Assembly: GCA_964432865.1 (NCBI GenBank)
Contig: CAYSOY010000001.1
Location: 1-51,312, forward strand
Reading direction: 5' to 3'
DNA: 51,312 nucleotides
Source of the DNA: an uncultured Methanosarcinales archaeon
GTDB taxonomy: Archaea > Nanobdellota > Nanobdellia > Woesearchaeales > UBA525
The position numbers and the translations under genes were made by a program. Position 1 is the stretch's first letter. Each line of letters opens with the position of its first letter. The notes below the pieces were generated by a model. It was not told the origin of the DNA. It ran no database searches and was given only the letters and a program-made list of their open reading frames with translations. Shown one piece after another: positions 1 through 51,312 of this stretch.

Positions 1-373
1 TCATCCTCGCTATGGTGATGTGGGGCTTAAACTCTCTTTCGTCCTCCTCGATAAGCCAGGAGAGTTCTTCATCCACGTCGCTCTTTAACTTTGAGAGGGC
101 GTTGTTCTTCTCTATTCCGAGCCAGAAAACCCTTGAAAAAAGCCCGAGTTTTGTGGTGTTTAACTGAAATTTTTCAAAAGATACTTCTGACAGGGACTCT
201 TTCAAATCAGAGATTTTTGCCTTGGAGATATCCCCCAAAAATTTTAACGTTATATGCGTCTTATCCGGGTCTACAAAGTTGAGGTTTCTAACCTCTATTT
301 TTGCCTTCTTCTGAATATTTTTTACCTTTCTCTTCAGTTCTTCAGGTATGTTAATAGATATAAACAGTCTCAT
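1..373 (-). CDS. thpR: 2H phosphoesterase: RNA 2',3'-cyclic phosphodiesterase / 2'-5' RNA ligase (LigT/ThpR); C-terminus cut by window edge
   Basis: Not in the ORF track because it runs off the window. Own translation of the minus strand from ATG 373-371 gives MRLFISINIPEELKRKV..DKTHITLKFLGD..EFKPHITIARM. The two H-x-T-x motifs (HITL, HITI) about 80 aa apart are the 2H-family signature. Confidence 0.8.
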   Translation of the reverse strand, partial: MRLFISINIPEELKRKVKNIQKKAKIEVRNLNFVDPDKTHITLKFLGDISKAKISDLKESLSEVSFEKFQLNTTKLGLFSRVFWLGIEKNNALSKLKSDVDEELSWLIEEDEREFKPHITIARM

Positions 374-531
374 CTTATCCCCTTTACTCCTTTTTCGTAC
401 ATAAGTCTAAATCCAAAAACTTTTTTTTGAAAGTACAAAAGCGGTGTTGTCAGCACTTTTTATACAACTATTTAAAAGACGGGGCTAAAACAGCCTGTCT
501 TTTGAGTCCTAACCTTCTGTAGGAAATTTAG

Positions 532-846
532 TTATTCTTCTCCAAAACTTTCAGATGCTAACTCGGGCTGGAGATCTATCTCTTCATCTTCGTCCTTCTC
601 TTTCTTTTCTTTCTCTTTTTCAGCAGAAGCGTCTGCTTCTCCGATTTTCTCAGCAAACCCCATCTTACTGAGCACTTTGGTCACTTTCACTTTTACTCTA
701 TCGCCGACTTTTGTATCAGGTATAAAGAGTACAAAGCCGTCGACCTTGGCAACTCCGTCTCCTTTGTCGCCTACAGACTCTATCTTTACGTTGTATTCTT
801 CTCCTTCTTCTACGGGCACGCCCGAATTGTCTTCAAAATCTCTCAT
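532..846 (-). CDS. TRAM-domain RNA-binding protein with acidic C-terminal tail
   Basis: YNVKIESVGDKGDGVAKVDGFVLFIPDTKVGDRVKVKVTKV matches the small stand-alone archaeal TRAM (OB-like) proteins. The tail is EKEKEKKEKDEDEE. Confidence 0.75.
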   Translation of the reverse strand: MRDFEDNSGVPVEEGEEYNVKIESVGDKGDGVAKVDGFVLFIPDTKVGDRVKVKVTKVLSKMGFAEKIGEADASAEKEKEKKEKDEDEEIDLQPELASESFGEE

Positions 847-1020
847 AGTTCTATTTCACCTTCTGTTCTATCTTTAAAAGCAGAAAAATAACTGTTCTTT
901 ATAAAGTTTGTTGAATTCCCTCCTTTCCACATAGAACGAAGTAGTTTTTAGAGCAGGACCAGAGACCGACTCCAAAGGGGCAGTACTGCATAGTGTGTGC
1001 CTTCCTTTATTGGAAAAACC

Positions 1021-2613
1021 TTATTCGACCAAGCACTTATTCTTCACGCAGGTGCAAGTTGCGTCGTCAGGGTAGAGTTCGAAAGATTTGGATGTGCAGG
1101 CGTTCTGCGCTTCTTCCGAAACTTTGTCTGGGTTGAAACATCCTCTTCTACATTGCTCTTCGGACTTCACGCCGTACATTATCTCGCAGTCTGAGTCTTC
1201 GGAACACTTTTTCTCACTGACCGTCTCTTCCTCTCTCATCTCTTCAGATACTTTTGTAGCGTTGACCTCTTCGGGTTGAGAAGTGTCTTTGCTATCTTTT
1301 TTACTCTGTTCCTCTTTCTTCTTCTGCTCCTCGTTAACTGCTTCTACGGCCACGCCGTTATCGGACTCTTCTGCTTCCCGGCTCTTCTCTTCAGAACTTG
1401 CCTTGGCAGGGGTTATAGTCAGATTTCCATAGTTAACTTCTATCTCAGCGTCGGCTTTCAGGTCATTTACTAGTTCTTTGTAGAGTTTGGCTTTCCTCGC
1501 TTTCTTCAACTCCATTTTTATGCTCTCTTTTGCTTCTTTAAACGCGAGTTGTTCAGAAGAGATCTCTCCAATCTTTTTTATCACGTGGTATCCGTAAGCG
1601 GTTTTAGCCAGGCCTATCTCGCCTTCTTCCAGAGAGAAACTTGTGTTTTCAAACGCCGGCATCATATCTCCTCTGGTAAAGTTGTACTCACCGCATCTTC
1701 CTATAGAAGAGGTGTCTACCGAGTAGTTTCTGACAAGGTTGCAGAAGTCTTCTCCTTCGACGGCTTTCATCTTGACTTTTTCTGCTTTCTGTTTGACTGA
1801 GTTATTCCTTCCTGCCAGCAGGATGTGTTTCACTTTTGCCTGCCTGGGTTTTTTGTATCTTGACTTGTTCTCTTCGTAGACCGTCCTCGCTTCTTCATCT
1901 GTAATCTCAAGTTGGTCTCCGAAAATCTGTTGGAATGTCTTCTCCACCAAGGTCTGTCTTTTTATTAGTTCTCTGAACTCCTCCATTGTGATGTTGTTTT
2001 TCTGAAGGTTTGATTTGAGTTGAGCCATCTCCATATTTCCTTTTTTCAACAGGGACTGTATTCTTTTGTCTACTTGTTCTTCGGATACTGTTATTCCCAA
2101 CTCTTCTGCTTTATCAAGTACTAAGTACTCTTCCACCATCTGTTTTAGAACGTCTTCTTTTTTGAATAGCCTTGTGTACTGGCGGGGCAGTCGGGCGTAT
2201 TGGGCTTCGAGTTCTGATTCCGTGATTGTTTTGTTGTTGACGGTTGCCACTATATCTCCATCTGCTCCACTCGGAGAAGAGGTCAAGTAAGGGGTCTGCT
2301 GGAACAGTAGTATTAGTAGTACTATTAGAAGTCCTCCTGCTACTATGTAGGGCAGGTAAGGGTTCGCCAAGAAAGATTCTTCTCTGAATAACTCTTGTTT
2401 TTCTTCAACTTCTTTCTCTGGTTCTTCGCTCTCCTCTGGTCTTTCTTCATCTCCTGTTTTCTCTTCTTTATCCTCGTCTTCGCTCTTCTCTGATTCTTCT
2501 ACTTCATCTTCTGTTTTCTCTTCTTTCTCTGATTTCGAGAACTCTTCCATCTCTTCTTCTTTCTTCTTGTCTTCTCTTTCATCTTCGGTCTTATCTTCTT
2601 CTGAATCCGTCAT
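1021..2613 (-). CDS. membrane-anchored parvulin-type peptidyl-prolyl cis-trans isomerase (PrsA/SurA-like)
   Basis: Parvulin core: VKHILL...GEYNFTRGDMMPAFENTSFSLEEGEIGLAKTAYGYHVIKK. About 90 aa of D/E-rich N-terminus precede one TM (YIVAGGLLIVLLILLF). A SurA-N-like helical region follows, and the last ~60 aa are Cys-rich. GGAGGT lies upstream of the ATG. Confidence 0.7.
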   Translation of the reverse strand: MTDSEEDKTEDEREDKKKEEEMEEFSKSEKEEKTEDEVEESEKSEDEDKEEKTGDEERPEESEEPEKEVEEKQELFREESFLANPYLPYIVAGGLLIVLLILLFQQTPYLTSSPSGADGDIVATVNNKTITESELEAQYARLPRQYTRLFKKEDVLKQMVEEYLVLDKAEELGITVSEEQVDKRIQSLLKKGNMEMAQLKSNLQKNNITMEEFRELIKRQTLVEKTFQQIFGDQLEITDEEARTVYEENKSRYKKPRQAKVKHILLAGRNNSVKQKAEKVKMKAVEGEDFCNLVRNYSVDTSSIGRCGEYNFTRGDMMPAFENTSFSLEEGEIGLAKTAYGYHVIKKIGEISSEQLAFKEAKESIKMELKKARKAKLYKELVNDLKADAEIEVNYGNLTITPAKASSEEKSREAEESDNGVAVEAVNEEQKKKEEQSKKDSKDTSQPEEVNATKVSEEMREEETVSEKKCSEDSDCEIMYGVKSEEQCRRGCFNPDKVSEEAQNACTSKSFELYPDDATCTCVKNKCLVE

Positions 2614-2764
2614 GAATAATACCTCCTTACTCCTCCTTCACAGAAGGAAATTCCTTCTTATTATTTAAATCTTACGATGATAGTTATTTTAGAGTGATAA
2701 TAGGTAAAGATTAGTGAAAAGTTCTTACAAGTAATTTAGATCATAACAAGAAAAAAAGAAAAAT

Positions 2765-3148
2765 GTGTGGCGCCGGTAAGCCGCCTTCTGTAGACTCCCA
2801 ACGGAAAACGTCGTTGACGGAGTCGAGGATATTCGACTAAGCCCTAAAACAGGTTGCACAAGCCGGGACTCACCGTTTCATCCATCCTTGCAAGGAAGGT
2901 CTGGCTGTTATGCTTAGAAAACACAAAGTGTTTTCTGGCATCCCAAAACCTTGCGGTTTTCAGGGACTCAGAGCCGTCGCCGGCTCCTTCAAAACCGTCA
3001 TTCCCAGAGCAAGAGGTCTCGTTTCTGCGTGGTTGCCGACTCTCTCGAGTCCTCACTTATGTGAGCAACTGTTAGTCTGTGGGCGGACTTTCCTCAGTGT
3101 CTGCCAGTCCTACCGGCAGGACCCCGATAATCCTCTCGACGCCTCACA
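2765..3148 (-). ncRNA. rnpB: RNase P RNA
   Basis: The minus strand carries CR-I GAGGAAAGUCCGCCC (RC of 3081-3095), GAUGAAACGGUG (RC of 2871-2882) and CR-V ACAGAAGGCGGCUUA (RC of 2777-2791). P1 pairs 5' GUGAGGCGUCG with 3' CGGCGCCACAC. A T-run follows the 3' end and TTTTTTAAA lies ~21 nt upstream. The region is GC-rich with only overlapping junk ORFs. Confidence 0.85.
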
Positions 3149-3169
3149 TAGGGTGGGAAGACGTTGTTG

Positions 3170-3178
3170 TTTAAAAAA
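3170..3178 (-). promoter_or_regulatory. TATA-like box for RNase P RNA
   Basis: TTTTTTAAA on the minus strand, ~21 nt upstream of the inferred P1 5' end. Confidence 0.45.
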
Positions 3179-3293
3179 CCTACGAATCATTTATATGGTA
3201 GGTTGTGAACGACAGTGGCCGTACAAAGTGACAGAATTACGGTTCTTAAGGAGAAAAGTATAAAAAAATTCAGTAAACTTTAAATATAAAGAA

Positions 3294-3578
3294 GTGAAAG
3301 AGGTATGTGAGGTGAGTACTTTGGTAACAAAAAGTAATTTGAGAAAGCACGAGTTGCTGGGACTTTTCTACCAGTTGATCTCTGGGACCTGCTTCGGCTT
3401 GGGAGTCTACTACGCTTTCTGGAGCGCCGTGAGACCCTTGTATTTTAACTCTTTGAAGTATTCTATCTCCGGCAAGGACTACCTGATATTTCCACTGTTT
3501 TTCGGATTGAGTTTTGTGCTGTGGAGCCTGGGTAGAATAGAATTAAAAGAGGCGAAGCCCGGAAAGAAGACTGATTGA
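3294..3578 (+). CDS. hypothetical small membrane protein
   Basis: An AT-rich AAATATAAAG element and GAGGT lie upstream of the start. Hydrophobic segments are GLFYQLISGTCFGLGVYYAFW and LIFPLFFGLSFVLWSL. No family recognised. Confidence 0.45.
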   Translation: MKEVCEVSTLVTKSNLRKHELLGLFYQLISGTCFGLGVYYAFWSAVRPLYFNSLKYSISGKDYLIFPLFFGLSFVLWSLGRIELKEAKPGKKTD

Positions 3579-3621
3579 GAACGGAGAAGTAAAGATTTGA
3601 GTACAGGCGAGGTTGTTTCCT

Positions 3622-3771
3622 GTGGCGAAGAAAGAAGAAGAGAAAAAGTCTGAGGAGGATGACGGAAGTTTCGAACACGACAGTATTCCCTACGGTACAA
3701 AAGAACTCATAACAGGCATTCTTATCGGCGTAGTGGTGGGTTTCTTTACTGCATTCTGGTTCTTCTTCTAA
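3622..3771 (+). CDS. possible 49-aa tail-anchored membrane peptide (GTG start)
   Basis: Own reading: GTG lies 8 nt after GAGGT. The product is VAKKEEEKKSEEDDGSFEHDSIPYGTKELITGILIGVVVGFFTAFWFFF*. It is below the track's size cut-off, and the competing antisense ORFs 3463..3807 look non-coding. Confidence 0.3.
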   Translation: MAKKEEEKKSEEDDGSFEHDSIPYGTKELITGILIGVVVGFFTAFWFFF

Positions 3772-3814
3772 CACTGCCCTACGTAAGAGTTTCTTAAGAC
3801 TACACAAATATCTT

Positions 3815-4456
3815 TCAATACTCTTTTTTCAGAATCTTGTCTACCACGTCATTGTACTCCTCGAAGAAATGAGCTGATAGAGCCACTGTGGAGAGTGTTC
3901 CTCTGGCGTAATCTGTCTCTTCAGCTACGAGTTCGTGGACTTTCAAGAGTTGATAGATGTTGACAGGCCACCCGATAAGGACGTCTTGGCTTCTTATCAC
4001 CGCGGTCATAAAGAGTTTTCCGTTTCTCTGCCTGAAATACAGGTTCGCCAGGCTCATAACCTCTTTCCTGCCTATTGAAGAGTCTTTCTCGGGTTTTATT
4101 AGGGATATGAATGCTCTTCTGGTGTCCGGGTTTTCTTTCAAAATCGGAATTACAAAATCTCTTATCTGATCCCTGTCATCGTAGTTGAAGATTCTGTTTC
4201 CGTAACTGAAATAATATCCTTGGCTCTCCTTGCTGAATATCATCTTCTCTATCTCGTCTTTCCAAGGGTAACTCCATTCTCCAACGTCCTTCATTATATC
4301 CATCGGCTCGGACATATTCTCAGAGCACTCCAATGTGAGGTTGAGAATCTCTCTGCACTCTCTATTCTGATAGTCTGTAAAAACCTCTCCTTCCTCTCTT
4401 ATCAACTTAAGAGCCTCTTTCCACACGTCCACTGCTTTGTCTTCTTTCAACCTCAT
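3815..4456 (-). CDS. thymidylate synthase (ThyA)-fold protein; nucleophilic Cys apparently absent
   Basis: [11 protein letters not shown] (RR..S..P), [25 protein letters not shown] (R-S-x-D..N) and SAHFFEEY align with ThyA motifs recalled from E. coli. The P-C-H position reads S-L-A. Confidence 0.65.
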   Translation of the reverse strand: [213 protein letters not shown]

Positions 4457-4533
4457 AATATCCCTTTAATATACTTCATCTTATTCATCTTATTTATTCA
4501 TCTTATTATTCTATTTATTAAATTAAGTTATTC

Positions 4534-6156
4534 TTATCGATTAAGGAAACTGGTCAGTTTCACGTCGCCACTCATCCCTCTGAAGTCGTAGGTGAAGAAC
4601 GGGATGTCGTAACTGCTCAGCACGAAGGTTATCTCTCTCATAATCTCTCTGGGGTCGGGGGAGCCTTTTCTGAAGAGGCGTATTCTATCCCCGCCTGTAA
4701 ATATTTTAAAAAGTTTCTCTCGGAAGAGGATGAACTCTTTTAACTTGCCTTCCTGCAGACTGCTTATAGACGTGTAGGTGCTCTTCTTGTATCTTCTTTC
4801 TGAGAGGAAGTCAGAGTCCAACTTCAGAAACGCCGAACTCAGCCCTATTGAGAACCGCAAGGGCATACCGCAACTTCTGTAAACGGTTTCTTGGGACTTC
4901 GAGAACTCGTTCAACTCTTTCTTCACAGAGTTCAGCAGGTCGGGGAGGTAGTACTCCTTTGACCCCTCCCAGTCGTAGTTCCAGAACCTGATGTAAGAAC
5001 GGGAGTAGTTGTAGAACGAGGCCGGTTCGTCCAGGAGGTCCAGAAGTTCTGAGTAGTAAGTGTTCTGGTGCTTCCTGCGCTCAACCTCAGATTTAAAAAG
5101 TGTTTTTGCTATTTTCTCCGTGATTTCTCTGAAGTCAGAGGCGTTTCCTTTTTTGAAAAAATCGTTTACGTCTATCACCGCACTACTGGTCACAACTGCG
5201 TGTATGGGGTTCTGATTCTCTCCTTTTTCTTGCAGAGCCCATTCTTCTGGGCGAAAGGTGTACGTTCCAGATTCTCCTATCACGTAAGGGGGCGGGTGGA
5301 GTGATGAGTTCTTTATGTTTATTTTCTTCTTTGCATCGTAGAACTCCTGAATTACTGTTTTGAAAAAACTTTCGTGCTTCTTAACTTCTTTCCTGTCCGT
5401 CTCTATGACTACTCTTATGTTCTCCGGGTTTATCGTGGTGTAGTCTCTGATAAAGGACTCTGCCTTCTGGCTCTTCTCCAACTCTTTCAGATCTATTATG
5501 AGGGTCAGTCGCTTCCCGTAGTCAAACATCTCTTCTCCTATGTAGTTTATGAACCGCGTCAAACTCTCCAAGGAGTTGTCCTCTATTACTTTTTCAAAAG
5601 AGTTTATGCCGAGGGCGTCGTTTACGTGGACCTGCACTTTCTCTATTACTCTTTCAAGTTCTGCCAGGTTTGTATAGCACCTCCCTTCTACCAGCACGGC
5701 GTTCAACTTGTTTATCCAAGTATCTGCTTCGTAGAGGGCTACTGAGTCATTATTCTTGTACTTCTCTGAAAAAAGGTCTGTTTTTGAGGGTTTTGAAATA
5801 ACTATTTTTTTAGAATCTCTTTCGATAACAACTTTTCCTTCCTCGAGGGCGATTTTGAAGAGTTTTTCATTCTTCCCTCTGACTCCGTGGACTTCGAGGA
5901 TGTCATCCTCCACCAGTTTGTTCAGGTGGTAGAGTACTCTTCTGTGAAGCGTGGCTTTTTTTCTCTTTGCATTGATTACCTTCTCTTTCTCCCTGCTCTC
6001 CAACCCCTTCTTTATCTTGTAGTACTTCTTTTTGAAAAGTTCTTTCACAATCTCTCCTGTTCCAAACTTCTTGTTCGGCTCTTTCTTGAACACTTCCAAT
6101 ATCCTGGTCTCTATGTCCCCCATGTTCTGATGGTAATGAAGTTCTATTAATAACAT
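4534..6156 (-). CDS. orphan ~540-aa protein with N-terminal winged-helix domain
   Basis: Long uninterrupted ORF. The N-terminus IETRILEVFKKEPNKKFGTGEIVKEL...LHRRVLYHLNKLVEDDILEV looks like a wHTH. The rest is unrecognised. The start is ambiguous: GTG 6174, ATG 6156 or ATG 6123. Confidence 0.6.
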   Translation of the reverse strand: MLLIELHYHQNMGDIETRILEVFKKEPNKKFGTGEIVKELFKKKYYKIKKGLESREKEKVINAKRKKATLHRRVLYHLNKLVEDDILEVHGVRGKNEKLFKIALEEGKVVIERDSKKIVISKPSKTDLFSEKYKNNDSVALYEADTWINKLNAVLVEGRCYTNLAELERVIEKVQVHVNDALGINSFEKVIEDNSLESLTRFINYIGEEMFDYGKRLTLIIDLKELEKSQKAESFIRDYTTINPENIRVVIETDRKEVKKHESFFKTVIQEFYDAKKKINIKNSSLHPPPYVIGESGTYTFRPEEWALQEKGENQNPIHAVVTSSAVIDVNDFFKKGNASDFREITEKIAKTLFKSEVERRKHQNTYYSELLDLLDEPASFYNYSRSYIRFWNYDWEGSKEYYLPDLLNSVKKELNEFSKSQETVYRSCGMPLRFSIGLSSAFLKLDSDFLSERRYKKSTYTSISSLQEGKLKEFILFREKLFKIFTGGDRIRLFRKGSPDPREIMREITFVLSSYDIPFFTYDFRGMSGDVKLTSFLNR

Positions 6157-6185
6157 TTTTGGATTGCCCCTCACAGCAGAGTCTG

Positions 6186-6221
6186 TTTCAGAAATTTTAG
6201 GAGGGTCTTGAATTTCTGAAA
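6186..6221. promoter_or_regulatory. perfect 11-bp inverted repeat TTTCAGAAATT-N14-AATTTCTGAAA (candidate operator)
   Basis: Read directly from the sequence. It lies in the divergent promoter region between the wHTH orphan and the Lrp/AsnC gene. A related dyad GTTTCA-N9-TGAAAC is at 6313-6333. Confidence 0.5.
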
Positions 6222-6435
6222 TAAGTTTTTATCTCTTAAAAAAGAGTTCTCCTCTAAAAAAAGGATTTTTTCATCCGCAACAAAGAGAGAACCCCGGCGG
6301 ATTTATCTTTCTGTTTCAAAAAAATTCTGAAACAACACAGATTTTTTCCAAAACAAAGTTTAACTAAATTCGGAACGTATACCAACACAAGAAAAAATAT
6401 TCCGTAAAAGGAGAGGGGTGAGGGGGTTGAAAAAA

Positions 6436-6906
6436 ATGGAATTAGAAAAAAGAGAGAAAGAGATAATATCTCATTTCAGAAAGAACGCCAGAATGACACT
6501 GACAAAGATGTCTCGGAAGACCAAAATACCGGTGTCGACAATCTTCGACAAACTAAAAAAGTACAAAGAGAAAATAATAAACAAACACACAACACTAATA
6601 GACTTCACCAAACTAGGATACCTCGCCCGAGCACAGATACTGATAAAATCAGAGACAGAAGAGAAGAAAAAACTAAGACCATACCTAAAAACACACCCAG
6701 CCGTAAACACACTCTACAAAGTAAACAACGGCTACGACTACATGATAGAAGCCGTCTTCAAAAACGTAAAAGAACTGGACAAATTTTTGGAAAAAACAGA
6801 AACCAAACACAGAATAGAATCAAAAAAAGTCTACTACGTGATAGAAGATATAGCCAGAGAAAAATTCATGAGTGCAGAGAACTTCGTGCCAAAAGAACGG
6901 ACTTGA
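6436..6906 (+). CDS. Lrp/AsnC-family transcriptional regulator
   Basis: HTH: EKEIISHFRKNARMTLTKMSRKTKIPVSTIFDKLKKY. A RAM-like C-terminal half follows (AQILIKSE..YDYMIEAVFKNVKELDKFL). ATG 6436 is preferred over the track's GTG 6418. Confidence 0.75.
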   Translation: MELEKREKEIISHFRKNARMTLTKMSRKTKIPVSTIFDKLKKYKEKIINKHTTLIDFTKLGYLARAQILIKSETEEKKKLRPYLKTHPAVNTLYKVNNGYDYMIEAVFKNVKELDKFLEKTETKHRIESKKVYYVIEDIAREKFMSAENFVPKERT

Positions 6907-6912
6907 AAAAAG

Positions 6913-7263
6913 TCAGTTCTGAAGAGCCATGATCGCCTCGGTCAAGTCGCCGTCAGCCTCTTCTATGCTTGCGCGTGCCTCTTCGTCAGAACAGTCAACC
7001 TGTTCCTTGACAGCAGTGATGTCGTCCTCAGATATCTCCACGGTCTCGTCGGAGGTATCTAAAGGTTTCTCTTCAGCTCTACCCATCACCTGATAGGTCT
7101 TCTTCCCCATCATATCAACTTCAGAGACCTCGGCAGGGTCTATGACAAATCTTCTATCAGAAAACTCTATTATAACTCTTTCAACACCTTCCAATTCGTC
7201 CTGTTGTATGCCCATTCTCTTCATGGCTTTCTTCATCTTCTTGCTGTTCATACCTGGAAACAT
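6913..7263 (-). CDS. nac: nascent polypeptide-associated complex protein (archaeal NAC)
   Basis: NAC domain: KKMKKAMKRMGIQQDELEGVERVIIEF..RFVIDPAEVSEVDMMGKKTYQV. C-terminal UBA-like segment: EEARASIEEADGDLTEAIMAL. Confidence 0.85.
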   Translation of the reverse strand: MFPGMNSKKMKKAMKRMGIQQDELEGVERVIIEFSDRRFVIDPAEVSEVDMMGKKTYQVMGRAEEKPLDTSDETVEISEDDITAVKEQVDCSDEEARASIEEADGDLTEAIMALQN

Positions 7264-7367
7264 ATTCGAAATTCACCTCGTATAACTTGTCTCACTTGTC
7301 TCTCTTATCTTCTAAAAAGTTTAAAAAATGTTTCTCTTAAAAACATCTTCTGACAAAAAACTAAAAA

Positions 7368-7538
7368 TCAGAAGAAACCTCCTGTGAAGTGGAGCATGAT
7401 CTCTATCAGTATCACCAGCACTGCCAGCACTACAACGTGGTGTGGTTTCAACTCTATCTTCGACTTTACATCATCGAAGTACTGAGTTATCCCCGCGCCT
7501 GAGTTCGGCATCTGAAACTTATTATCATCTTTTCCCAT
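7368..7538 (-). CDS. preprotein translocase subunit Sec61-beta
   Basis: MGKDDNKFQMPNSGAGITQYFDD..LKPHHVVVLAVLVILIEIMLHF is the typical Sec61-beta/SecG tail-anchored pattern. The track ORF (to 7718) overextends into nrdJ, so the start was set at ATG 7538. Confidence 0.8.
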   Translation of the reverse strand: MGKDDNKFQMPNSGAGITQYFDDVKSKIELKPHHVVVLAVLVILIEIMLHFTGGFF

Positions 7539-7639
7539 AATAACAACAAAGAAGAGGTTATTTAAAAAAGTTTTTGTGCGGACAGCGGGGTCTACTTTAG
7601 AAAAGATGTAGCCTCCACCTCCTTGGATTACACAAGAAT

Positions 7640-9772
7640 CTACTTCACACCGCAGGCGCTGTGACCGCAGTTGGGGCAGGTAGAGCATCCTTCTTGAAGT
7701 GCCAGTTTGGTCCCGCACTCAGGACATTTCTGGTCCTCAACGTCGTCAACTTCTTTATCCTCCTTAGACTTATCCTCGGCAGTCTCTTCCACTTCGTCGT
7801 CTTTTTCTTCATCGTCGCTGTTCTCAAGGTTCAGTACCTGCTGGCTCTTGCACCCATCTCGATAGACAGTTATTCCTTTCAGCCCTTTCTCATAAGCAGA
7901 GAGGTAGCCGTCTCGGATGTCTTCTTTGGTAGCGGAGTTGGGGAAGTTGATTGTCTTAGAGACCGCGTTGTCCGTGTGTCTCTGGAAAGCCGCCTGCATG
8001 TTTACGTGTTCCTGCGGAGTCATATCGTGGGCTACAGGGAATCTTTCTTGAATCTCCTCAGGGACCTCTTCCAACCCTTGTACTGAGCCGTGGTTATCAT
8101 CTATCTTCTTCCAGAGTTCTTCAGGATCCAATCCAAAATAATCGTTCTCCTCTGCTTCTTCCTCAAAAACAGGGTTGACTTCAAAAAAGGTATTTTTCTC
8201 TTTCGGCTCTTCACCTCTATCCAATGCGTCGAGTGCTTCAGCGTTGTACCTGACGTACGCCAGGGCAAAGAACGGCTCTATTCCTGATCCTTGAAGCCCC
8301 GCCGCTATAGCAATTGTACCGGTAGGAGCGATAGTAGTCCTGGCAGCGTTTCTGGGCTTCGAGTCAACACCTCTAAAGTGCTCGCCTTTCTTGTCATATA
8401 TCGAGTCCTTGTAATTCGGAAAGACACCTTTCTCCTCTGCGATCTTATTGGAGGCTTCGAGAGCCTTTTCGTTGATAAAAGACATTATCTTCTCTCCAAA
8501 CTCAAATCCTTCTTCGGAATTGTAAGGTATCCCGAGCATGGAGAGAGTTTCAGCAAGACCCATAACACCGAGCCCTATTCTTCTGTTCCTCTTCGCCATC
8601 ACTTCTATCTTCTCCAGAGGGTAGTTGTTTATATCTATGACGTCGTCTAAGAACCTTATGGCTTTGTGAACTGTCTCTTCAAGAAAGTCAAAGTCGAACT
8701 CGCCGTCCTCCACAAACTTAGAGAGGTTTATACTCCCAAGATTGCAGGGTTCGAAAGGAAGCAGGGGTTGTTCCCCGCAAGGGTTGGTAGATGTTATTCT
8801 TCCCTCACCGGGCACAGGGTTGGAGTTTGATTGATTTATCCTGTCTATGAAGATCACACCGGGGTCGCCGGTAGCCCATGCGTTCTTCACAATCAGGTCA
8901 AATATTTCATCGGCGCTCTCTTCTCCTACTTTTTCGTCGTTCCTCGGATTTATCAAGTCATAGTTCTCTCCTCTCTCCGCTTTTTCAATAAACTCTTCTG
9001 TCACCGCAACTGAGATGTTAAAGTTTTCAAGGACTTCTTCTTTGTTCTTTGCAAGGATGAACTCTCTTATGTCGGGGTGGTCGTACCTCAGAACAGCCAT
9101 GTTGGCTCCTCTCCTCATGCCTCCTTGTTTTATTACTTCTGTAGAGACATCGAACAGTTTTGTGAAAGAGATGGGGCCGGAGGAGACTCCTTTGGTCGTC
9201 CTTACCACGTCGTTTTTTGGCCTGAGGCTGGAGAAGGAAAAACCCGTCCCACCTCCGGACTTCTGTATCACCGCCATGTTTTTAACCGAGTCGTAGATCT
9301 CCGGGATAGAGTCAGGTACTGGTAGGACAAAGCAAGCGCTTAGTTGTTGGAGGGGTCTTCCCGCGTTCATCAAGGTGGGGCTGTTTGGGAGGAATTTGAA
9401 GTTGGACATTAAGTCGTAGAAAACTTCTTCTTTCTCCTCTACTGCTTCTTTGAACTCTTCTGTCTCACTCAAGTCTTCGAGTTGAGACAGCAGTTCTTTA
9501 AAGTTCCCCCTTATCTCTTCTTGAGAGGAGAGGGCTGAATGAAAAAGAAAAGTATCTGTTCTCAAAGAGTGGATGTTGTCTTCGACCACTTCAAAACTGA
9601 CTCCTTCAAGATGTTTATCAGGGTCAAATTCATCGTGGAACAGTATCTCCGAGAGTGCTATGTTCTTTGAGACTGTTTCAAAAAGTTCTTTTACTGACTC
9701 AACTCCTACTAAATACTTGTCTTTTATAACTTTCTCCTGGTTCTCTGTAAGTTCGATCCCTATTTTAATCAA
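7640..9772 (-). CDS. nrdJ: class II (adenosylcobalamin-dependent) ribonucleotide reductase
   Basis: Motifs SACFVLPV, NPCGEQPLLPFEPCNLGS and TIAPTGT. An acidic linker is followed by a C-terminal Cys-rich zinc ribbon CPECG..CSTCPNCGHSACG. The apparent start is TTG. Confidence 0.9.
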   Translation of the reverse strand: MIKIGIELTENQEKVIKDKYLVGVESVKELFETVSKNIALSEILFHDEFDPDKHLEGVSFEVVEDNIHSLRTDTFLFHSALSSQEEIRGNFKELLSQLEDLSETEEFKEAVEEKEEVFYDLMSNFKFLPNSPTLMNAGRPLQQLSACFVLPVPDSIPEIYDSVKNMAVIQKSGGGTGFSFSSLRPKNDVVRTTKGVSSGPISFTKLFDVSTEVIKQGGMRRGANMAVLRYDHPDIREFILAKNKEEVLENFNISVAVTEEFIEKAERGENYDLINPRNDEKVGEESADEIFDLIVKNAWATGDPGVIFIDRINQSNSNPVPGEGRITSTNPCGEQPLLPFEPCNLGSINLSKFVEDGEFDFDFLEETVHKAIRFLDDVIDINNYPLEKIEVMAKRNRRIGLGVMGLAETLSMLGIPYNSEEGFEFGEKIMSFINEKALEASNKIAEEKGVFPNYKDSIYDKKGEHFRGVDSKPRNAARTTIAPTGTIAIAAGLQGSGIEPFFALAYVRYNAEALDALDRGEEPKEKNTFFEVNPVFEEEAEENDYFGLDPEELWKKIDDNHGSVQGLEEVPEEIQERFPVAHDMTPQEHVNMQAAFQRHTDNAVSKTINFPNSATKEDIRDGYLSAYEKGLKGITVYRDGCKSQQVLNLENSDDEEKDDEVEETAEDKSKEDKEVDDVEDQKCPECGTKLALQEGCSTCPNCGHSACGVK

Positions 9773-10137
9773 CTCCTTTTCTCATATATTTTCTTATATA
9801 CTTTATCTTCTCTTTTTTCTCTCTTATCAGTATGTCTTTGGCTGAACACCTACCGGCACCTCCGCTAACTGACTAAACCCAAACGTATTCAAATTTTCTA
9901 AACGCTACCGAATATGTAGATTATAAAACTCCCGTAGGAGTTTATGGACATCAAAAACAATAAATCAAACAAGGTGTTCCACCGCTCCCAAACCCACTGC
10001 TTACAACAAATCGAAACGGTGATTTATAAATATTTTTGGTCTCTAAACACTACTTTCAAAAACATGAAAAAAAAGGGAAAGAACAACTTAGAGTGGGTAG
10101 AGAGGGCTCAAAAGAATCTTGTCGCAAAGGAAAAGTA

Positions 10138-12132
10138 TCACTCTCTCTTTTTTGCTCTTTTCTTCAGGTACTTGTCCAGCCTTATCATCATTCTCTCCTT
10201 AGAGCGGGTGGAGACTTTAGAGATTAACTTCTTGTCCTCGAGTTCGTTCTTCACCCAATCCTTTATTGCATTCTTGTCCTTGTTCACGAAATCAGAGAAC
10301 TCGTCCCTGGTCATCTTATCCAGTACGTGTAGGAGGTCGTAGGCGTCTTCCACCCTTCCTTTTGGAAGTTCTAAAGGCTTAACGTCCTTCTCTTCGGCTT
10401 CGTCTCTCTTCCCAACGTCGGAGTGTTTCTGGAAGAACTTTCGCTGATTATACCTCTGCACCATGACAAGCACCACTACGAGTAGTACCAGACCCCCGAA
10501 GACAAAGGAGAGTTCTTTGAACACCAGAGTCCAGGAAGTGCCGAAAAGAATAGATTTCTTCAAGAGTTCTGAAAGCACAACGTACGGGTTGTACTTGGTA
10601 AGTATCCTCACCACCCAGTCCATGCTCTCTATAGGGATGACAAGATTGGAGACGAACAACAGGATGCTTCCTATGGTTATAGAGGATATCGTCGCCGACT
10701 CCTGGCTGTTGGATAAGTGACCAATAATCATGCCAAAGAATGAGAAGAGAGCGATCGCCACCGCAAGTATGAAAGAAGTCACACCAAAGTCTCTGAAAAG
10801 AGAGTTCTGTATGAAGAAAAACGAGAGCAGGAGTATTGCCAGAACCTGAGCGACTATTATCAGATAAGAGGTCACAAAGGAGAGAAAGAGCTGGTAAGAA
10901 GGAGGGGTGGAGGTAGTGAAACTTCTGAAAGCAGCCCTGGATTTCTTGTCCGCAACTATCAAGGAACTGGAGAGGAGCAGACCCATAAACATTATTACAA
11001 GCATCAAGATGTAAGGATAGGTAAAAGTCAGATTTGAACTTTCCGAAGATATAGGCTCAATCTTTGTGGTCACAGGAGAGGTTATACTCTCCGCCTGGGT
11101 GATCTCAAGAGACTCAAGCGAGTCCAGAAGAAACATGAGAGAGCCTTTTATATTGTTGAGGTCTTTCTCGTTCTCCTCCAATCTCTTGACCGCGTCGCCG
11201 ATATCTGTCTTGGCAGCGGAAGCAGAGGATGTGAGGTTCTGGTAGGAGAGGCGCAGGTCTTCTATACCCGAGGAAAGGGCGTCTATGAAGTCGTAGGCTT
11301 CCCTTAACTTCTCTTCGCTTCCGTCGTTCTTGGCAACTATGCTCTCTCTGTGCTTGTTCAGACTGTCCTGTAACGAATCAATCTTGTTCTTTGTAGAATT
11401 TGAGCAGGAATCACAGCCGGACTCGAGGTCGGAGAGCAAGTCCTGGGTCTCCTCTATTGTGATAAGGGTCTCTTCTTCAAGAGAATCCGCCACGCCTTTA
11501 AAATGGGTAACTTTCCCCCTCAATCTCTTAAGGTCGAAACTCGTATTCGCCATCTCGTCAAACTGAATCTTTGAACCCGTGGTTGAGAGGTTCTTCAATG
11601 TCCCTGAAGTCCTTCTCCTTACCTCCCCGACCTTTCCTTTCTGCTCCCGTATCTGCTTCTTTGCAAAAGTCAACTTTTCAATAATCTCCTTGGTCATCTC
11701 GTAACTGAGGGAAGAGGACTGTAACTCCATCTTCTTTGAAAGAGAGTCTATTATCATATAGACCAGGTTTATCCTGGAGAAATCCGCGTAGAAAGTTATC
11801 TCGTTGCTTTTGTTGTTCTCTATCCTGAAGTCCTCGGGGAACTCTAAACACGCGTGGAGGCTTCCTTTCTCTATCTCCGAGATACATTTTGAAGTGTTGG
11901 AGTAGGTACTGACAAAGTATTTTTCGTCGTTAAGGGTTTGAACGTACTTGTCTGCGAGAGGGGTGTACTCTTGTGAACTCACTCCTACTTTTGCCTTGGT
12001 CTCTCCACTCCCTGAGAAAGCAAAACTTACCAGAAGGATTATTAGGATCGGGCCAAAGATTATTGTGAATGCTGTCTCTTTCTTTCTGAACAGCAGTTTC
12101 AGATTCTTCCCGATCGCTTTTGCAAATTTCAT
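10138..12132 (-). CDS. ABC-2-type permease with YhgE/Pip-like architecture (large extracytoplasmic coiled-coil insert) and extended cytoplasmic tail
   Basis: One N-terminal TM, ~330 aa of soluble coiled-coil region (contains CDSC), five C-terminal TMs, then a ~110-aa charged tail. Lies immediately downstream of the ABC ATPase. Confidence 0.7.
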   Translation of the reverse strand: MKFAKAIGKNLKLLFRKKETAFTIIFGPILIILLVSFAFSGSGETKAKVGVSSQEYTPLADKYVQTLNDEKYFVSTYSNTSKCISEIEKGSLHACLEFPEDFRIENNKSNEITFYADFSRINLVYMIIDSLSKKMELQSSSLSYEMTKEIIEKLTFAKKQIREQKGKVGEVRRRTSGTLKNLSTTGSKIQFDEMANTSFDLKRLRGKVTHFKGVADSLEEETLITIEETQDLLSDLESGCDSCSNSTKNKIDSLQDSLNKHRESIVAKNDGSEEKLREAYDFIDALSSGIEDLRLSYQNLTSSASAAKTDIGDAVKRLEENEKDLNNIKGSLMFLLDSLESLEITQAESITSPVTTKIEPISSESSNLTFTYPYILMLVIMFMGLLLSSSLIVADKKSRAAFRSFTTSTPPSYQLFLSFVTSYLIIVAQVLAILLLSFFFIQNSLFRDFGVTSFILAVAIALFSFFGMIIGHLSNSQESATISSITIGSILLFVSNLVIPIESMDWVVRILTKYNPYVVLSELLKKSILFGTSWTLVFKELSFVFGGLVLLVVVLVMVQRYNQRKFFQKHSDVGKRDEAEEKDVKPLELPKGRVEDAYDLLHVLDKMTRDEFSDFVNKDKNAIKDWVKNELEDKKLISKVSTRSKERMMIRLDKYLKKRAKKRE

Positions 12133-12163
12133 TCTCTTACACCATACTCGTTCTTCTGTTCTA

Positions 12164-13129
12164 CTAATCTTTTTTTGTGGAATAGATTTTTTTGAAGACG
12201 TCGTCCAAGTTGGGTTTTTTCAACTTGACATCTATCAATGACTCGTCGTGTTTCTCCAAAAGGAGAAGCGCCTCTTTTATAACAGATGACGGGTCCTTGG
12301 TCTTTATTATCAAAGAGGGACCTTCCTCCACTATCTCCGTGACTTTCTCTTTCTTCAAAGAGTCGATTATTTTCTTATACTCGCCGGGGTAACTCTCCAG
12401 GAGTATCTTCTGGTCTTTGGTATGCCTCAACTTCAACTTGTTCGGGGAGTCAAGAGCAACTATCTCGGAGTTCTTCAAGATGGCTATTCTGTTGCACAGG
12501 TTGTCCAGTTCGTTCAGGTGGTGACTGCTTATTATCACTGTTGTTCCTTTCATATTTATTTTCTTGACTATCGCCAGTATCTGGTTTCTCAGCATAGGGT
12601 CCAGGTCAGAGGTCGGCTCGTCCAGTATCAAGACTTCTGGGTTGTGTATCATCGCGCACGCTATATCCAGCCGTCTCATCATTCCGCCGGAGAGGTTTCT
12701 GGAGAGAACGTACTGGCACGTTTTTAAGTCGAGTAGTCTGAGAAGAACTCTCATGTTCTTTTTTACAGATTCTTTCTCCAACCCGTACATCTCTCCAAAG
12801 TACTCGAGGTTTTCTCTTACAGTGAGGTTTTCGTAGAAACTCGGCGATTGGCTTGCAAACCCGTACTTGGAGTTCACCTTCATCGGGTTCTTGATTACTT
12901 GGTAGAACTCTTTTTTCTTGTGGCTCTTAGCCAGTATCTTTCCCTTGTCCACGGGGATGAAACCCACCATTGAGTTGAGAAGTGTCGTCTTACCCGCGCC
13001 GGAAGCCCCAACGAAGCCAATAATCTCACCTTTCTTAACAGTAATATCTATGTCTTTAAGAACTGTGTTACTCCCGAAAGACTTATTGACGTCCTTCAGT
13101 TTAAAAACTGTCTCTTCAGCCCCACCCAT
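12164..13129 (-). CDS. ABC transporter ATP-binding protein
   Basis: Walker A GASGAGKTT, signature LSGGMMRRL, Walker B LILDEPTSDLD, H-loop SSHH. Confidence 0.9.
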   Translation of the reverse strand: MGGAEETVFKLKDVNKSFGSNTVLKDIDITVKKGEIIGFVGASGAGKTTLLNSMVGFIPVDKGKILAKSHKKKEFYQVIKNPMKVNSKYGFASQSPSFYENLTVRENLEYFGEMYGLEKESVKKNMRVLLRLLDLKTCQYVLSRNLSGGMMRRLDIACAMIHNPEVLILDEPTSDLDPMLRNQILAIVKKINMKGTTVIISSHHLNELDNLCNRIAILKNSEIVALDSPNKLKLRHTKDQKILLESYPGEYKKIIDSLKKEKVTEIVEEGPSLIIKTKDPSSVIKEALLLLEKHDESLIDVKLKKPNLDDVFKKIYSTKKD

Positions 13130-13271
13130 TATAAAGTGAGGTATAAAGTCTTATTTATAAAAGTTGCTATGCTCTCTGCCTTATTTTGTTATTGATTATT
13201 TTATTATTGATTTTTGTTATATTGATTATAATGACCTAAACCCTTCAATTCTTGCTTACCTAAAACCATAA

Positions 13272-14978
13272 CTATTCTCTCCATATCTCGTATATGAATA
13301 TCAGGAAGCCGGAGATGTAGAAAAGAGCATTTATCAACAGGAACAAGAGGAAGAAGAAGGAGAGAACAAAGAAGTTCTCCTGGAACAGAGAGGTTATTTG
13401 AGAGAGGTAGTATTTGAAAGTGGATATGAAGTAGAGCCACGCGTAGAACCCGAGGAAGATCACAGAAGAGAGCAGTAGTATAAGAGTCAAGTACTTCTTC
13501 ACTCGTTCAAACAAACCAAGGAAAAAGACCACTCCAAAGACTGACAAGGATAAGAGAAGAATGACCTCTGCTTTTACAGGCGCGATGGAGAGCGGTGCAG
13601 AAGTTATGTCCACTCCGACCAAAGAGCCACTCTTCAGACCCTTCAAGGTGTAGACGGGGGCGGTGAGGAAAGCAGTTAGGGAGGAGAAGAAAAAAGCAAG
13701 GAAAAAAGGACTGAAATCCGGGTAGTGCATCTCTTCAAAAGAGGAGTGCCTCATTTTAAAAATCTTGTACCAGATGTATCCGGGCAGGACCAGCAGGAGA
13801 AGAAGGGCGGAGTAGTTCAACAAGTAAAGCGCCAAGAAGGAGAGCGTGGCGAGTATGCTTGGAGAGAACGAAGAGGATATCAGAGCGAGGAGAGAGTGAT
13901 GGCCGGGGCCAAGCGTCCCGAAGTATATCGCGTCGTGGAAGCCCACGAGATAAGGTATCATGAAGTTCCCCACGTCTGTAAGGAGGTGGAGTACCAGCAG
14001 ACCGGACAGCCCGAGCAAGATTCTGTGCTTCGTGTGGAAAAGACCTATGAACTTCTTGTAGAACCCCTCGCCGAAGTTACCGACTGAAGAGAGCCAGTTA
14101 TCAAGCTCCATCTCGGCACCTCTGAGCAGAAGGAGAACTGTGCCTGCCAAGCCGAGCATGAGAAGAGGGGCGTCTATGGCTATCGCCAGCCACTCCATCA
14201 TCAAGTTAAACACGAGAACAAAGAAGGCTGAAAGCACGGCGAAGACAAGAACACATCTAAGAATCTTGGACCAACCCGGGGCAGAGCCTTCTTCGTGGAG
14301 CACTGCAAGCACAGACGGACTTTTTATCTCGGAAAAGAAGGTCATGTACAGGGTTATCAAAAGCATTACCCCTCCGCCTATGAAGAAACCCCACCTCTCC
14401 AGGAGAAAAGAGTGCTTTATCAAGGTGTTGTAGAGTTGGAGGACGAAACCGTCGAACCCGCTCGCAATCAGCTTGAAAGATTCTGTCCCGGTTCCTGAAA
14501 CAAAAGAGAACCCGATGGATGTTTTGAAAAGGGTTAGTTTCGAAGCATAAGACTTCATCATCTCAGAAGCGCCGGGGATACCCCCTACTGTCTGTATGGT
14601 AGTCATGGTCGCGTTTGAAACATTTATCTTTATCTGTTCAGCCACGCCTCCTTTGACAAACTGGAGGTAGGAGGGGGCGTTGTTTATTATCTCCTCGCGG
14701 GCAGAGACTGCGAAGCCTATCAAGTTCTTCACTATCATCGAAAAGAAGCCTATGATCAGAGAGAAGTCGAACAACTTGTTCTTCTTGCCGAACAGCACCT
14801 CTGTCGGGCTTGCCTGGTAGAGAAGGTAGCCGAGAGCCACCCAGGAGACCACTTTCTTTATGTAGTCCCCGCCGGGGCTTAGGACTTCAAAAAAGTCCAG
14901 TATGTTCAGAAGTATTATTCCTCCAAGAATTATCTCTTCTGCTCTGAACCCCCACGACTTATAGGTTTTATGAACCAA
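13272..14978 (-). CDS. hypothetical polytopic membrane protein (about 14 predicted TM segments)
   Basis: 568-aa ORF. TTG start preceded by GAGGTGA at -9. Hydrophobic throughout; no family recognised. Confidence 0.6.
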   Translation of the reverse strand: MVHKTYKSWGFRAEEIILGGIILLNILDFFEVLSPGGDYIKKVVSWVALGYLLYQASPTEVLFGKKNKLFDFSLIIGFFSMIVKNLIGFAVSAREEIINNAPSYLQFVKGGVAEQIKINVSNATMTTIQTVGGIPGASEMMKSYASKLTLFKTSIGFSFVSGTGTESFKLIASGFDGFVLQLYNTLIKHSFLLERWGFFIGGGVMLLITLYMTFFSEIKSPSVLAVLHEEGSAPGWSKILRCVLVFAVLSAFFVLVFNLMMEWLAIAIDAPLLMLGLAGTVLLLLRGAEMELDNWLSSVGNFGEGFYKKFIGLFHTKHRILLGLSGLLVLHLLTDVGNFMIPYLVGFHDAIYFGTLGPGHHSLLALISSSFSPSILATLSFLALYLLNYSALLLLLVLPGYIWYKIFKMRHSSFEEMHYPDFSPFFLAFFFSSLTAFLTAPVYTLKGLKSGSLVGVDITSAPLSIAPVKAEVILLLSLSVFGVVFFLGLFERVKKYLTLILLLSSVIFLGFYAWLYFISTFKYYLSQITSLFQENFFVLSFFFLLFLLINALFYISGFLIFIYEIWRE

Positions 14979-15038
14979 GACTTCTTCACCTCTTCCCTTC
15001 TACGTCCTTTAGACGCTGTCTCTTATCGCACATTGAAC

Positions 15039-15340
15039 AAAAAACGCGTGTCGGAGAGTCGATCCTTTCGCAGAGGAGAGGCGACCTCCCTTTTTCCTCC
15101 TCTCCGCAACCCTCAGTACATACCCCCGGCAGATTAGGGCTGCACCGTTCCCGGCCTCTCGGGCGCGCAAAGAACTCTTCTTCCACGCAAGACCCGGTTC
15201 ACTACCCGGAACATCACTGAGGACAGAGTATCGGCAGTCCAAGAAAGACCTTTCCTCATTGGAAAAACCTCGTCCCCGACTTCGCCCCCATCATAAAGCC
15301 GATTTATGGTTACAAGGCACGGCTATCGCCCCAGGCTAGC
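15039..15340 (-). ncRNA. ffs: signal recognition particle RNA (7S RNA)
   Basis: The minus strand begins GCUAGCCUGGGGCGAUAGCCGUGCCUUGUAACC..GGGGGCGAAG, resembling archaeal SRP Alu-domain 5' ends recalled from memory. Helix 8 is AGGCCGGGAACGGUGCAGCC with a GGAA tetraloop (RC of ~15138-15157). Helix 5 pairs CCUCAGU with ACUGAGG. The RNA ends in a U6 run, and TTTAAAAAGA lies ~21 nt upstream. Confidence 0.85.
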
Positions 15341-15361
15341 ATAAGAAGTAACTCATATATT

Positions 15362-15371
15362 CTTTTTAAAA
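15362..15371 (-). promoter_or_regulatory. TATA-like box for SRP RNA
   Basis: TTTAAAAAGA on the minus strand, 21 nt upstream of the inferred +1 (15340). Confidence 0.45.
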
Positions 15372-15572
15372 GGTTCGGTTTGGAAAAAAGAGCAGACTCT
15401 TTTAAAAAAATCAGATTTTCTCAAAGTAACTTCTTATATACTGGAGAGTTGTTGATTGAGAAACTAATTACTGTATATCATAAAAATCAACTGAAACTTC
15501 TATTGTTTCATATTCGAATAGGTCTGATTTCACAATTAACTTTTTAAATACAAACGGTTTTCCTGCTTTAAT

Positions 15573-16553
15573 ATGTGGGGCGTGTTGGTTTTATGGATTT
15601 CTATATTTGTAGTCAGTATGGTTGTTCTTATTAAGTCTTCGGACTTCTTTACAGATGCTGCTGAGAAGGTTGGCAAGCATTTAAACTTTCCTTCGTTTAT
15701 CATAGGTGTGGTTATTGTATCTATAGGAACCTCCCTACCTGAACTCGTCTCTTCAACAATCGCTGTTTTTGGAGGAGAAGCAGGTATAATGGTGGGCAAC
15801 GTTGTAGGTTCCAACATAACCAATGTCTTCCTTGTTCTGGGGGTTGTAAGTATCCTGGCAGGTCATATAAAGTTATCTCACAATATCATGAAGATCGACC
15901 TTCCTCTGCTTATCGGCTCTGCCTTTGTAATATCCTTGATGCTTTACGACGGGGTTTTTACAGTGCCGGAAGCAATAGTCTCTCTTATCGGCTTCATAAT
16001 CTACATCGCCTATGCCTCATCTGTTGAGAGCAAGGAGAAGACTCAGATAAAGAAAAAATCTGAGAAGTTGGAAGAGAAGAGCAGGAACGAGTCAAAGCCC
16101 GTGTGGAAGGCGTGGGTTGTCCTTATAGTATCCTCTATTTTCATCTACTTCGGCGCTGAGTGGACTATAAACTCTATTATAAAATTGTCTTCGCTGATAG
16201 ATGTAGGTACAGAGGTTATTGCTACAAGCGCTGTTGCCTTGGGGACTTCGCTTCCTGAGTTGATGGTTAGTTTGACCGCGCTCAAGAGAAACAGAGTGGA
16301 GATGGCTGTTGGAAACGTTCTTGGCTCAAACATTTTCAACTCGTTCGCGGTTCTGGGGATACCTTCTATTCTGGGAACAAGTATTATTGGACCGATATCA
16401 TTCAACTATCCTCTTCTAATGATTGTTATGATGGTTATAGCGTCGCTGTTGTACTTGTTCATGACTATGGATTCAGAGGTTACCAAGTGGGAGGGTTGGA
16501 CTCTGATACTATTCTACCTCTTCTTCCTTGGGAAGTTGTTTGGATTAATTTGA
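15573..16553 (+). CDS. Ca2+/cation antiporter (CaCA, YrbG-type Na+/Ca2+ exchanger)
   Basis: Two alpha-repeats: GTSLPELVSS..GNVVGSNITNV and GTSLPELMVS..GNVLGSNIFNS. A charged central loop separates ~10 TM segments. Confidence 0.85.
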   Translation: MWGVLVLWISIFVVSMVVLIKSSDFFTDAAEKVGKHLNFPSFIIGVVIVSIGTSLPELVSSTIAVFGGEAGIMVGNVVGSNITNVFLVLGVVSILAGHIKLSHNIMKIDLPLLIGSAFVISLMLYDGVFTVPEAIVSLIGFIIYIAYASSVESKEKTQIKKKSEKLEEKSRNESKPVWKAWVVLIVSSIFIYFGAEWTINSIIKLSSLIDVGTEVIATSAVALGTSLPELMVSLTALKRNRVEMAVGNVLGSNIFNSFAVLGIPSILGTSIIGPISFNYPLLMIVMMVIASLLYLFMTMDSEVTKWEGWTLILFYLFFLGKLFGLI

Positions 16554-16647
16554 CCTGGCAGAGCCATTCAACCAAAATATTTATAACTTCGAAAAATATG
16601 TACTCTTAACAAGGTCTATTCGAAAAGAGGTGTTTGGGGAGGTGCCG

Positions 16648-17454
16648 ATGGCTAACAGGATAGTTTTTTTAGGTACAGCGGGAGACTCTTATCTTATGGG
16701 CTCACAAGCCCTGCGGACCGGTGGTATAGTCTTGGATCTTGAAGACGACCAGTTTCATATAGACCCTGGGCCGGGCTCTCTTATCAGGCTCAGAGACTTG
16801 AACCTCAACCCAAGGGGGCACACGGCTGTTCTGGTCTCAAACAATTCTCTGCTGAAATGCGATGATCTTAACGCAGTCATAGATGCGATGAGTTACGGAG
16901 GTGAAGACCCTCACGGCGTCGTCCTCTGTGCAGAATCGATAACTTCTTTTACCGAGGAGTCGAGGCCTCGACTGATGAAAGAGCAAGAGGGCCAGGTAGA
17001 AAAAGTAGTAGAAGTAACTCCTGATTCCAAAGTCGGGATAAATTATTTGGACTTTGGTTTTCCAAAAACAAGAGGGGTTGACGAGACAGGTGTTGGTTTT
17101 AAAATAATGACAGGATCGGTTGTCATATCTTACACAGGGGATACCTCTTACTTCTCAGGACTCCCCGCGCAACACAAAGACTCAGATATACTTATTGTAA
17201 ACTGCAAGCACCCCGCGTCTATCTCAGAGAAAGGTTTTATGAACCTTGAAGACGCATCTAAACTCGTAGGAGAAGTACAGCCGAAACTTGCTGTTATTAC
17301 TGGTTTCGGCACGAAACTCTATCAGAAGGACGTCATCCAAGAGGCGAGGGAGATACAGAAGAGGACAGGCGTTGAGACCACGGCGGGGCAGGAAGGTCTT
17401 GAAGTAGAACTTGCTTCTTATGAAAGCAGAACTAAGCAGACGAAGTTAAAGTAG
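16648..17454 (+). CDS. metallo-beta-lactamase-fold protein with degenerate metal-binding motifs
   Basis: RIVFLGTAGDS..FHIDPGPGS and ISYTGDTSY resemble RNase Z/MBL motifs I and IV, but no HxHxDH is present. ATG 16648 is preferred over GTG 16630. Confidence 0.55.
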   Translation: MANRIVFLGTAGDSYLMGSQALRTGGIVLDLEDDQFHIDPGPGSLIRLRDLNLNPRGHTAVLVSNNSLLKCDDLNAVIDAMSYGGEDPHGVVLCAESITSFTEESRPRLMKEQEGQVEKVVEVTPDSKVGINYLDFGFPKTRGVDETGVGFKIMTGSVVISYTGDTSYFSGLPAQHKDSDILIVNCKHPASISEKGFMNLEDASKLVGEVQPKLAVITGFGTKLYQKDVIQEAREIQKRTGVETTAGQEGLEVELASYESRTKQTKLK

Positions 17455-17555
17455 GAACAGAGTTTGGGTGATAATTGTCTACAAAAGTGCGTGTAGCCCC
17501 TTCTTAGAAGGATAATAGGATTAATAATAGGATTAGAAAAAATAAAAAAATAGGT

Positions 17556-17711
17556 TTAAGCAAGTTTCTGCTTCTTCTTTCCTATGTTTATTACGAACGG
17601 GTTGTCTTGTCTGTCGTATAGGTGGAAGCCTCTATCTTCGATTTCATAAGGAGGAAGTCTGTCAAGTTCCTCTTCATCCACGAGGTTTCCGTTTTTGTCT
17701 TCAAATATCAT
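17556..17711 (-). CDS. 51-aa hypothetical protein downstream of hsp20
   Basis: Own translation: MIFEDKNGNLVDEEELDRLPPYEIEDRGFHLYDRQDNPFVINIGKKKQKLA*. Strong GGAGGTG lies 7 nt upstream of the ATG. The ORF is below the track's size cut-off. Confidence 0.45.
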   Translation of the reverse strand: MIFEDKNGNLVDEEELDRLPPYEIEDRGFHLYDRQDNPFVINIGKKKQKLA

Positions 17712-17725
17712 TTTTTTCACCTCCT

Positions 17726-18193
17726 TTAGTTTACCTCTATCTTCTTTATTTCTTCTTCATCTTTTTCTACTTTCGGCAGTTTAATCTTCAGCACTCCTTC
17801 CTGGTACTCCGCTTCTGCGTTGTCAGGATCTACTTGTTTAGAGAGAGGAAACTCTCTGTAGAATCCTGAGAAACTTCTTTCTTGCCTGTATACTCCTTGC
17901 TTCTCTTCTTCTTTCTCTTCTGACTTCTCTGCCTTTATCTTGACAGAGTCTTCGCTTATACTGACTTCGATATCGTCTTTCTCCACGCCGGGAATATCTA
18001 TCTCTGCCACTACTTCGTTCTCTGTTTCGAACAGGTCTGATGCCGGCGTGGCATAATCTTGGCTGATTAAATCTCTATTTTCAGCCTCCCCTTCTGGTAG
18101 GAGACTTGATGATTGTTTCTCAAAAAAATCTCTGAATACAGAGTCCATTCTTTTCTGCATCTCTCTCATTTCATCCCAGATGCTTTTTCTCAT
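17726..18193 (-). CDS. hsp20: small heat-shock protein (Hsp20/alpha-crystallin)
   Basis: Alpha-crystallin domain: DLFETENEVVAEIDIPGVEKDDIEVSISEDSVKIKAE...SFSGFYREFPLSKQVDPDNAEAEYQEGVLKIKLPK. ATG 18193 lies 6 nt after GGAGGTG, and the track's GTG start falls inside that SD. Confidence 0.85.
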   Translation of the reverse strand: MRKSIWDEMREMQKRMDSVFRDFFEKQSSSLLPEGEAENRDLISQDYATPASDLFETENEVVAEIDIPGVEKDDIEVSISEDSVKIKAEKSEEKEEEKQGVYRQERSFSGFYREFPLSKQVDPDNAEAEYQEGVLKIKLPKVEKDEEEIKKIEVN

Positions 18194-18355
18194 GCGAATC
18201 ACCTCCGATTTAATCTTTTGTTTTTCGTTATAGTTTAAAACACAACTACTATTTAAATTTTATTGTTATAAAGTATATAAGTTTAATAATATTAAAATAA
18301 TATTAATAATTTTTGGAAAGATTTATAAAAAAAGGTCCACAACAGAATAGAACAT

Positions 18356-18760
18356 ATGAAAAAGATAAAAATAAAAAAAATAAACAAGCCAAAAAAAGAA
18401 GAGTTAGACAGAGATATTACCTGGCTCTGTAACAGTCTATGCCTCTCTTCAGGAAGAGATACAGAATACACTTCAGAAAAAATAATAAAAAACATACTGA
18501 ATAAACTCTCTAAAAAAAAGAAGCCCGTCTCAAAAAACATAGCAGATGACCTCGACCTCACCCAAGACCTGGTCAACTACCATCTGAGAAAACTGATAAA
18601 AGCAGGCGTAGTAGTTAGGAAGAAAAAAAAGATAACTATAAGAGGAGGAAGCCTCAAACAAGCCGTGAAAGAGATAAAAAGAGACACAAAAAATATGCTG
18701 AAAGACATAGAAAAAATAGCAGAAAGCATAGACGAAAAGTTAGGTATAGAAAATAGGTAA
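18356..18760 (+). CDS. small winged-helix DNA-binding protein, divergent from hsp20
   Basis: VSKNIADDLDLTQDLVNYHLRKLIKAGVVVRKKKK is an ArsR/MarR-like recognition helix plus wing. The N-terminus is lysine-rich. Confidence 0.55.
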   Translation: MKKIKIKKINKPKKEELDRDITWLCNSLCLSSGRDTEYTSEKIIKNILNKLSKKKKPVSKNIADDLDLTQDLVNYHLRKLIKAGVVVRKKKKITIRGGSLKQAVKEIKRDTKNMLKDIEKIAESIDEKLGIENR

Positions 18761-18798
18761 ATAAAACCCCTCCTCAACCTGTACTGCAAGATAAAGAA

Positions 18799-19749
18799 TT
18801 ATATCAATAAAGTAATCAACCAAACAACCCCTCCACCTACAAAACAGCCCGCTGTCAGCGGAGGAATTGCAGGGTAGAACTCCTTCTTTCTCGTGTAGTA
18901 GAACAAGAGTAGCAGAGAAGCCGTTGTAAAAAAGATTACTGGAAGAGAAAGATAGAAAGCGTTAATCTTGGAAAAACCTGACTGTATCAAACTCTGCATC
19001 ACGACTCCCGTGAACAACAGCGGAAAAGCAATATCTCCTCCACCAAGCACCGCAAAAGAACTTTTCTTGCTCCGACCTGACTTCTCTCCACCTTCACCAC
19101 CGCTTTTCTTGTGGGAACTATTCATCGCCTTGGTCTTCAATCTGCCCATCTCACCTTCTTTAGGAACCATCAGGCCGGCAAAAATCTTGCTCTTCATCAT
19201 AAACTTGCTCATCTCGACCATGTGCTTGCTCTTCCAGACAGCTATCACGTCGTAGACAGCTATTATCAGCAACAGAATGGACGCCCACAAGGGGTCGAAC
19301 AGAGGTACTAATAGCACCGCCAACCCGCTGTACATGAGTATCTCCGACAAGTTGTGTATCACCGGGTCTGGCTTGTAGACCTTCCACAAAGCTATAGCCG
19401 CTGCTGTGACCAGCGCCAGCCACGTAGCCATTAGAACGCCGAGCGCGATAGAAACAGTCAGCCACACTGCCAGGAGAAACCATCCTTTCCAGACCCTCCT
19501 CTTCTTGTACTTCGCCAGCAGAAGTATCACCGCAGTGCCTATCGAAACACCAATTATTATATAAAGCAAGGACTGCCACGTCTGAAAATCGGGTCTTTCA
19601 CCTATAGTTGTCCTCTCATAACCCACGGTGGTCTCCCCATCCACCGTCTTTACTTCGGATATGCTCTGGTTTACAAAAAACAGCCCTGTTATCTGAGAAA
19701 CAAGGAATATCGCCACCAACAGCAGTACTATCTTGAATGAGTGTTTCAT
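18799..19749 (-). CDS. presenilin/signal-peptide-peptidase homologue (A22 intramembrane aspartyl protease)
   Basis: YD motif AVYDVIAVW, GxGD motif LGGGDIAFP, PAL-like YPAIPPL. About 9 TM segments. Confidence 0.8.
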   Translation of the reverse strand: MKHSFKIVLLLVAIFLVSQITGLFFVNQSISEVKTVDGETTVGYERTTIGERPDFQTWQSLLYIIIGVSIGTAVILLLAKYKKRRVWKGWFLLAVWLTVSIALGVLMATWLALVTAAAIALWKVYKPDPVIHNLSEILMYSGLAVLLVPLFDPLWASILLLIIAVYDVIAVWKSKHMVEMSKFMMKSKIFAGLMVPKEGEMGRLKTKAMNSSHKKSGGEGGEKSGRSKKSSFAVLGGGDIAFPLLFTGVVMQSLIQSGFSKINAFYLSLPVIFFTTASLLLLFYYTRKKEFYPAIPPLTAGCFVGGGVVWLITLLI

Positions 19750-19921
19750 GTGCTGAAAACAGAATCCTCTTCTTTATAAGAGTTTTGGGGGGTTTCGAAA
19801 GACTAAGAGGCCTCTAAACTTAGAAGAACATAGAAAAGAATATAGAAAGATACAGAAAAAGAAAGATACAGAAAAAGGTTCTACCGCAAATTATTTAATT
19901 GTAACCCGCCTCTGCCAAAAC

Positions 19922-20449
19922 ATGGTTGAGAAACTCGCCCACTATATAAGGATTACTTTTTTTGAGAAGGGAGATGAGGAGTTCCACAAATTACTATCTG
20001 AGTTGGAAAGACTCCTCCCTTTCGAAGTAACCGACTTTTTGGAGAAGTCAAAAGTGTTCCACCACCCTGAGAAAGAGAACACCACGGTCTACGTAGTTAA
20101 AAAACCCCGGTACGACATAACAACTACGGAGTTGGACGACGAGTTGAGCGGGGTGAAGAAGAACATAACCTTGTTCTTTGAAAACATCAGCCATGTCAAC
20201 GAGTTCCTTGAAAACCTTGCCGACGAGTTAACAACGGCAGAGAAAGAGAAGGTTCTAGAGGAGTTAGACCGGCGCATGGACAGAAAAGGGAGGCTTTACA
20301 TCCGCCTGGACAAGAAAGGGCTTTCTGAAGAGAAGTGCACAGTAGTTGACCGAGGAGACTGTTACAAGATACAGTGCTCCATAGCCACCTATCCAAGAGA
20401 TATAGAGGAGGCTAAGAAGATAGTGAAAGAACTTTTCTCAGAAAACTAA
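19922..20449 (+). CDS. hypothetical protein, possibly COG1931/DUF54-type RNA-binding protein
   Basis: HYIRITFFEKGDEEF..LL near the N-terminus and GRLYIRLDKKGL resemble motifs recalled for that family. This is a weak call. Confidence 0.4.
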   Translation: MVEKLAHYIRITFFEKGDEEFHKLLSELERLLPFEVTDFLEKSKVFHHPEKENTTVYVVKKPRYDITTTELDDELSGVKKNITLFFENISHVNEFLENLADELTTAEKEKVLEELDRRMDRKGRLYIRLDKKGLSEEKCTVVDRGDCYKIQCSIATYPRDIEEAKKIVKELFSEN

Positions 20450-20484
20450 AAAAAAGCAGTAAAGACAAAAAGAGAATTTTCCAC

Positions 20485-21075
20485 TCACTCCACGCTTTTA
20501 ACTTTGTAGAACCACTGGTTGTTCTTATGCCCTTCTTTGAACATCCTCTCTGTTCCTCGGAGGAAGAGCAGTACATCGACTCTGTCTCCTTCTTCGAACT
20601 CGGGCAGTTCTTCTTCTCTAACACCAACCTTTTCAAACCGGATGTTATCTCCTTCGCTCAGCACAGGCTTGTTGAAGTTCTGCAACTCGACCACGTGGAA
20701 AACAAAGGATACATTGTGTTGATATACCGGCGAACTTGAATCATTCTTAACACTCTCCTCGGTAGGTTCTGAACCAGAGGCAGTATCGGTCGTAGCGGTG
20801 TGAAGGCCGGCTCCGCTTCCGTTTTTAATACTTGCTTGATATTTAGTTACAGAATAGTTTCTTACTTCAACTACTGCTTCCCCTTCTTCATAAGTGTAGA
20901 AGACTGTGCCCTTGGCTTCGGAGGCCCCGCCTCTTCCTGTTGAGGACTGGTTCTCTGTTCCTCCATCGACAAGAGAGTCATTCTCATCTATAGAGTCGTC
21001 GTCCAACTGAGGACTGCAGGAGAGAAGAAGCAGTGATGTGAGAAAAACAAGTAGTACTACTCCTGCTTTACTCAT
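20485..21075 (-). CDS. secreted lipoprotein, hypothetical
   Basis: Signal peptide with lipobox-like MSKAGVVLLVFLTSLLLLSC. The mature N-terminus is S/T/D-rich. The start was trimmed to ATG 21075. Confidence 0.55.
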   Translation of the reverse strand: MSKAGVVLLVFLTSLLLLSCSPQLDDDSIDENDSLVDGGTENQSSTGRGGASEAKGTVFYTYEEGEAVVEVRNYSVTKYQASIKNGSGAGLHTATTDTASGSEPTEESVKNDSSSPVYQHNVSFVFHVVELQNFNKPVLSEGDNIRFEKVGVREEELPEFEEGDRVDVLLFLRGTERMFKEGHKNNQWFYKVKSVE

Positions 21076-21292
21076 CTTTTTTCCGCAAAACGTAGTGTTA
21101 CCCATATATTCTTTTTTTATGAAAAAGTTTGGATTTAAATAAGTTTTGATAATCGACAATCTTATGATATTAACGGGTCAACCAAGTTTAGTATTGTAGG
21201 AGGAACTGTCCAAAAGCCAAGCCCAACCCATACAATCTTAATTTGCCTACTGTTAAAAAAATTTATAAACAGAGAGAAGAAGATATCTGAAC

Positions 21293-22630
21293 ATGCGAGA
21301 TATAATAATTGGTAGAAGTGAAGACGACATCGAGGAGTACGGCAAGAAAGGATCCATATTTATTGGAAAACAGTATATTAAGATGGAGAGAACAGTAAGC
21401 CTCTCCAACAAGATATTCTTGGACATGTTGAGAACCCACGTTCTTTTTGTCTGCGGAAAGAGAGGTAGTGGAAAGTCCTACACTATGGGGGTCATAGCAG
21501 AAGGCATGGCCGGGCTTCCGAAAAGCATAAGGAACAACCTCTCAGTTATAATGCTTGATACCATGGGGGTTTATTGGACTATGAAGTACCCCAACCTGAA
21601 GGACAAGGAACTCTTGGAGGAGTGGGATATGAAGCCGGAGGGAGAAGATAACGTCAAGATATTCACCCCTGGCGGTTTCTTCGAAGAGTTTCAGGAGAAA
21701 GGAGTGCCGACAGACTACCCGTTTTCAATAAGAACAGCAGATCTCAACGCTTCGGACTGGACTACTACTTTCGACGTGGAGTCCAACGACCCAGAAGGCG
21801 TGCTTATAGAGAGGATTATCCATCAACTCCAGGAAGAAATAGAGCAAGGGGAAAGAGAGGACTACGGGATAAGAGAGATAGTTGAAAAGATAAAGAAGAA
21901 TGAAGAATCCAAGAATTTTGTAAAAAACGCCGCAGAGAACCATTTTAGAAAAGCCGAGGACTGGGGGATATTTTCGAAAGAAGGCACTTCGCTGGAAGAC
22001 CTTGCCGTGAGAGGACAAGTTACTGTCTTAGACCTGAGCTGTTATTCCAACATGGAGAACTCTATGGAGATAAAGAGTCTGGTAATCGGACTGGTATCTC
22101 AGAAACTTTTCGATAAAAGAATGGAGGCGCGAAAGTGGGAGGAGTTCGCAGATGTCAACAAACAGGTAAACTATCTCTCCGGGGACGAGGGGAAGGAAGA
22201 GGATTTCCCTCTTGTCTGGCTTGTCATAGACGAGGCTCACGAGTTTCTTCCAAAAGGAGGCGGAACTCTCTCCACCACACCTTTGGTCACTGTGCTTCGA
22301 GAGGGAAGACAGCCCGGGATCTCTCTAATACTGGCTTCTCAGCAGCCGGGAAAGATACATACGGATGTCATGACGCAGTCCGACACTATCCTAAGCCACA
22401 GAATAACTGCAAAGATAGACACTGACGCTCTGGGAATGCTCATGCAGAGTTACATGAGAGAAGGAATAGATGAGTTGCTGGAAGACCTTCCTGAAAGACA
22501 AGGCGCGGCGATGATACTCGACGACAACAATGAACGCTTATTCCCTATGCAGGTTAGACCTCGTTTTACCTGGCATGGTGGCGAGGCGCCGACGGCGCTT
22601 AAAAAGGAGAAGGACCTGTTCAACTTCTGA
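21293..22630 (+). CDS. HerA/FtsK-like P-loop ATPase (DUF87-type)
   Basis: Walker A CGKRGSGKSYTMG, Walker B WLVIDEAHEF, then REGRQPGISLILASQQP and ILSHRITAKID. The N-terminal barrel-like region is IIGRSEDDIEEYGKKGSIFIGK. Confidence 0.75.
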   Translation: MRDIIIGRSEDDIEEYGKKGSIFIGKQYIKMERTVSLSNKIFLDMLRTHVLFVCGKRGSGKSYTMGVIAEGMAGLPKSIRNNLSVIMLDTMGVYWTMKYPNLKDKELLEEWDMKPEGEDNVKIFTPGGFFEEFQEKGVPTDYPFSIRTADLNASDWTTTFDVESNDPEGVLIERIIHQLQEEIEQGEREDYGIREIVEKIKKNEESKNFVKNAAENHFRKAEDWGIFSKEGTSLEDLAVRGQVTVLDLSCYSNMENSMEIKSLVIGLVSQKLFDKRMEARKWEEFADVNKQVNYLSGDEGKEEDFPLVWLVIDEAHEFLPKGGGTLSTTPLVTVLREGRQPGISLILASQQPGKIHTDVMTQSDTILSHRITAKIDTDALGMLMQSYMREGIDELLEDLPERQGAAMILDDNNERLFPMQVRPRFTWHGGEAPTALKKEKDLFNF

Positions 22631-22745
22631 GCTTCGCCCTATCAGTCAAAGCAGAATTTAAATGTTTAAAAAAGTGAAAAAGGCGGAGTTCTTTCGAAAA
22701 GCGAAGAGTAAGATTTATTAATCTCAGTTGATTCTTTTATATTAT

Positions 22746-23060
22746 ATGCCTTTTTCGAAATCGTTCCCGGAAGACAGCAAAGGCTATTCTGAATGGAGAG
22801 AGGTCTATCTCACGGAAGAAGAGGAGAAAGAAGCCGAGAAGAAGTGCAGAGAAGAGAACATAGAGTTGATGAAGGAGTGTATAGAAGACGCAGAAGAGAT
22901 ATTCTCAGAGAAAGACTTGAAAGACTACCAGTCTGATGTCATCGACACCGCTACATCTCTGTTCCAAAAAAGGGCGTCGCACGAGGTTTTCTGGAAAGAG
23001 CAGAGAGCGAAGGAGAAGTTCGACAACAAATACAAAGGGAGAGGTAAGAAAAAGAGTTGA
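22746..23060 (+). CDS. hypothetical acidic helical protein (104 aa)
   Basis: ATG directly follows TTTTATATTATATG (TATA-like, possibly leaderless). E/K-rich; no family recognised. Confidence 0.45.
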   Translation: MPFSKSFPEDSKGYSEWREVYLTEEEEKEAEKKCREENIELMKECIEDAEEIFSEKDLKDYQSDVIDTATSLFQKRASHEVFWKEQRAKEKFDNKYKGRGKKKS

Positions 23061-23162
23061 GAGGAAGAGTTCCTCCTCTAACACAACCCAAACCGATATT
23101 AACCACTTTCTAAAAGTAAAAAAACCGCAATTTTTATAAATCTATTCAGGTTTCTACTGAAC

Positions 23163-24380
23163 ATGACAAGCCCTCCTTTACAAGACTTTGCTTTCCCAAG
23201 CAAGAAGAAAGGAAGAGAGTACTGCAGAGACCCATTTCTAAACAAAAAAAGAACTCCTTCGAAGATAAAAAGTCTTGAAGAAGTAACCCTGGAAGAAACA
23301 AAACAGATAGAACAGATAAGAGAAAAAGCCAGGGCAGGGGAGAAAACAGAGGATGAAAAACTGAACCAATATGTAAAAACCCTTGTGGAACAGATAGACT
23401 CTACGAAGAAAGACCAGTACTTAGTCGTAGAAGACCCTCTCTCGCTTAAAGGATGCAGAAGCCACAGAGAATTCTTCAAGCAAGGACCATCAGCCTCTTT
23501 ACTCGAAGCATTTGGAGAGGACAAGAGAAAAGCGGCTAAAAAACTTCCTTACAGACTGAGAACTCCTGCCTTCCAAAAAGCCTACGAGGAACACGGCCCG
23601 TTCTTCAAAGGATTCAGCCATAAAATCCCAGAAACCCAGAGTAGAAACGGTAGAAAGCAGAGAGGAGGAGATCGTAAAAAAATAATTCCGCTCATAGACT
23701 GCATACTCGGAGCCCAACTCTACACCTACGTCATGAGCGGGTGGCCCGAAGCAGAGATTCGCAGAGAGTACCATGGAGGAGAGGAGGACAAAGGAGAACA
23801 CTTAGAGGTGCGGGTTCCAAAAAGAAGTAACAGCGGAAGTTATGATATGAAAATTCTAAACGCGCCGACAGACGAAGAAGCGGACAAGGACAGGTGGAGG
23901 TGGATAGACTACTCTCACACCTGCGAAAAGAAAGGGTGGAGAGGGATCCAATTCAAAAACTCCAACGAATCCATGGTCTGCTTCCACAAAATAGCAGGCT
24001 ATCTAATGCTGATAAAAGCTCAGAGAGAGTCTAACAAAAGAAGAGAAAAAACAAAAGAGAGTAAGAAACAGATCTCTTCTCTCCTGGCACAAAGCCCGTA
24101 CTTCATCCCCCACAAAGACCTGGTAGGTTTTGACAAAAAAGTACAGAACAACGTTCTTGTAAAGAAGTTGAAGAAGAAAACAGGGAAGAAAGAATCTGGT
24201 AAAGAAGAGATTAAGTTATACCCAGCGAACCAAGCACACAGAACAGTTCTTTCAAACGAGTTTATCCAGCAGAAAGGAATAGAATTTGTAGACAAAGAAA
24301 AAACTGTTAGAAGTTACTCCATGCTTTTCTCAAAGGAGAAAGTCCACGAGTACAAGGAGTGGCTCTATCCAAAAGAGTAG
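23163..24380 (+). CDS. hypothetical basic protein with SWIM-like zinc-finger motif
   Basis: 405 aa, K/R-rich. YSHTCEKKGWRGIQFKNSNESMVCFHKIAGYL gives H-x-C-x18-C-x-H followed by a helix, resembling the SWIM C-x-C-xn-C-x-H. Confidence 0.55.
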   Translation: MTSPPLQDFAFPSKKKGREYCRDPFLNKKRTPSKIKSLEEVTLEETKQIEQIREKARAGEKTEDEKLNQYVKTLVEQIDSTKKDQYLVVEDPLSLKGCRSHREFFKQGPSASLLEAFGEDKRKAAKKLPYRLRTPAFQKAYEEHGPFFKGFSHKIPETQSRNGRKQRGGDRKKIIPLIDCILGAQLYTYVMSGWPEAEIRREYHGGEEDKGEHLEVRVPKRSNSGSYDMKILNAPTDEEADKDRWRWIDYSHTCEKKGWRGIQFKNSNESMVCFHKIAGYLMLIKAQRESNKRREKTKESKKQISSLLAQSPYFIPHKDLVGFDKKVQNNVLVKKLKKKTGKKESGKEEIKLYPANQAHRTVLSNEFIQQKGIEFVDKEKTVRSYSMLFSKEKVHEYKEWLYPKE

Positions 24381-24397
24381 AACTGGAAAGAAGAAGG

Positions 24398-24658
24398 TCA
24401 CTCTTCGGGGTCGTAACTTGGAACAGCGGACCTGTTGATTATCATTATGTCTCCTACACTCTTTACAAGTTGGTGCGGGACGATTACTCCTTTCGCAGAG
24501 CCTAAAACACTGCTCAGAAAACTGGTCTTGGTCGCTCTCACTCTCCACCCGGAGACCTTGTTCTCCTCTAAAAGACACTCTTCTATATCGCCGAAGTAGT
24601 CGCCTTCATCAGTAAAAACCTTCATGTCATACGTCTCTGTTATTCTCTTCATTTTCAT
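24398..24658 (-). CDS. PRC-barrel domain protein
   Basis: MKVFTDEGDYFGDIEECLLEENKVSGWRV...VIVPHQLVKSVGDIMII is the typical small archaeal PRC-barrel pattern. Confidence 0.7.
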   Translation of the reverse strand: MKMKRITETYDMKVFTDEGDYFGDIEECLLEENKVSGWRVRATKTSFLSSVLGSAKGVIVPHQLVKSVGDIMIINRSAVPSYDPEE

Positions 24659-24773
24659 ATCAAATCACCTGAATATCTATCTCTTTTTCGACTTGTTTTA
24701 ACTCACCTAAAACCTCCTTACAACCTTTTGACTTAGACTACTATTTAAAGTTTTTGATTACACCTCGGAAAAA

Positions 24774-25046
24774 CTACCTTATTATGCTGAAACCGTCTTC
24801 TCCCTTTGCCTGTTCTTTTCTTACATCAATGTCTTCCACAGAAGCAAGATCTGGGCCTGTACGGCACCACTCTACCATCTTCTCCACATTCTCCTCGCTT
24901 CCTTCGAAAACAGCCTCTACTCTGCCGTCGGAGAGATTCTTAACCCAGCCACTCACATCTTTAAGATCTGCTTCTCTCTTAGTATAGTATCTGAAAGAAA
25001 CTCCTTGGACCTTGCCTTTTACAAAAACATGTTTTCTTACAACCAT
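24774..25046 (-). CDS. acyP: acylphosphatase
   Basis: VKGKVQGVSFRYYTKREADLKDVSGWVKNLSDGRVEAVFEG is the signature. Confidence 0.85.
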   Translation of the reverse strand: MVVRKHVFVKGKVQGVSFRYYTKREADLKDVSGWVKNLSDGRVEAVFEGSEENVEKMVEWCRTGPDLASVEDIDVRKEQAKGEDGFSIIR

Positions 25047-25138
25047 ATAACTATTAATGTAATACTCATTTTTAAATCTTAAGATTATGTGGCGTTAATA
25101 ATAAAAAATAATTTAAAGAAGGAATATTATTAGAGTTT

Positions 25139-26929
25139 ATGGATAGAGTTGCTGTTTTAGATTTTGGCGGTCAATATACCCATTTGATTGCCAATAGGAT
25201 AAGACGTTTAGGAGTCTATTCAGAAATCAAAGAGTCTGATAAAAAAGCTGAAGAATTAAAAGATTATAAAGGGATAATTCTTTCAGGAGGACCAGCAAGT
25301 GTGTATGATGAAAACTCTCCTTCTTATGATCCTAAAATATTCGATCTTAAAACCCCTATATTGGGAATATGTTACGGTCATCAGGTCATGGCTAAAGATT
25401 TAGGAGGAGAAGTATCTTCTGGAAAAATTAAAGAGTACGGGCTGGCAGAGATTAGAATCCAAGAGAACAAACTGTTCGATTCATTAAGTGATAAAGAGAT
25501 TGCGTGGATGAGTCATGGTGACGAAGTAACAGAATTGCCTCCTGGATTCCGAACCATTGCAGATACAGAAGGATGTTCTATAGCTGGAATGGCCTCTTAT
25601 GAAAAAAATTATTTCGGTTTACAGTTTCATCCAGAAGTGACCCATACAGAGAATGGCATGGTTATATTAGATAATTTTCTTAAAATATGTGGTGTTGAAA
25701 GAGAGTGGGATATGAAATTATTCTTAAAAGAAATAAAGAAAGATATTGTCAAAAAAATAGGTGATAAAAAAGTATTTCTTTTGGTCAGTGGCGGTGTTGA
25801 TTCATCTGTCTTATTCGCCCTCCTTGAAAAGGTTCTCGGTAAAGAGAGAGTCTATGGTCTGCACATAGATAATGGTCTTATGCGTCTGGACGAGTCTCAA
25901 AAAATTGTTGAAGAGCTTGGAAAAGCAGGTTTTGATAATCTTCACTTGTACGATGCAGAAGAAGATTTTTTGAAGAGACTTCAAGGAGTTGCTGATCCGG
26001 AACAAAAAAGAAAGATTATAGGAGATGCTTTCATGGAGGTTAAGAGTAAGGTATTAAAAAGACTTGATCTAAATCCAGAGGATTGGCTTATTGCTCAAGG
26101 AACAATATACCCTGACACAATAGAGTCCGGTGATACTGAAAAGTCCTCTACTATAAAGACTCATCATAACAGAACAGAAAAAGTACAGAAACTTATTGAT
26201 TCGGGCAAGATTATTGAACCGTTGAAAGAGTTGTATAAAGACGAAGTTAGGTCTCTTGGAGAAGAGCTTGGGCTAAGTGACTCTTTAGTTAAGAGACACC
26301 CTTTTCCTGGTCCTGGGTTAGGAATTAGATGCTTATGCTCCAATACCAACACCCTACCTTCTTTAAAAGATTTAAACTCGGACATAAAGAGTTTTTTAAA
26401 TAAGAAAGGTTATAATGTTAACCCTTTTGTTGGCTCTATTAAAAGCGTTGGTGTACAAGGAGATTCCCGGACGTATAAACACCCTTGCATATTAAAAGGT
26501 CCTGTTGACTGGGAGAAGTTATCCAGCATATCCACACTTCTAACAAACAATTTTTTAGATATTAATAGAGTGCTTCTCTCTTTAACAGAGTCTGATTTAA
26601 AGAAACAAAGAATTAAAGAGTGCTACTTGACTAAAAAACGTCTTGATCTTCTCAGAGAAGCAGATGCTATAGTCACTGATTTTATGAAAAAGCATAATCT
26701 TTATGATAAGATCTGGCAGTTCCCAGTAGTGCTGGCTCCTCTTTTAATAGATGGAAAAGAATCGATTATTCTACGACCGGTAGACTCGATTGACGCCATG
26801 ACTGCTGAATTCTTCAGAATAGATTTCAACCTCCTTGAAGAACTTAAAAAACAACTTATGGAGTTGGATATTGGAGATGTTCTCTTTGATATTACCAACA
26901 AACCTCCTGGAACTATAGAATGGGAGTGA
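25139..26929 (+). CDS. guaA: GMP synthase (glutamine-hydrolysing), fused single chain with eukaryote-like C-terminal architecture
   Basis: GATase: LDFGGQYTHLIANRIR, CYGHQ, HPE. ATP-PPase: SGGVDSSV. Then KTHHNRTEKVQKLIDSGKIIEPLKELYKDEVR, VGVQGDSRTY and a terminal KPPGTIEWE. Confidence 0.9.
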   Translation: MDRVAVLDFGGQYTHLIANRIRRLGVYSEIKESDKKAEELKDYKGIILSGGPASVYDENSPSYDPKIFDLKTPILGICYGHQVMAKDLGGEVSSGKIKEYGLAEIRIQENKLFDSLSDKEIAWMSHGDEVTELPPGFRTIADTEGCSIAGMASYEKNYFGLQFHPEVTHTENGMVILDNFLKICGVEREWDMKLFLKEIKKDIVKKIGDKKVFLLVSGGVDSSVLFALLEKVLGKERVYGLHIDNGLMRLDESQKIVEELGKAGFDNLHLYDAEEDFLKRLQGVADPEQKRKIIGDAFMEVKSKVLKRLDLNPEDWLIAQGTIYPDTIESGDTEKSSTIKTHHNRTEKVQKLIDSGKIIEPLKELYKDEVRSLGEELGLSDSLVKRHPFPGPGLGIRCLCSNTNTLPSLKDLNSDIKSFLNKKGYNVNPFVGSIKSVGVQGDSRTYKHPCILKGPVDWEKLSSISTLLTNNFLDINRVLLSLTESDLKKQRIKECYLTKKRLDLLREADAIVTDFMKKHNLYDKIWQFPVVLAPLLIDGKESIILRPVDSIDAMTAEFFRIDFNLLEELKKQLMELDIGDVLFDITNKPPGTIEWE

Positions 26930-26950
26930 TTGATAGTGCAACATCTGGGC

Positions 26951-28108
26951 TCAACCAAACATCTTCATATAGTCTTCGCCTTCAAGATTCTCTTCCTGCT
27001 TGACTTTATCCACCGCGTGGAAGAAGTCCTCTTGTTTTACAGTGCTCCGGTCGTTTCTTATCGCGAAGTAGCCTGCTTCCGTACAGACAGCCTTTATCTC
27101 CGCACCGGAGAAGCCTTCCAGTTTTTTGAAAACTTTCTTCCTGTCCAGGTCTTTATCAAGAGTCATCGACTCTGTGTGGATGTCGAAGATCTCTCCTATA
27201 CCTTCACCTTCTGGTATGCCAACCTCGATTAATCGGTCAAGACGCCCCGGTCTCAGAACAGCGGGGTCCAGGATGTCCTTACGATTGGTGCAACCAATAA
27301 TCTTCACATCGCCCAACCTCTTGAACCCGTCTATCTCTGCAAGCAACTGCATGAAAGTCCTCTGGACTTCTCGCTCGCCGGAAGTTCCTATGTCAACTCT
27401 CTTGGCAGCCAAACTGTCTAACTCGTCTATGAACACTATCGACGGCGCTTTCTTCTTCGCCATCTCAAAAATCTCTTTTACAAGTTTCGCACCTTCACCT
27501 ATAAACTTCTGCACCAACTCCGAGCCCACGACCTCTATGAAAGTAGAGTTTGTTGAATTGGCAACTGATTTTGCCAGAAGAGTCTTGCCCGTACCGGATG
27601 GTCCGTGGAGAAGCAGTCCTTTAGGAGGAGTTATCCCTACATCTTTAAAGACGTCGGGCTTTGTCAGAGGAAGTTCTATTACTTCTTTAATCTCTTTCTT
27701 CTGATGGTCCAGCCCACCTATATCATCCCACGTGACAGTAGGCTTTTCAACTATTACGAATTTCTCTACGTTGTACTTGTCGGAAGAAGAGACCTTGTCT
27801 ACGATCGTCAAGTTTTTCTGCTCTACGAGAACGAAGTCGCCGGCAGATATTTCACCTACGTCGGAGTTCTCCTCTACCAAGAACTTGTTTCCGTTTGGAA
27901 CCTTGATTACACAGTGCTCTTTTCCTTCGTACTTGCTCTTTTCACAGACCTCTGCGACGAGAAGAGCGGGTTTTTTGAACTTCTTAATCTGAGACTTCAA
28001 CTTTGAAACAGTCTCTTTCAAAACCTTGTTCTCTTCCTCCAGTTCAGAATCTGACTGCGATGTAGTATACGTGTAGACCGTGTTTTCAAGTTCGTCTTCG
28101 GATCCCAT
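26951..28108 (-). CDS. pan: proteasome-activating nucleotidase (PAN, AAA+ ATPase)
   Basis: N-terminal coiled coil, then an OB region. Walker A GPSGTGKTLLAK, Walker B IVFIDELD, second region of homology present. The start was set at ATG 28108 (MGSEDELE), ~22 nt after TTTTAAATA. The track's 51-aa extension is hydrophobic junk. Confidence 0.9.
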   Translation of the reverse strand: MGSEDELENTVYTYTTSQSDSELEEENKVLKETVSKLKSQIKKFKKPALLVAEVCEKSKYEGKEHCVIKVPNGNKFLVEENSDVGEISAGDFVLVEQKNLTIVDKVSSSDKYNVEKFVIVEKPTVTWDDIGGLDHQKKEIKEVIELPLTKPDVFKDVGITPPKGLLLHGPSGTGKTLLAKSVANSTNSTFIEVVGSELVQKFIGEGAKLVKEIFEMAKKKAPSIVFIDELDSLAAKRVDIGTSGEREVQRTFMQLLAEIDGFKRLGDVKIIGCTNRKDILDPAVLRPGRLDRLIEVGIPEGEGIGEIFDIHTESMTLDKDLDRKKVFKKLEGFSGAEIKAVCTEAGYFAIRNDRSTVKQEDFFHAVDKVKQEENLEGEDYMKMFG

Positions 28109-28240
28109 AACCTTTGGAATAAAGAATAGGTATTTAAAAGTTATGGATTGGGCTGGCGGGTCCAACCAGGAAAAGATACAACTTGCCCCCCACCACAAAC
28201 TGCTTAAGAGTTTCGAAAAGAAGGTGTTCTGATAGGAAAG

Positions 28241-28488
28241 TGCGGGGGAAGGGGATTTCAAACCTCACATTATCAACAGTTCTTGGGAACTGTTTTTCTC
28301 GTGGAAGGTTATTTGAACCCTTGAACCCACTAAGGGATTGGATTCCTCATCAGTGGATGTCTCTCTCTTTTCATCGCCTCTCGGCTCGTCATTCAAGACA
28401 TGCAGTCTTGAGTCCAACGCATCTGGTCGAAACAACAAGTTGTTGCAGTTCTTCTGCTGTTCCATTGACCAGACTTTGCTACCCCCGC
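28241..28488 (-). tRNA. tRNA-Leu(CAA), class II, interrupted by three introns (D-loop; 37/38; 59/60)
   Basis: Exons are 28488-28465, 28422-28407, 28343-28312 and 28254-28241. The spliced 86-mer is GCGGGGG UA GCA AAGUCUGGUCAAA UGC G UUGGA CUCAAGA UCCAA UCCCUUAGUGGGUUC AAGGG UUCAAAC CCCUU CCCCCGC A. The acceptor stem has 7/7 pairs. U8, A14, G18G19, U33, G37, G53-C61 and A73 are all present. Introns 2 and 3 have canonical BHB motifs (see findings). Confidence 0.85.
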
Positions 28489-28514
28489 TTGTTTTACCGA
28501 AAGAAAGATGGTTG

Positions 28515-28523
28515 TTTATAAAA
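28515..28523 (-). promoter_or_regulatory. TATA-like box for tRNA-Leu
   Basis: TTTTATAAA on the minus strand, with 26 nt between it and tRNA position 1. Confidence 0.5.
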
Positions 28524-28564
28524 CTGTCGGAAGGTTCGAGAGAATTCGGTTCTGTTTTGAACAA

Positions 28565-28999
28565 CTACAACTTGTCCAACTTCTTGTCTATTTTGGAGAG
28601 TGACTGCTTGAGTTTGGAGAGTTCCGACGCCTCTTTTTTCGAAGGCCTCTTTTTCTTTTTCTTCTTTTTCTTCTTTGTTTTCTTCCTCTTCTTTTTCTCC
28701 GGCATTTCGTCCATCTCAGAGAGTGCTTTTTTCGGAACGCATTTCTCAAGGTCATTTACCAGCATGGTCATGTCTTCGAGAAGGTCCTCCATGGCGCCTG
28801 TTTTCTTCTCTGCTTTCTTCTTCAACTTCTCCAGAGAGGTGTAGAATGTTTTCAAGTTGTATATTGAAAGTTTAGAACTTTTCAAAAGGGATTTCTTTAT
28901 TTCCTTGGGGTTCTCCAGTTTTACAAAATATCCTCCGTGGTCTTTCTTAGACTCGGATTTACTACTCTTCTTTTTACCTTTAGATTTCTTCTTGGCCAT
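28565..28999 (-). CDS. lysine-rich coiled-coil protein (144 aa), third gene of a three-gene operon
   Basis: The N-terminus is MAKKKSKGKKKSSKSESKK and the protein contains an internal KKKRKKTKKKKKKKKKRPSKK run. Its helical module YFVKLENPKEIKKSL... is paralogous to the two upstream genes. The gap to the upstream gene is 3 nt. Confidence 0.6.
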   Translation of the reverse strand: MAKKKSKGKKKSSKSESKKDHGGYFVKLENPKEIKKSLLKSSKLSIYNLKTFYTSLEKLKKKAEKKTGAMEDLLEDMTMLVNDLEKCVPKKALSEMDEMPEKKKRKKTKKKKKKKKKRPSKKEASELSKLKQSLSKIDKKLDKL

Positions 29000-29002
29000 T
29001 TT

Positions 29003-29218
29003 CTATTCCTCAAAGAGTGAATCGTTTATGCTTGAAACTCTTTTTTTCAAAGAGTCCACGTTTCTCCTCCAATCGTCTATTTGCTCGTCCACGTCATCTC
29101 TCAATCTCTCAAGAGAGTTTATGGTCTCCTCTGCGTCGTCTATTTTCTCCTCTACGGAGTTCAGTGTCTCTGTCAGTTTCTTGTACTTCTCTATTTTTAT
29201 AAAAACAGGTGGTGCCAT
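29003..29218 (-). CDS. 71-aa coiled-coil protein, middle gene of the operon
   Basis: MAPPVFIKIEKYKKLTETLNSVEEKIDDAEETINSLERLRDDVDEQIDDWRRNV. The gap to the upstream gene is 9 nt. Confidence 0.6.
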   Translation of the reverse strand: MAPPVFIKIEKYKKLTETLNSVEEKIDDAEETINSLERLRDDVDEQIDDWRRNVDSLKKRVSSINDSLFEE

Positions 29219-29227
29219 GTTTATCCC

Positions 29228-30442
29228 TCACAATATTTTTTCAGCTTCTATCAGTTTCTCCTGGATTTCATCCATCTCTTTATTGAATTTTGAGTACTTC
29301 TTGTTGAGTTTCTTCTTCGTGGAAGTGATATCGCTCATCAGTTCATCTCCTTTCTCTAATATGTCTCTGAGTTCCTCTATCTCCTCTATTACCTCCTTGT
29401 AGTCCTTCTGCTCGACATAGAGTTCCTCGGGCAGTTGGTGCTCTTCAACTTTCTTGAACTCGGGTTGTTCTATCTCCTTTGATTCTTCTATCTTCTCCGC
29501 TATCTCAAAGTCCTCGTCTTCGAAATCAGGGAGTGATTCTTCGGGCTCTTCTATCTTCTCTTCTTCCTTTTTTTTCTTTTTCTTCTTTTTCTCTGCTTCT
29601 TCTTTATCTTTAAAACTTGGCAGTTCGAAATCGCTCTCTTCCTCTAAGTCTTTCTTCTTTTTTCCTGCTGGTTTAAACTTCCTTGCCTTGCTCTTTTCTT
29701 TCTTCCCAGGCAGACCTTTCTTCTTCGGCTTGCCCCTTTTGGGCGAGCTTTTGGTTGGGCCCATCTTGGGTTTCTTTGCGGGTCTTTCCTTTTTCTTTGG
29801 AGAAGGAGGCATTTTAGGACGCTGTTGCCCGGGTTTTCTATTTTTCCCCGCGCCAACATCTTCTCTTTTAGGTTTCGGTCCTGTTTTAGGCTTCGGCCCC
29901 GGTCTTTGTTTTTTAGAAGACTTTTTAGAAGGACCTCTCTTTGGCGGTGGTGTTTTTTTATCAGGTGTTCCACGTCCGGGTTTAGGTGTTTCGGAAGAAC
30001 CAGGTCCTCCTTTCGCAGGAGGGTGTTGATCTGAAAGGCCTAAATTATTAGATTTAGAAGGGTTAGGACTCGGCGGTTCTTTTGGTCCGCCTTTTTTTCT
30101 CTGAAACTTCTTTCCAGAAGGATCTTCCCCTAAGTCTCCGGGCTTCGGTGGGTTCAAAGGAATATCGCTCTTCGGTCTTTGTGGGGACTCGCCTTTTTTA
30201 GTTCCGGGGGGCATCTCACTTTTGCCAGGCCCTGGAGGCTTCTCCTCTTTTACAAGTCCTCCAATACCTTTTTTTCCTTTTTTAGGAGAGTTCTTAGGAG
30301 GTTTATCAGGAATCGGGGAAGAGTCTTTTCCTTCCTGTCCCGACTGTTTCTTCGGTTTTGCTGACTTATCTTTAGAACTATCCTTCTTATCAGAATCTTT
30401 CTTTAAAAAACCTAAAAATCCCATCTCAACCCCTTTTTCCAT
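29228..30442 (-). CDS. 404-aa protein: amphipathic N-terminus, ~280-aa P/K/G-rich disordered basic region, acidic linker, C-terminal coiled-coil module
   Basis: The protein contains MGFLGFLKK, then PKKQSGQEG...GPKPKTGPKPK...KPKKKGLPGKKEKSK, then KKKKKKKKEEEKIEEPEE, then LYVEQKDYKEVIEEIEELRDILEKGDEL. Low complexity explains the long antisense shadow ORF 29454..30029. Confidence 0.6.
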   Translation of the reverse strand: MEKGVEMGFLGFLKKDSDKKDSSKDKSAKPKKQSGQEGKDSSPIPDKPPKNSPKKGKKGIGGLVKEEKPPGPGKSEMPPGTKKGESPQRPKSDIPLNPPKPGDLGEDPSGKKFQRKKGGPKEPPSPNPSKSNNLGLSDQHPPAKGGPGSSETPKPGRGTPDKKTPPPKRGPSKKSSKKQRPGPKPKTGPKPKREDVGAGKNRKPGQQRPKMPPSPKKKERPAKKPKMGPTKSSPKRGKPKKKGLPGKKEKSKARKFKPAGKKKKDLEEESDFELPSFKDKEEAEKKKKKKKKEEEKIEEPEESLPDFEDEDFEIAEKIEESKEIEQPEFKKVEEHQLPEELYVEQKDYKEVIEEIEELRDILEKGDELMSDITSTKKKLNKKYSKFNKEMDEIQEKLIEAEKIL

Positions 30443-30520
30443 TAGAGTAGAAAGTAATCTTATTTAAAACTTTTCCTCTATGCAAGGTAAATCTGAGAAA
30501 AATATTCTAATAACACCAAT

Positions 30521-32014
30521 TCAATCGGTTTTTAAACTGTAGGGGTTTTTCCTCTCTGCTTCGTTCTTCGCATTCTCCAACCGCTCGTCGGACTCGGAGT
30601 GTATTGTGAAAAGAGTTTTTCCTTCCTCCACGCTCTCTCCTTTCTTCTTGTCAAGGTAGAGCCCTGAGTTATGGGATACCGGCGCGCCTGCTATCCGAGC
30701 TATCTTGGTTATCTGTTTGTTGTCCAGACTCTCCACCACACCTTCCTCTGTGCTCTTTATCTCGTAGGTCTGAGCCTCTCTTCTTTCAACACCTGGTTCT
30801 CCCTGAGCAGATAATATCTCTTTCATCTTCTTATATGCCTTGCCTGAAGAGAGTGTTTTTCTGGCTTTGGAGAGACCTCTGCCTTGGTCTACTGCTCCTG
30901 AAAACTCCAGCAACTTACCTGCTTGTTTCAAAGATTTCTCTTTTAGGTCGGCAGGCGCGTCTTCTTCATTTTGTAAAACCTTCATAACGTCGTCCGCTTC
31001 CAACCCAGGACCGATCCCTCTTCCTATGGGCTCAGAGCCTTCACTGAGCACTACTTTTATCTTCATTCCGAGGAGTTTGCCCAGAGTGGAGAAGTGCTCT
31101 TTAAGTTCCTTGGCTCTCTTCTCTGTTTCGACCTTCGCTCCCTTGCCGTAGGGGAGATCTATTAAAACATGAGTGGCTGAAACGGATTTCTTTTTTGCTA
31201 AAATGCTCGCCATCATCAAACCGGATATGTCCATAGAGAGAGGTCTTTCTATCTTTATAATCTTGTCATCCGCCGGGGCGAGATCTATCGCGCCTCCCCA
31301 GGACATGCAGGCATTAGTCTCCTCCACAACTTCTTTCATCTTCTCTATTGAGAGGGAGACTTCTGTGAGAACATCCATCGTGTCTGCCGTACCCGCCGGG
31401 CTGGTAACTGAACGGGAGGAAGTTTTTGGAATGGTAAGACCGTGAGCAGCTATTATGGGGACGATTATAGGTGTTGTTCTGTTCCCAGGGACTCCTCCAA
31501 TGCAGTGCTTGTCAAGAACGGGTTTCCTTCCTATCTCGAAAACGTCTCCGGAGTCCACCATCGCTTCTATCAGGTGGAGTAGTTCTTCAAAGTTCAACCT
31601 GTGTACGGCTACTGCAGAAACGAAGTAGGTCAGTTCTACTCTGTCAAGTCTTCCTTCGACTATGTCTTCTACCACTTGGTGTATCTCTTCTTCTGTGAGT
31701 TTGTTGTTGTTCAGTTTTTTCTTTATGAGTTCTATCGACTTCGGTTTTTTCTCAGGCTCCACCCAGACAGTTTCGTCCTCTTCTGTCTTGAGTTTCTTTG
31801 CTGAACCTTTGAAAAGCCCTACTCTTCCCTCTGCCAGAGTTTCGTCTGAGTGAGTGATGTCTACAACTGCTATTATATGAGTATTGTGTTCTTCTGACTT
31901 TATAAAAACCCTGTCACCTGATTGAAGGTCGTAGTTCAACGCGTCTTTGTAGTTCATCACCGCTACAGGGGTTATGCCGGCGCTGAGAGACATGTTCTTT
32001 ACTCTGAGGTCCAT
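30521..32014 (-). CDS. deoA: AMP phosphorylase (archaeal DeoA-type thymidine phosphorylase family)
   Basis: ~500 aa with the extra N-terminal domain MDLRVKNMSLSAGITPVAVMNYKDALNYDLQSGDRV, then the glycosyltransferase-family-3 core (DKHCIGGVPGNRTTPI, TSSRSVTSPAGTADT). Confidence 0.85.
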   Translation of the reverse strand: MDLRVKNMSLSAGITPVAVMNYKDALNYDLQSGDRVFIKSEEHNTHIIAVVDITHSDETLAEGRVGLFKGSAKKLKTEEDETVWVEPEKKPKSIELIKKKLNNNKLTEEEIHQVVEDIVEGRLDRVELTYFVSAVAVHRLNFEELLHLIEAMVDSGDVFEIGRKPVLDKHCIGGVPGNRTTPIIVPIIAAHGLTIPKTSSRSVTSPAGTADTMDVLTEVSLSIEKMKEVVEETNACMSWGGAIDLAPADDKIIKIERPLSMDISGLMMASILAKKKSVSATHVLIDLPYGKGAKVETEKRAKELKEHFSTLGKLLGMKIKVVLSEGSEPIGRGIGPGLEADDVMKVLQNEEDAPADLKEKSLKQAGKLLEFSGAVDQGRGLSKARKTLSSGKAYKKMKEILSAQGEPGVERREAQTYEIKSTEEGVVESLDNKQITKIARIAGAPVSHNSGLYLDKKKGESVEEGKTLFTIHSESDERLENAKNEAERKNPYSLKTD

Positions 32015-32297
32015 ACTCTTAGTTCAGAAAAACGCTTTTTTATTAAGTTTGTGATGTTTGTGATTCTCGGTAGAGTAAATTATTATATAGGTCAAGCACT
32101 AACCAGTCTATTTATTCAACTTGCAAGGTCTAACACCGTCTGGCTGGGAAAAAGGTTTGGGATAATTCCGTACTCGAATAAAGCCAGAGATTAAGAAAAA
32201 ACTTGTACAGGCCAAGTCAGAGTAAAAACTTAGACCTTGCTTAGCAGTCATTTCGGCACGGAAAAACTTAAAAAACTCTGGTGCCTAACAAAGGGTT

Positions 32298-32813
32298 ATG
32301 TTTGTAAGAGTGAAAAAAGTAAAGAAGTACAGGTACGGCTACTTGGTTGAAAACAAGTGGGTTGATGGAGAGTCAAAGCAGGAAGTAAAGGAGTATCTGG
32401 GAAGAGTTCTCACGGCTGAAAAAGAAGAAGATGGAGAAAGTATAGGGTTTAAGAATGGGTTGTTCAAAAAAACGTGGGAAGAGGTTATACAGGCAGTCGT
32501 GACAAGCAATCTAAAAAAGTACGGTTTTAAAGAGGAAAAAAAAGGGATGTCAAAAGAATTTGAAGAAGAGAACATGGAAGCAATCATAGATTTTGAAAAC
32601 AGGTGTGTAAAGAGCGGGAAGGAGAAGCCTGTCTGTCTGGAACTGGGTGAAGGCTGCCTTTATACAGAGAACCTGCAGAGAATGTTCGATTTTGAACTTC
32701 CTGAAGAAGAGGAGAGACCAGGGATTTCTCTGGCAAAACTGTTGACAAGAGCAGGTCTTCAAGTGGATAAAAAATCTTTTGTAAAGATGTATAAGAAATT
32801 GAGAAAAGAATAA
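32298..32813 (+). CDS. hypothetical protein (171 aa)
   Basis: Clean ORF with a K/E-rich sequence. The N-terminus is MFVRVKKVKKYRYGYLVENKWVDGESKQEVKEYLGRV. No confident family. Confidence 0.5.
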   Translation: MFVRVKKVKKYRYGYLVENKWVDGESKQEVKEYLGRVLTAEKEEDGESIGFKNGLFKKTWEEVIQAVVTSNLKKYGFKEEKKGMSKEFEEENMEAIIDFENRCVKSGKEKPVCLELGEGCLYTENLQRMFDFELPEEEERPGISLAKLLTRAGLQVDKKSFVKMYKKLRKE

Positions 32814-32846
32814 ATGTTAAAAAAAATTAATAGAGGAAGTTTATTA

Positions 32847-33074
32847 TTATCTTCCTCTTGCCATTTTTGCTCTTGAGATATCTCCTTGTTTGTCAACGTA
32901 GTAGAGCCATCCTTCTTCTTTTATGACTCCTGCACGTTCTACTTTTTCTCTTCCGCCTTTGCCTTTCTTTCCGCCTCTTGCCATAGGCACTCTTGAGACG
33001 TCTCCTTGTTTGTCAACAAAATAGAGATATCCGCTTTCTTTGATAATTCCAACTCTTTCAACTTTTTCTCCCAT
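32847..33074 (-). CDS. 75-aa protein made of two tandem copies of a ~33-aa module
   Basis: EKVERVGIIKESGYLYFVDKQGDVSRVPMARGG is joined by KKGKGGR to EKVERAGVIKEEGWLYYVDKQGDISRAKMARG. GAGGTGG lies 8 nt upstream of the ATG. Confidence 0.6.
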   Translation of the reverse strand: MGEKVERVGIIKESGYLYFVDKQGDVSRVPMARGGKKGKGGREKVERAGVIKEEGWLYYVDKQGDISRAKMARGR

Positions 33075-33211
33075 TTTTAAACCACCTCAATATCTTCTTT
33101 ATTATTTTTTTATCAATTTAGAAGAAGGTCTTATCCTCCTTCTCTAACCTTAAGAACCCGCATATTAATAAATCTTTCGACTTCCCTCCTCTATTTGTCG
33201 TCTAAAAAATA

Positions 33212-33229
33212 TTTTTCAATATTGAAAAA
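33212..33229. repeat. 18-bp perfect palindrome TTTTTCAATATTGAAAAA (copy 1)
   Basis: Read directly from the sequence. An identical copy is at 46682-46699 and a degenerate copy is at 40684-40698. Confidence 0.9.
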
Positions 33230-33301
33230 AAATAATTTTTTACATCAAAAACATCTCTTACCGTAGAAAAATTTATAATACAACCATAACTTCAAAGAAA
33301 T

Positions 33302-33712
33302 ATGATAGACTACGACGAGATGCTAGAGAAAGGAAAAGAAGAACTTCCGGAAGAGATAGCAGAGAGTTCCAGATTCAAAGTTCCAAAAGTAAAAGGACAC
33401 ATCCAAGGGAATAAAACAATAGTCAACAACTTCGTAGATATCGCAAAAAAACTCGGCAGAGATCCAGAGCACCTCCTTAAATACGTGTTGAAAGAGTTGG
33501 CGACGCCGGGGAAGATAGTCAAACAAGCCTGTATTTTCGGAAAGAAAATCTCCGCTTCAAAGATAAACAGGAAAATAGCGGACTACGCCGATAAGTTCCT
33601 CTTCTGCCCGAGTTGCGGAAAACCGGATACGGAGATAAACAAAGAGAACAACATATACACCATGAAGTGCAAAGCGTGTGGAGCAAGGCACAGCATAAAC
33701 ACAGACATGTGA
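33302..33712 (+). CDS. translation initiation factor aIF-2 beta subunit
   Basis: YDEMLEKGKEELPE..RFKVPKV..GNKTIVNNFVDIAKKLGRDPEHLLKYVLKELAT, plus the C-terminal zinc ribbon CPSCGKPDT..CKACGA. Confidence 0.9.
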   Translation: MIDYDEMLEKGKEELPEEIAESSRFKVPKVKGHIQGNKTIVNNFVDIAKKLGRDPEHLLKYVLKELATPGKIVKQACIFGKKISASKINRKIADYADKFLFCPSCGKPDTEINKENNIYTMKCKACGARHSINTDM

Positions 33713-33759
33713 AGAATTCTCTAAAAACCAGACCAAAGAATAAGGTATATCTCTAATTT

Positions 33760-36700
33760 CTAAAACCACTTGTCAAGGTCTTCCTGTTTCTCGCTCTCTT
33801 TACCGAAAACAGACTCAACTCTCATCTTCAACAGTTCCAGGTCTTCCTTAAGATAAGGGTCGACTTCATACTTCTCAGCTATTTCAACACTTGGCTCGAG
33901 GTACTTAGTAATATTCCCCTCGGAAACAGTAAATATTAAACGACCATCGCATTCCTTGCAGTCCCCTGAGAGAGGTGGGCGTCTGTACTTTGTATTACAC
34001 TGGACGCATCTGAACTCCTGACTGGAGAACTTTTTCAAATTGCCCTTGATATCTTTCAAAAAATGTCTCTCGATAACTAACTTCGCTACTTTGCGGGGGT
34101 TGGAGGCTCTTATCTTCGAAGCCAGCTCCATCTGTCCTAAGAGTTTCTCTCTCATGCTGGGTAGGAGTTTGTAAGAAGAACACAGAACTCCTTTGTTGAA
34201 ATTGGTGGTGTCGTGTGTAAAGCCGTAGTTCTCAAACTGGTCCTCACTTCCAAGAACATCCGAGACCTGATCTACGGAGACCATCAAGGGCATCTTGTAC
34301 TGTTCAGCCGCTTTGTAGAACTCCAGCGGGTACTCCCAGGCGATGTCCAGGTGGAAAGCCATGTCATCAACTTCGGAAGGGTTCAAAAAGTAGGTCAGCA
34401 CCAGAGGAGAGTCCATCGTCCCCCCTCTTGTTTCAGGCAGGTACTCCTGGGAGAAGTTCAGAAATGCATCCATAAGAAGGATCATGCAGGACTCGTCCCC
34501 ATCACAGTCCCTCCTCATCGCTGCGTGGAACAAAGGGTGTGCCATGAACCCCTGTACTTTGCTAAAGCCTATTATCCGCCCTGTTATCCCCGCAGAAGTG
34601 TGTGGGGCGAGGCCTATGATTTTGTGGCCGAGAAGGTCTTCTCTCTTGCTACAGTTGTAGTACGGCTTCATCCCGTAGTGCCTCTCCAACATCTCGTCTA
34701 TGAACTGAGTCACTCTCAAGAAGACTTCGTCTGCCGGCTCGTTCGGGCTTTTAGGAGAGCAAGGTATTATAACGTCCTGGGGCTTCATCTCTACCACCTG
34801 GTCTTTATCTTCTATCGGCTCGCCGTGTATGTCCTTTTTATAGCCGAGTTCTCTCAATTTTTCACAACTGACACCTATCTCTTTCGGCTTGAAGTGGGTT
34901 ATAGGTACCTCTGAACAGTCGTACTTCGTAGTCCCGTCCTTGTGAACGTGAAGGGAGTGCTTCGCTCTTAAGATGCCTTTCGCAAGGTGTTCAAGAGTTC
35001 TCTTCTCGTTACTTATACCTCTGACCCCTTTTATCATGTCGGGGTATACTTTGAAGTCCAGTCTCTCAAGTGTTTCATCAAACAAGGGCTGAATGTCAAG
35101 GGATTTCGAAGAGTAGAGTTGGGTTCTGTCATTGTATCCTTCGGTCTCCTCCAACTCGCATTTATTCCCGCAAAAAACGCACTTTGGATGTACTCTCTCT
35201 TCTTCGCATTCATTGCAGTAGTAATTTGGAAACTCTGCTTCTATCCTGCCTTCATCAAGAGCAGACTGTATGCTTCTCATCCTCCCTCCTTGTTCTCCTA
35301 CGGGAAAGAGCATGTGGGGGCTTCCTTTCATCTTCCTCATCTTGGCTTTCTCGGGTCTGCCCATTCTCATACCTATGAATACTCCTGCCTTGTCCTTCAC
35401 TTTAACCGGTGAGAAGTCGTTGATTACTTCAAGAACCTCCTTGTCTTCGAACCCTCCCTCCTTTACTTTTTTAAAGATGGACTCTTTGTTCTCTCTGTTC
35501 TTATCTAAAGAAGTTATTCCCAGAGGTGTTGTCAACTGCTTAAAAGAGTCTCCTTTCAGAACTATGTACTCTTTTCCTGAAACTATGTGTTCTACGCCGA
35601 GTTTTTCAAGTACTTCTTTTAATTCTTCTGAGTTGCCGAGGATTATCTTCTCTTCCTCTTTAGATATCTCTGCGCCGTTGATTCTCTTCAGCAACAGTTC
35701 CATCTCGTCTTTGCTCAGCAACTTCCAGAACAAGGTGTGCTGTGCGTGGAGAGGGATTGAAAACTCTTCTGATATTAGAACTGCCTCTTCGAAAGAGGGC
35801 TTATTCTTAAGGGGGTTCTCCACAAACTCTTTTATACTGTTCGCAGAGAGTTCAATTTCGTCACTGCTCCTTCCGTTATTTTCAGAATGGGCTTTCTCGG
35901 AAAGTTTTTTTCTGGAGCTCGCTCCGAGGTTTATCCTCTGGGCACTTTTCTCATAGTCCAGTTCGGAGAAGGATTCTTTTATGCTCTTCTTCAATTGCTG
36001 AGACCAGTACTCCTCTGTGTAGCCCGGAGGAATCAACTTGTGTGCTCTGTCAAAGAAGTCTCCGAAGTTTACAAGAACATCCCCGAGGTAGAGTATCTCT
36101 TCCACCTTGTTCTTTTTACTCAACTTCTTGGCCTCCTCCTCTGAATTGACTCTTCGTACAGAGCCGTCTCTGAGAAGAACTATAGGCCCCTCTATTGTAT
36201 CACAGCACATGAAAGTAGTTGCCTTGCCCGGCCTCTCTGTCTTTAACTGCGTGGCTGACGCTATGAAGTCTTTCAACAGGTGCATCGTCGCGGGGTGTAT
36301 CGCCTCACCTGAAAACCCTGAGACTCTGGACCTCCCATACCTTAAGCGGAATCCTCCTGGCTCGAGGGGAAAGCCGAAGACAGGTCTTCCGGCGACAAGG
36401 TCTTTAATATAAGTGTAGTTCGGCGACAGTTCTTCAGACTTCGAAGAGTCTTCGTCGTCTTCCGAGCCCTTTCTTGCCTTGACTTTTTTCTGGAGTTCGA
36501 TGAATTCCTCTAAAAAGCTCCACTGCTCCATGTCAAACTCCTGGTACCATTCTTCAATCCGAGCCCAGAGTTTGGGCGCTTTCAAAGGAAGACAGGAACT
36601 GTGTATGAGGCAGTACCCGCTCCGTAGAGTATCAGTCTCAATTCTTGAAAGGTTCTTCAACTTAACGTTCGAGACCTCGTACCTCTCGGAAGGTGTGCCT

Positions 36701-37389
36701 GCTATTGCTACAGGCAGGTTGTTCATCATAAACATACTCTCTTCTTTACTCGGATAATACTGCAAGTTGGTGACGTAGTCGTTGTAGTCTCTCAGTTCAG
36801 CATAGCACCTTCTTTTCTCCTTCTCGCTCGGATCATATTCTTCATAGCCGAGTTTTTTCCTGACGTAGTCGGCTATCAGGACAGAGACAGAAGCGGCTGT
36901 TCCCCCCGCATTCCTTATCGGGCCCGAGTAGTTGAGTTGAAAGTATTCGCCTTTACCGTCCCTCCTCTTCTTTATATCCAGTGATGAAAACCCTTCCAGA
37001 GGGGAGGAGACCACTCCAACTGTCACGTAAGCGAACCCTACTCTTATACCTGTTTCTATTGCTTCTTTCTCTGACTCGAACTCACAGAATTCTTCCTTGG
37101 ATATCTCTAAAGCTACTTTAAAAGCGACTCGCCAGTCAAGCACACCATACTCCTCTTCCAACTCAGATATTCTATCTTTTATGCCAGAGTCTCTTATCTG
37201 CGGTGCGACTACTGAGATAAGTCCTATAACTCTGTCCGTGAGGGTCTCTGCCAGTGTTATCTCTACTTCCGCCTTTGGATCGAGTCCTTTCTTCCTGGCT
37301 TTTTCAGCGTAGTCATAAGCCTCCAGACAACTATTCTTTATCTCCTTAAAATATCTCTTCATCTCCTTGCTGTATTCTTTTCCGCTCAT
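33760..37389 (-). CDS. DNA polymerase II (PolD) large subunit DP2
   Basis: 1209 aa, recognised as a PolD catalytic subunit from memory of the family. Cys clusters are CNECEEERVHPKCVFCGNKC and CVQCNTKYRRPPLSGDCKECDG. No intein-sized insertion. Confidence 0.9.
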   Translation of the reverse strand: MSGKEYSKEMKRYFKEIKNSCLEAYDYAEKARKKGLDPKAEVEITLAETLTDRVIGLISVVAPQIRDSGIKDRISELEEEYGVLDWRVAFKVALEISKEEFCEFESEKEAIETGIRVGFAYVTVGVVSSPLEGFSSLDIKKRRDGKGEYFQLNYSGPIRNAGGTAASVSVLIADYVRKKLGYEEYDPSEKEKRRCYAELRDYNDYVTNLQYYPSKEESMFMMNNLPVAIAGTPSERYEVSNVKLKNLSRIETDTLRSGYCLIHSSCLPLKAPKLWARIEEWYQEFDMEQWSFLEEFIELQKKVKARKGSEDDEDSSKSEELSPNYTYIKDLVAGRPVFGFPLEPGGFRLRYGRSRVSGFSGEAIHPATMHLLKDFIASATQLKTERPGKATTFMCCDTIEGPIVLLRDGSVRRVNSEEEAKKLSKKNKVEEILYLGDVLVNFGDFFDRAHKLIPPGYTEEYWSQQLKKSIKESFSELDYEKSAQRINLGASSRKKLSEKAHSENNGRSSDEIELSANSIKEFVENPLKNKPSFEEAVLISEEFSIPLHAQHTLFWKLLSKDEMELLLKRINGAEISKEEEKIILGNSEELKEVLEKLGVEHIVSGKEYIVLKGDSFKQLTTPLGITSLDKNRENKESIFKKVKEGGFEDKEVLEVINDFSPVKVKDKAGVFIGMRMGRPEKAKMRKMKGSPHMLFPVGEQGGRMRSIQSALDEGRIEAEFPNYYCNECEEERVHPKCVFCGNKCELEETEGYNDRTQLYSSKSLDIQPLFDETLERLDFKVYPDMIKGVRGISNEKRTLEHLAKGILRAKHSLHVHKDGTTKYDCSEVPITHFKPKEIGVSCEKLRELGYKKDIHGEPIEDKDQVVEMKPQDVIIPCSPKSPNEPADEVFLRVTQFIDEMLERHYGMKPYYNCSKREDLLGHKIIGLAPHTSAGITGRIIGFSKVQGFMAHPLFHAAMRRDCDGDESCMILLMDAFLNFSQEYLPETRGGTMDSPLVLTYFLNPSEVDDMAFHLDIAWEYPLEFYKAAEQYKMPLMVSVDQVSDVLGSEDQFENYGFTHDTTNFNKGVLCSSYKLLPSMREKLLGQMELASKIRASNPRKVAKLVIERHFLKDIKGNLKKFSSQEFRCVQCNTKYRRPPLSGDCKECDGRLIFTVSEGNITKYLEPSVEIAEKYEVDPYLKEDLELLKMRVESVFGKESEKQEDLDKWF

Positions 37390-37477
37390 AGTTTACCTCA
37401 TAAGTTTATATAAGGGTTTATACAAAGTATTACAAAGTATACTTCATAATTTATCTATCGGTTGATTCTATGTTTTT

Positions 37478-39010
37478 TTATCCTTTGAAATTTATCACTT
37501 TTACATCTCTGGTTTTTAAGTTTACAAGAGGGAGCCTCGCGGGCTGGGGTTCAAGCCCTCTCTTTTTTTGGTCTTCCGAAATCTCAGACCAACAGGAGCA
37601 GTTAAGACAAGTTATTCCTTTATAATCTTTGTAGTCCATTCTGTGGATGTGCCCCGTTACAAAAATGTCAGGAACCTCTTCTATCACCATCGGGTCTTCT
37701 TCTGAGTCAGGAAGGTAGAGGTTGGAGTCATGGGAAGGAGCAAGGTGTCTTTTTCTGAGCAGAAGTTCCATCACAAGGTCTGACCTCTTCTGACCGCCTT
37801 TCTCCCTTATGTAAGGGATCTCTTCAGAATAGTATATCAGGGAGTAGCCGTGGTACACGAGCACTTTGAACCCCTCAAAGTCTTCAGTCGCGCCTAACCT
37901 TACAAAAGAAGGGTTGCTTGTTAAGGTCAGGTTCTCCATCTCCTTTGCGCCTTGGAGGTACTCTTCGCCCACGGCGCTCTGAGGTTCTTCCAGCCTTGTG
38001 GCGTCGTGGTTTCCCGGCGCGAATACTATTGACTTGTCCGAAGGTATTCTCTTCAAGTATTTCATAAACTGGGAGTACTGGTCTTTTATACTTTTAACTT
38101 CTAAATCCTCTTCTTGATCTGGATAAATACCGACTCCCTCTATACCATCTCCAGGTATTATTATGTATTTCACCTTGGAGGCTATTCTCCTCTGGGATTT
38201 GTTCCCGAGTTCACCTCTCAACCATTTTATCATTCTGTTAAACTCTTTCTCCATGAAAAGTTTTGAACCCACGTGTGGGTCTCCTATCACCGCAAGATAC
38301 TCTTCTTCTGGAGACTTCTTCACTTCTCTGTTGATTGGGAAGTCAGGAAAGATTATTTCGTTTATGAAAATCACGTCTCCTGTAAACTGACCTTTTATCG
38401 CTATTACTTCGTCCAGGACTACTTCGTCTCTTTTTTTAGAAAGGTCTTCTTTTTCTTTTGTAAGTATTGTTTTTATCTCGTCGGTAGGGTCTTCAAGAGT
38501 TATCATCATGTGGTTCTTCTTTGTCTTCCTTTTCTCCTTTACCATTCCTATTACTGAGACTTCTCCTCTGTCGTTCTTCGAGTTTATTCTTCTTATAGAC
38601 GTAGTTCCTGACACGTCAGGTCTTTTTCTTAGTATACTTTTCAACTTGTTGTACTTCTGGTTGAAGTATTCCACAAAATCCTCGTATTCTCTGTTATCTG
38701 ACTTCTTTCTATAGTTCATCAGAAAATCGATGTTTTCGTCTCTAACTCGGTCTTCTTTATTCTCGTCTTCTTCTCCTTCTTCAACACGTTCTCTTTCTTC
38801 TCCGCCGGTTTTATCAACGTCTTCAACTTCGTCTTTGGAGAAATTTATATTTTCAACTACGCCCGAATCTTTTCCTTTTTCCTCCAAGAGGGTCTTCAAC
38901 TTGTCTTTAGAAAGACTGTTTATAGAACTCAGTTCTTTTACGATTTCTGGACTTACAAGCACTCCTTCATCGAGAAGTTTTCTAACAATTCTCTTAACAT
39001 CAATTTTCAT
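37478..39010 (-). CDS. DNA polymerase II (PolD) small subunit DP1 (exonuclease)
   Basis: Calcineurin-like phosphoesterase motifs GDPHVGS, PGDGIEG, PGNHD and VTGHIH follow an OB region. ATG 39010 lies 2 nt after the cdc6 stop (TGA 39015-39013), suggesting translational coupling. Confidence 0.9.
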   Translation of the reverse strand: MKIDVKRIVRKLLDEGVLVSPEIVKELSSINSLSKDKLKTLLEEKGKDSGVVENINFSKDEVEDVDKTGGEERERVEEGEEDENKEDRVRDENIDFLMNYRKKSDNREYEDFVEYFNQKYNKLKSILRKRPDVSGTTSIRRINSKNDRGEVSVIGMVKEKRKTKKNHMMITLEDPTDEIKTILTKEKEDLSKKRDEVVLDEVIAIKGQFTGDVIFINEIIFPDFPINREVKKSPEEEYLAVIGDPHVGSKLFMEKEFNRMIKWLRGELGNKSQRRIASKVKYIIIPGDGIEGVGIYPDQEEDLEVKSIKDQYSQFMKYLKRIPSDKSIVFAPGNHDATRLEEPQSAVGEEYLQGAKEMENLTLTSNPSFVRLGATEDFEGFKVLVYHGYSLIYYSEEIPYIREKGGQKRSDLVMELLLRKRHLAPSHDSNLYLPDSEEDPMVIEEVPDIFVTGHIHRMDYKDYKGITCLNCSCWSEISEDQKKRGLEPQPARLPLVNLKTRDVKVINFKG

Positions 39011-39012
39011 TT

Positions 39013-40233
39013 TCAAGCCAAACTAACTTCCAACTCTTCTTTCAGAAGAGTTCTTACCCTGTCTTCTATGCCTTGTGTCATTGCAAGATTTATCTCTCTT
39101 GTCCTTCCAAACCTTCCTTTGCTGACTACTTTGGCGTTTATTATACCCAGCATGTCGAGTTCTCCTATAATATCTGATATCCTCCTCTGAGTTAGAGGTC
39201 TCAGCGTGGTGTTCTTGGAGAGTTCCTTGTAGTAACTATATATATCTCCCGTGCAGATAGGCTTTTTTTCATCTGACTGCTGATCCAACTGCATTATCGC
39301 CAGAAGTGTGAGTTGGGACTGGCTCGGCTGGCTTTTGATAATCTCCTGTATTTTGTCTTTCTCTATTTTGTCCTCTGCTATATTGAGATGTTTTATTCTT
39401 ATTTTTTCATCACCTCTCCTTTCTGCCAGTTCGCCAGCCACTCTTAGTAGTTCTAAAGCTCTTCTTGCATCTCCGTGTTCTCTCGCTGCGTACGCAGAAC
39501 ATTTTCTTATCATCTCTTCTTTCAACACACCATCGTGAAATGCGTTCTCTGCTCTCGACTCAAGTATCGACCTTATCTGAAGAGCGTCATACGCGGGGAA
39601 GAGAACCTCTTCTTCAGACAGGGAAGATTTGACTCTTGGGTCCATGTTGTTGCTGAAAGAAAGACTGTTGGTTATTCCTACTACGGATACTTGTGAGTTT
39701 TTAAGATCTGAGTTTATTCGTGTAAGGTTGTAGATTGCTTCGTCACCTGCTTTTCTTACTAAGTGATCTATCTCATCCAGGATGAGGATTACTATTTTTC
39801 TCTCTTCATCCAGGGCGGAGAAGAATGTGTTGTATACTTCGTCTGTCGGCAGTCCCGTCGGTGGTATGGATTTTCCGAGGAAACGCGCGAGTTGAGCTAC
39901 TAAACGGTACTCTGTGTCTGCGCATTTCTTCAGTTTGCAGTTGAGGTAGAACATTTCTAAAGGAATATCTTTCTTATCCGCTGTGTTTTTCATTTTTTCC
40001 ATTATATATTTTATAGATAGAGTTTTTCCCGAACCTGTTTGTCCATAGAGGAAGAGGTTTGAAGGGTTTTCTTCTCTGAGTGCGGGCGCGAGTATGTTGG
40101 CGGTCTTGTTTATCTGCTCATCTCTGTGAAGTATGTCGTCGGGTATATGTTTGGATTGAAGAACATCTTTATTTTTGAATAGAGATGTTTTGCTCATGTA
40201 GTCCTCGAAAAATTTATTAAGTTCAATGCCCAT
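39013..40233 (-). CDS. cdc6: Orc1/Cdc6 replication initiator
   Basis: Walker A YGQTGSGKT, Walker B LILDEIDH, sensor motifs, and a C-terminal winged helix (RRISDIIGELDMLGIINAKVVSKGRFGRTREI). Confidence 0.9.
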   Translation of the reverse strand: MGIELNKFFEDYMSKTSLFKNKDVLQSKHIPDDILHRDEQINKTANILAPALREENPSNLFLYGQTGSGKTLSIKYIMEKMKNTADKKDIPLEMFYLNCKLKKCADTEYRLVAQLARFLGKSIPPTGLPTDEVYNTFFSALDEERKIVILILDEIDHLVRKAGDEAIYNLTRINSDLKNSQVSVVGITNSLSFSNNMDPRVKSSLSEEEVLFPAYDALQIRSILESRAENAFHDGVLKEEMIRKCSAYAAREHGDARRALELLRVAGELAERRGDEKIRIKHLNIAEDKIEKDKIQEIIKSQPSQSQLTLLAIMQLDQQSDEKKPICTGDIYSYYKELSKNTTLRPLTQRRISDIIGELDMLGIINAKVVSKGRFGRTREINLAMTQGIEDRVRTLLKEELEVSLA

Positions 40234-40403
40234 TTTTATTTCAACTATTATTTATTTTTATCTGTTTTTATTAGTTTAACAATCTTGCCCCCTTCAAGTT
40301 TTCTGCTACATTTTCCAAAAGAAACCGAGGTTATATAAATTTATCTATTATGGAAAACATATTCTAAAAATCATAGTTTCAAGTAGCCATAACCCACCCC
40401 TTT

Positions 40404-40418
40404 GTTTCATGTGGAAAC
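40404..40418 (+). repeat. ORB-type dyad GTTTCATGTGGAAAC
   Basis: Read directly from the sequence. The extended match CACCCCTTTGTTTCATGTGGA (40395-40415) recurs at 46574-46594 with one mismatch. Confidence 0.7.
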
Positions 40419-40624
40419 TGGTCTTTTAGTAAAAGTTGTTTTAAGTTTTTTATTTTATATTATTCTTTATGTAGTATAAATTTTAATTTTTCTCCGAGGA
40501 TTTCTCCTCTAATTACTTATATTTGTTATTGTATTTATACTTGCTATACTATTTCTTCTACTTCTTAGTTTCCTCTTTCTTGTTTTTATTTTCGTCTTTA
40601 AATATTGTATTTAAGAGTTCTGTT

Positions 40625-40637
40625 TTCCACTTGAAAC
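40625..40637 (-). repeat. ORB-type element TTCCACTTGAAAC (= GTTTCAAGTGGAA on minus)
   Basis: Read directly from the sequence. Its orientation is opposite to the 40404 copy. Confidence 0.65.
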
Positions 40638-40798
40638 AAGGTTTTTATTACTATATAATATAATATTAATTATAATATATTTATTTTCTATATTGAAATA
40701 AATTAAATTTTAAAAAGCAGAACATATTACTTATTTTATCCAGTCACTTAAGATACTAATACTTACTCTCTTTTTCACAATTTTATTTTATACTAAGG

Positions 40799-40811
40799 TT
40801 CCACACGAAAC
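40799..40811 (-). repeat. ORB-type element TTCCACACGAAAC (= GTTTCGTGTGGAA on minus)
   Basis: Read directly from the sequence. A weaker fourth copy, TTCCAAAAGAAAC, is at 40313-40325. Confidence 0.65.
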
Positions 40812-40938
40812 CATGGTGTCTCACTGAAAAACACCAAAAATAATTTTAACTACCTTAAAATAATAAAAACCAAAAGATTTATAAAGAACAGGTCATTATC
40901 CAAACAATACGAAATTAATTTGAGTCAATGGTGAAAAA

Positions 40939-41763
40939 ATGATTGTAGAAAAAGAATTCCTAAACAAAATAAAGAAGTTCGGAATAAACACGTACGAAGC
41001 AAAGATATGGACAGCGCTTCTTTCAAGAGGGGTCTCCACAGCAGGAGAACTTTCGGAAATATCTGACGTGCCTCGAAGTAGAAGCTACGACGTTCTCGAA
41101 AGCCTTGAAAAAAAAGGTTTTATAATAAGAAAAGTAGGAAAACCTATAAAGTACATAGCTGTTTCTCCAGAAGAAGTCTTGGAGAGAGTTAAGAAAAAAA
41201 TAAAGAAAGACTCTAAAAAGAAAAGAGAATCACTTGAGGATATGAAGGATACTGAGACACTCAACGAATTGAAAGAACTCCACAAAAAAGGAGTAGATAC
41301 AGTAGATCCATCCGAAGTCACAGGGGCTTTAAACAACAGAGAGAATACTTATGATCAACTAATGAGTATGATAAAAGGTGCAGAAGAGTCTATATACTTG
41401 TTAACGACTCCTCAAGGAATGGTTAGAAAGTCCAAGGTTTTAGAGAGATACCTCTACAAGGCTGCAGAGAGAGGAGTGGATGTAAAAGTATCAGCTCCGA
41501 AAACTGAAGAAGTAGAGGAAATTTTCGAGAGAATAAATCAGTTCGGAGAAGCAAGGTATGTGAAGGATATAGAATCAAGGTTCTGCATAGTAGACAAGGA
41601 AGAACTAATCTTTATGCTGATGCACGACGAAGAAGTCCACCCTGTCTATGATGTCGGCGTATGGGTGAATACACCTTTCTTTGCCGAAACACTGTCAGAA
41701 CTCTTTGAAAAAGCGTGGGAGAGCGAAGAGAAGAGCATCAAAGTTGAAGCCAAGAACAAATAA
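40939..41763 (+). CDS. TrmB-family transcriptional regulator
   Basis: INTYEAKIWTALLSRGVSTAGELSEISDVPRSRSYDVLESLEKKGFI is the TrmB wHTH. A PLD-like C-terminal domain follows. Confidence 0.8.
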   Translation: MIVEKEFLNKIKKFGINTYEAKIWTALLSRGVSTAGELSEISDVPRSRSYDVLESLEKKGFIIRKVGKPIKYIAVSPEEVLERVKKKIKKDSKKKRESLEDMKDTETLNELKELHKKGVDTVDPSEVTGALNNRENTYDQLMSMIKGAEESIYLLTTPQGMVRKSKVLERYLYKAAERGVDVKVSAPKTEEVEEIFERINQFGEARYVKDIESRFCIVDKEELIFMLMHDEEVHPVYDVGVWVNTPFFAETLSELFEKAWESEEKSIKVEAKNK

Positions 41764-41908
41764 TTTTCTTTTTTTTAACTGATTAATCAGAGAACAAAAA
41801 AATAAATAGATTTAAGAGTGTTCTAATCAACTTTTTTTTACTACTTGCTTCTATTTCTGACAAAACTTAACAAAAAAGTATATAAATAAGTTTTTTATTG
41901 GATAAATC

Positions 41909-42763
41909 ATGGTATTAGAGAATATCTTGTCGGCTGAAAAGGCAGAGAGCAGTCCTTTCCGAATGGTCTTTCTTGGTTTTTTATTCGTTGCGGTAGGCTC
42001 TTTTCTCGGTTTCCAGGTTTTCAAAAAATACTCTTCATTACTTTCAGTCTTCCTCTCTGCCATGGCTGCTATTCCTTTGATGATAAAGATAATAAAGATG
42101 GAAGAGGAGAAAGACCTTGAGGGGAAGAAAGAGTTGTGGTTGTTGAAAGAGCACTCCAAGGCACTCCTAAGTTTCTTCTGGCTTTTCATAGGAATGACTT
42201 TGGCTTTTACTGCGATATATCTTCTTGTTCCTTCTTCAACACTCAATGTTCTCTTTGAAGCTCAGACGAATACGATAACCAGTATAAATTCAGGAGTCAC
42301 ATCCTTCTCCACTGCGTCTTTCCAACACTTCACCGATATTTTTATGAATAATCTTCTTGTTCTTTTCTTCTGCGCTCTCTTCTCTCTTCTCTACGGCGCC
42401 GGAGCGATTTTTATACTCTCTTGGAACGCCTCTATAATTGGAGTTGCGATAGGAGATTTTATAAGGTCTGGCTTGACGACGTACTCGCACCTGTTGGGGT
42501 TGGAAAAAATTGCGCAGTACTTCCAGGTAGTAGGAGTAGGTCTTTTGAAATACGTAATTCACGGGGTTCCTGAGATACTTGCGTATTTTGTTGCCGGGCT
42601 CGCTGGAGGAATAATTTCAAAGGCGGTTGTAAACCACGATTTTGGAACGAAGGATTTTGAAAAAGTTCTTTTAGACTCCGCTGATCTTCTGCTGTTGAGT
42701 TTTGTACTGCTTCTGCTGGCTTCTGTTTTTGAAGTCTGGCTCACACCTCTCGTTTTCTCATAA
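41909..42763 (+). CDS. SpoIIM-like (DUF95) membrane protein
   Basis: FMNNLLVLFFCALFSLLYGAGAIFILSWNASIIG and HGVPEILAYFVAGLAGG are typical of the stage II sporulation protein M family. Confidence 0.7.
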   Translation: MVLENILSAEKAESSPFRMVFLGFLFVAVGSFLGFQVFKKYSSLLSVFLSAMAAIPLMIKIIKMEEEKDLEGKKELWLLKEHSKALLSFFWLFIGMTLAFTAIYLLVPSSTLNVLFEAQTNTITSINSGVTSFSTASFQHFTDIFMNNLLVLFFCALFSLLYGAGAIFILSWNASIIGVAIGDFIRSGLTTYSHLLGLEKIAQYFQVVGVGLLKYVIHGVPEILAYFVAGLAGGIISKAVVNHDFGTKDFEKVLLDSADLLLLSFVLLLLASVFEVWLTPLVFS

Positions 42764-42827
42764 AAATAATCTCTTTATTACCGTATTTTTTCTCTGTTTT
42801 TTAAACATTCTTTTTCTTATAGAATTT

Positions 42828-43490
42828 CTATTCAAGAACTTTTATCCTGCCTGCTTTCACTTCAAAAATTTCTCCTTCTCTCATTAAGAAGTCCAGTTTC
42901 TTTTCTGCACCGTCTCCGTGCTTCTCTATGACTTTATCTATATCAACTCCGTCCCCTGAGTCCATATCTTTTATAGTTTTAAGAAGATCTTTTGTAAGAA
43001 CTTTATTCTTCTCTTCTTTTTTCTTCTTTCCTTTCTTTACTTGTTCGCTTCTGTCTTCTTCTTGACTAACTCTGCTTTTCTTCTTCTCTTCCTTCTCCTT
43101 TTCTTCTATATTCTTGAGTTCTGTGTTCTTTTCAAGTTCTTTCTTTCTGTGCTGGAGCCACTTCCTCTTCTGCTTCTTCACTATCTCAAGTCTAATAAAC
43201 TTTCTATCATTGTACACTCTCGGTCTTCCCACTACCAATATTACATCTCCTACTTCTATATCTTTAAGAGGGTTTTTCTCTTCGAAGTTTCTTAGAAGAA
43301 TCTGCCCGCTTCCATCGTCCAAAACTCCTCTGTCTTCTCCCTTGGATATGAGAACTCCTACAAGGTTGGCTCTTGAAACTTTAAGTTCACCTCTTTTTAC
43401 ATAGTTTGGGCTCCACCCTTCTTTCACAACGTACTTGCCGTTCAGAATATTCTTCACATAACATTTTTTGGCAATCTCTCTCTGGACCAT
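42828..43490 (-). CDS. OB-fold DNA-binding protein with C-terminal winged helix (RPA32/Stn1-like architecture)
   Basis: OB fold: ANLVGVLISKGEDRGVLDDGSGQILLRNFEE..VGDVILVVGRPRVYNDRKFIRLEIV. A K/E-rich linker follows, then the wH LLKTIKDMDSGDGVDIDKVIEKHG..LDFLMREGEIFEVKAGRIKVL. Lies immediately downstream of mcm. Confidence 0.55.
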   Translation of the reverse strand: MVQREIAKKCYVKNILNGKYVVKEGWSPNYVKRGELKVSRANLVGVLISKGEDRGVLDDGSGQILLRNFEEKNPLKDIEVGDVILVVGRPRVYNDRKFIRLEIVKKQKRKWLQHRKKELEKNTELKNIEEKEKEEKKKSRVSQEEDRSEQVKKGKKKKEEKNKVLTKDLLKTIKDMDSGDGVDIDKVIEKHGDGAEKKLDFLMREGEIFEVKAGRIKVLE

Positions 43491-43579
43491 TTTAAACCCG
43501 TCCCCCACTTTTCTTTTAACTCTTTTTGAGTCTTTTATGACTTATTGAATAACTGCTGAGTTTAAAACTTTTATTTAAT

Positions 43580-45604
43580 CTATTTCATCTTTGAAATCTT
43601 CCCTCTTTTTGGGCTATACAGATCGCCCGACCTTTTCATCTTGTCTATTATCTCCTCTGTTTTCTCTTTGCTGATATCTCTTATCTCTGCCTCTTCTATA
43701 ATCTCTTCTATTTCCATCTCGTTGTCCGTCTTTTCTTCCAACTCGTCGATGATATCTCTTATTACTGTTATATAATTTCTCTGACTGGCGGTGATACCTG
43801 TGCTGATCTTGTCTATGTCTATCTCTCCTGTTTCAGGGTCTATACTTATCTTCTTCAGGCAGAAGTGGAGGAGTTCCACTGCTTTCTCGGCGTCGCTCCT
43901 CTTAACTTTTTTTCCAAGGCGCATCTTTGAGTTCGCTTCCGCCAGACGAACAAGTGCTTCCAACTGCCTCGCATTTATAGGAACGGTGTTGAATCCTTCC
44001 TCTTTATTTCCTTTCTTCCTCATCTTCAGATAGTAGTCTTTCAATTCATCGACCGCCGCCTCTGTCAAATCCGGGTTTTCTGCGTCTTTCTTCGCGTAGG
44101 CTATGTATTTTCTTAGTATGTCAGTCTCTATCTCTGCTTTCTCGGGGCTTCGCCTCTCTTTATGAATCTCCAGTATGAAAGAAGCCATTTTTTCATCTCT
44201 GTCTTCGTCGGGCAGGTCTTTTATAGGAAATATAAGATCGAACCTGTTGATAAGCGTCGTCGGGAGGTCTATCTGTTTAGGAATCTCTTTGTACGGGTCA
44301 AATCTTCCGAACTTCGGGTTCGCAGCTGCCAGAACTGTTGTTTCGCTCTTCAGTGTTGCCTGGATGTTGGCCTTGTTTATCGTTATAGTCTGTTGCTCGA
44401 GGGCCTCGTGCATGGCTGTCCTGTCATCTTTGTCCATCTTGTCCAGTTCGTCTATACAGCATATTCCTTTGTTGGCAAGCACCAGCGCTCCTGCTTCCAG
44501 AGCCCAGCCTTTTAAGAATTCGTCCTTGACTACTGATGCAGTCAGACCTGCTCCAGAAGCTCCTTTGCCCGAGAGATATCTTGCCTTCGGCGCGACCTCT
44601 GACACTCTTTTGAGGAGTTGGCTCTTTCCCGCTCCTGGGTCTCCTATGAGAAGGACGTGTATGTCGCCTCTGTTCTGTACTTCACCCGAGGTTTTTTTGC
44701 ACCCCCCGAATAGTTGGAGAACCAGCGCATCTTTTATTTTCTGGTGTCCATAGATGTTCGGAGCGACTGAGTTTCTGAATTCTTTCTGAACGTTTTTTGA
44801 TTCACTTATCTCCCTTATCTCTTTGAGTTCTTCAGAAGATATCTCTATGTCTGTAAATTTTTCGTGTATTGGTTCTATATAGTTCGATTCTATTTGGAGG
44901 TCGAACCTTGTGGATTTTCCCCCTCTTTTATGCATCACAGGTATCTCATTCAACTTCCCCACGACTTTGACTTTTGAACCAGGGCTTGTTCTTTTCTCGT
45001 TTATCGGGCTTACAAGATCTTTTTTTACTATGGCGTCTATTCTCTTTGGCTGAGCTCCTCCCTCTATGTCCTCTGTGGCTTCTTCCAATACTATTCTCTG
45101 CGCGTCTACGAGTTCTTTGCTCAGCATACGGAATTTGCTCTTCCTTCCGCAGGAACACCTGTTCGGTTCTCTGAACTTTGATTTTTTTTGTAGCACAGGT
45201 ATTATGTTTCCGCAACTTGGGCATTCGAATCTTGCACTTGTCACCTGCGGTCTTACATCTGATTTCTGCCTCACCACACCCGCAACTTGGATGAGTTTGT
45301 CTATGTGTTTGCTTCGTAGGTTGCTTATCATTACTTCCTGGCTTTCAGGAAGGTCTTTTATTCTGAGGTTGAAACTCTCCGTGTCTCCTTCGAGGTCCAG
45401 TTTGTTGACTGCTTCTCCTCCAGCTTTCAGGGTTTCTTCAGGGGTCTCCAATAGTACCTCTGCGAGTTCCGGATGGAATTTTGAAATCTTGGTGAACTCT
45501 ATTGGAAGAAATTTGTACCCCTTTCTTACTTTTTCAAGTAGTTGGTCGTAGTATTCTGTTTCGAGGAATTTTTGAAATTTCTTTATCTGTTCTGCATATT
45601 CCAT
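43580..45604 (-). CDS. mcm: MCM replicative helicase
   Basis: Zinc ribbon CPSCGN..CSCG, Walker A GDPGAGKSQ, Walker B CCIDELDKM, Arg-finger region NRFDLIF, C-terminal wH. Confidence 0.92.
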   Translation of the reverse strand: MEYAEQIKKFQKFLETEYYDQLLEKVRKGYKFLPIEFTKISKFHPELAEVLLETPEETLKAGGEAVNKLDLEGDTESFNLRIKDLPESQEVMISNLRSKHIDKLIQVAGVVRQKSDVRPQVTSARFECPSCGNIIPVLQKKSKFREPNRCSCGRKSKFRMLSKELVDAQRIVLEEATEDIEGGAQPKRIDAIVKKDLVSPINEKRTSPGSKVKVVGKLNEIPVMHKRGGKSTRFDLQIESNYIEPIHEKFTDIEISSEELKEIREISESKNVQKEFRNSVAPNIYGHQKIKDALVLQLFGGCKKTSGEVQNRGDIHVLLIGDPGAGKSQLLKRVSEVAPKARYLSGKGASGAGLTASVVKDEFLKGWALEAGALVLANKGICCIDELDKMDKDDRTAMHEALEQQTITINKANIQATLKSETTVLAAANPKFGRFDPYKEIPKQIDLPTTLINRFDLIFPIKDLPDEDRDEKMASFILEIHKERRSPEKAEIETDILRKYIAYAKKDAENPDLTEAAVDELKDYYLKMRKKGNKEEGFNTVPINARQLEALVRLAEANSKMRLGKKVKRSDAEKAVELLHFCLKKISIDPETGEIDIDKISTGITASQRNYITVIRDIIDELEEKTDNEMEIEEIIEEAEIRDISKEKTEEIIDKMKRSGDLYSPKRGKISKMK

Positions 45605-45820
45605 CTTTTTATACTATTTTATACTATTTACTCTATATTGCTTTTGTCTTTCTTTTGCTTGAAGTGGTCTCTTCTCTACTGTTCTACAGATTAGGACAGA
45701 AACCCCCAGTTAATACCAACAATTAAGTTGAAGAGCAGATACTTTTTCAACGTTTTGGTCGTGCTGTCGAATATTCTCTGTTTCTTTCACAAAGTTTTCG
45801 ACATCTATTGGTGTTGGTTA

Positions 45821-46381
45821 TTAGTCCAGATTTGTCAACACTTCTATGAGTTTCTCTACTGCTTTGTCTACTTGCTCTTCTGACTTGGTTCCTGTACAGA
45901 CGATTTTTCCGTTTGTAAACAATAGGAATGTGGCTTTTGCAGCCATAAGTTTGTAGACTAGCCCGGGGAACTGTTCTGGTTCGTACTCTGTGTTCTCCAG
46001 TTTCATGGCGAGTTTGTTCAGGTTTACGTCCATTCCTATGTTTCCGGATGCTACCATGTTTTGAATGGTTATATCCGGTTTTACCCTGATTTCTATGCCT
46101 ATTTCTTCGACGCTGTCAACTATCTTCTCAACACTTCTTTCTGCCTCTTCGAGGCTGTTTGCTCCTGTGCAGACGATTTTGCCGGAGCTGAATATAAGCG
46201 CTGAGGTCTCTGGTTCTTTTATTCTTAGGACCAATCCGGGAAACTGCTCGGGATTATACTCTGTGTTGCTCAGCATCGCCGCCATCTTTTCCAGAGGCAC
46301 GTCGTGTTCCAAGTTTGTAGAAACAACAATATTCACTATCTCTGTATCATTTTTTTCTTTTTTCTTTTGGTTAGTTTTCAT
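45821..46381 (-). CDS. tbp: TATA-box binding protein
   Basis: Two direct repeats: EYNPEQFPGLVLRIKEPETSALIFSSGKIVCTG and EYEPEQFPGLVYKLMAAKATFLLFTNGKIVCTG. Confidence 0.92.
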   Translation of the reverse strand: MKTNQKKKEKNDTEIVNIVVSTNLEHDVPLEKMAAMLSNTEYNPEQFPGLVLRIKEPETSALIFSSGKIVCTGANSLEEAERSVEKIVDSVEEIGIEIRVKPDITIQNMVASGNIGMDVNLNKLAMKLENTEYEPEQFPGLVYKLMAAKATFLLFTNGKIVCTGTKSEEQVDKAVEKLIEVLTNLD

Positions 46382-46486
46382 TATTACAACCCCCTTTATA
46401 AACTGAAAATCAAGGGCTATTTATAAATGCTTTTATTTTTCAATAGATCTTTCACTTGCAATATATTATAGAATACGTCAACCTTT

Positions 46487-46499
46487 GTTTCATTTGGAG
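46487..46499 (+). repeat. ORB-like core GTTTCATTTGGAG
   Basis: Read directly from the sequence, within CAACCTTTGTTTCATTTGGAGTTTTT. Confidence 0.55.
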
Positions 46500-46582
46500 T
46501 TTTTTATTTTCAATAGGCCTCCTCTAAAAACAACTTTTTTCATTACCTTTTTCTAATCTTAGTATACAAAATACACCCCTTT

Positions 46583-46595
46583 GTTTCAGGTGGAG
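46583..46595 (+). repeat. ORB-like core GTTTCAGGTGGAG
   Basis: Read directly from the sequence. It lies 96 nt from the previous copy. The surrounding sequence (46574-46594) matches the oriC ORB at 40395-40415 at 20 of 21 positions. Confidence 0.6.
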
Positions 46596-46681
46596 TTTTT
46601 CTTTTTTGAAACAAGTTTTTTTGTTTTTACATATCTTAATTTAATTCTTTTATACTTATTTATTAATATAAATAGTTTATT

Positions 46682-46699
46682 TTTTTCAATATTGAAAAA
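46682..46699. repeat. 18-bp perfect palindrome TTTTTCAATATTGAAAAA (copy 2)
   Basis: Identical to 33212-33229. Confidence 0.9.
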
Positions 46700-46758
46700 T
46701 ATTCTTTTTTGTTAGTAGACAAAACCCAAACAACAGATTATTCTCAAATCTAACTCTA

Positions 46759-48420
46759 CTACTCTTCGTCCTCTGAATCAGAGGTGTTGAAGAATTTTGA
46801 AAACACTGACTGTCCCAGCACCAAGAGAAGAATTCCCGCAGAGATAAGAGATACTACCTTGAAAACATTGGAAAAACCGTTCTCTTTGTTCTCATACACT
46901 GTTTTTCCAGTAATCTTATCCTGTGATTCGCCAGTTCCATTCTTAGCGGAGTTGTTGTAACCCGTCCTCTCTCCATCCTTCTCTCCTCTCTCTGACAGAG
47001 ATGAATTAACTGATGTGTTCTCCTCGCTACTTTCCTCTTTTTCTCCCTCCTCTACAACAACCTCTTCTCTCAACTCTATAGGCGTCTTTCTCCCCGCTCT
47101 GAAGAGTTTCACTTTTAACTTGTACTCTCCTGGCTCTCCCTGAAACGATGACTTTAACGTGACCTCTTTACTCTCGGAACTTTCCAGTTTGAACGCCCTG
47201 TTGTTGGAATCCCTCTCTCCTGAGTAGGACTTGCTCCCTCTGTAGATGTAACTGTACACCTCGTAGTGCTTCCTGGACTCAAAGATGTTATTAACAGTCA
47301 CCGTCGCACTCAGGCTGTTTCCTTTAATAAGAGTCTTGTTAAAGTCAGTAAGAACCAACTCTTCTTTCTTCTCCGGCGTGTAAGAGATGGTGCTCGAAGT
47401 CGTAGAAGAGCAGTCGCGTGGGGGACAGTCTTTCTGAGAATCGTCTCTGTCAGGACAGTGACTCTCTATTAAATCCTCTATTTCAAAACTCTTCTTATCG
47501 GTGGCGTTCAGGCCCTCCATTACAAAAGAGTAATCCCCGTTTTCGAAATCCCACTCGCAGTTGTTGTCTATCAGGACAGGCACTTTTACTTCTACTTCTT
47601 TATACTTGTCATAGAGGTTGAAGTACGTTATTCTTGAAACTCTCTCCTCCCCGTTCTCAATATAAGACCTTACGCTTATTTTTGAAGTGTCTCCTTTGTA
47701 AACATTTGCCTTTGCTCGGACTGTGTCTCCGAACTGGACTTTTTCAGAGGATAATTCTTCTATCGTTATTGAACTTTCCGGAGCAGGTGTGGTGGAACTA
47801 TTGGTGGAGTTAGTAGAGTTTGTAGTGTTCGAATTAGTGGAGTTCGTTCTGTTTGTCGAAGAGTTGGTGGTGTTTGAACTGTTGTTAGAGGATAAGACTT
47901 TATAGATTATTCTAACACCTCTGTTTTCGGAAACGTTGACACTGTTGGTGCAGTTTATCCACGCGAGGCGGTTTTTGAATATCAAGACTCTGTCTTCTTC
48001 TTCAATCTTTGGTGTGTACCTCTTCAAATAATCGTTTGAAGTGTTGTATTTGTCCTTCCAAATTCTGCTCTGCAGGTCTTCAACCCAGTATTCTATCTTG
48101 TAAGAGTAGGCTTCCGAACTTATGTTGTTGTAGAATTTTACTGTCTCTCCGTCAACACTGGAACTGTTTCTGTCTTTAAAAAAGAGGTTTAAGGTGACGT
48201 TGCACGGCTTTGTTGAATTGGTGGTGTTGGTTGAGTTGGTTGTGGAGTTTAGGCTGGAGTTGGAACTGTTTGTTGAGGTTGAATTCTCCGCTTCCGCGTG
48301 GAATGAAAGAAGAAGTATAGATACTGTCAGGAGGAGAAGAATTGCTGAAAGAGTTAATACTCTCTGAAGTGCAGAAGGGGTATCTTTCTGCTCGTCCGCA
48401 CTAATAACTGCTCTGCTCAT
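46759..48420 (-). CDS. secreted/surface-anchored protein with N-S-T-rich sequon tracts
   Basis: N-terminal signal/TM (LTLSAILLLLTVSILLLSF) and C-terminal TM (VVSLISAGILLLVLGQSVF) plus an acidic tail. Tracts such as NSTSTNSSNSSLNSTTNSTNTTNST and NSSNTTNSSTNRTNSTNSNTTNSTNSTNSS are dense N-x-S/T sequons. Confidence 0.65.
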   Translation of the reverse strand: MSRAVISADEQKDTPSALQRVLTLSAILLLLTVSILLLSFHAEAENSTSTNSSNSSLNSTTNSTNTTNSTKPCNVTLNLFFKDRNSSSVDGETVKFYNNISSEAYSYKIEYWVEDLQSRIWKDKYNTSNDYLKRYTPKIEEEDRVLIFKNRLAWINCTNSVNVSENRGVRIIYKVLSSNNSSNTTNSSTNRTNSTNSNTTNSTNSTNSSTTPAPESSITIEELSSEKVQFGDTVRAKANVYKGDTSKISVRSYIENGEERVSRITYFNLYDKYKEVEVKVPVLIDNNCEWDFENGDYSFVMEGLNATDKKSFEIEDLIESHCPDRDDSQKDCPPRDCSSTTSSTISYTPEKKEELVLTDFNKTLIKGNSLSATVTVNNIFESRKHYEVYSYIYRGSKSYSGERDSNNRAFKLESSESKEVTLKSSFQGEPGEYKLKVKLFRAGRKTPIELREEVVVEEGEKEESSEENTSVNSSLSERGEKDGERTGYNNSAKNGTGESQDKITGKTVYENKENGFSNVFKVVSLISAGILLLVLGQSVFSKFFNTSDSEDEE

Positions 48421-48609
48421 ACTCTTTCAGAACACAGATTTTTTTAAATCAGTTATTGGATAAAATTCGGAAAGCATTCGTACATAATAAAATATTTTTA
48501 TGGAGCGATTACAGAAATAAGGAATATACAACTATATAAAATATATACCCAAGTTAAATAATATATGAAAACAGGATTTGGTAATGAAGCAGTAAAGAAG
48601 GTGGTGTGA

Positions 48610-48939
48610 ATGAGTTGTATAAGTTGCAATGAAGAGATAACTAACCCAATCTGCGTAAAATGCATTGGAAGAGGGATCTCCGACTGGTTGGAGAAGAAAG
48701 ATTTTTCTTTGAAAAACAAGGTGGAGGTTTTGACTGAACTTCTATTCCTCAATCGAGGAGATACTGCTTGTATAAAATGTGGAAACAGCATAGGTCTCTG
48801 TAACTACTGCTACACAGAAGAAGTGGGCGACTGGCTGAAGAGAGAAGTACCAGAGTTGGAAAAGAGGTTCAGAGAATACTTCAACTACCACTTAAAACAG
48901 AAAAAAGACCTCTTGAAAAAAGAGAAAGTGACAGTCTGA
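48610..48939 (+). CDS. small Cys-rich (double CxxC) protein
   Basis: CISCNEEITNPICVKCIGRGISDWLEKK and CIKCGNSIGLCNYCYTEEVGDWLKRE form a duplicated CxxC-x8-9-CxxC..DWL module. The C-terminus is basic. Confidence 0.55.
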   Translation: MSCISCNEEITNPICVKCIGRGISDWLEKKDFSLKNKVEVLTELLFLNRGDTACIKCGNSIGLCNYCYTEEVGDWLKREVPELEKRFREYFNYHLKQKKDLLKKEKVTV

Positions 48940-49029
48940 CACAGAAAAGGTTGTTCAGAAACAAGTAGAGATGGTCAACTACTTGATCTAATAAAAAAGT
49001 TTATAAACCTTGTTTGCGTATAATACTTT

Positions 49030-49233
49030 ATGGAATCGAAAGACTGGTTTTTTGCCGTTGTGGAGGTGGTGATCTGTTATTTCTTCATATACTACCTGCT
49101 GTCCTCCATCAAAGGCGGAGTAGTCAACCTCTGGGTGGATGCACTGGTACTGGTGGTCTTGGCATACCTGGGAACAATAATTTCTCCCTGGTTCAGGAAG
49201 ACCAACGCTTGGCGGAGGCTCTTCAAGGAGTAG
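49030..49233 (+). CDS. hypothetical 2-TM membrane protein (67 aa)
   Basis: Hydrophobic helices FFAVVEVVICYFFIYYLL and WVDALVLVVLAYLGTII. No family recognised. Confidence 0.4.
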   Translation: MESKDWFFAVVEVVICYFFIYYLLSSIKGGVVNLWVDALVLVVLAYLGTIISPWFRKTNAWRRLFKE

Positions 49234-49379
49234 AACCGGAGCAGAAACTTCGATTGAGAGGTTGCAGGAGAAGGATTACTAACCTGTACTGTTGTCTTTG
49301 ATTTACGTATAGATTTTTTTGGACTGCACTTGAAAGAACAGCAGTAAGATTTAAAATTAGCAGTGGTTTCCTCCCAAGT

Positions 49380-49652
49380 ATGGTCTTGGTGAAACTCTTA
49401 GGTGTTCTGGACTTCCTCGTAGCCATAGCGATAATACTCACACCGCTGAACATAATACCAACTTACTTCCACCTTGTTCTGGCAGGGTACTTGGTGGTCA
49501 AAGGCATATTTTTCCTCACAGACATTACGAGTTACCTCGATATATCATTTGGACTCTACATGTGTCTGATACTATACTGGAACCCTGTAAGCGTGAGCGT
49601 AGTTATAGGGTGCTACTTGATAATAAAGGCTCTCTTCTCCCTTGGGAGTTAA
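49380..49652 (+). CDS. hypothetical 3-TM membrane protein (90 aa)
   Basis: Hydrophobic throughout. No family recognised. Confidence 0.4.
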   Translation: MVLVKLLGVLDFLVAIAIILTPLNIIPTYFHLVLAGYLVVKGIFFLTDITSYLDISFGLYMCLILYWNPVSVSVVIGCYLIIKALFSLGS

Positions 49653-49737
49653 GGGTGTGCTTTTCTAAGATTTCTGCAGAGAACACGGTGTGTAAAAAAC
49701 CGTTGAGATGAGAAAGCACTGTGGACACTGTGCGGGG

Positions 49738-50499
49738 TCAGGCGTTCTCTACGACTTTGTGGTAGACGTAAGTGACTGCTGAAGCCAGTATTAAGGATAT
49801 TAAGAAGGAGTAGAAGTTAAAGAGTAGGGATAGAACCGTGAAGAAGAGAGCGAACAGAAGACAGAACACGTATATCGGCCTGGAGTGGAAGAAGATGTTG
49901 AAACCAGCAGTAGCGGGTCCGAGCGTCTTGAAACTCCTCCAAATCTTAAGAGTAGTCAGGAGAGGTATAGGTAGGAAGGAGAACAGCATGATAAAAATGT
50001 TTACCATCAAAAGGTTTTCGAAAACAGGTAGTTTTGTAGAAATCCACAAGAGTTTCAGAGGCAGAAGAAGGAGAAGAGAAGTTAGAGATCCGGCGAGCGA
50101 TATCGCTGACAACTCCCAGTTCTTGAAGCCAGGGTGAAACCTCCAAGTCCTCAACCTTTTTATCAAACTGAAAGAGAGGACCCCTGTGACAAAGAAAGGC
50201 ACGTAGCCGTAAGAGAACAAGCCTATGAACACCCCTACTATCAGAGCGACCACGTGCTCTTTGAAAACAACCTTGTACCCTTGCTTTACCCCGAAGAGTT
50301 TCTGAGCAGAGACGTGGACGAAGAGAAGAACAAAGAAGGACAGAAAGACAAACAAGTAGTTCATCAAGGCGGAGACTCCAAAATCTATTATTCTGAGAGA
50401 AAGAACAAAAGCTCCAAAGAAAGAGGTTATAAGAAGAGCTAACAACTCCCTCGGAGAGAATTCAAGGTATTTCAGCGTGTTGTGAGTGTTGTCTCCCAT
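49738..50499 (-). CDS. site-2-protease (M50)-like membrane protein with degenerate catalytic motifs
   Basis: LLFVHVSAQKLFG sits where HExxH is expected, AISLAGSLTSLLL resembles the AGP motif, and NIFIMLFSFLPIPLL sits where N..L..FNLLP..PLDG is expected. ATG 50499 is preferred (a TATA-like ATTTAAAAAG lies ~32 nt upstream); the track start is 50586. Confidence 0.5.
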   Translation of the reverse strand: MGDNTHNTLKYLEFSPRELLALLITSFFGAFVLSLRIIDFGVSALMNYLFVFLSFFVLLFVHVSAQKLFGVKQGYKVVFKEHVVALIVGVFIGLFSYGYVPFFVTGVLSFSLIKRLRTWRFHPGFKNWELSAISLAGSLTSLLLLLPLKLLWISTKLPVFENLLMVNIFIMLFSFLPIPLLTTLKIWRSFKTLGPATAGFNIFFHSRPIYVFCLLFALFFTVLSLLFNFYSFLISLILASAVTYVYHKVVENA

Positions 50500-50628
50500 G
50501 GTTCTATCCAGATTAATTAAACTTATACTTTTTAAATATGTTGTTTTCTCTTTCTCCACTTTCAGTCTGGCCTTCTTCAGAAACATTTATTAAGTGAGAG
50601 AAGAAGAACAAAGCGAGGTATGAAATAG

Positions 50629-51168
50629 ATGAGTGGAAAGTGGTCTGTGCTTGGAAGAGAAGAGGTATACTCCCATCCAAAATTAAGCGTAGTAGAGAAG
50701 AGAATAAAGCGACCTGATGGAGAAGAAGCAGACTACCCTGTGACGATAATAAATAAAGGAGTTTACGTTCTTCCGATGGACGAGGAGAAAAATATCTTCC
50801 TGGTTAGAGAGTACCACCCCGCGTACGAAGAGAAGAACTTAAGATGTATGAGTGGACGGGTGGAAGAAAGTGAGGCCTGCGTGGAAGCAGCGAAGAGGGA
50901 GTTGAAAGAAGAGACAGGTCTCAGAGCGGAGAAGTGGAGAGAAGTAGGCAGGAGCAGACCGGTGATGTCCGTGGTGGAGTGCCCGCAGGTGTTGTTCTTG
51001 GCAGAAGGTCTTACAGAAGGAGAGAGGTCTCTTGAAGACGAGGAGTACATAGAGGTTCAGAAGATAAAATTCGAAGAAGCAGTCAGAAAGGTTTACAAAA
51101 ACGAAATTAGGGATACTGTCAGTCAAACGCTCATACTTAAAACCCAGAAGTTAACAGAAGAGGGTTGA
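50629..51168 (+). CDS. NUDIX hydrolase (ADP-ribose pyrophosphatase-like)
   Basis: Nudix box: GRVEESEACVEAAKRELKEETGL. Confidence 0.85.
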   Translation: MSGKWSVLGREEVYSHPKLSVVEKRIKRPDGEEADYPVTIINKGVYVLPMDEEKNIFLVREYHPAYEEKNLRCMSGRVEESEACVEAAKRELKEETGLRAEKWREVGRSRPVMSVVECPQVLFLAEGLTEGERSLEDEEYIEVQKIKFEEAVRKVYKNEIRDTVSQTLILKTQKLTEEG

Positions 51169-51225
51169 AAAAAATAGGAGCGGGTTGATTAAAGAAAAGG
51201 GCGAGAATGATTTGTGGGCGGAAGT

Positions 51226-51312
51226 TCACTCTTTATTTTTCTCTTTCAGCATCCGCCTGAGCTCTTCTTCGTGCCCCGCGCCGACTATCACAAGAATTTT
51301 CTTCTCAGGATG
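51226..51312 (-). CDS. C-terminal fragment of a TraB/GumN-like protein (N-terminus outside the window)
   Basis: Own translation of the minus strand: HPEKKILVIVGAGHEEELRRMLKEKNKE*. VGAGH near the C-terminus is typical of the TraB family. This is a weak call. Confidence 0.35.
   Translation of the reverse strand, partial: HPEKKILVIVGAGHEEELRRMLKEKNKE

Follow-up and report, generated by a model that had tools for sequence, protein, structure and literature searches.

The tRNA-Leu gene and its surroundings

On direct reading, the minus strand from 28488 to 28241 of the window (the whole stretch of 51,312 nt that was analysed) consists of four collinear exons of a tRNA-Leu gene, which together with three introns extends over 248 nt. 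Exon 1 (28465-28488, 24 nt) covers tRNA positions 1-21, that is, the 5' strand of the acceptor stem, U8, the 5' strand of the D-stem and the D-loop up to A21. Exon 2 (28407-28422, 16 nt) contains positions 22-37 with the 3' strand of the D-stem, G26, the 5' strand of the anticodon stem and C32 U33 C34 A35 A36 G37. Exon 3 (28312-28343, 32 nt) contains positions 38-59, with the 3' strand of the anticodon stem, the long variable arm, the 5' strand of the T-stem and the T-loop nucleotides UUCAAA, and exon 4 (28241-28254, 14 nt) contains positions 60-73, namely C60, the 3' strands of the T-stem and the acceptor stem, and the discriminator A73. All of these exons, like the introns between them, lie on the minus strand. 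Intron 1 (28423-28464, 42 nt) is located in the D-loop at position 21/22, intron 2 (28344-28406, 63 nt) at the canonical position 37/38 and intron 3 (28255-28311, 57 nt) in the T-loop at position 59/60, which gives a total intron length of 162 nt. These exon and intron coordinates had been proposed in an earlier sequence-only reading of the same DNA, and they were reproduced exactly, with 24+16+32+14 = 86 nt for the exons and 42, 63 and 57 nt for the introns. The acceptor stem proposed there was also recovered, GCGGGGG (28488-28482) pairing with CCCCCGC (28248-28242) at seven of seven positions, followed by A73 at 28241. The terminal CCA is not encoded at the end of exon 4. As the four exons are collinear within 248 nt, the gene is not of the split or permuted type.

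The gene lies within an intergenic space of 456 nt, and the deposited protein of the neighbouring ATPase gene begins at 28108, outside the tRNA gene. Mechanically called ORFs do overlap the gene, as had been noticed before, but they number four rather than three, and none of the four has a Pfam match. A TATA-like box, TTTTATAAA, is present at 28515-28523 (minus strand), from -35 to -27 relative to tRNA nucleotide 1, and may act as an archaeal promoter. The box had been reported 26 nt upstream of G1, and it was found there, at the spacing seen in the tRNA-Leu genes of relatives, where upstream TATA-like motifs mostly start at -37 to -31 (114 genes among the matches listed). A T-rich tract (TTCTTTT, 28216-28222, minus strand), about 20 nt downstream of A73, is a possible site of transcription stop. 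The window also contains a gene for the TATA-binding protein at 45821-46381 on the minus strand (Pfam TBP, 203 bits), and a promoter of the TATA type, as proposed here for the tRNA gene, is consistent with this.

The spliced product as a tRNA-Leu

In the unspliced window no tRNA was called by ARAGORN, and the Rfam tRNA model (RF00005) gave no match at the gathering threshold or at E<=10, either for the whole window or for 28150-28600. The missing Rfam match is expected, because the gene carries 162 nt of introns. When the three introns are removed, the resulting 86-mer is called tRNA-Leu(caa) by ARAGORN, in agreement with the identity claimed before; in this call the D-stem has 3 bp, the anticodon stem and the T-stem have 5 bp each, and the variable arm is long. 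The minimum free energy (MFE) structure predicted by RNAfold is likewise a class-II cloverleaf with the variable arm (-29.7 kcal/mol). All 23 of the 23 stem pairs are intact in the spliced tRNA, and the conserved nucleotides are kept, including U8, A14, G18 G19, A21, U33, G37, U54 U55 C56, A58, the G53:C61 pair and A73. The product has the features of a class-II tRNA-Leu, namely the long variable arm, A73 and the anticodon CAA with G37.

A profile HMM built from 31 distinct intronless relatives scored the 86-mer at 82.3 bits over positions 1-86. Searched against the unspliced window with nhmmer, the same profile returned only fragments in the correct order: exon 3 with 23.6 bits (E=3e-6), exon 1 with 18.7 bits and exon 2 with 4 bits. 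Among the matches listed, the best identity of the 86-mer is 79 of 86 positions, to the tRNA-Leu(CAA) of locus L010. Over an alignment of eight sequences the cloverleaf is 100% paired, and compensatory changes occur at eight pairs. The predicted T-loop is UUCAAAC, in which C60 stands against U at position 60 in every aligned relative.

Intron motifs and folding

A 4-bp helix and two 3-nt bulges frame each of the three introns, and at least one flanking helix is present in every case. Intron 3 has a strict hBHBh' motif, which reads AAGGG UUCA AA|U AACCUU ... GAGGUU UGAA AU|C CCCUU, with an exon-side helix of 5 bp (A=5), a central helix of 4 bp (H=4) and an intron-side helix of 6 bp (B=6). Its helices and its 3' bulge form in the MFE structure of the whole precursor; the 5' bulge is slipped there by one nucleotide (UUCAA:UUGAA). 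Intron 2 has an hBH motif, GUUGGA CUCA AG|A ... UGAG GA|A UCCAAU (A=6, B=0). No helix follows directly after its 5' bulge, and a 6-bp helix (AUGUCU:AGACAU) comes only beyond an internal loop. The sequence-only reading had described both introns as textbook bulge-helix-bulge (BHB) motifs, a description that suits intron 3 but not intron 2. For intron 1 a relaxed motif had been proposed, and it is indeed of the relaxed HBh' form, GGUC AA|U followed by a 10-bp helix and GACC AG|A (A=0, B=10). Here the GGUC:GACC helix and the bulge were recovered as described, but the intron-side helix is of 10 bp, not of the 5 bp given earlier.

The motifs are not equally well formed in the predicted folds. The motif of intron 2 is the MFE structure of the isolated anticodon arm only and is absent from the MFE of every full-length intermediate. 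In intron 1, the 3' bulge AGA can pair instead with UCU of the D-loop, which gives a 7-bp helix, and the D-stem is offset by six nucleotides. The motifs of introns 1 and 2 are not fully formed in the predicted MFE, and a fold that enforces all three motifs has -77.8 kcal/mol against -91.8 kcal/mol for the MFE, i.e., it lies 14 kcal/mol above it. Relaxed motifs of the kinds found in introns 1 and 2 are cut by broad-specificity endonucleases (PMC3239211; PMC5829648; PMC12397907).

No homologs were detected for any of the three introns, either in the loci of the relatives or in the window. A possible C/D-box sRNA was considered in intron 2 (28344-28406, minus strand), where GAUGA and CUGA are separated by 17 nt, spaced like one half of the archaeal sR43. 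This candidate was rejected as probably due to chance, since the Rfam sR43 model scored 9.4 bits (E=8.9), a terminal stem is lacking, and the putative guide pairs inside the intron.

Introns in the tRNA-Leu genes of relatives

A genome collection was scanned with a slightly degenerate exon-1 pattern, and at least 118 loci were retrieved; the contig of the window itself is not among the matches listed. The 24-mer pattern of exon 1 therefore recurs across at least 118 archaeal tRNA-Leu genes, but exon 1 was the query that retrieved them, so its conservation is partly circular. The loci come nearly all from DPANN bins (Woesearchaeota, Micrarchaeota and Nanoarchaeia), together with records labelled 'uncultured Methanosarcinales', and most of the at least 118 listed loci are called tRNA-Leu by ARAGORN. 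Spliced alignment of the 118 listed loci gave 35 genes with no intron, 53 with one, 21 with two, eight with three and one with four. In these loci the intron sites cluster after mature nucleotides 21-24 (n=11), 40 (n=70) and 72 (n=12), and the three cluster sites are the three sites of the window gene. One relative among the 118 listed loci, L087, has introns at all three sites.

The relatives bear directly on the splice junctions. After GGTCAA, the sequence ATGCG follows in 90 of the 118 listed loci, giving a mature D-loop GGTCAAATGCG exactly as the proposed boundaries of intron 1 do. A 44-nt version of intron 1, which was first preferred by the scoring rule and gives GGUCAUGC, was rejected on this evidence, as the intronless relatives read GGTCAAATGCG. 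Introns at the same D-loop site occur in ten other genomes among the matches listed, with the common layout GGTC AA|N, an intron helix of 0-12 bp, GAC[C/T] (GATT or GGCT in two of them), NN|A and TGCG. The intron helix has at least 2 bp in eight of the ten genomes and a different sequence in each, and the central helix is conserved; judged from such comparison, the predicted D-loop intron helices of the relatives show structural covariation. T-loop introns at the site of intron 3 are found in about 12 relatives among the matches listed, with the T-stem, TTC[A/G] AA|T ... [T/C]GAA AG|T and the T-stem again. The splice junctions that had been claimed for the window gene are in this way fixed independently, by intronless relatives that read through junctions 1 and 2 and by introns at the same sites at 21/22 and 59/60.

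Further features of the listed loci were observed in passing. Another recurrent intron site lies after mature nucleotide 62-64, at the border of the variable arm and the T-stem (L009, L051 and L071, also L035), and its introns have 27-31 nt, an intron helix of 8-10 bp and a 4-nt loop. In two Woesearchaeota tRNA-Leu(CAA) genes, L076 (SLQZ01000084.1) and L091 (PWLK01000075.1), the canonical intron is unusually long, at 154 and 165 nt, respectively. The T-loop intron of L022 measures 134 nt, and the inserts in L052 measure 106 and about 120 nt. Many TPA records of 'uncultured Methanosarcinales archaeon' (L003, L008, L010, L012, L087 and about 20 more) carry tRNA-Leu genes that differ very little from those in Woesearchaeota bins. 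Genes with multiple introns in the DPANN style are found among them, and the taxonomic label of these records may be wrong. Synteny was uninformative, since in the relatives L001 and L002 it is not a tRNA gene that lies upstream of the proteasome ATPase.

The possibility has to be weighed that the locus is a decaying, non-functional relic of a tRNA-Leu gene, in which the insertions are real, expression or splicing has been lost, and another gene supplies tRNA-Leu(CAA). Such a reading could draw on the view being limited to the sequence of one 51-kb contig, on the fold with all three motifs not being the MFE, and on C60, which departs from the relatives. Against these points, none of the 23 stem pairs is broken and the conserved nucleotides are in place; every insertion retains a helix-bulge geometry that could be cleaved, a promoter-like box stands at the expected distance, and many genomes preserve genes interrupted in the same way. 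A relic is considered very unlikely on balance, and a functional gene remains the preferred reading of the locus.

Identity of the anticodon

The placement of the anticodon-loop intron decides which leucine isoacceptor is encoded. ARAGORN run with the -i option reports 'cag', with a 63-nt intron that starts two nucleotides earlier, so that the same gene would have the loop CUCAGAA and encode tRNA-Leu(CAG); this loop does occur in tRNA-Leu(CAG) genes of the relatives, e.g., L021. However, the intron would then be located at 35/36, without bulge-helix-bulge geometry, and the 4-bp helix CUCA:UGAG with the bulges AG|A and GA|A fixes it at 37/38. The CAG genes of the relatives moreover have different stems.

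Another line of evidence came from a metagenome scan with an exon-3 pattern, which yielded one contig, L121, with an intronless tRNA-Leu(CAA) that scores 62.2 bits as a tRNA with Rfam. Its anticodon arm and variable arm are identical to those of the spliced product, and it reads CTCAAGATCCAAT across the exon 2/exon 3 junction. With the identical stem GUUGGA/UCCAAU, the loop of L121 is CUCAAGA. Because the helix-bulge geometry and the L121 homolog both give CAA with G37, the anticodon loop CUCAAGA proposed in the sequence-only reading is supported, and the CAG placement is very unlikely.

Removal of candidate introns across the window

Three freely placed deletions represent many degrees of freedom, and for this reason a SPLITS-like test was written. 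All candidate introns were listed in which two 3-nt bulges enclose a 4-bp central helix and a flanking helix is present, one or two of them were removed, and an anticodon-loop intron was then placed by ARAGORN. About 82,000 spliced variants from both strands of the window gave matches at the tRNA-Leu locus only. A looser scan of all intergenic gaps of the window again led to this locus only, and no other hidden tRNA was found in these gaps. In 20 dinucleotide-preserving shuffles of the window there was one spurious locus, which required a 274-nt 'intron'. The three proposed introns rank among the best-scoring candidates of their region, with an intron-side helix of B=10 for intron 1, an exon-side helix of A=6 for intron 2, and A=5 and B=6 for intron 3.

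That a cloverleaf was carved by chance from ordinary sequence by means of three free 'introns', the overlapping ORFs being the real content, might seem attractive in view of the many degrees of freedom and the four mechanical ORFs in the region, but it is already refuted as far as sequence analysis allows and has a negligible probability: 102 kb of real sequence gave only the tRNA-Leu locus and about 2 Mb of shuffled sequence gave one spurious locus, the 86-mer reaches 82 bits along its full length, relatives confirm the junctions, no Pfam family matches the overlapping ORFs, and the deposited PAN protein starts outside the gene.

The host and neighbouring genes

The proteasome-activating ATPase encoded next to the tRNA gene (26954-28108, minus strand) has at most 66-69% identity to anything in a set of 5.8 billion proteins, and its nearest named proteins are from Woesearchaeota and Nanoarchaeota. 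An archaeal RNase P RNA was identified at 2765-3147 (minus strand, 126 bits) and an archaeal SRP RNA at 15040-15346 (minus strand, 96.0 bits, just below the gathering score of 96.5). Considering the ATPase matches and the archaeal RNAs, the host is taken to be a member of DPANN to which no sequenced organism is closely related. Trimming of the 5' end of the tRNA precursor would be the task of RNase P.

Some other parts of the window are of separate interest. A Cdc6/Orc1 gene at 39013-40233 (minus strand; Pfam Cdc6_C, Cdc6_lid and AAA) adjoins a gene-free stretch of 705 nt (40234-40938). No part of the window is richer in A and T than this region (GC 0.32 for 40001-42000), and a replication origin is likely here. 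Two adjacent ORFs at 28565-28999 and 29228-30442, both on the minus strand and of 144 and 404 amino acids, encode extremely Lys/Pro/Glu-rich, low-complexity sequences, and the shorter one had sub-cutoff Pfam matches only.

Proposed expression and maturation of the tRNA

The locus is best explained as a tRNA-Leu(CAA) gene that functions in a Woesearchaeota-like DPANN archaeon, and very probably it contains three protein-spliced introns of the BHB type, at 21/22, 37/38 and 59/60. Based on the established knowledge of archaeal tRNA splicing, a maturation pathway can be proposed. The gene would be transcribed from the TATA-like box at -35, and the 5' end of the precursor would be trimmed by RNase P, with the 3' end being trimmed as well. 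The archaeal splicing endonuclease EndA would cut after the second bulged nucleotide on both sides of each motif, an RtcB-type ligase would join the exons, and CCA would be added. Since introns 1 and 2 have relaxed motifs, the predicted endonuclease is most likely an enzyme of broadened specificity, as described for the EndAs of DPANN, ARMAN and Crenarchaeota. An EndA domain was not found in the 20 ORFs of suitable size that were searched in the window.

The restored gene provides the window with a tRNA-Leu(CAA) where ARAGORN and Rfam find none, which affects how the tRNA complement and the completeness of DPANN genome bins are judged. It is a clean three-intron example outside Crenarchaeota and, together with its at least 118 relatives, it shows that DPANN tRNA-Leu genes make repeated use of the same sites in the D-loop and the T-loop. 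Such genes should be useful for studying the co-evolution of tRNA introns and the specificity of splicing endonucleases. It is conceivable, though we rather lean against it, that 21/22 and 59/60, with 37/38, are lineage-wide hot spots for tRNA-Leu introns across DPANN (Woesearchaeota, Micrarchaeota and relatives), occupied in different isoacceptors by introns of unrelated sequence. If this were true, the introns would be either very old and kept under selection or the result of repeated site-specific insertion, and a sizeable share of the 'missing' tRNAs in DPANN bins would be multi-intron genes processed by a broad-specificity endonuclease of the DPANN type.

Comparison with known systems

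As many as three BHB introns in one archaeal tRNA gene are a familiar finding, chiefly in Thermoproteales (PMC4033280; PMC8450103), where the cases include Pyrobaculum, Caldivirga and Thermofilum (Sugahara et al. 2007, 2008; Fujishima et al. 2010, as cited in PMC4033280 and PMC8450103). As far as these cases are summarised in the citing papers, they share with the window gene the presence of multiple BHB-type introns (up to three) at canonical and non-canonical sites including the D- and T-arms, the relaxed motifs, and the fact that they were overlooked by ordinary tRNA finders. The window gene differs in its host, which is a Woesearchaeota-like DPANN archaeon and not a crenarchaeon. Its introns are without detectable homologs and thus give no hint of intron transposition as described for Thermoproteales, and the endonuclease expected to act on them would not be the crenarchaeal (alpha-beta)2 enzyme with the CSL loop.

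A closer parallel is found within DPANN. Disrupted tRNA genes of these archaea, including genes with multiple introns, have been linked to EndAs with an L3 loop, and incomplete predicted tRNA sets were taken as a sign of disrupted genes that had escaped detection (Kaneta et al. 2018, PMC5829648). The statement in the sequence-only reading that multi-intron tRNAs are mainly reported from Thermoproteales and a few other lineages is hence incomplete, as they are also documented in DPANN, the lineage of the window (PMC5829648). The window gene resembles the disrupted tRNA genes associated with the L3-loop alpha4 EndA of DPANN or the epsilon2 EndA of ARMAN (Fujishima et al. 2011, PMC3239211; PMC5829648) in belonging to the same superphylum and in having multiple as well as non-canonical introns. 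Those studies, however, surveyed a handful of genomes, and the literature searched describes neither the window gene nor the repeated occurrence of 21/22 and 59/60 as intron sites of tRNA-Leu in many DPANN MAGs. For its intron models, tRNAscan-SE 2 relies on training with Crenarchaeota/Euryarchaeota and Thaumarchaeota (PMC8450103), and DPANN tRNA genes of the present kind may therefore still be under-called.

The most similar gene among the relatives is the tRNA-Leu(UAA) of L087 (CAZXEZ010000065.1), with introns after mature nucleotides 24, 40 and 72, i.e., at the same three sites and with the same helix-bulge layout; L009, L071, L044, L050 and L007 have two of the three sites in common with the window gene. 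Unlike the window gene, all six encode the UAA and not the CAA isoacceptor. At about 30-38 nt their introns are shorter than those of the window gene, to which they have no sequence relationship, and the 3' bulge of their T-loop intron is AG|U, which gives U60, in contrast to C60 in the window gene. The window gene reveals no new mechanism and belongs to a kind of archaeal gene that is already known; it is a case of the undetected disrupted tRNA genes that Kaneta et al. (2018) anticipate in DPANN.

Follow-up and report, generated by a model that had tools for sequence, protein, structure and literature searches.

Why should recognition sequences of the kind that mark a replication origin recur some 6 kb away from it, in front of the gene of the TATA-binding protein? 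The question is raised by the 377-bp gap (46382-46758) separating tbp from orf553, the gene of a 553-aa membrane protein. The window, i.e. the whole stretch of DNA analysed, is the entire 51.3-kb contig C1 of a Woesearchaeales MAG (872 kb in 59 contigs, 85% complete). A first-pass annotation had noticed in this gap two cores resembling origin recognition boxes (ORBs) and had offered three readings of them: a second, possibly dormant, origin; Orc1/Cdc6-mediated transcriptional control of tbp and mcm; or the relic of an origin duplication.

The gene order starts with PolD-large, PolD-small and Orc1/Cdc6 (39013-40233), each on the minus strand, followed, after a 705-bp gap (40234-40938), by TrmB and SpoIIM on the plus strand. 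Then come, all on the minus strand, the gene of an RPA32-like OB-fold protein (orf226, 42828-43508), the replicative helicase gene mcm (43580-45604) and tbp (45821-46381) and, past the gap considered here, orf553, likewise on the minus strand; the gap is thus at once the region upstream of tbp and that downstream of orf553. The gene identities assigned previously are borne out by Pfam matches in the case of TBP (E = 3.8e-61), MCM (E = 1.2e-92), Orc1/Cdc6 (Cdc6_C, Cdc6_lid and AAA domains, the Cdc6_C match being the sole one in the genome), TrmB, SpoIIM and PolD-small and, for the RPA32-like product of orf226, by PDB 8AAS (RPA32, 8AAS/8C5Y, E = 1.5e-10). The RPA32-like gene is, by synteny, the third in a conserved tbp-mcm-rpa32 string, and tbp is the first gene of the unit whose control is proposed below. 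The start of mcm lies 216 nt downstream of tbp; in the intervening DNA the transcribed strand has no run of four or more T, no Shine-Dalgarno-like sequence precedes mcm, and co-transcription of tbp and mcm in this genome is plausible.

Two full origin recognition boxes upstream of tbp

The two cores, GTTTCATTTGGAG at 46487-46499 and GTTTCAGGTGGAG at 46583-46595, lie 96 nt apart exactly where the first-pass annotation had placed them, and a repeat search stretches the two-core repeat to 29 nt with 86% identity. The distal box (ORB-B, 46574-46597, plus strand) reads CACCCC-TTT-GTTTC-AGG-TGGAG, that is TCCA-CCT-GAAAC-AAA-GGGGTG on the tbp strand, and is a full box with its C-string, scoring 26.1 bits with a 28-nt matrix trained exclusively on the cdc6-adjacent boxes of this genome and of 17 relatives. 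The proximal box (ORB-A, 46478-46501, plus strand) has a weak C-string, CAACC, and scores 20.0 bits. The earlier claim of a close match with the origin also holds, CACCCCTTTGTTTCAGGTGGA (46574-46594) being identical at 20 of 21 positions to the oriC box at 40395-40415.

The ‘TTCC’ and ‘GAA’ motifs constitute the core of archaeal ORBs (PMC1904270), and both tbp-strand boxes, CTCCAAATGAAAC and CTCCACCTGAAAC, contain the corresponding dyad-like core TTCC(A)-N3-GAA(AC); the TGGAG and TGGAA variants are both found at the oriC boxes of relatives. The G-string that sets full ORBs apart from mini-ORBs is likewise present, as AAAGGGGTG in ORB-B and, in weaker form, as AAAGGTTG in ORB-A, a weak proximal-box G-string occurring also in three relatives of the same family (G016, G010 and G006). 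On the tbp strand the two boxes are laid out as TCCAAATGAAAC-AAAGGTTG and TCCACCTGAAAC-AAAGGGGTG, in the canonical order of core motifs followed by G-string. As judged by their sequence, the elements at 46478-46501 and 46574-46597 are full ORBs.

Boxes of this quality are rare in the genome. At a threshold of at least 18 bits the matrix finds six sites in 872 kb, four at oriC and two upstream of tbp, against one when the matrix is reversed as a control; raising the threshold to at least 20 bits leaves four and zero. The core GTTTCNNNTGGA alone occurs in 17 copies, both strands considered, and the extended context CC...GTTTC...TGGAR surrounds six of them, which are exactly the four oriC boxes and the two boxes upstream of tbp. 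The motif does not, in this genome-wide matrix search, recur at comparable density in many intergenic regions, the outcome that the annotation had named as contrary to its interpretation; outside oriC the tbp-upstream boxes are almost unique in the genome. The cdc6-linked oriC itself occupies the gap at 40234-40938, with ORB cores at 40314 (minus), 40404 (plus), 40626 (minus) and 40800 (minus), i.e. in both orientations around AT-rich stretches (78-86% AT).

The further repeats to which attention had been drawn in the gap fare less well as companions of the boxes. The sequence TTGAAACAAG(G)TTTTT does recur at 46606-46620 and 40631-40646; the copy in the gap belongs to a mere half box, AAAAACTTGTTTCAAAAAAGAA (46598-46620, minus strand, below 12 bits), which faces ORB-B, possesses the GTTTC half only, without a TGGA half, and is not conserved among the relatives compared. 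The 18-bp palindrome is present at 46682-46699 as described, and its candidacy as an ORB accessory was rejected, since it is a generic motif, found 14 times in the genome with no more than two mismatches. ATTTT(T)CAATAG is found at both reported places, 46435-46446 and 46506-46516, and the first ATTTTTCAATAG was also discarded as an accessory, since it corresponds to the TTTAAAAA-like box conserved in the upstream part of the tbp promoter. As to other occupants of the gap 46382-46758, an Rfam search returned nothing credible in the way of non-coding RNA, and no hairpin-type terminator was found.

Register of the boxes with the tbp and mcm promoters

The core promoter of tbp (46420-46434, minus strand) consists of a TATA box, TTTATAAA at 46420-46427, with a BRE-like AAAAGCA directly upstream on the minus strand; transcription of tbp is predicted to start ~24 nt downstream of this TATA box. 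The TTTAAAAA-like box (46435-46446, minus strand; CTATTGAAAAAT on the tbp strand) precedes the main TATA box by 16 nt start-to-start, and a second TTTATAAA box (46395-46402, minus strand) lies between the main one and a Shine-Dalgarno-like GGGGG (46390-46394). These elements are widespread: 84 of 96 loci have AAAAG(C/T)ATTTATAAA, with up to three mismatches, ahead of tbp, relatives and members of other orders also possess tandem TTTATAAA boxes in front of this gene, and the aligned loci share the promoter TTTAAAAA-N8-TTTATAAA-(N9)-TTTATAAA.

The 96 loci are dereplicated Woesearchaeales tbp loci, in which a box was called at 12 bits or more between 60 and 330 nt upstream of the tbp start codon. 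At least one ORB is present on the strand opposite tbp in 70 of them, many of the sampled loci being close kin, so that this and the following counts overstate the independent support. The opposite orientation is seen in nine loci, the hits near tbp amount to 98 in the main orientation versus 9 in the other, and chance would yield about 0.4 hits in total. Loci bearing the element cover at least 18 GTDB families. Two ORBs occur in 27 of the 96 loci and are 83-86 nt apart in 24 of these 27; the 96-nt spacing of the window is an outlier, longer by about one helical turn. Since the identity and the strand of the neighbouring upstream gene vary, the element, with its fixed orientation (70 versus 9 loci), travels with tbp.

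The position of the proximal box is equally constrained. Over all loci the distance from TATA box to ATG ranges from 34 to 219 nt, while the TATA box and the proximal box are separated by 46 or 60 nt. Measured from the core to the first T of the main TATA box, the spacing amounts to 60 nt in 24 loci with TATA-to-ATG distances of 48-216 nt, and to 46 nt in 11 loci with TATA-to-ATG distances of 54-137 nt. The window is a member of the 60-nt class: 59 nt separate the end of the ORB-A core from the tbp TATA box, a 59-60 nt class common to 24 other loci. When the loci are aligned on the ORB, TTTAAAAA-N8-TTTATAAA appears in most members of this class, with TTGAAAAA at that place in the window. The spacing to the core promoter is thus fixed independently of leader length, and the register of the box follows the TATA box, not the start codon.

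A strict pattern, CCNNNRTTTCNNNTGGA, applied to five near-complete relatives gave a similar picture: it matches at oriC in all five, upstream of tbp in four (not in G223) and elsewhere 0-2 times per genome, the matches falling at oriC or upstream of tbp being 3 of 3 in G034, 5 of 6 in G040, 3 of 4 in G044 and 4 of 6 in G063; the reversed pattern used as control matches 0-3 times per genome. The usual order of the island is two ORBs, then tbp, mcm and rpa32 in one direction, spoIIM, polD-L, polD-S and orc1 in the other, oriC, and finally trmB in the first direction; tbp-mcm order is kept across the order and the class.

These comparisons, which include that of the intergenic synteny suggested by the annotation, show the boxes to be kept in position, orientation and spacing, and they bear directly on the idea that the boxes are a non-functional remnant of an origin duplication or rearrangement. 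Rearrangements of the island have indeed occurred, the orc1-polD block being inverted with respect to most relatives (the orc1 block departs from the usual order in this genome, G001 and G019). Yet the register is conserved in at least 18 GTDB families whose surrounding non-coding DNA is unalignable, and the TBP identities among relatives, 66-78%, argue against very recent common ancestry as the source of this conservation. A relic is hardly credible under these circumstances, and this proposal of the annotation was rejected.

The element is nevertheless dispensable, as it is missing from part of the order: no ORB was found near tbp or mcm in the eight genomes examined of genus g3, which belongs to the same family (G017 had no tbp match), and the same applies to G026 and G029. 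Outside the order, at seven tbp loci of the same class, tbp remains linked to mcm and preceded by tandem TATA boxes, and no ORB lies upstream. In G213 the sole nearby core match lies downstream of tbp, and in G140 there is none near tbp on the tbp contig; G213 carries a pair of ORB cores ~46 kb from tbp, and paired cores, found also in G144, may mark oriC in these two genomes. Across the order the ORB consensus is uniform; the tbp boxes show no co-variation with the oriC boxes of their own genome (mean identity 17.4 with their own and 17.4 with those of others, permutation p = 0.56).

The association is not limited to tbp. Several genomes of the window's own family have mcm 400-960 nt away from tbp or divergent from it, and in seven of nine distinct genomes examined (G001, G003, G006, G010, G012, G014 and G016) the detached mcm is endowed with an additional ORB. 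This box has the same relative orientation and lies upstream of the mcm TATA box, from which the end of its core is 32-33 nt away, a spacing that holds whether the leader is ~22 or ~190 nt long. Its surroundings are GC-rich and contain neither an AT-rich stretch nor an unwinding element; a lone box so situated cannot be an origin and is a putative promoter element. The mcm boxes point therefore to an association also with the transcription unit of the helicase, beyond tbp.

A different arrangement is seen at the initiator gene of many relatives, where an ORB with ATATA in place of the G-string is found ~10-45 nt from the orc1 start, pointing toward the gene; this geometry is the layout expected for negative autoregulation.

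Origin, initiator sink or site for another protein

Could the boxes constitute an independent second origin, active or dormant, served by the same Orc1? They are genuine full ORBs, and the TGGA-side flank of ORB-B, together with the inverted half box, speaks for this idea: the distal flank (46597-46758), with the palindrome and oligo-T runs downstream of orf553, is 83% AT over ~160 nt and ranks third in AT content among the 150-nt stretches of the window. Furthermore, multiple and dormant origins are known in archaea (PMC4595724). In functional oriC1-type origins, however, inverted ORBs flank an unwinding element and disruption of this unit abolishes activity (PMC12141716). Inverted ORBs flanking an AT-rich unwinding element are present at the genome's own oriC and absent at tbp, where the boxes are direct repeats, both on the plus strand and 6.1 kb from orc1 instead of adjacent to it, their G-string end always directed at the promoter, and where no full inverted partner exists, the one inverted element being a half box that lacks its TGGA half and is not conserved.

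Nor is the AT-rich flank a conserved property. The median AT content of the relatives is 0.675 in the distal flank, 0.69 on the promoter side and 0.60 over the whole locus, and in roughly every second locus 4-60 nt separate the distal box from the end of the upstream open frame; the equivalent single box of the mcm promoter is embedded in GC-rich DNA. The cumulative GC skew of the contig follows the gene strand without inflection at 46.5 kb, a distance of 6 kb from oriC being below the resolution of the skew, as also of marker frequency on a MAG. The suggestion of a second or dormant origin is disfavoured by these data, and a small probability of origin use in this lineage is kept because of the 83% AT of the distal flank.

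Somewhat more weight, within what remains an unlikely explanation, is given to the possibility that Orc1 binds the boxes chiefly for the sake of replication control, any effect on tbp and mcm transcription being secondary. The boxes could then be, for instance, a sink that takes up or inactivates initiator right after the neighbouring origin has fired, like datA of E. coli, or an accessory site of the origin domain forming with oriC a higher-order Orc1 complex, as proposed for dp1 of Thermococcales. The presence of two phased sites instead of one is in keeping with this explanation, as is the constant distance range of the boxes from oriC, 5-27 kb in Woesearchaeales, which implies their early duplication; in vivo, Cdc6 occupies the dp1 cluster ~2 kb away from oriC, and this cluster has been read as a part of initiation. 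Pure titration, on the other hand, needs neither a fixed orientation nor a fixed distance to the TATA box of tbp (46 or 60 nt) or of mcm (32-33 nt), and one or two boxes offer a small capacity in comparison with oriC.

It may finally be asked whether the boxes are recognised by a protein other than the initiator, such as the TrmB-family regulator whose gene adjoins oriC or the divergent, 28%-identical second Orc1/Cdc6 paralogue of contig C3. Nearly all relatives, like this genome, possess a second Orc1 paralogue, and trmB is syntenic with oriC across the order. Orc1-2 of Sulfolobales, a non-initiator, recognises a different short motif. The tbp boxes, by contrast, are indistinguishable from those of oriC (20 of 21 positions; 20-26 bits with the oriC-only matrix), and the paralogue of contig C3 has no ORB-like repeats adjoining it, being accompanied by a short gap and a divergent DNA-ligase gene; an origin beside this paralogue was rejected on these grounds. 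In Sulfolobales the non-initiator Orc1-2 is a global transcription regulator (PMC6061795, PMC9738581); this precedent notwithstanding, only a slender chance is assigned to another protein as the ligand of the tbp boxes.

Orc1 as candidate regulator of tbp, mcm and the RPA32-like gene

The explanation that we prefer, and hold with reasonable rather than high confidence, is that Orc1 is an upstream regulator of tbp-mcm-rpa32 that would act through two ORBs built into the promoter. Orc1/Cdc6 control of tbp and mcm is also, among the readings offered by the first-pass annotation, the one that gained support, namely from the fixed orientation of the boxes, their fixed spacing to the TATA box and the ORB that mcm has at its own promoter in the seven genomes mentioned. 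The presumed binder of both ORB clusters is the Orc1/Cdc6 encoded at 39013-40233; we infer its occupancy of the tbp boxes as well as any change in transcription.

According to the mechanism proposed, the boxes would be sites for the oriC-type Orc1/Cdc6, integrated into the upstream part of the tbp promoter; this promoter would drive tbp and probably also mcm and the RPA32-like gene. One Orc1 monomer would be bound to each box with fixed polarity, the G-string end toward the promoter, and the two monomers, being ~8-9 helical turns apart, would face roughly the same side of the DNA. The proximal monomer would end ~45 nt upstream of BRE/TATA and from there Orc1 could modulate the recruitment of TBP, TFB and RNA polymerase; the synthesis of helicase and TBP would in this way be tied to the amount or to the nucleotide state of the initiator. 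The boxes would represent the archaeal counterpart of the DnaA boxes of bacterial promoters.

As to the sign of the effect, archaeal regulators located upstream of the BRE usually activate, and those overlapping the TATA box or the transcription start repress; since the boxes are upstream of the BRE, the effect of Orc1 is probably activation rather than repression. The spacing classes of 32, 46 and 60 nt differ by 14 nt, not by whole helical turns, which argues against a single rigid geometry of protein-protein contact; the 14-nt steps may reflect which of the tandem TATA boxes is actually used.

A more far-reaching scheme, which we regard as doubtful, would make Orc1 a cell-cycle switch: two phased ORBs would activate a single promoter for the helicase (with RPA32) and TBP, and the proximity of this promoter to oriC would, through early duplication, provide both a gene-dosage timer and a datA-like sink, coupling replication to global transcription in a reduced genome without other known cell-cycle regulators.

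Comparison with known systems helps to define what is peculiar to these boxes. With the ORBs of oriC1-type origins (Sulfolobus oriC1, Pyrococcus oriC, Aeropyrum ori1) they share the sequence TTCCA/CTCCA-N3-GAAAC-N3-GGGG, i.e. dyad core plus G-string, and the presumed ligand, an Orc1/Cdc6 monomer bound with defined polarity (PMC12141716). They differ in that they are not adjacent to orc1/cdc6, are direct instead of inverted repeats, have no conserved unwinding element and keep a fixed register with a TATA box.

The closest precedent is the ORB/mini-ORB cluster in dp1 of Thermococcales (Matsunaga et al. 2007, PMC1904270), likewise a conserved satellite cluster a few kb from oriC in an island of replication genes. 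In Pyrococcus this cluster outside oriC is bound by Cdc6/Orc1 in vivo, and binding was also obtained in vitro; genome-wide ChIP-chip analysis identified the oriC/dp1 region as practically the only Cdc6 site, a situation that the authors contrast with the role of DnaA at promoters (PMC1904270) and that tells against our preferred explanation. Furthermore, the dp1 cluster lies inside a coding sequence, at ~2 kb from oriC, and is interpreted as part of initiation, whereas the tbp boxes are intergenic, 5-27 kb from oriC and placed relative to the tbp and mcm promoters.

DnaA, for its part, is a transcription factor in bacteria, and its boxes in the promoters of dnaA, nrdAB and other genes (PMC8203912) offer the parallel of an origin-type recognition sequence reused at replication-related promoters, although neither the protein family nor the recognition sequence nor the transcription machinery is related, and the function is, in the present case, one that we infer. 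Orc1-2 of Sulfolobales provides the example of a DNA-damage-responsive regulator of the Orc1/Cdc6 family at promoters (PMC6061795, PMC9738581); it is however a non-initiator paralogue with a short promoter motif of its own, whereas the boxes upstream of tbp are canonical ORBs like those of oriC and point to the initiator itself.

Archaeal Orc1/Cdc6 initiators are regarded as origin-specific, and full-text searches of the literature turned up no account of ORBs at the promoters of tbp or mcm. The proposed interaction lends itself to a direct in vitro test, both the protein and its ~130-bp target being defined in sequence. On the practical side, the clusters indicate that ORBs alone are insufficient for calling additional origins in DPANN genomes. 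If the preferred explanation is true, the boxes would offer the first clear example of an archaeal initiator whose origin boxes serve also as promoter elements, and this across a whole DPANN order, with a feedback link between the initiator and the supply of helicase.

Gene order and the ORBs at tbp and mcm

Comparison of block orientation in the window (33760-46381) with that in the loci L034-L048 of related genomes indicated that in the window genome, as in the relatives G001 and G019 and unlike in most of the order, the orc1-polD block is inverted with respect to the tbp-mcm-rpa32 block; whichever way the orc1-polD block faces, tbp-mcm transcription runs away from its ORB pair. In genus g3, which belongs to the same family as the window, the tbp-mcm gap measures 2-3 kb and no ORB is found upstream of tbp or mcm (loci L004, L009, L015-L017, L020, L022, L024, L039-L041), an apparent lineage-specific loss of the ORB element. 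As to mcm itself, in four relatives (G027, G009, G039 and G033; loci L035, L041, L043 and L048) a stretch of ~1.3-1.4 kb without a match interrupts the tblastn alignment to MCM within the ATPase region, as would be expected if several relatives had inteins inserted in mcm.

A second Orc1/Cdc6 and a third ORB locus

A divergent Orc1/Cdc6 paralogue (28% identity) is encoded on the minus strand of contig C3 (38308-39249), next to a divergently oriented ATP-dependent DNA ligase gene, the short gap between the two being devoid of ORB-like repeats; nearly all relatives possess such a second paralogue. The complete relative G063 displays a third ORB locus (L136, G063:C1:866800-870900, positions 2040-2085) where two ORBs lie in tandem, 24 nt apart, within at least six TGAGACA iterons and flanked by small minus-strand genes, one of them for a coiled-coil/wHTH-like protein. 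An integrated mobile element may have its origin at this locus.

The 18-bp palindrome

At up to two mismatches the genome holds 14 copies of the palindrome TTTTCAATATTGAAAA, most of them in intergenic regions rich in AT; they are found both in the window (33212-33229, 40684-40699 and 46682-46699) and on contigs C2, C3, C5, C6, C8, C9, C11, C15, C34 and C51. On account of this distribution its candidacy as an element specific to ORB clusters was rejected; the motif is a generic one, either a site for a regulator or associated with terminators. Palindrome-like copies lie upstream of ORBs in G021 and G025.

Elements at the tbp and orc1 starts

In the window (46395-46402, 46420-46427 and 46436-46443) and in the related loci L049-L135, TATA-like octamers with the sequence TTTATAAA or TTTAAAAA stand in tandem at tbp genes, two to four per gene, with extra copies on either side of the main box. 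Tandem octamers are also present at tbp in other orders of the class, there without ORBs. These boxes may act as decoys or competitors in an autoregulation of TBP.

In many relatives (L032, L035, L036, L038, L039, L042, L045) an ORB facing orc1, with ATATA/TATA replacing the G-string, is found ~10-45 nt from the orc1 start, its counterpart in the window (40305-40335) being 81 nt away. The placement and direction of this ORB suggest that orc1 is negatively autoregulated.
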